A stretch of DNA of 15,313 bases. Source: an uncultured Lachnospiraceae bacterium. GTDB lineage: Bacteria; Bacillota; Clostridia; Lachnospirales; Lachnospiraceae. Positions within the stretch are counted from its first letter, which is position 1. Each line of letters starts with the position of its first letter. A program made the position numbers and the translations under genes. The DNA is taken from assembly GCA_949012915.1 (NCBI GenBank), contig CARLBU010000004.1, positions 1 through 15,313 of the forward strand. The letters run 5' to 3'. The notes below the pieces were generated by a model that had not been told where the DNA came from, did not search any database, and worked only from the letters and a program-made list of their open reading frames with translations. Positions 1 through 15,313 of this stretch are shown one piece after another.

Positions 1-322
1 AGCGGTTAGGGCGTTTGCGCTGCTTGCGTAGCTCCTGCACACGCTCCCATGTGTCACGGTCTATGATTGGCTCGTGGTGGTTCTCAAAGATTGCCTGTTT
101 TTCTTCGGGGTTCTCCTTGCTCTGTTTTACCTTGTAGGACACTTTCTCGGTCTTGAAGTTCACAAGGCAGCCCGTGTATTCCCGGTTTTCAAGGATATGC
201 GCCACGGTGTTTGTCGCCCACTTGCACTCATAGCCGGGGTGGTAGCGGCGTGTGCTTCCCGTCCGGCGGTATTCTAGCGTTCCCGGTGTGGGGGTCTGCT
301 GTTCCGTCAAGACACGGGCTAT
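1..322 (-). pseudogene. Large serine recombinase, internal fragment. Only the recombinase domain is present. The N-terminal catalytic domain is missing, and the C-terminus runs off the window.
   Basis: The minus-strand frame is open from 322 down to 2. It translates to ...RYHPGYECKWATNTVAHILENREYTGCLVNFKTEKVSYKVKQSKENPEEKQAIFENHHEPIIDRDTWERVQELRKQR..., which matches the TnpX/CcrB-type recombinase-domain pattern (Y.G...ENHHE.II....W..VQ). Upstream the frame is closed by a stop at 323-325. There is no room for the ~150-aa resolvase domain before the plus-strand gene at 400. GC is about 58% against about 40% for the neighbours. Confidence 0.6.
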
Positions 323-348
323 CTAATGTGGAAAAATCTGCTTTTGTG

Positions 349-357
349 TGATATACT
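349..357 (+). promoter_or_regulatory. Extended -10 promoter element (TGaTATACT) for the methyltransferase gene
   Basis: tgtgATATACT lies about 45 nt upstream of ATG 400. An RBS (aaaggaaacataATG) precedes the start. Confidence 0.35.
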
Positions 358-399
358 GGTCTTGTAAAAAAACACTGTTCTCATGAGAAAGGAAACATA

Positions 400-972
400 A
401 TGAAAATTATAGGATTACTGATACTTGCCGTGTTTTATGCAGTCTACATCAGCAAGATGATATTGCAAAAAAGAAAAGGCATACAGACAGACCAGATAGC
501 AAAAGGCAAGCAGAAAACAAAGGTATTCTACATTGAGCTGGCTATGAAAATAGCTACTTATTCCGTGGTTGTGGCGGAAGTCCTCAGCCTGTTCTTTGCA
601 CCTCCATTTCTGCCGCAAACGCTTGTTGCTGTTGGTGTGGTTCTTGGATTTATTGGAGATATTCTTTTTACTGTATCAGTCGTAACAATGAAAGACAGTT
701 GGCGGGCTGGCATAGCAGAAAACGATAAAACAGAAATCATTACCGGTGGGATTTACCGCATAAGCAGAAATCCCGCCTTTTTAGCCTTTGATTGTGTTTA
801 TATAGGTTTGCTGCTTATAGCCTTTAACTGGGTTTTGCTGGTGTTTTCTGTTTTTGCCATGACAATGCTTCATCTGCAAATACTACAAGAAGAAAAGTTC
901 TTGTCAAAGGCATTTGGGGCAGAGTACAACGCCTACAAAAGCAAAGTCCGAAGGTATTTTGGACGAAAATAA
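400..972 (+). CDS. Isoprenylcysteine carboxyl methyltransferase (ICMT) / phospholipid methyltransferase (PEMT) family integral membrane protein
   Basis: 190 aa with multiple hydrophobic helices. It carries the family hallmarks GGIYRISRNPAF (RNP motif) and the C-terminal EE..L...FG.EY..Y...V.R. The RBS is good. Confidence 0.75.
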   Translation: MKIIGLLILAVFYAVYISKMILQKRKGIQTDQIAKGKQKTKVFYIELAMKIATYSVVVAEVLSLFFAPPFLPQTLVAVGVVLGFIGDILFTVSVVTMKDSWRAGIAENDKTEIITGGIYRISRNPAFLAFDCVYIGLLLIAFNWVLLVFSVFAMTMLHLQILQEEKFLSKAFGAEYNAYKSKVRRYFGRK

Positions 973-979
973 TTTCAGC

Positions 980-1174
980 TCACGCCGAGTAATGTATTTT
1001 TAGTCCGGCTGTGCTTTCCGCTTCCAGCACTTTCATCATTTTGTCGGTGGTGGCGGTGGTGTCCTGTTTGAAATAGCCCGAAACCACAAGGACGGTGTTC
1101 CCTCTGTGTACTTCTGTCACGCAATCCGGGCGGCGGGCGGTAGTGGCGGTGCTTCTGTTGGGGGTGTCGGTCAT
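980..1174 (-). CDS. Small hypothetical protein (64 aa), translationally coupled to the upstream IstB/DnaC-like gene
   Basis: Its ATG overlaps the stop of the 1171..1797 gene (ATGA overlap). GC is high like its partner. No recognisable motif. Confidence 0.4.
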   Translation of the reverse strand: MTDTPNRSTATTARRPDCVTEVHRGNTVLVVSGYFKQDTTATTDKMMKVLEAESTAGLKIHYSA

Positions 1175-1797
1175 AGGCTCTCCTTTCTGTTCAGCAGCAT
1201 TTTAAGGCGTTCCATTTTCGCCTGTGCTTTGGCTTTTCTGAAATTCTCCCCGGTAATGCAGACGGGGCAGCACATTTCTGTAAGGCGGTCATAAATGCGG
1301 GCGTGGGCGGTGTCCTCCGGGTTCTGCAATTCTTCCAGCGTGAGGTTCGTTGTCACGATTAACGGCTTGCCGCTGCGGTATCGGCTGTCAATCACGTTGT
1401 AAACCTGTTCAAGCCCGTATTCCGTGCCACGCTCCATGCCGAAATCGTCAAGGATAAGCAGGGGGAAGCTGCAAAGGCGGGAGATATATTCGTTGCGGTC
1501 TTTGAAGCTGGCGGCAGCTCCCGCAATACAAGTTTGACCGCATATCGTAACGGGGTATTCTTCATAGGGTGTTTCAAAATATTCGTTTGTTGTGCCTAAA
1601 GGGTAAAACTTTTCTTCTGTGAGGTATTCAAGGGATATTTCCTTTTGCCGCCGTCTGCTCCTGTCACGCCATGCGTTAATAGCCGCAAAGCGTATAACGG
1701 TCTTGCAATAGCTATTGAACGTATACATGATTGTTCTCTGTATGCTTCTGTGCAGGGCATAAATGATTCCCCCTTTCTCCCACATAGGGCGTTGCAT
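1171..1797 (-). CDS. IstB/DnaC-like AAA+ helper ATPase, the replication or transposition helper typical of ICE and IS21 modules, with a degenerate Walker A
   Basis: The motif LLILDDFGMERGTEYGLEQVYNVIDSRYRSGKPLIVTTNLTLEEL...AHARIYDRLTEMCCPVCITGENFR gives the Walker B, sensor and C-terminal pattern of IstB/DnaC. The expected P-loop position reads ICGQTCIAGAAAS, with no GxxGxGKT/S lysine. There is no obvious RBS at 1797, so the true start may be internal. Confidence 0.6.
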   Translation of the reverse strand: MQRPMWEKGGIIYALHRSIQRTIMYTFNSYCKTVIRFAAINAWRDRSRRRQKEISLEYLTEEKFYPLGTTNEYFETPYEEYPVTICGQTCIAGAAASFKDRNEYISRLCSFPLLILDDFGMERGTEYGLEQVYNVIDSRYRSGKPLIVTTNLTLEELQNPEDTAHARIYDRLTEMCCPVCITGENFRKAKAQAKMERLKMLLNRKESL

Positions 1798-1828
1798 GGT
1801 TTACGGTTGCATTTATATAATCTTCCGA

Positions 1829-2146
1829 TTATTCATTAACTCGCTCAACTTTGATAATTACAGGTCTTAATCCGTCATTGCATGAACAAATTGCCACACC
1901 TTTATGCTTGGGGTCAATCCAATCATCAGAGTACCAACCCTCTGCACCATTTGCCAATGCAAATACATACTGATAGATAGCTTTCCATGCTTCGTCACAA
2001 AAGCCCTCCGGCTTCGCATAGTCGGCATAGAATACCTGTCCTTCTTTCATCAAAGGACATATGCTTAAATTGGGAACGCCATATTCCTTTGCTAAATCTT
2101 CTTGAAGCGTTGTTTTCAAGATAGTTAATTTACATTTCTTCATCAT
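1829..2146 (-). CDS. TIGR04076-family small protein (function unknown)
   Basis: 105 aa. The pattern ...CP..KEGQ.F......P.GFC..AW..I...V..L..G.........G....C.DGLRPV..K.ER matches my recollection of TIGR04076 family members. It sits directly downstream of the flavoprotein gene. Confidence 0.5.
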   Translation of the reverse strand: MMKKCKLTILKTTLQEDLAKEYGVPNLSICPLMKEGQVFYADYAKPEGFCDEAWKAIYQYVFALANGAEGWYSDDWIDPKHKGVAICSCNDGLRPVIIKVERVNE

Positions 2147-2166
2147 TTTTCAAAGCCCCTTTTCAT

Positions 2167-2748
2167 TTATTCGTAAATTGCTTTTCCAAATTCATATGCT
2201 TCCCTTAAATGAGTGGTTTTTGAAATCTGAGGTTTCCCGTTTGTTTCACCACAACCACCAGCAAGCAACATACCTTTATCGTGAAAACCGATATAGTTTA
2301 TCAATGTAAACTTGTAGTAAGAAACAGCCTGCTCAAACGTCCAAAAAAAGTTATCAGCGGAAGTCATAAGCAAAGCACAATCATGTATGGGATATTTCTC
2401 ATATCGTCCCAAAGGTGGATTCTCGTCTTTTTCTGCTATACAGTAAAAACGTTCAATAAATGCTTTAATTTTTGATGATACAGTCCAGAAATATAAAGGT
2501 GACGCAAATACGATTAAATCCGCCGTTTTTATCTTTGGAACAAGTGAATTAAAATCATCTTTTTGTACACAAGATTTACCATAGCGACAGGCATTACAGC
2601 CTATGCAGCCATTTACATTCAGTTTGTTCAATGATACCATCTCTACTTGGTGTCCGGCTTCTTTAGCTCCGTTCATAAATGCTTCTGCTAACTGTGACGT
2701 ATTTCCATTGACACGCCCGCCGCCTAAAATAACTATTATTCTTTTCAT
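2167..2748 (-). CDS. Iron-sulfur flavoprotein / flavodoxin-like NAD(P)H-dependent FMN reductase family protein
   Basis: N-terminal MKRIIVILGGGRVNGNTSQL is a flavodoxin-like FMN phosphate-binding loop. CIGCNACRYGKSC is the compact CxxCxxCx5C Isf-type cysteine motif. RBS gggag lies 9 nt upstream of the ATG. Confidence 0.7.
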   Translation of the reverse strand: MKRIIVILGGGRVNGNTSQLAEAFMNGAKEAGHQVEMVSLNKLNVNGCIGCNACRYGKSCVQKDDFNSLVPKIKTADLIVFASPLYFWTVSSKIKAFIERFYCIAEKDENPPLGRYEKYPIHDCALLMTSADNFFWTFEQAVSYYKFTLINYIGFHDKGMLLAGGCGETNGKPQISKTTHLREAYEFGKAIYE

Positions 2749-2800
2749 GCTTTTTACTCCCTTGCTAAATATCGTTCTTTATGCTATTCTATATTCGCAA

Positions 2801-2832
2801 TGTCAAAAAGACAAGTACGCACTTTTTTGACA
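2801..2832. promoter_or_regulatory. Palindromic operator candidate (TGTCAAAAAG-N11-CTTTTTTGACA) in the divergent HxlR/flavoprotein intergenic region
   Basis: A 10/11-bp inverted repeat with an 11-bp spacer sits between the divergently transcribed regulator and flavoprotein genes. This is the classic arrangement for HxlR/MarR-type autoregulated pairs. Confidence 0.45.
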
Positions 2833-2859
2833 AATACTATCTTTAAGGAAAGTACCTAT

Positions 2860-3207
2860 ATGAGCATGGAAAAATTTGAAAAGAGAATTGCTTCTTTGAC
2901 TGATACTCCTTTTGGCTATACATTGTCTATGATTGGTGGAAAATGGCGGCTGGTTATTCTCTATTGGCTCGTTGAATACGACACAATACGTTTTAACGAA
3001 CTACAACGAAAAATCGGAACAATCACCTACAAAACATTAAGTACAGAGTTAAAGGCATTGGAAGCAGACGGACTTATTATTCGTAAAGAATATCCGCAGA
3101 TACCGCCAAAAGTTGAGTATAGTCTTTCAAATAAAGGACGTTCCCTCCTCCCCATTATGGAAAGTATGTGTCAATGGGGAACGGAAAACAGCGGAAAATC
3201 TTTTTGA
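2860..3207 (+). CDS. HxlR-family (MarR-like winged-helix) transcriptional regulator
   Basis: The sequence GGKWRLVILYWLVEYDTIRFNELQRKIGTITYKTLSTELKALEADGLIIRKEYPQIPPKVEYSLSNKGRSL is the HxlR signature. I place the start at ATG 2860 (RBS aaggaaag 7 nt upstream) rather than the ORF-track start at 2800, which lies inside the operator palindrome. Confidence 0.75.
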   Translation: MSMEKFEKRIASLTDTPFGYTLSMIGGKWRLVILYWLVEYDTIRFNELQRKIGTITYKTLSTELKALEADGLIIRKEYPQIPPKVEYSLSNKGRSLLPIMESMCQWGTENSGKSF

Positions 3208-3713
3208 CATAAAGGAATGAGAGAGGGATTTCATCATGCTTATCTTTTGATCTTTGGTTTCTTTGGTTAGGAATAGTGTAGTGCTGGCGGTCTATCTCTT
3301 GTTTTCGGTTGCTTGCTTCTTTACCGTACATGGGCATTTAGTCGTGGGATGAATTGTTCACAGGTGTTAATTAAATTTCAAGTAATAATGCTAAAAATAA
3401 TTGATATAACAACATACATCTGTTATCGTTTGTATAACGAGGTGATTCTATATGGAAGTGACTCATGGACGTAGATAGGTATATTCCATCCAATATCATA
3501 TTGTTTGGTGTATAAAATACAGGCATAAAATGATTACGGCTGATATAGAGAACTGTTTGATAGGGATAGTCAAATCGGATATTCGCAATCCGCTTTGACC
3601 AATGCAAAAATTCTAAAATTATTTTTAATAAAAAAAGAAAGAAGGAAATTTAACAAAAAAAAATAAGAATATACTGGAGCAAAGAGAAAAAAGTAGATTG
3701 TGAGACAATACAG

Positions 3714-3943
3714 CCAGAGTACTTGAAAGGGAACTGTGACTTCGGAGGAAAGTTAGAAGCTCTTAGACTTCTGTCAATCCACTAGGATTTTTTGCCATTC
3801 TCGAATGGCAAAAAAAGGGGTGTGTTTAGCCCGCTGTACGGGCGAATTGCACCCCGATCCGTCCGGTTGGATATGCCTAGATTCAGAAGTCTTAGAGCTT
3901 CTGCTTTTCGGAGAGCGGAACAGTTCCCTTTCAAGTACTCTGG
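3714..3943. repeat. Compound near-perfect inverted repeat and hairpin cluster (230 bp) of unknown identity
   Basis: 3714-3737 is the exact reverse complement of 3920-3943 (24 bp). 3756-3773 matches 3884-3901 as a reverse complement (18 bp, one central mismatch). The two arms are separated by symmetric 18-nt internal loops. The inner 110 nt carries a perfect 13-bp palindrome (3788-3815) and a GGGGTG...CACCCC hairpin with an inner GCCCG/CGGGC stem (3817-3855). Confidence 0.7.
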
Positions 3944-4018
3944 CGTTATTTCCGGGGAATTTTTTTTGGATATGAGTTTCTTCTGCTGTCTGAAAAGGTG
4001 GTATCTTTTTAGATGGTA

Positions 4019-4027
4019 TGTTATAAT
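4019..4027 (+). promoter_or_regulatory. Extended -10 promoter (TGtTATAAT) for addB-addA
   Basis: TGtTATAAT lies about 50 nt upstream of addB ATG 4078. The RBS is AGGAGG at 4066-4071. Confidence 0.45.
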
Positions 4028-4077
4028 AGAAAATAAGAATTTTTATAGCTGACTGGAATAAACAAAGGAGGGATTTC

Positions 4078-7000
4078 ATGTCATTACAACTGATTTTAGG
4101 CGGTTCTGGTTCGGGAAAATCGAGATATTTATATCAGGAATTAATTCGGGAGTCTATGGAACATCCAGAGAAAAATTTTTTATTAATTGTACCAGAACAA
4201 TTTTCTATGCAAACACAGAAGGATATTGTAGAACTTCATCCCAGACATGGTGTGATGAATATTGATATTTTAAGTTTTGGGCGGCTTTCCTATCGGGTTT
4301 TATCGGAAGTGGGAGCGGCACAGCTTCCCGTTTTGGATGATACCGGAAAAAATCTGCTGCTTCGGAAGGTGCTGGAGAATAAGAAGGAAGAGTTAAAACT
4401 TTATGGACAGAAACGGCATACACCGGGGATGGTAAGTGAGATAAAATCGGTTGTATCGGAATTTTATCAGTATGGAATTCGGGAAGAAGAGCAGGAGAAA
4501 ATGCTGGCATGTGCGAAAAAGAAACCGATGCTTTATGCGAAGTTAAGCGATATGCAGGTTATTATACAGGAATTTGAACGGTTTACAAAGGAGCATTATA
4601 TTACAAAAGAGGAGCAGTTAGATGTGCTTTGCCGAGTGATACCAGAGTCTAATATGGTAAAGAGAAGCAGTGTCTGGCTGGATGGTTTTACTGGTTTTAC
4701 ACCGATTCAGTATCAGTTGATTGGATTGTTATTGATGCTTTCTCCTAAAGTAACTCTGACAGTTACAATAGATGCACGGGAAAATCCCTATCGGATTGGC
4801 GGGGAGCAGGAATTATTTCATATGAGTAAAGAGATGATCTCCCATCTGATCCGTTTGGCGGAGGAACGGCAGATTCCTAAAGAGAAGGATATTGTACTGA
4901 CAGGGGAGGAACATCACCGATTCCGGCAGGCAGAGGCACTTTTTTGGCTGGAGAGGAATTTATTTCGTTATCCCTATCTGGCTTATAAGAAAAGGCAGGA
5001 GGCAGTATCGATTCATGTAGCGGGGAATCCGGCAAAAGAGGCGGCATATGTTGCCAGAGAGATTGTCAATTTAGTACGGGAACGGGGGTACCGCTATCGA
5101 GATATTGCAATTATAGCAGGGGATTTGGAAGGATATCGGGATAGTTTAGAGGAAGTGTTAAATGAAAATCAGCTTCCTTATTTTGTCGATCAGAAAAAGG
5201 GAATGATGGGAAATCCTTGTGTGGAGTTTATTCGCAGTACATTGGAGATGATAGCAGATAATTTTTCTTATGAGAGTGTTTTTCGTTATTTAAAAAGCAA
5301 TATGACTTCGATTGCACGGGAAGATGTAGATTTATTGGAAAATTATTGTCTGGCTATGGGGATTCGGGGACAGAGACAGTGGGAAAAACTTTGGGTACGC
5401 AGTATGAAAAAGGACGAGCCGCTTGAGTTAGAGCGGATGAATCAGCTTCGGGAGGCAGTGCTGCTGCCGATTCAGACCCTTTCTTCTGTCTGGAAGCGGA
5501 AAAAAGGAACCGTAAAGGAAAAGATAGAAGCATTATATGGGTTTTTAAAGGAAATCGGTCTGCAGGAGAAAATGGAAGCATATGAGAGTACATTTCGGGA
5601 GCAGGGGCATTTGGCAAAGGAAAAAGAATATAAGCAGGTCTATCCGTTAGTAATGGAATTATTTGATAAAGTGGTGGGACTGCTGGGAGAGGAACAGATT
5701 TCGGCACAGGAGTTAAACGGGATTTTGGATGCGGGATTTGAAGAATTAAAAGTGGGATTGATTCCTCCTTCGATCGATCAGATTTTAATTGGAGATATGG
5801 AGCGGACTCGCCTGAATGAAATTCGGGTTTTGTTCTTTTTGGGATTAAATGACGGGATTATTCCTAAGAACAGTGGAAAAGGGGGGATGTTCTCACAGAT
5901 GGAGCGGCAGTTTTTAAAAGAAGAGAAGATTACGCTTTCTCCTACGCAAAAAGAAAATGCCTATATTCAGAAGTTCTATTTGTATCTGAATCTGACGAAG
6001 CCTTCTGAACGGCTGTATTTAAGCTACAGCAGAAATACTCAGGCGGGTGAAGCAATTCGTCCCTCTTATTTAGTCTATACGATAGAAAAATTATTTCCGG
6101 CACTGGAGCAGATGGACGAGGAAAAGAGAGAGAAAGAGCTGCAGCAGATTACAACACCAGAGGGAACATTACACTATTGGATTTCGAAGCTGTTAGAATT
6201 TAGTCAAAATCCGATTCAGCAGAATGCCGATCCCATTTTTTTGGAACTGACTTCTTGGTATGCGGGACAAGAAAATTGGAAGGGGCGAATGGATCAGCTA
6301 TTTGAAGCGGTTTCCTATCACAATACCGAAAGCGGAATAGGAAAGCTGGCAGCGGCGGCACTGTATGGACCGCAGCCGATTAATAGTGTAACTCGGTTAG
6401 AACGTTATGCTGCCTGTGCATTTGCTCATTTTTTAACCTATGGGCTTCGGCTTGCAAAACGTCAGGAATTTGAAATGGCAGCAGTGGATATGGGAAATCT
6501 GTTTCATAATTCGATTGAGCGTTATTCGAATAAGATAAAGGAAAACGGGATGAAATGGAGTATGGTGACCCCAGAAGATCAGCAGAAGATGGTAAAAGAA
6601 TCTGTGGAGGAGGCGTCCGCTGACTATGGAAATCATGTGCTGCAGAGTACGGCAAGAAATGCTTATTTTATTGATCGATTAGAGAGGATTGTAAATCGGA
6701 CAGTCTGGGCATTGAAGAAACAGCTGCAGAAAGGAAAGTTTGAGCCAGTTAATTATGAGGTCTTTTTTTCTCCTGCCGATCAGTTAGATGCCCTTACGAT
6801 TCCGATTTCGGATCAGGAAAATATGTACCTTGCCGGACGGTTGGATCGGATGGATCTCTATGAGGATGAAGAACATATCTATATTAAAGTAATTGATTAT
6901 AAATCTGGGGTTGCTGAATTTAATCTGTCCTCGGTCTACTATGGTCTGCAGATTCAGCTAGTAGTTTATATGGAAGCGGCAATGGAGACAGAACAGCGGA

Positions 7001-7548
7001 AGCGGGTGGAGAAAACCGTGATTCCTGCAGGAATTTTTTATTATAATATTAAAGATCCGGTAATTGAAGAGACAGAAGAGATGGGAGAGGAACAGATTGA
7101 AAGGGAACTGCTTTCTAAGCTAAAGATGAACGGATTAGTCAACCGTGCATCGGAAGTAATTGCACTTTTAGATTCCTCTATGGACAAACATTCTGATGTC
7201 ATTCCGATTAGTTATAATAAAGATGGGAGTTTAAGTAAAAATTCTTCTGCTGTCGATACCAGGCAGTTTGAAGCAGTATCCGCTTATGTACGAAATCGGA
7301 TACGCCAAATGGGAGCAGAAATATTAGATGGAAATACACAGATTTCTCCTTATCGGAAGGGAACCGAAACCGGATGTGATTACTGTGAATTTCGGGAGGT
7401 CTGCGGATTTGACGAAAAGAGTACAGGATATGAATACCGAAGACTGCATGAGATGGACAATGAGGATATTTTACAAAAGATGCAGAAAGAAGTAGAGGAA
7501 GCAGCGGGACAAATGATTCGGATAGAGGAGGGAGAAGAGTGGCAGTAA
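4078..7548 (+). CDS. addB: ATP-dependent helicase/deoxyribonuclease subunit B (AddB/RexB)
   Basis: 1156 aa. The N-terminal GGSGSGKS is the degenerate AddB Walker A. The C-terminal RecB-family nuclease domain has the Fe-S cysteine cluster (GCDYCEFREVCGFD). Size and gene order immediately upstream of addA are as expected. Strong RBS. Confidence 0.9.
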   Translation: MSLQLILGGSGSGKSRYLYQELIRESMEHPEKNFLLIVPEQFSMQTQKDIVELHPRHGVMNIDILSFGRLSYRVLSEVGAAQLPVLDDTGKNLLLRKVLENKKEELKLYGQKRHTPGMVSEIKSVVSEFYQYGIREEEQEKMLACAKKKPMLYAKLSDMQVIIQEFERFTKEHYITKEEQLDVLCRVIPESNMVKRSSVWLDGFTGFTPIQYQLIGLLLMLSPKVTLTVTIDARENPYRIGGEQELFHMSKEMISHLIRLAEERQIPKEKDIVLTGEEHHRFRQAEALFWLERNLFRYPYLAYKKRQEAVSIHVAGNPAKEAAYVAREIVNLVRERGYRYRDIAIIAGDLEGYRDSLEEVLNENQLPYFVDQKKGMMGNPCVEFIRSTLEMIADNFSYESVFRYLKSNMTSIAREDVDLLENYCLAMGIRGQRQWEKLWVRSMKKDEPLELERMNQLREAVLLPIQTLSSVWKRKKGTVKEKIEALYGFLKEIGLQEKMEAYESTFREQGHLAKEKEYKQVYPLVMELFDKVVGLLGEEQISAQELNGILDAGFEELKVGLIPPSIDQILIGDMERTRLNEIRVLFFLGLNDGIIPKNSGKGGMFSQMERQFLKEEKITLSPTQKENAYIQKFYLYLNLTKPSERLYLSYSRNTQAGEAIRPSYLVYTIEKLFPALEQMDEEKREKELQQITTPEGTLHYWISKLLEFSQNPIQQNADPIFLELTSWYAGQENWKGRMDQLFEAVSYHNTESGIGKLAAAALYGPQPINSVTRLERYAACAFAHFLTYGLRLAKRQEFEMAAVDMGNLFHNSIERYSNKIKENGMKWSMVTPEDQQKMVKESVEEASADYGNHVLQSTARNAYFIDRLERIVNRTVWALKKQLQKGKFEPVNYEVFFSPADQLDALTIPISDQENMYLAGRLDRMDLYEDEEHIYIKVIDYKSGVAEFNLSSVYYGLQIQLVVYMEAAMETEQRKRVEKTVIPAGIFYYNIKDPVIEETEEMGEEQIERELLSKLKMNGLVNRASEVIALLDSSMDKHSDVIPISYNKDGSLSKNSSAVDTRQFEAVSAYVRNRIRQMGAEILDGNTQISPYRKGTETGCDYCEFREVCGFDEKSTGYEYRRLHEMDNEDILQKMQKEVEEAAGQMIRIEEGEEWQ

Positions 7549-10500
7549 ATTGGACAAAGGAACAGGAACAGGTTATCTATTTAAGGAATAGGGCAATTTT
7601 GGTTTCGGCAGCGGCAGGTTCAGGAAAAACAGCCGTTTTGGTAGAACGAATTATTCAGATGATTACAGATCGGGAGAATTCGGTGGATATTGACCGGCTT
7701 TTAATTGTTACATTTACCAATGCTGCGGCTGCAGAGATGAGAGAACGAATTACTTCTGCTATTGAACGAGCGTTAGAAGATGCCCCAGAAGATGCCCATT
7801 TACAGAGACAGCAGACATTAGTTCATACGGCACAAATTATGACAATTGACAGTTTTTGTCTGAGTGTGATTCGAGATCACTTTGATCTGTTAGACTTTGA
7901 TCCCTCTTTTCGAATCGGAGATGAGGGGGAGCGAAAACTGTTAAAATCAGATGTAGTAGCAGGACTGTTAGAGGATTACTACAGCGAGGCAGATCCGGAG
8001 TTTTTTCATTTTGTAGAGAGTTATTCAACCGGAAAAAATGACAGCGGATTAGAAGACTTGATTTTGCGGCTCTATGAATTTGCAATGAGTTATCCCGATC
8101 CGGAGGAATGGCTAAAAGGCTGCTTAAATGAATACCCTATGGAGGAACAAGCCGAGGAAGAAGCTTTGGATCAGGAAGAACAAAAAACAATGGAACAGGC
8201 TTATAGAAAAGCATTAGAGCAGACCAAATCCGTACAGTTTTTAATGGAATACCTAAAAAAACTCATCACGGACTGCTGCAGTCAGTTGGATCTGGCAAAG
8301 CAGATCTGCAGCCAGGAGAGAGGTCCCTATCAGTATCTCCCAGCTATTGAGTCTGATTTTTATTATTTAGAAAAATTAGTACAGTGCAAATCCTATCAAA
8401 GTTTTGGAAAGGCTTTAAAAGAAGTAAACTTTATCCGCTTATCCTCAAAAAAAGATTCCTCGATCGATGCTGAAAAAAAGGCAAGAGTCAAAGAGATTCG
8501 AGATCGAATCAAAGAGGAAATTCGGGGAATCGGAAAGCAGTTCTATTTTCAGCCAATCGATAAGATGCTGGAAAATATGGCAAATGTAAGCAAGACTATG
8601 GCGGTAATGGTAAGGCTGACATTAGACTTTCATACCAGATATCAGGCAAAAAAAAGGGAACGCAATTTAATGGATTTTTCGGATGTAGAACATTTGGCAC
8701 TTAATATCCTGACCGAACAGACAAAAGAGGGAAGAGTGCCGTCACTGATTGCAAAAGAATATCGGGATCAGTTTACAGAGATTATGATCGATGAATATCA
8801 GGACAGCAATTTAGTACAGGAGGCAATTTTATTTAGCGTTTCCCGTTATCAGGAAGAAATTCCCAATGTCTTTATGGTAGGAGATGTAAAACAAAGCATC
8901 TATAAGTTTCGTTTAGCAAGACCCGAACTTTTTGTGGAAAAATATCAGACATATACCACAGAAGAAAGCAATTATCAAAAAATTGATCTCCATAAAAACT
9001 TCCGCAGCCGTCCAGAGGTCTTACAGAGCGTAAATGATATCTTTTATCAGATTATGCGGAAAGAATTAGGAGGCGTAACCTATGACAATGCAGCAGCACT
9101 CTATCCGGGAGCAACATTTCCAGAAGGCGGTTCAGAGGCACAGGAGCGAAAGACCGAGTTATTGTTGATCAATAAATCCCAAGAAGAGGATACCACCGAT
9201 CTGGTAACGGCAGAAATGACAGCCCTGGTAATGGAAGCAAAGGTAATAGCCGGTCAGATTCGAAGACTGACCCATCCAGATACCGGTCTGAAAGTCCTAG
9301 ACAAAAAGTCGGGTACCTATCGGACTGCACAGTACAGGGATATTGTTGTCCTTTTGCGTACAGTAGCAGGATGGGGAGAGACGATTGTAACGATCTGCAT
9401 GGAAGAAGGAATTCCTGCCCATACCCAGTCCCAGACCGGATATTTTACCGCCTTGGAAGTACAGACGGTATTAAACCTATTAAGAATTATTGACAATCCC
9501 AGACAGGACATTCCATTAGCAGGGGTTCTGCACTCGCCGATTGGACATTTCAGCAGTTTAGAACTGGCAAAGATCCGCTCGGCTCATCTAGAAGGCGATC
9601 TCTATGAAGCACTGCTTTCTCCGGTTGGAGAAGAAGAACTAGATAAAAAAGTAAAAGCATTTTTAGAACAGTTAGAATATTTCCGGGATCAAGCAGCATG
9701 TACCCCTATTCATGAATTAATACGATTAGTCTTAAAAGTAACAGGCTATGGAGATTATGCCGCTTCCATGCCGGCAGGAACAAAGCGAAGAATGAATTTA
9801 GATATGCTGTTAGAAAAAGCGATTGCCTTTGAAGCAACCAGTTATCGGGGTGTCTTTCACTTTATCCGCTATATTGAAAAACTCAACCAATATGAGGTGG
9901 ACTTCGGAGAAGCATCGATTGTAAATGAACAGGACAACACTGTTCGGATTATGAGTATCCATAAGAGCAAAGGACTGGAATTTCCGATTGTTATTGTAGC
10001 CGGAATGGGAAAAAAGATTAATCAAATGGATGCTATGCAGAAAGCAGTGATTCATCCCGACTTAGGAGTGGGATTAGATTTTGTAAATTATGAACGCAGA
10101 ACGAAAGCTCCTGTTTTAATCAAGCGAATTATTCAAAAAAGTATTCGTTTAGAAAACCTTGGAGAAGAACTGCGGATTTTATATGTAGCACTGACAAGGG
10201 CAAAAGAAAAGCTGATTTTAACCGGTGTAACAGATAAGATGACAGAACGATATGAAAAGTGGCGGAGAGAAACAAACGGAGGAGCGGCACTGTCCTATGC
10301 TTCCCTTGCAAAAGCAGAGTCCTATCTAGATTGGATTGTACCGGCGATCACAAAAGAAAGTTGTGAAGTTACATTTTATACACCAAAGGGAGTTGCAGAG
10401 GGAGAGATTCTGCGGCAGAAAGAAAATATGGATTTATCCGATTATCAGAAGAAACTGGATTTTTCGCAATGTTTTGATCCTCAGTTAAGAGAAGAGATAG

Positions 10501-11219
10501 AAAAGAGGTTTTCTTATCTGTATCCTTATCAGAAAGAAATGTCACTTTATGCAAAAACTTCCGTATCGGAGCAGAAACGTTTGAATCAAAGAGAAATGGA
10601 AGCAGAAGAAGATACGGCATTATTAATCGAACAAAAAGAAGAGATTCTGCCGAAATTTATGCAGGGAAAATTAGAAGGTGTGGGAGGAGCAACACGAGGA
10701 ACCGCCTATCATATTTTTTTGGAAAATATGAATTTAGCAGAATTTGACGGAATGGAAGAGAACGAGATTTCAAAACGAATCGGGCAGTTAAAGCGGCAGT
10801 TAGTGGAGGAAAAGAAACTTTCAAAAGAAAATGCTAAGTTGATTTGGAATCAGAGAATTGTGGCGTTTTTAACTTCTCAGACGGCAAAGCGGATGCGGGA
10901 AGCGGAAAAGAGAGGGCAGATTTATCGGGAGACGCAGTTTGTAGTGGGGATTCCTGCTTGGAAGTTATATCGGGAGACAGAGAGTCAGGAGTTAATTTTA
11001 CTGCAGGGGGTGATTGATGTTTATTTTGAAGAGGAGGGAAAGTTGGTACTGTTGGATTATAAGACAGATGCAGTTTATGAAGGGCAGGAGGAAGTGCTGG
11101 TGATGCGGTATGAGAGGCAGTTTGAACTTTATAAAATGGCATTGGAGCAGATGACGGGGGAGGAAGTTGGGGAGATGATATTGTATTCTTTTGGATTGGG
11201 GAAAGAGATTCGAATTTAA
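7539..11219 (+). CDS. addA: ATP-dependent helicase/nuclease subunit A (AddA/RexA), UvrD-like SF1 helicase with a C-terminal RecB nuclease
   Basis: 1226 aa. The N-terminus W-TKEQEQVI...VSAAAGSGKTAVLVERII gives the UvrD motif I. The C-terminus GVIDVYFEEEGKLVLLDYKTD is a RecB-type nuclease motif. The GTG start overlaps the addB stop by 10 nt (translational coupling), with a GAGGAGGGAGAAG RBS. Confidence 0.9.
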   Translation: MAVNWTKEQEQVIYLRNRAILVSAAAGSGKTAVLVERIIQMITDRENSVDIDRLLIVTFTNAAAAEMRERITSAIERALEDAPEDAHLQRQQTLVHTAQIMTIDSFCLSVIRDHFDLLDFDPSFRIGDEGERKLLKSDVVAGLLEDYYSEADPEFFHFVESYSTGKNDSGLEDLILRLYEFAMSYPDPEEWLKGCLNEYPMEEQAEEEALDQEEQKTMEQAYRKALEQTKSVQFLMEYLKKLITDCCSQLDLAKQICSQERGPYQYLPAIESDFYYLEKLVQCKSYQSFGKALKEVNFIRLSSKKDSSIDAEKKARVKEIRDRIKEEIRGIGKQFYFQPIDKMLENMANVSKTMAVMVRLTLDFHTRYQAKKRERNLMDFSDVEHLALNILTEQTKEGRVPSLIAKEYRDQFTEIMIDEYQDSNLVQEAILFSVSRYQEEIPNVFMVGDVKQSIYKFRLARPELFVEKYQTYTTEESNYQKIDLHKNFRSRPEVLQSVNDIFYQIMRKELGGVTYDNAAALYPGATFPEGGSEAQERKTELLLINKSQEEDTTDLVTAEMTALVMEAKVIAGQIRRLTHPDTGLKVLDKKSGTYRTAQYRDIVVLLRTVAGWGETIVTICMEEGIPAHTQSQTGYFTALEVQTVLNLLRIIDNPRQDIPLAGVLHSPIGHFSSLELAKIRSAHLEGDLYEALLSPVGEEELDKKVKAFLEQLEYFRDQAACTPIHELIRLVLKVTGYGDYAASMPAGTKRRMNLDMLLEKAIAFEATSYRGVFHFIRYIEKLNQYEVDFGEASIVNEQDNTVRIMSIHKSKGLEFPIVIVAGMGKKINQMDAMQKAVIHPDLGVGLDFVNYERRTKAPVLIKRIIQKSIRLENLGEELRILYVALTRAKEKLILTGVTDKMTERYEKWRRETNGGAALSYASLAKAESYLDWIVPAITKESCEVTFYTPKGVAEGEILRQKENMDLSDYQKKLDFSQCFDPQLREEIEKRFSYLYPYQKEMSLYAKTSVSEQKRLNQREMEAEEDTALLIEQKEEILPKFMQGKLEGVGGATRGTAYHIFLENMNLAEFDGMEENEISKRIGQLKRQLVEEKKLSKENAKLIWNQRIVAFLTSQTAKRMREAEKRGQIYRETQFVVGIPAWKLYRETESQELILLQGVIDVYFEEEGKLVLLDYKTDAVYEGQEEVLVMRYERQFELYKMALEQMTGEEVGEMILYSFGLGKEIRI

Positions 11220-11253
11220 GCGAATGATTTGAATTTAAACGAATATATGTTGG

Positions 11254-11316
11254 GGGGACGCTGACATCATTGGGTGATTTTTCGCTCAGGGGACGCTGAC
11301 ACCACTGGATGATTCT
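11254..11316. repeat. Tandem direct repeat, 2 x about 27 bp (GGGGACGCTGACAYCAYTGGRTGATT)
   Basis: 11254-11280 and 11289-11315 are near-identical. The second copy forms the left stem of hairpin element copy 1. Confidence 0.7.
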
Positions 11317-11433
11317 CTGCTGGGGCCGTTTGCACTAAGGCTTCCTCGCAGCGGACACATAAGGCACGAAAAGACCGTGCCTAAGTGCCGGCGGGAAGCA
11401 ATACCCCTGCAGAGATTCATCCAGTGGTGTCAG
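11294..11433. repeat. Hairpin repeat element, copy 1. A 26-bp stem (one mismatch) encloses a 92-bp core at 11320..11411.
   Basis: 11294-11319 is the reverse complement of 11408-11433. The 92-bp core is 100% identical, in inverted orientation, to 11871-11962. The core contains an internal imperfect hairpin (AGGCACG aaaagac CGTGCCT). Confidence 0.75.
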
Positions 11434-11665
11434 CTGTGTATTCCAACCGGAACAGTCGCAGTATTTTGGTTGATTAAAACCGTTTTTGTGTGATTTTAGA
11501 TAGTTTAACCTCATCAAGGAAGTCCCCTGCTTCTAAGCCGCCAAGGCGAAAGCGGTGGGTTGGGGGCAGGTGGGGTACAAGCCCTATTTGACAAGCTGCG
11601 ATAGCAGCATAGGATTACAAATTTCTTTTGAATTCCAACAGTCGGAGTAGAGAATTTTTACGGGG

Positions 11666-11860
11666 CGTTGTTTTTAGGAGGAATAAACCAGCAGACCGAA
11701 TAAAATATTTTTGTGAAGTATCATTTCCAGGAGAAACAAGCTAATAGGCAGAGTAAAAATGTTTGTGAGGCATTGTTTCCAGGAGGAACAAGCCAATAGG
11801 CGGAATAAAAACGTTTATGAGGCATTATTTCTAGGGGGAACGAAACAGCGGGTAGCATAG
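11666..11860. repeat. Degenerate tandem repeat array, about four copies of a roughly 52-bp unit, with a diverged fifth copy near 11445-11500
   Basis: The units at 11666-11718, 11719-11770, 11771-11822 and 11823-~11860 share the consensus CATTGTTTCCAGGAGGAACAAGCCAATAGGCGGAATAAAAACGTTTATGAGG. Every position drifts, and there is no alternation of conserved repeats with unique spacers. Confidence 0.65.
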
Positions 11861-11983
11861 AGAGAATCTTTGCAGGGGTATTGCTTCCCGCCGGCACTTA
11901 GGCACGGTCTTTTCGTGCCTTATGTGTCCGCTGCGAGGAAGCCTTAGTGCAAACGGCCCCAGCAAAGAATCTCTCTATGCTAC
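11852..11983. repeat. Hairpin repeat element, copy 2 (inverted). A 22-bp stem (one mismatch) encloses the 92-bp core at 11871..11962.
   Basis: The core is the exact reverse complement of 11320-11411. The flanking stem 11852-11873 pairs with 11962-11983. The stem sequences differ from those of copy 1, except for the core-proximal GATTCTYTGCTGGGG / CCCCTGCARAGATTC. Confidence 0.75.
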
Positions 11984-12067
11984 CTGCGTCCGATTCTACA
12001 ATATCAATATCTGGTTTATAATTGCTGAAGTGGTTTTCTTTTTTTCTGATAACTTTTCTTTAGAAAT

Positions 12068-12097
12068 TGAATAAGCCTTGAAAATTAGGGAAATACT
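12068..12097 (+). promoter_or_regulatory. Candidate forespore sigma-G/sigma-F-type promoter (TGAATA-N17-AATACTC) for the SASP gene
   Basis: It resembles the sigma-G consensus GHATR-N17/18-CATXHTA and lies about 35 nt upstream of the ATG. The match is weak and this is inference only. Confidence 0.3.
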
Positions 12098-12130
12098 CTT
12101 GGTAAAATTAGAGTATTGGAGGAGAGAGTA

Positions 12131-12352
12131 ATGCCGACTAAGAAAAAGAAAGAAATTGATTTGGAGAATTTAACACCAGAGGATGAGATGAAATTAGAAA
12201 TTGCAGAGGAAATTGGGGTGTTGGATAAAGTGCTGAAAGGGGGATGGGGAACGCTTTCTGCACGGGAAACCGGACGTATCGGCGGAATTCTTGGGACACG
12301 GAATCGAAAAAAGAAAGCACAAGAGGAAAAAGCATCTCAGGAGAATAGTTGA
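12131..12352 (+). CDS. Alpha/beta-type small acid-soluble spore protein (SASP)
   Basis: 73 aa. EMKLEIAEEIGVL and ...GTLSARETGRIGGIL match both alpha/beta SASP signature motifs. I use ATG 12131 with RBS GGAGGAG at 12118-12124 rather than the ORF-track TTG at 12116. Confidence 0.85.
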   Translation: MPTKKKKEIDLENLTPEDEMKLEIAEEIGVLDKVLKGGWGTLSARETGRIGGILGTRNRKKKAQEEKASQENS

Positions 12353-12377
12353 CTTTTTTGCTAGGAAAAACTATAAT
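12349..12377 (+). promoter_or_regulatory. Consensus sigma-A promoter (TTGACT-N17-TATAAT) for the sufC-sufB operon
   Basis: Perfect -35 and -10 hexamers with a 17-bp spacer. The -35 overlaps the SASP stop codon. The 5'UTR to sufC ATG 12477 is about 95 nt. Confidence 0.6.
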
Positions 12378-12476
12378 AAGTATATCATTTGGAAATGGAA
12401 TAGAAAATTTTGGAAATGATAGGATTATTTACCGAGTGGAATGATCGGGAAGAAAGGCATAAAGGGATAAAGAAAG

Positions 12477-13211
12477 ATGCTGGAATTACAGAATGTTTCC
12501 TTTGAAGTGGAAGGAGAAAATCAGAAAAAAGAGATTTTACGGAATATTAGTTTAACTGTGGATAATACAAAGTTTATTGCTGTAACCGGACCGAATGGCG
12601 GAGGAAAATCAACGCTTGCTAAGTTAATTGTCGGAATTGAAAAGCCAACCATGGGAAGAATTTTATTTGATGGGGTGGATATTACAGAAATGACCATTAC
12701 AGAACGGGCAAAGGCAGGAATTAGTTTTGCTTTTCAGCAGCCGGTGCGGTTTAAGGGGGTTACAGTAAAGGATCTGATTATGCTGGCGGCGGGAAAAGAA
12801 AAGAAGCTGACGGTTGCCGGAGCTTGTAATTATTTGTCTGAGGTGGGGCTTTGTGCTAGGGATTATATTAATCGGGAAGTGGACGGCAGTCTTTCCGGCG
12901 GGGAATTAAAGCGGATTGAGATAGCGACTGTGATGGCACGGGCATCGAAACTCTCTGTGTTTGATGAGCCGGAGGCGGGGATTGATTTGTGGAGTTTTAG
13001 TAATTTGATCGATGTATTTGAAAGACTTTATCAGGAACAGAAACGTTCGATTATGATTATTTCTCATCAGGAGCGGATTTTGAATATTGCGGATGAGATT
13101 GTGGTGATTGCAAATGGATCCATTCAGGCAATTGGAAAGAAGGATGAGATTTTGCCGGAATTGCTATCTGGTACAAGTTCCTGCAGGTATTATCAGAAAA
13201 GGGAGGTGTAG
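12477..13211 (+). CDS. sufC: Fe-S cluster assembly ATPase SufC
   Basis: 244 aa ABC ATPase. Walker A is GPNGGGKST. ERAKAGISFAFQQPV matches the SufC-specific motif. It also has the LSGGELKRIEI signature, Walker B VFDEPEAGIDL and H-loop IISHQERIL. It is followed by sufB. Confidence 0.85.
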   Translation: MLELQNVSFEVEGENQKKEILRNISLTVDNTKFIAVTGPNGGGKSTLAKLIVGIEKPTMGRILFDGVDITEMTITERAKAGISFAFQQPVRFKGVTVKDLIMLAAGKEKKLTVAGACNYLSEVGLCARDYINREVDGSLSGGELKRIEIATVMARASKLSVFDEPEAGIDLWSFSNLIDVFERLYQEQKRSIMIISHQERILNIADEIVVIANGSIQAIGKKDEILPELLSGTSSCRYYQKREV

Positions 13212-13213
13212 AG

Positions 13214-14131
13214 ATGGATGAGATTCAAAAGACCTTGCTTGAACAGGTAGCAGGACTTCATGAAGTGCCGCAGGGAGCATACAATATTCGGGCAAATGGT
13301 GTCAGTGCGGAGAGGAATACGACCGCCAATATTGATATTGTAACAAAAGAGGATAAACAGGGGATTGATATTCGAATTAAGCCGGGAACAAAAAAGGAGA
13401 GTGTGCATATTCCGGTGCTGCTTAGTCAGAGCGGACTGACAGAGATGGTGTATAATGATTTTTACATAGGAGATGACTGCGATATTACAATTGTTGCAGG
13501 GTGCGGAATTCATAATGGTGGAGCAAAGGAAACTCGGCATGATGGAATTCATAGTTTTTTTGTTGGGAAAAATGCAAAAGTGCGATATGTGGAAAAGCAT
13601 TATGGAAGCGGGGAAGGAACAGGAGAACGGATTATGAATCCGCAGACGGTTGTGGAATTAGGAGAAGGCAGTTATATGGAGATGGAGACCGTTCAGATTC
13701 GGGGAGTGGATTCTACTAAGCGTTCTACTAAGGCAAAACTGGCTGACTATGCAACTTTGGTGATTAAAGAGAAGCTGATGACACATGGAAAACAAGTGGC
13801 AGAGACTTCCTTTGAGGTGGATTTGGATGGGGAAGGTTCTGGAACGAATGTGATTTCTAGGGCAGTGGCAAAAGATGATTCTAGACAGATCTTTTTTTCA
13901 AAGATTAATGGGAATAATAAGTGTAACGGACATACGGAATGTGATGCTATTATTATGGATCGTGCCAATATTAGTGCAATTCCTGAAATTACGGCAAATC
14001 ATCTGGAGGCAAGTCTGATTCATGAGGCGGCGATTGGAAAGATTGCTGGAGAACAGATCATTAAGTTAATGACGCTTGGACTAACAGAGAGTGAGGCTGA
14101 GGCACAGATTGTAAATGGGTTTTTAAAATAA
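13214..14131 (+). CDS. sufB: SufB/SufD-family Fe-S cluster assembly scaffold protein, the short form found in minimal SufBC systems
   Basis: 305 aa. The C-terminal region ...[11 protein letters not shown]...[35 protein letters not shown] matches the conserved SufB/SufD C-terminus. It starts 3 nt after the sufC stop. Confidence 0.8.
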
Positions 14132-14142
14132 GGATAAAGAAA

Positions 14143-14481
14143 ATGAGAGAAGAGAGGGCGAGGAATAATTCTATGGAGACGAAAGAAACAGGAGTTCAAT
14201 TTGAGGAGTTAAAGGCTTGTATTGATCGGGCAGACGATTGTATTAGGGAAATTTTAGATAAGACAAAAAATTTGGATAAAATTGAAAGTCAGCAAAAAAT
14301 TTTAGCATTGAATGCTTCAATAGAAGCAGCACGAGCCGGAGATGCCGGAAAAGGATTTGCGATTGTTGCTACAAAAGTCGGGGAATTGGCAAGCAGTTCA
14401 GCAGCGGTAAATAGTTCTATTAAGCAGTCGTTAGAAGATTTGGATCGAATTATTTTAGAGATGAAAAAATTGGAAAAATAG
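14143..14481 (+). CDS. Small (112 aa) protein carrying only the highly conserved MCP signalling hairpin-tip motif
   Basis: [34 protein letters not shown] is near-identical to the MCP signalling-domain consensus (LLALNAAIEAARAGEqGrGFAVVAdEVrkLAerS). It has no transmembrane, HAMP or methylation helices. It starts 11 nt after the sufB stop (RBS aagga) and ends at the operon terminator. Confidence 0.6.
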
Positions 14482-14488
14482 AAAAAGG

Positions 14489-14568
14489 GACTGCTGCAAA
14501 ATATAGTAATTTTACAGAACATAGGGACAATCATAATACTATTTATTGTTTTGCAGCAGTCTTTTTTT
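14489..14568 (+). terminator. Rho-independent terminator of the sufCB operon
   Basis: A 13-bp perfect stem, GACTGCTGCAAAA (14489-14501) against TTTTGCAGCAGTC (14549-14561), is followed by T7. The loop is unusually long (47 nt) and can form a secondary stem. Confidence 0.55.
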
Positions 14569-14660
14569 GCGTACATAAGTATTGGGAGGAAAAGGGCAGT
14601 TAAAGCAGGAAAGAGGTTTTTTGTTTTATTGGACTTTTTTTAAAAAATAAAAAAAAATAC

Positions 14661-14689
14661 TTGACGAATGATTATTTTATCAGTATAAT
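14661..14689 (+). promoter_or_regulatory. Consensus sigma-A promoter (TTGACG-N17-TATAAT) with an A-rich UP element, driving ssrA
   Basis: Near-perfect hexamers, a 17-bp spacer and an upstream A-tract at 14641-14660. The TSS would be about 40 nt upstream of the mature tmRNA 5' end. Confidence 0.6.
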
Positions 14690-14736
14690 AACTATTGTTC
14701 TGTAAGAACCATTCAACTGAAAGAATTGAAAAATTC

Positions 14737-15099
14737 GGGGTTGTACTGGTTTCGACGGGGATTATGAAGTTGGAGAAGCCACCTGCGGGTCGGAACCGCA
14801 TTAGTAAACCGAAAATTAAATATAAACGCAAACGAAGATTACGCGTTCGCTGCTTAATAGCAGCTGTCGCTCTTAGGTAGCTTACTGCTTAAGAATCCGG
14901 CATCAAGGAGGTAAGGAACTTTGTATCCAAAGCTTTGAGGGTATAAAAGAAAAATGAAGCTACTAAAGCCGGAAACCTGTCCATGGGTGTCCGATAGAGG
15001 GAACCGTATAGAAAAAGGCTATGCATAAAACAGGGACTGTGGTGGGAGATGCTTTGATGGAGGAGTCTTCGGACAGGGGTTCGATTCCCCTCAGCTCCA
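14737..15099 (+). ncRNA. ssrA: tmRNA (transfer-messenger RNA, SsrA)
   Basis: The 5' end GGGGTTGTACTGGTTTCGACGGGG and the 3' tRNA-like end GGACAGGGGTTCGATTCCCCTCAGCTCCA form an acceptor stem with the G3:U70 alanine identity pair. The internal tag ORF GCA AAC GAA GAT TAC GCG TTC GCT GCT TAA TAG (14828-14857) encodes ANEDYAFAA and ends in a double stop. CCA is not encoded. Confidence 0.9.
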
Positions 15100-15125
15100 T
15101 CGGTTAAACGTAACCGTGTTATGTT

Positions 15126-15199
15126 CGAGGTGTGGCTCAGTTTGGTAGAGCGCTACGTTCGGGACGTAGAAGTCGCGTGTTCGAATCACGTCACCTCGA
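15126..15199 (+). tRNA. tRNA-Pro (anticodon CGG)
   Basis: A manual cloverleaf gives a 7-bp acceptor stem CGAGGTG/CACCTCG, U8, D-stem GCTC/GAGC, anticodon stem CTACG/CGTAG, anticodon loop TTCGGGA (U33, CGG, G37) and T-arm GCGTG-TTCGAAT-CACGT. It is 74 nt, with no encoded CCA. Confidence 0.85.
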
Positions 15200-15208
15200 C
15201 TGAATTTA

Positions 15209-15243
15209 AGCAGATGCGGATCGCGTCTGCTAATTTTTTTTTT
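15209..15243 (+). terminator. Rho-independent terminator after tRNA-Pro
   Basis: AGCAGATGCG-gat-CGCGTCTGCT forms a stem with one G-U pair, followed by aa and then T10. Confidence 0.6.
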
Positions 15244-15253
15244 CGAAAGTGCT

Positions 15254-15281
15254 TGCCAAAATGGTTGTTTGTGTTATATAG
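15254..15281 (+). promoter_or_regulatory. Candidate promoter (TTGCCA-N16-TGtTATATA, extended -10) for a gene downstream of the window
   Basis: A -35-like TTGCCA and an extended -10 lie near the window end. The target gene is not visible. Confidence 0.3.
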
Positions 15282-15313
15282 TATATTCGAAAAGCTATTT
15301 GTGCCGAAAGGAA

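Follow-up and report, generated by a model that had tools for sequence, protein, structure and literature searches.

A compound hairpin upstream of addBA is probably one copy of a dispersed, TwoAYGGAY-like intergenic repeat

The REP, BIME and REPIN elements of proteobacteria are mobilised by RAYT transposases, and a REP measures 20-40 nt. Pneumococcal BOX, Bacillus cereus bcr1 and the Correia elements are MITE-like structured repeats of Firmicutes and Neisseria. Compensatory changes are reported for bcr1 and outward effects on neighbouring transcription for Correia, and both of these end in short terminal inverted repeats flanked by clear target-site duplications. The TwoAYGGAY RNA motif (Rfam RF01731) was first described with a long closing stem (Weinberg et al. 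2010, PMC2864571), and two tandem G-A pairs have been mentioned in a TwoAYGGAY stem (PMC4333381). Its canonical members can be multi-copy, with about seven in Psychromonas ingrahamii, where the flanks are repeated as well. The motif has been without a demonstrated function since 2010, and its place in the Csr/Rsm-binding clan of Rfam (CL00106) rests only on GGA loops.

The compound hairpin studied here lies upstream of the conserved addB promoter in the window, the whole 15,313-nt stretch analysed from an uncultured Lachnospiraceae bacterium (contig CARLBU010000004.1). It is probably one type-A copy of a dispersed, non-coding intergenic repeat of ~270 bp that resembles TwoAYGGAY (Table 1). The inverted repeat is real and far above chance expectation. 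Folded as RNA, the + strand of 3700-3960 reaches -134.9 kcal/mol (z = -11.6, with 0 of 200 shuffles as good) and the - strand -121.7 kcal/mol (z = -12.4), so that the fold proposed for checking in the preliminary description holds. The helices listed there also stand: the 24-bp perfect outer stem (3714-3737/3920-3943), to which G3713-C3944 adds one pair; the 18-bp inner core (3756-3773/3884-3901), whose sole, central mismatch is T3764-T3893; the perfect 13-bp palindrome of hairpin 1 (3788-3800/3803-3815); and GGGGTG/CACCCC at 3817-3822/3850-3855 around GCCCG-CTGTA-CGGGC. Over their full lengths, the outer arms (3707-3737/3920-3950) comprise 31 nt at 94% complementarity and the inner arms (3748-3773/3884-3909) 26 nt at 85%. 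By inspection, the invariant internal loop between the two stems could form two tandem G-A/A-G pairs, 3738-3739 with 3918-3919 (G3738-A3919/A3739-G3918) and 3745-3746 with 3911-3912 (G3745-A3912/A3746-G3911). The earlier statement that no T-run stands at terminator distance was mistaken, since a T8 occupies 3960-3967, 16 nt beyond the outer stem.

Table 1. Features of the window copy and its surroundings, numbered along the window
Feature	Position	Strand	Remarks
Whole repeat unit, type-A copy	3688..3950	+	Conserved 5' flank, compound hairpin, 3' tail
TAGATT, -10-like box	3694..3699	+	Fixed distance to the stem; position-specific conservation
Outer stem, 5' arm	3713..3737	+	Foot GCCAGAG and top CTGT conserved, middle hypervariable
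Symmetric internal loop, 5' strand (GACTTCGGAG)	3738..3747	+	Columns nearly invariant
Rfam RF01731 (TwoAYGGAY) match	3740..3916	+	Model 1-168 of 168; 65.3 bits, gathering score 43; E = 1.5e-10
Inner stem, 5' arm	3748..3773	+	Contains the conserved T3764-T3893 mismatch
Junction strand J1 (…CTAGGA)	3774..3787	+	Near-invariant TAGGAT
Hairpin 1	3788..3815	+	Helix 4; compensating variants; without AYGGAY loop
Hairpin 2	3817..3855	+	Helices 5 and 6; invariant internal loop TGTTTA/GAATTG; without AYGGAY loop
Junction strand J3 (GATCCGTCCGGTTGGAT…)	3856..3883	+	Conserved CCGTCCGG inside
Inner stem, 3' arm	3884..3909	+	Pairs with 3748..3773
Symmetric internal loop, 3' strand (GGAGAGCGGA)	3910..3919	+	Invariant
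Outer stem, 3' arm	3920..3944	+	Pairs with 3713..3737
Terminator-like small stem and T8	3938..3967	+	Scan flags 3938-3957 plus the T-run
3' terminal motif	3944..3949	+	CGTTAT in the window, a diverged form of the family's (G)CGTCC tail
addB promoter block (context, outside the element)	3997..4027	+	GGTGGTATC … TGnTATAAT, conserved in relatives

The limits of the unit come from 31 type-A/C copies, in which conservation runs from ~27 nt before AGCC (gAAAcGTAaATTGtGGaAcAATAcAGCCAGAG) to GGCGTCC. Nearly all type-A/C copies have TAnATT at the position of the -10-like box. These copies share no conserved -35, and the TAGATT box, whose role as a promoter is putative, was not among the calls of the consensus promoter scan. 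Of 26 type-A/C copies, 14 have a T-rich run no further than 45 nt from the tail, and eight of these runs start 6-12 nt after it.

The distribution of the repeat is multi-copy and dispersed. The copy-number search suggested in the preliminary description returned 86 matching stretches for a 19-mer from the inner stem, ~80 of them in the Lachnospiraceae MAG MGBC128194 and many at contig ends, and 130 places by nhmmer, of which 65 are distinct full-length copies. MGBC128194, a closely related mouse-gut Lachnospiraceae genome, carries roughly 100 copies; this figure belongs to the related genome and not to that of the window, because the window locus is not among the MGBC128194 loci, where the best copy is 92.5% identical. 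The window's own species has two further copies on larger contigs, which makes at least three within ~34 kb. Internal copies are all full length, with no 5' truncation, and all copies are intergenic (2 of 59 overlap an ORF, in a crude ORF call only). Phage and plasmid collections contained no blastn match to the element, and a strict core pattern hit no viral contig and only five metagenome contigs.

Across these 65 aligned full-length copies, the structure is kept through compensatory changes, and the search for covariation in homologues that had been recommended is thereby answered. Overall, 98.2% of cells pair, versus 85.4% after shuffling and 37-47% with slid partners. Both sides change in 45 of the 76 pairs, and none of 500 shuffles reached the observed values. 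The inner stem (helix 3) is 98.9% paired with both-side changes in 13 of its 23 pairs, and the outer stem presents 65 haplotypes in 65 copies, at 36.9% pairwise difference and 3.2% unpaired. Hairpin 1 varies in a compensated manner among GCCATTC/GAATGGC, GGGCAC/GTGCCC and GTCATC/GATGAC, as does hairpin 2, where GGGGTG/CACCCC becomes GGCACG/CGTGCC and GCCCG/CGGGC becomes GCCTC/GAGGC. In addition, the tolerated non-Watson-Crick pairs are asymmetric between strands: read on the + strand, G-U outnumbers A-C by 114 to 34, and types A/C (63:16) and B (51:18) both show this excess. Strong covariation and the preference for G-U on one strand support the structured RNA named among the early candidates. 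The G-U bias would arise equally in a strand-specific single-stranded DNA hairpin, and quasi-palindrome correction by template switching could yield compensated arms without selection on RNA. A role of the variable outer arms as guides was also considered, and was dropped because their 15-mers have no meaningful match elsewhere in 490 kb.

The preliminary description had held that a match to an annotated repeat or IS end would make this a known element; the match that exists is to an annotated Rfam family. The full-length covariance-model hit to RF01731 exceeds the gathering score, and a sister copy reaches 68.1 bits. Detecting the hit required a sensitive scan of 801 nt with permissive filters; the gathering-mode Rfam scan of the whole window reported just tmRNA and a tRNA, and Rfam default filters miss these repeats. 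Another long hairpin repeat of the window, serving as negative control, matched nothing in Rfam at E <= 1. Like TwoAYGGAY, the repeat has a very long P1, a three-way junction and two hairpins, the second with an internal loop, and it shares habitat and taxon (gut, Clostridiales); the fold, the model alignment and covariation in all helices agree on a long closing stem P1 around two hairpins. There are differences too. AYGGAY occurs in 0 of the 65 aligned copies, anywhere in the sequence, and is also not found in the loops of copies from another MAG. The terminal loops read TCTCGA/TTGT and CTGTA/CTGCA, with GGA in neither in all 65 copies, so that the hallmark of the Csr/Rsm-binding clan, GGA exposed in hairpin loops, is missing from this set. 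Instead, three near-invariant unpaired GGA motifs, CGGAGG, TAGGAT and GCGGAAC, sit in junction or internal-loop strands. The repeat also has an additional outer stem outside the Rfam model and a longer J3, and its ~100 copies, type-A/B flanks and strictly divergent pairs were not found in the available TwoAYGGAY literature. Canonical Psychromonas TwoAYGGAY gave no match against plasmids and E. coli genomes. The Rfam score is driven largely by the helices and the name-giving loops are missing; therefore, homology to TwoAYGGAY could be distant, or the likeness could be convergent.

The copies follow a pairing rule. Neighbours less than 2 kb apart are always divergent (34 '-+' and 0 '+-'), and typically a type-B copy (-) is followed by a type-A copy (+); in its own pair, the window copy stands on the right. 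Spacers are mostly 140-670 nt long and AT-rich. Four other pairs, with spacers of 1.1-1.3 kb, each enclose a single gene, named by eye from sequence as esterase-like, XRE-type HTH, HAD-type hydrolase and membrane protein. The gene after a type-A copy runs in the same direction as the copy in 20 cases and against it in 3, and type-B copies lie 10-150 nt from the 3' end of a convergent gene, with a T-rich run (GCTGTTTTTTCC) after the hairpin on the opposite strand. A-runs and T-runs were tried as type markers and do not separate the types cleanly. In ~520 kb around the copies, we found no transposase between paired copies, no RAYT, no Y1/HUH gene and no reverse transcriptase near them (motif searches for ORFs with PQG…YxDD or YxDD), and the only protein families that recurred nearby were generic paralogues and spurious ORFs lying within the repeat.

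These features recall several repeat systems. The MITE-like insertion put forward in the preliminary description is supported in the main by the very high copy number, by absence from four relatives and by the match to an annotated family, the unit being short, non-coding, dispersed in many copies and variably present between related genomes. A target-site duplication beside terminal inverted repeats was not found, and neither a cognate transposase nor a recurrent neighbouring protein was seen near the copies or between pairs in ~520 kb. As in REP, BIME and REPIN elements, there are high-copy intergenic palindromes with short conserved foot motifs (ACAGC/GCGTCC) and a variable stem, set in inverted pairs with linkers after gene 3' ends and without target-site duplication. 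Unlike them, the present unit is ~250 nt long with a conserved branched interior, its host is a Firmicute, its pair spacers can hold genes, and no RAYT was seen in ~520 kb. By description and not by sequence, the repeat is likened to BOX, bcr1 and Correia in its ~100 or more intergenic copies, its stable folds and its mobilising enzyme, which is unknown or trans-acting. It differs from bcr1 and Correia in that neither target-site duplications nor short terminal inverted repeats were found, and from all three in matching an Rfam RNA family. Finally, two inverted copies can bound cargo absent from related genomes, as in a composite transposon or MITE-bounded unit, whereas the ends here have neither transposase nor target-site duplication.

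The addBA locus is an example. Together with an inverted partner located 5.8 kb further upstream, the window copy delimits a ~6.1-kb block with B(-) and A(+) ends, which contains genes for an acetyltransferase, a serine-recombinase fragment, PEMT/ICMT, an IstB-like protein, FMN reductase and HxlR (an exact look-up of the listed HxlR ORF gave no match, probably owing to a wrong start codon). The block sits between a 155-aa gene and addB, both flanking promoters being intact, and is absent from orthologous sites. In four relatives (AddB 77-89% identical) the 155-aa gene and addB are adjacent, and the spacer upstream of addB (80-360 nt) lacks the element and keeps the promoter block, as the earlier proposal of an insertion had anticipated. 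One relative has a copy after addA instead. Because homology with the relatives resumes at the promoter block (Table 1), we take it as the right edge of the inserted block. Filled and empty sites share at most GG, which leaves the target-site duplication sought at the outset without support, and the ends of the 65 copies showed no direct repeats. A two-step origin of the 6.1-kb block is possible, with the island arriving after the pair. Conservation upstream of addB across relatives, which had been named as the sign of a cis-regulatory RNA, is not seen in the four, nor is a conserved position in a transcribed leader of orthologous addBA. The suggested link to addBA is not supported: the element stands upstream of the conserved addB promoter, and the genes downstream of sister copies are functionally unrelated. 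Any effect on addBA would be at most incidental, either insulation or termination of island transcripts or some read-through into addB. It had also been remarked that such elements flank addBA on both sides. Repeats do stand on either side, and the second (IR2, 11291-11437/11845-11991, after addA) belongs to a different repeat family. Their presence reflects a repeat-rich genome and not DNA-end-processing biology. A hairpin beside this DNA-repair operon is a genome-wide repeat, and its annotation in terms of addBA regulation is unwarranted.

In outline, the unit begins with a short 5' flank bearing the TAnATT box and continues into a long rod whose outer stem is sequence-free yet strictly paired. 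Further inward come the symmetric internal loop, an inner stem that keeps the U-U mismatch, and a three-way junction from which two hairpins arise; the GCGTCC tail closes the unit. Transcription of the + strand from the unit's own -10-like box may give a folded RNA of ~250-270 nt, and either this RNA or the corresponding single DNA strand may be under selection. The unit probably spreads as DNA, since its 5' flank travels with it, and the spreading machinery might recognise the hairpin foot (ACAGC … GCGTCC). A purely DNA-level selfish element, similar to REP/REPIN or to palindromic elements derived from IS200/IS605, is a possible though somewhat unlikely alternative. Here, one strand would fold during replication, a single-strand (HUH-type) transposase would recognise the foot (ACAG|C … G|CGTCC), and any RNA would be irrelevant. 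This would suit the asymmetric conserved termini that flank the hairpin and are common to two unrelated cores, the tandem duplication of the terminal tip at two independent ends, the missing target-site duplication, the 20:3 bias of orientation with respect to genes (whose direction stands in for that of replication), the tolerance of one strand for G-T over A-C, and the resemblance of the inverted pairs to BIMEs. However, the interior, with its three-way junction, invariant loops and two covarying hairpins, is far over-constrained for a transposase footprint, and the fixed U-U mismatch and internal loops persist where arm-to-arm correction should erase them. In addition, the unit is ~10 times the length of a REP, the inverted pairs conflict with a single replication-strand orientation, and no Y1/HUH gene was seen in the ~520 kb sampled. 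It is very unlikely that the repeat serves a reverse transcriptase, encoded at another place in the genome, as template or cofactor RNA, its copies being products or substrates of that enzyme. Indirect support comes from a September 2026 preprint (10.64898/2026.09.22.753630), whose abstract names both TwoAYGGAY and reverse transcriptase; in the preprint TwoAYGGAY occurs 52 times, 'cDNA' 24 times and 'reverse transcriptase' 14 times, and neither 'retrotranspos' nor 'non-autonomous' occurs. Moreover, the reverse-transcriptase motif was not found near the copies in ~520 kb, internal copies are full length without 5' truncations, and the copied 5' flank with its -10-like box argues against a transcript that starts downstream as the source. 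An inverton, in which the outer repeats would be recombinase sites, could point to 24-31 bp arms around a 182-bp segment and to the serine-recombinase fragment within the island. It is effectively refuted, because only one orientation occurs in 15 of 15 same-species contigs across the site (9 + 6; 99.9-100% identical over the spacer); the interior is moreover a nested hairpin with covariation, and each of the ~100 copies has unique arms.

A cis-acting signal for the neighbours, whether a terminator or insulator that keeps hxlR and island transcripts from reaching the addB promoter, or a promoter or leader lying upstream of addBA, is distinctly improbable as the reason for the repeat. The terminator-like stem and T8 directly after the element, the type-B copies close to convergent 3' ends with their opposite-strand T-rich run, and the 20 to 3 co-direction of type A with downstream genes would agree with it. 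Against it, relatives do not keep the element at this locus and their addB promoter functions in its absence, a simple terminator needs no 250-nt three-way-junction fold with invariant loops, and a T-run is nearby in only about half of the type-A copies. Most likely, such signalling is incidental, or explains why the element is tolerated, without being the reason it exists. The clan placement in Rfam implies a CsrA/Rsm-sequestering small RNA, and binding of CsrA by TwoAYGGAY was proposed by Gardner and Eldai (PMC4333381). The near-invariant unpaired GGA motifs described above would fit this proposal, whereas the lack of AYGGAY in all 65 copies, the lack of GGA in both terminal loops and the ~100 gene copies, unlike any known Csr sponge, leave it scarcely credible. 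This lineage keeps the TwoAYGGAY architecture under strong structural constraint without GGA loops and with mobile-repeat behaviour, which weakens the CsrA-sponge idea.

The end motifs ACAGC...GCGTCC are common to IR2 and the hairpin repeat, whose cores are unrelated, and the terminal tip is duplicated in tandem as noted above. More speculatively, and we think it rather unlikely, the TwoAYGGAY-like module and the IR2 core might be interchangeable cargoes of one hairpin chassis (ACAGC, free-sequence stem, core, GCGTCC) copied by a strand-specific enzyme. Inverted pairs would then be the ends of a novel type of gene-mobilising unit, and the module would be kept at ~100 loci because, as RNA or as a hairpin, it punctuates transcription. 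No 'empty chassis' hairpins were found. If this holds, outward-reading structured RNAs would insulate inserted DNA from host promoters, and TwoAYGGAY-type RNAs would be parts of mobile elements and not CsrA sponges. For the dispersed TwoAYGGAY-like repeat itself, the purpose of the fold can be studied on ~100 paralogues with two types of flank, a strict pairing rule, end motifs in common with a second family, and a filled-versus-empty site. Same-species contigs end inside the element, and short-read assemblies of gut Lachnospiraceae are broken by these repeats.

The compound inverted repeat upstream of addBA (the element) is one copy of a dispersed multi-copy unit that is inserted relative to orthologous sites; its copies keep their fold with a preference for one strand, and close pairs of copies have a fixed orientation. 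The preliminary description of nested hairpins is confirmed: a repeat finder recovered both stems and the palindrome, and GCCCG-CTGTA-CGGGC within GGGGTG/CACCCC is seen in the sequence. Folded as RNA, the segment 3700-3960 reaches -134.9 kcal/mol on the + strand (z = -11.6) and -121.7 kcal/mol on the - strand (z = -12.4), with no shuffle as stable in either case. The statement that no T-run lies at terminator distance was wrong. A T8 run follows the stem, and a terminator scan called it terminator-like together with 3938-3957.

Coordinates of the element and of neighbouring features in the window
Feature	Position	Remarks
Genes upstream of the element	1-3207	continued in L105/L106, 7600-12800
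30-nt module TCAAATCGGATATTCGCAATCCGCTTTGACC	3562-3597	AT-rich spacer upstream of the element
TAnATT box	3694-3699	putative promoter box
Outer stem	3707-3737 / 3920-3950	31-nt arms, 94% complementary
Element	3714-3943	type A, + strand
TwoAYGGAY match	3740-3916	+ strand
Inner stem	3748-3773 / 3884-3909	26-nt arms, 85%
T-T mismatch	3764 / 3893	
Palindrome	3788-3800 / 3803-3815	13 bp, perfect
Terminator-like segment	3938-3957	called with T8
T8 run	3960-3967	16 nt past the stem
addB promoter block	3997-4027	GGTGGTATCTTTT…TGnTATAAT
IR2 tip duplication	11254-11286 / 11289-11321	
IR2	11291-11437 / 11845-11991	147-nt inverted repeat, (-)(+) pair
~90-nt module	11490-11580	…TCAAGGAAGTCC…GCTTCTAAGCCGCCAAGGCGAAAGCGGTGGGTTGGGGG…
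52-nt tandem unit	11703-11858	three copies, between IR2 units
tmRNA gene	14737-15102	160 bits
tRNA gene	15126-15199	64.7 bits

The inner-stem 19-mer AGAAGCTCTWAGACTTCTG matched 86 stretches in a collection of species-representative genomes, ~80 of them in a single MAG, uncultured Lachnospiraceae MGBC128194, and many lie 40-130 nt or less from contig ends. With the 182-nt core as query, nhmmer returned 130 places with a clear strand call (~180 bits on the true strand vs ~90), and 65 distinct full-length copies with flanks were collected, a set that excludes the window's own locus and whose closest member is 92.5% identical. The element is thus a high-copy dispersed repeat. All copies are intergenic, with 2/59 overlapping an ORF only on a crude ORF call. 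Larger contigs of the window's species, retrieved by means of the window proteins, add two copies in ~34 kb, and several contigs of this species end inside the element. In a related species whose AddB is 89% identical, a copy follows addA directly, and another Lachnospiraceae MAG holds copies with an enlarged hairpin 2. The strict core pattern occurs in few metagenome contigs and in no viral ones; blastn against phage and plasmid collections gave no match.

In the 65-copy alignment (A1), every 5' part reads aCAGCCAGAG, a variable arm, GCTGT and GACTTCGGAGG, and every 3' part CGGAGAGCGGA, ACAGC, the complementary arm and CTCTGGCGTCC; the variable outer arms have no meaningful 15-mer match elsewhere in 490 kb. 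Pairing was counted on the RNAalifold structure of A1, with 500 shuffles and slid partners as controls. Standard pairs fill 98.2% of cells (85.4% shuffled, 37-47% with partners slid), both sides have changed at 45/76 pairs (shuffled mean 32.2) and in 650 cells (181.9), and the covariation score is 0.378 (0.135). Compensation thus maintains the anatomy, with 0/500 shuffles attaining any of these values. Each of the 65 copies has its own outer-stem haplotype (65 in all); the pairwise difference there is 36.9%, with just 3.2% of positions unpaired, and hairpin 2 pairs in every copy. Whole helices are swapped, from GGGGTG/CACCCC to GGCACG/CGTGCC, GCCCG/CGGGC to GCCTC/GAGGC, and GCCATTC/GAATGGC to GGGCAC/GTGCCC. 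No variation occurs in the junction strands, the symmetric GGAG loops, the TGTTTA/GAATTG internal loop or the T-T mismatch, and these fixed unpaired features argue against plain arm-to-arm homogenisation as the sole force. Among the variable pairs there are 114 G-U against 34 A-C, a bias shown by both flank types, which places the constraint on the + (Rfam-sense) strand, as RNA or single-stranded DNA.

A sensitive Rfam scan of 3300-4100 matched the element to the full TwoAYGGAY model (RF01731; 65.3 bits, E = 1.5e-10; gathering score 43). The default scan of the whole window reported only the tmRNA and one tRNA, not TwoAYGGAY. Rfam speed filters conceal this family: a 65-bit match is lost when scanning 15 kb, and a 48-kb scan (L021, L024, L087, L018) reported 1 of ~10 copies. 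IR2, the window's other long hairpin repeat, has no Rfam match at E <= 1, which shows that being a long hairpin is not enough to match the model. TwoAYGGAY was described in gut metagenomes, Clostridiales and gamma-proteobacteria as a candidate RNA whose function is unknown and whose closing stem is often very long (PMC2864571). The element differs in that its outer 25-bp stem falls beyond the Rfam model; both its terminal loops are local ends of the alignment and lack AYGGAY.

Copies are of two main flank types. Type A and its variant C carry gAAAcGTAaATTGtGGaAcAATAcAGCC upstream and GGCGTCCTCTTTGGGA downstream; conservation begins only ~27 nt ahead of the stem, with no conserved -35 upstream. 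Type B carries CTCTATGGAT-AATGAATCAAC … GGCAGGAAAAGACAGC upstream and a C-rich tail. Neighbours less than 2 kb apart are '-+' in 34 cases and '+-' in 0, mostly B(-) then A(+). Pair spacers are variable, AT-rich stretches of 139 to 670 nt, some of them tandemly repeated, and four others of 1.1-1.3 kb each hold one ordinary gene. Type A is directed toward the next gene 20 times vs 3, with no shared theme among the genes downstream, and type B mostly adjoins the 3' end of a convergent gene. No protein family recurs beside copies in the sampled loci (~520 kb). By eye, 5' TTGTGGRAC and 3' TTTGGRAY co-vary in ~11/18 type-A copies (L029, L021, L026, L016, L046 and others) and look like direct repeats; this could stem from common descent within subfamilies or be left over from the insertion mechanism.

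Four relatives (AddB 77-89% identical) have a divergent 155-aa gene, next to NAD synthase, 80-360 nt before addB. None has the element there, the sole match in their loci being a partial copy after addA (L101), which refutes a reading as addBA leader. They share the addB promoter block with the window species, where the order is NAD synthase, 155-aa gene, type-B copy (-), acetyltransferase, serine-recombinase fragment, PEMT/ICMT, IstB-like, 105-aa gene, FMN reductase, HxlR, type-A copy (+), addB promoter and addBA. On the left, homology to the empty sites stops after …GAGTGAGGG, and the 23-nt tip GGGGAGGACGCTAGAGTGGGGAA comes next, arrayed in tandem as three to four degenerate copies; on the right it restarts at GGTGGTATC. 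A ~6.1 kb block with an inverted B/A pair at its ends thus separates two divergent promoters, both intact. The element is its right end, and the addBA connection is incidental. Either a bounded unit moved whole, or the pair came first and an island later entered its spacer. The early suggestion of a MITE-like insertion is partly right, holding for the many dispersed copies and for the block's absence from orthologous sites; filled and empty sites compared at the block junctions give no convincing target duplication. The genes upstream of the element, missing from the four relatives, include a C-terminal serine-recombinase fragment, an IstB-like fragment and a PEMT/ICMT-like methyltransferase, and look like a decayed integrated element. 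The tandem tips (L105 ~7237-7330, outside the window) sit at the type-B copy's outer end and parallel the IR2 tip duplication.

Similar elements had been described on both sides of addBA. A second repeat is present after addA but belongs to another family, IR2, of which the sampled loci contain at least 8 copies; relatives have a short addA-SASP spacer. All IR2 copies read ACAGC, a variable compensated arm, a ~85-nt conserved core, the complementary arm and GCGTCC. The chassis ACAGC...GCGTCC is common to both families, and a chassis scan turned up hairpins of these two size classes alone, none of them empty. That two unrelated cores share asymmetric end motifs points to one strand-specific step in which both are recognised, perhaps transposition or processing. 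The element is thus a TwoAYGGAY-like module that lacks GGA loops and has been amplified to ~100 copies in the related MAG, with type-A/B flanks, the divergent-pair rule and the end motifs shared with IR2.

Three mechanistic steps are proposed, in falling order of confidence. The fold probably acts on the + strand, most simply as a ~250-270 nt RNA that would be transcribed outward from the pair spacer via the TAnATT box and often end near a T-run. The unit may be copied as DNA by an enzyme reading the hairpin foot, because the 5' flank travels along with it. Lastly, the rod and T8 might stop transcription out of hxlR short of the addB promoter, or permit some read-through. The main rival to an RNA is a purely single-strand DNA element, REP/IS200-like, in which the constrained + strand would be DNA. 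The earlier proposal of a structured sRNA is also partly right, in that the fold is compensated with + strand preference. TwoAYGGAY was later proposed to bind CsrA via two GGA loops (PMC4333381) and sits in the Csr/Rsm clan (CL00106), but a CsrA sponge fails its defining feature, AYGGAY occurring in 0/65 copies of A1. A reverse-transcriptase link is suggested only by term counts in one preprint, but ~520 kb around copies holds no reverse-transcriptase-like ORF. An inverton reading of the element was refuted, all 15 same-species contigs across the site sharing one orientation.

Several minor repeats accompany these elements. The TCAAATCGGATATTCGCAATCCGCTTTGACC module occurs 23 times in 20 loci, often inside pair spacers, and the related MAG has ~30 matches to the ~90-nt module, spread over 28 loci and frequently in spacers of element pairs. 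A pair spacer in L010 (6900-7180) holds five tandem repeats of a ~70-nt unit starting CGT(A/G)GATTGTGGAATAAT, which is the type-A 5' flank without the hairpin. The 52-nt units (100%, 81% and 62% to the reference copy) had no matches in the sampled loci. The tmRNA gene directly ahead of the tRNA gene is ordinary. Downstream of the window (~17.2-19.7 kb, L108 vs L109/L110), strains differ: two carry an N6/N4 DNA methyltransferase and a 293-aa gene that the third lacks.

Follow-up and report, generated by a model that had tools for sequence, protein, structure and literature searches.

In the genome of an uncultured Lachnospiraceae bacterium, addA and an alpha/beta-type SASP gene are separated by 911 nt that contain two long inverted repeats, each enclosed in a hairpin of its own, and the question raised by this locus is what such a pair represents. 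An initial annotation of the window, the 15,313-nt stretch of DNA analysed here, offered three readings, namely a recombinase-flipped inverton, a small non-autonomous repeat present as two inverted copies, and a novel structured RNA, which taken together are partly supported. The reading favoured here, which we hold to be reasonably probable, is that a hairpin-forming repeat of 165-190 bp, fam1, was acquired twice independently and that the inverted repeats are its invariant cores, the two copies lying in the usual tail-to-tail arrangement of the family as non-autonomous mobile DNA.

The perfect inverted repeat is real and slightly longer than the 92 bp originally reported: the two core intervals (Table 1) are exact reverse complements over 94/94 positions. 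Identity falls off abruptly at both ends of this match, and when the elements are taken whole, 11291-11437 against 11845-11991, complementarity is 86% across 147 nt. Each core has its own stem, as had been described, and each copy does fold into a hairpin, although of about 148 nt and not the roughly 130 nt proposed. The RNA fold predicted for either strand reaches -82 to -93 kcal/mol, with z = -10 to -11 against shuffles, none of 200 of which folds as well.

The spacer as a whole is a nest of insertions, comprising a head remnant, copy 1, a truncated fam2 element, tail tandems of copy 2 and copy 2 itself, since relatives whose AddA is 85%, 75% and 89% identical have only 58, 166 and 160 nt there, respectively, without the element. 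Compared at the sequence level with the orthologous spacers of these close relatives, fam1 appears to be gained and not ancestral, the spacer, once about 60-160 nt long, having reached 911 nt. Copy 1 has its head 70 nt downstream of the addA stop codon. A tandem duplication reported for the stem of this copy holds for its left arm (11254-11286 against 11289-11321, 82% identity), and comparable head-only duplicates occur 5' of other fam1 copies (L020, L025, L036 and L060). The 52-bp tandem repeats described between the cores likewise form an array, of 3.2 copies by TRF, and an equivalent array of 38-nt tail units stands 3' of the L030 fam1 copy. The AGGAGG motifs are ruled out as ribosome-binding sites, being the reverse complement of the motif in the fam1 tail (minus strand: TTCCTCCTGGAAA). 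As sequence, a G-rich tract and a TTGACA-type -35, both listed for the segment, are present, but they fall inside the degenerate fam2 copy.

Table 1. Features of the addA-SASP spacer and of its surroundings, in window coordinates.
Feature	Position	Strand	Evidence or remarks
fam3 copy upstream of addB	3690..3965	-	Arms 3707-3737/3920-3950; fam1-like head/stem/tail frame, other interior
addA	7539..11219	+	ORF list; 100% match to proteins named AddA; UvrD-helicase/PDDEXK domains
Solo head and 5'-arm remnant (GGGGACGCTGACATCATTGGGTGATT...)	11254..11288	+	Incomplete tandem repeat of the first part of copy 1; direct repeat, 82% identity
fam1 copy 1	11289..11455	+ (sense to addA)	HMM match 11291-11454, E = 3e-42; fold; alignment
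Copy 1, head GGGGACGC	11289-11296		
Copy 1, outer arms	11295-11325/11404-11434		94% complementary
Copy 1, invariant core	11318-11411		
Copy 1, tail GCTGTGTATTCCAACCGGAACA	~11433-11455		
Unique spacer, 3' end TTTAA (fam2 insertion motif)	11456..11508	.	No repeat matches; TTTAA junction
fam2, truncated and degenerate (positions 1-120 of the 160-bp element)	11509..11617	+	Alignment to full fam2 copy
Tandem array, copy 2 tail plus ~30 nt per unit	11676..11841	-	TRF (period 52); repeat search; minus-strand reading
fam1 copy 2	11828..11993	- (tail-to-tail with copy 1)	HMM match 11991-11828, E = 2e-43; fold
Copy 2, arms	11848-11878/11957-11987		90% complementary
Copy 2, core	11871-11964		
Copy 2, head	11986-11991		GCGTCC on + strand
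SASP gene upstream region, conserved in related species, outside the insertion nest	12054..12130	+	Alignable with L073 (addA-SASP spacer 160 nt)
alpha/beta-type SASP gene	12131..12352	+	Pfam PF00269, E = 2.9e-7

A search for dispersed copies, which the initial annotation had set beforehand as a check, established that the pair is not a local oddity: a core pattern with 21 specified bases matched 64 loci (72 matches) in two Lachnospiraceae MAGs among the 185,579 species representatives scanned. An HMM search of the first set of loci, about 0.66 Mb, recovered about 100 full-length copies from the species of the window, its sister species CBFFYP01 and the MAG CAJUEI01 from mouse gut; the count refers to the DNA analysed, and the repeat is present at least 100 times in a few related gut Lachnospiraceae. 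Together with the empty site in related species, this bears out the reading of the pair as inverted copies of a small non-autonomous repeat. Every copy presents a head GGACGC, an outer stem of 24-30 bp, an asymmetric structured core of ~94 nt and a tail GCTGTGTATTCC..GGAAAA. The family is short (~165 bp), non-coding, multi-copy and dispersed, residing in intergenic DNA beside diverse housekeeping genes, with roughly half of the copies single and not paired. Signatures of decay include solo heads, tandem tails and one core-deleted copy, and closely alike stems are found at different loci inside CBFFYP01.

Beyond these genomes, the fam1 core gave no match in a scan of viral contigs, and an 18-base core pattern gave six matches in metagenome contigs, none of which belongs to the family: a single GC-rich sequence that has ~39 nt in common with the core accounts for four, and the remaining two, in unrelated DNA, appear to have arisen by chance. 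BLAST of the region found no match among plasmids and a single weak one among phages, restricted to the fam2 part. Rfam 15, searched with positions 11150-12200 at gathering thresholds and at E <= 10, returned only chance snoRNA and riboswitch fragments outside the elements, so that the known RNA family considered at the outset finds no match in the fam1 region. No earlier description of fam1 was found in the literature on MITEs in Lachnospiraceae, REPIN/RAYT in Firmicutes, Clostridiales-1 and interspersed repeats, and our verdict is that fam1 constitutes an undescribed family of REPIN/MITE-like palindromic repeats.

Two further families accompany it. As read from its sequence, fam3 is a second family in which the head, stem and tail frame of fam1 surrounds another interior: its head is GAGGACGCC as in fam1, its stem covaries, and its tail is of the fam1 type (GGCTGTTTCTTGAC..GGAAC). 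It also carries a T8-hairpin-A7 motif resembling a bidirectional terminator, and Rfam gave nothing meaningful for it. The copy number of fam2 at this site varies by strain (0, 1 or 2). An insertion of fam2 in an FMN-reductase gene (L004 compared with L001) is a clean 160 bp without TSD or TIR, TTTAA stands directly 5' of the element at four junctions, and Rfam yields a sub-threshold, partial match to Clostridiales-1. The clean insertion 3' of TTTAA, free of TSD and TIR, and an adjoining tnpA remnant suit an IS200/IS605-type miniature element well.

Further signs that fam1 was gained come from other loci. Downstream of GerA, two sister species both have a fam1 copy, with differing subfamily and offset (5 vs 105 nt), and a copy with a closely related stem occurs at an unrelated locus of another genome, its differences being compensated. 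Strain-level filled and empty pairs were not found among L001-L006 or L080-L086, and in the cross-species comparisons (addA-SASP, RuvB-ZapA) divergence is too high for base-exact ends.

The family combines a drifting stem with a frozen core. Cells are paired in 97.3% of cases, compared with 34-42% with slid partners and with 81.4% in shuffles, none of 500 of which attains the real figure; two-sided changes occur in all 24 pairs of the outer stem, and in the core five pairs show covariation between subfamilies. The variable arms average 0.48-0.63 in pairwise identity and the core 0.95-0.98; the arms, complementary within each copy, are only 48-63% identical between copies, and head and tail are not simple mutual inverted repeats. 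Compensatory changes maintain the pairing of the stem, and the head, the tail and the apical core do not vary. It was also considered whether the variable stems are copied from target DNA; this was dropped, as stems of different copies are homologous (50-63% identity vs ~33-40% in flanks) and the conserved head and tail lie outside the stems. Since the stem is nearly pure Watson-Crick (1550 pairs against 21 G.T and 57 A.C), fam1 looks more like a DNA palindrome than an RNA helix on the sense strand, and the former would fit its composition better; the surplus of A.C relative to G.T would point to the bottom strand as the active molecule. As a novel structured RNA it is neither shown nor excluded: the covariation is very strong, yet this stem composition would again suit a DNA palindrome better.

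A host-used RNA is one rival, which we regard as unlikely. The copies would then belong to the 3' UTR of the upstream gene, with a ~30-bp stem and a conserved core that would stabilise the 3' end, provide an RNase III site, act as a terminator or insulator, or form a protein-binding RNA, and tail-to-tail doublets would insulate the intergenic segment from transcription from either side. In 43 of the 63 cases that could be scored, the head sits a median of ~35 nt past a stop codon on the same strand, and doublets between co-directional genes mostly have one head within ~40 nt of the upstream gene's stop codon; this positioning fits an RNA role too. The very stable fold on either strand, the strong covariation of stem and core, the terminator-like motif of fam3 and a core near-invariant across copies and species, as for a binding site under purifying selection, point the same way. 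Against this, G.U pairs are almost absent from the stem and are exceeded by sense-strand A.C mismatches, no U-tract follows the hairpin 3' and a terminator scan finds nothing, and the orientation bias in co-directional spacers is modest (21 sense vs 11 antisense copies). Close relatives have the same genes without the element, Rfam offers no match, and the solo heads, tail arrays and deleted copies resemble the decay of selfish DNA.

An inverton is far less probable, and we reject it. In that reading the identical cores would be recombination sites, and inversion of the 459-bp middle would turn a promoter to face the SASP gene or to point away from it. The window pair does resemble known invertons in placing long, identical inverted repeats around a sub-kb non-coding segment upstream of a gene; the segment holds one sigma-70-like match, and one assembly (L006) breaks within copy 2. 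However, all five same-species assemblies spanning the region have a single orientation, no recombinase or invertase is found among the window ORFs, promoter-like sites number 2 where 1.6 would be expected by chance, and a contig break is what any multi-copy repeat produces. The repeats are 5-10 times longer than those of typical invertons and belong to a dispersed family, about half of whose members are single. A core-to-core flip would exchange the inner arms between the copies and disrupt both hairpins, yet in the 25 doublets pairing with the own arm is 93% Watson-Crick on average (lowest single copy 56%), compared with 62% across arms, and no arm-swapped state is evident.

These doublets follow a rule of their own. 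Neighbouring copies less than 500 nt apart are tail-to-tail in 27 of 27 pairs, mixed fam1-fam3 pairs included; doublet spacing ranges from 43 to 1673 nt, and the spacers of 25 doublets share no sequence, which also speaks against an inverton and shows that doublets are not composite units.

Least credible of all is a local scar, in which one copy arose from the other by inverted duplication within the spacer and was kept identical by conversion: the 94/94 identity with its abrupt ends counts in its favour, and perfect identity had been taken to imply recent duplication, gene conversion or active maintenance, but the same core recurs in another species' MAG with no difference in three copies and a single one in seven more (93 core positions compared), so that the identity of the window pair is not special, a core nearly invariant family-wide and across species makes duplication or conversion unnecessary and refutes the scar, doublet partners are no more alike than random same-subfamily copies (stem 0.60 vs 0.64; core 0.91 vs 0.90), and the two window stems, separately compensated, disagree at about 10 of 18 outer positions. 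An integron attC site was dropped as well, the conserved and variable parts being arranged oppositely and the copies not lying in one array.

Rather than a gene switch, fam1 is probably a small, parasitic kind of mobile element, although unusual in some respects. Searches for its mobility gene gave little: Pfam showed no transposase or recombinase enrichment among 144 ORFs neighbouring fam1 copies, and clustering 419 ORFs of fam1 loci returned only spurious ORFs across the repeats and transporters. With approximate IS200 and RAYT sequences as tblastn probes, one IS200/IS605 tnpA was detected beside a fam3 copy (L050), together with a short remnant in the window, and no RAYT in the loci searched; the L050 tnpA has no demonstrated link to fam1. 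No parent IS for fam1 lies within the 0.66 Mb, and across 95 copies a fixed-offset test, for which element ends are approximate, revealed no target-site duplication signal of 3-6 bp above the permutation null.

Fam1 may propagate non-autonomously as a folded single strand. Its long stem, which can vary in sequence as long as it pairs, would bring together the conserved head and tail, where cutting and joining would be likely to take place, and display the conserved asymmetric core to a trans-acting protein, which by analogy with REPIN/RAYT and IS200/IS605 could be an HUH-type enzyme. Only lineages with intact pairing and core would go on copying, which would explain a covarying stem beside an invariant core without any host function. 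A copy just 3' of a stop codon, such as copy 1 after addA, would be co-transcribed as a stable 3' UTR hairpin and could incidentally affect mRNA ends. It should be noted that the strict tail-to-tail rule is not predicted by the mobile-element model and is left unexplained by it, and that a near-invariant 94-nt core in all copies and across species is not expected of a purely selfish element and could instead reflect host-level selection or gene conversion.

Among known systems, the RAYT-mobilised REPINs of Pseudomonas and Enterobacteria resemble fam1 in being extragenic, non-coding and present in tens to hundreds of copies without autonomous coding capacity, in forming higher-order clusters and in a long hairpin, predicted in ssDNA or RNA, with defined conserved parts and with pairing kept by compensatory change, the same logic as in fam1 (PMC3116915). 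The conserved and variable parts are nevertheless inverted: a REPIN has two conserved REP ends and a less conserved tip, whereas in fam1 the tip is nearly invariant, the stem hypervariable and only a short head and tail are conserved, the arms being the least conserved part instead of two inverted conserved ends. GI REPINs have a 71-bp spacing of two conserved 16-mers, compared with 165-190 bp for fam1, which in addition has a clostridial host, no RAYT found, and doublets of whole elements at variable spacing around unrelated sequences.

ERIC/IRU (about 127 bp), Correia/NEMIS, RUP and BOX are imperfect palindromes of 100-200 bp, intergenic, often transcribed, multi-copy and lineage-restricted, which form long RNA hairpins that RNases can cleave and that can alter the stability of flanking mRNA. 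Their terminal inverted repeats are conserved in sequence, and Correia and ERIC have a TA target duplication; fam1 differs in arms that vary between copies, in the lack of a detectable short duplication and in having no related IS found. To our knowledge, neither strict tail-to-tail pairing nor one frame around different interiors is a feature of these four groups. With DDE-type MITEs fam1 shares multiple dispersed copies but not conserved terminal inverted repeats matching a parent IS. Miniature IS200/IS605 elements (PATEs), which have no target duplication, are similar in asymmetric ends and in a plausible hairpin-dependent single-strand mechanism, but each of their ends has its own small subterminal hairpin, whereas both ends of fam1 and fam3 are joined through one long stem.

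A bolder interpretation, possible though on balance doubtful, would go further in one of two directions. Fam1 and fam3 may represent an undescribed hairpin-dependent mobile system in Clostridia, with a frame of head GGACGCC, pairing-constrained stem and tail GGCTGT... around varied structured interiors and an enzyme that forces tail-to-tail landing; or the ultraconserved 94-nt core may be a host-used nucleic-acid module, a protein-binding or catalytic RNA or ssDNA, placed at the ends of about a hundred genes.

Work on interspersed palindromic repeats has centred on Proteobacteria (REP/REPIN, ERIC, Correia), and the Clostridia, dominant in the gut, have received hardly any. On the practical side, MAG assemblies break at repeats of the fam1 kind, which also look like invertons to PhaseFinder-type screens and yield spurious ORFs. 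Fam1 is, moreover, a natural experiment of unusual clarity: in ~100 copies the 24-bp stem drifts freely, constrained by pairing alone, and a 94-nt core remains frozen even between species, two interiors share one frame and neighbouring copies obey a near-absolute tail-to-tail rule. If a dedicated enzyme is found, hairpin-guided DNA mobility would extend to Firmicutes and could explain intergenic expansion in these genomes.

The two inverted repeats between addA and the SASP gene belong to a dispersed family of hairpin-forming sequences of about 165 bp (fam1), for which the best-supported interpretation is a family of non-autonomous interspersed repeats. The initial annotation had described 92-bp cores in exact inverted orientation, and the match is in fact two bases longer: 11318-11411 is the reverse complement of 11871-11964 (94/94), and complementarity between the entire elements (11291-11437 and 11845-11991) is 86% over 147 nt. 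Each core does have a private stem (arms 11295-11325/11404-11434 and 11848-11878/11957-11987), and either strand of either copy is predicted to form, as RNA, a single long hairpin (-82 to -93 kcal/mol, z ~ -10). From the outside inwards it consists of 18 bp, a 1x1 mismatch, 7 bp, another 1x1 mismatch, 4-5 G-C pairs and an asymmetric branched tip. About ten positions of the outer 18 bp are unlike between the copies, the changes of each being compensated within that copy. The mismatch positions of both copies are polymorphic among strains (T.T to A.T; A.A to T.A or A.T), at window 11313, 11866 and 11969, and some strains are resolved to Watson-Crick pairs, which could reflect arm-to-arm correction within the palindrome. 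The duplicated left arm of copy 1 (11254-11286 versus 11289-11321) and the 52-nt tandem repeats were recovered as described, and we agree that annotated genes do not explain the pair, which is a real finding.

Across 185,579 species representatives, a core pattern of 21 specified bases (AGGCACG-N7-CGTGCCTAAGTGCC) gave 72 matches at 64 loci, all from two Lachnospiraceae MAGs: CBFFYP01, which is sister to the window species (GerA protein identity 87%, common gene order), and CAJUEI01, from mouse gut. A profile HMM made from 69 aligned copies identified 100 copies at full length in the initial loci (~0.66 Mb), and additional loci contained more. Oriented alike, all copies comprise a G-rich lead-in, the head GGACGC, a purine-rich 5' arm, a ~94-nt core, a complementary 3' arm and a tail (GCTGTGTATTCC..CCGGAAAA). 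Mean pairwise identity is 0.33-0.40 in the flanks, 0.84-0.93 in the head, 0.48-0.63 in the variable arms, 0.95-0.98 in the core and 0.52-0.58 in the tail. Over 93 compared positions, three CAJUEI01 cores are identical to the window core and another seven have a single difference; perfect identity thus characterizes the family and is not a sign of recent duplication or conversion of the window pair, as had been supposed. The reading as a pair of small mobile elements was essentially right, with many dispersed copies and an empty site in relatives. No match to fam1 was found among Rfam families and no copy on plasmids, phages or viral contigs; a metagenome scan with the core pattern gave only unrelated matches, and a literature search retrieved no earlier description. 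To judge from these searches, the family has not been described before.

The fold is under evident constraint in the fam1 alignment: of the 47 pairs in the RNAalifold prediction, 29 carry compensatory changes on both sides, and standard pairs fill 97.3% of cells versus 81.4% for shuffled partners (0/500 shuffles as high), pairing dropping to 34-42% once partners are displaced by 1-3 columns. Two-sided changes affect 24/24 outer-stem pairs, many with all four Watson-Crick types, and five core pairs covary between two subfamilies. Watson-Crick pairs make up nearly the whole stem (1550, against 21 G.T, 57 A.C and 28 others). Wobble pairs this scarce are unusual for an RNA helix under selection, and given the A.C excess on the sense strand, wobbles would fall on the complementary strand; the composition argues weakly for pairing being important in DNA, or on the bottom strand.

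Copies occupy extragenic positions beside unrelated housekeeping genes. Transporters, kinases and regulators are the commonest Pfam families among 144 ORFs within 1.5 kb, where transposases and recombinases are not enriched. The head-side gene is on the same strand in 43/63 scorable cases, its stop codon a median of ~35 nt before the head, and the sense:antisense ratio in co-directional spacers is only 21:11. The location after stop codons, together with a core invariant across species, favours the main rival explanation, namely an RNA hairpin used by the host in 3' UTRs; against it stand the Watson-Crick-only stem, the missing U-tract, the relatives that lack the element and the presence of decay products.

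Several observations are evidence of turnover. The addA-SASP spacer is 58, 166 and 160 nt long, without the element and with gene order kept, in species whose AddA is 85%, 75% and 89% identical; in the window it is 911 nt, and no more than the ~80 nt next to the SASP start codon can be aligned between the relatives and the window. After the GerA stop codon, the window species has a subfamily-A copy at 105 nt, where the sister species has one of subfamily B at 5 nt. In CAJUEI01, an unrelated locus carries a copy whose stem is a close relative of the copy 1 stem in the window, separated from it by compensated substitutions, and near-identical stems occur at separate loci in CBFFYP01. Decay products are common and include head-only duplicates, tail arrays (in the window, and with a 38-nt period in locus L030) and a core-deleted copy; the latter, at L083 12423-12531 (minus strand), lacks ~54 central core model positions and keeps the head, both arms and the tail.

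Features of the window and fam2 copies in other loci
Feature	Sequence	Position	Strand	Remark
tnpA remnant	window	3485-3574		E = 0.006
fam2 end fragment	window	3569-3595		27 nt
fam3 copy	window	~3690-3965	minus	arms 3707-3737/3920-3950 (31 nt, 94% complementary)
Solo head/arm remnant	window	11254-11288
fam1 copy 1	window	11289-11455	plus
Unique sequence	window	11456-11508		53 nt, TTTAA at end
Truncated fam2 copy, degenerate	window	11509-11617
Tandem copies of copy 2's tail	window	11676-11841		52-nt repeat, 3.2 copies
fam1 copy 2	window	11828-11993	minus
ORF, MCP fragment	window	14143-14481		112 aa
tmRNA gene	window	14737-15102		160 bits
tRNA gene	window	15126-15199
fam2	L004	433-592
fam2	L005	9290-9520
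fam2	L011	589-710
fam2	L080	~9700

We found no target duplication of 3-6 bp at a fixed offset in 95 copies, no parent IS among the ORFs of fam1 loci and no RAYT in probe searches. The IS200/RAYT probes gave only two hits, one to an IS200/IS605 tnpA, confirmed by reading the ORF, beside a copy of another family, fam3, in locus L050, and one to the short tnpA remnant of the window. A further family, fam2, is a 160-bp element that splits the FMN-reductase gene of strain L004 by a clean insertion, with neither target duplication nor terminal inverted repeats; TTTAA precedes it at 4/4 junctions seen, and its copy number in the addA-SASP spacer is 0, 1 or 2 depending on the strain. It looks like an IS200/IS605-type miniature element. 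Copies of fam2 frequently lie just past a fam1 tail. Partial similarity to the Rfam Clostridiales-1 RNA is sub-threshold (18 bits, E = 0.08), and there is one weak match to an unannotated gut phage record, MT835578.1. A short stretch upstream of addB weakly resembles the N-terminus of IS200/IS605 TnpA and adjoins a fam2 end fragment (together 3485-3595), which suggests a decayed parent element there. Elsewhere in the window, a tRNA gene immediately follows the tmRNA gene, and the ORF just upstream of the latter encodes only a fragment of an MCP signalling domain. Positions 1-324 match L029 2096-2406, from the sister species, at 92% identity, far higher than the 73-85% of flanking core genes in the related species L071-L073; the stretch could be part of a conserved gene or one more mobile sequence that the two share.

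What stands out most is how copies pair: 25/26 neighbouring fam1 pairs at most 2 kb apart are arranged tail-to-tail, heads outward, with spacings of 43-1673 nt and no similarity among the spacers of different doublets. The doublet in the window is typical of these. Partners are no more similar than random copies (stem identity 0.60 vs 0.64, core 0.91 vs 0.90), and doublets are therefore not local inverted duplications. Convergent transcription units do not account for the arrangement: 5 of 25 doublets lie between convergent genes (14 co-directional, 2 divergent, 4 without a scorable gene on one side). Among doublet spacers, that of 1.7 kb in L024 contains about twelve tandem 33-bp repeats (AGTCAGAAAATATCTATTGTCCCCAATATAAGA, ~2460-2860) that resemble iterons, upstream of two small ORFs, and that in L037 (2230-2560) encodes a small hydrophobic Cys/Gly-rich peptide with its own ribosome-binding site.

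The same rule extends to fam3, a second abundant family of ~355 nt that shares with fam1 the head GAGGACGCC, a tail of the same type (GGCTGTTTCTTGAC..GGAAC) and a long stem covarying between copies, but has an unrelated interior, including a T8-hairpin-A7 motif. The window copy lies between an HxlR-family gene and addB; its interior has GCCATTCTCGAATGGC between runs of T and A, an arrangement resembling a bidirectional terminator. Taking both families, every one of the 27 pairs of neighbours no more than 500 nt apart lies tail-to-tail (18 fam1-fam1, 4 mixed, 5 fam3-fam3), so that the rule goes with the frame and not with what it encloses. Between RuvB and ZapA, the window species has a spacer of 121 nt where the sister species has 936 nt (L080 12227-12348 compared with L083 15688-16483), the extra DNA being a tail-to-tail fam3 doublet; nothing at the empty site corresponds to the 62-nt inner spacer of this doublet, thus inner spacers are not always ancestral intergenic DNA. 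In the sister species, the assemblies L083 and L084 agree at 99.7% identity between two fam3 copies but have unrelated sequence beyond them (breakpoints near 3911 and 16212), through either rearrangement at the repeats or repeat-caused assembly chimeras. The tail-to-tail rule is explained neither by a mobile repeat nor by a host RNA, and is the most interesting loose end.

The phase-variation switch favoured by the initial annotation is wrong: 5/5 region-spanning assemblies of the window species carry the middle in one orientation (97-100% identity), promoter-like sites are at chance level (2 vs 1.6 expected), and the window encodes no recombinase. The anatomy gives the stronger argument: because partner arms differ, core-to-core inversion would join an outer arm to the partner's inner arm and break the hairpins; own-arm pairing averages 93% Watson-Crick versus 62% cross-arm in 25 doublets (lowest single own-arm value 56%), and these averages give no sign of a sizeable flipped share. 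The scan found no terminator-like sites. The AGGAGG motifs noted with the 52-bp repeats are present, yet they are the fam1 tail motif seen from the complementary strand; the G-rich tract and TTGACA are likewise there, but inside the degenerate fam2 copy. One contig, L006, ends inside copy 2, the expected assembler outcome at a multi-copy repeat.

Among known systems, the logic of fam1 as an interspersed repeat is closest to that of REPINs, in which a hairpin around conserved parts is preserved by compensatory changes (PMC3116915), as in fam1. The fam1 element is longer, however, with a conserved tip and hypervariable stem where REPINs have conserved ends and a variable tip; its frame, common to fam1 and fam3, encloses different interiors, and its doublets consist of whole elements. 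We infer that fam1 may be copied as a folded single strand, in which the stem would bring head and tail together and the core would offer a trans-acting protein its handle. If selection acts on copying ability, as we propose, stems that covary next to a frozen core would follow.
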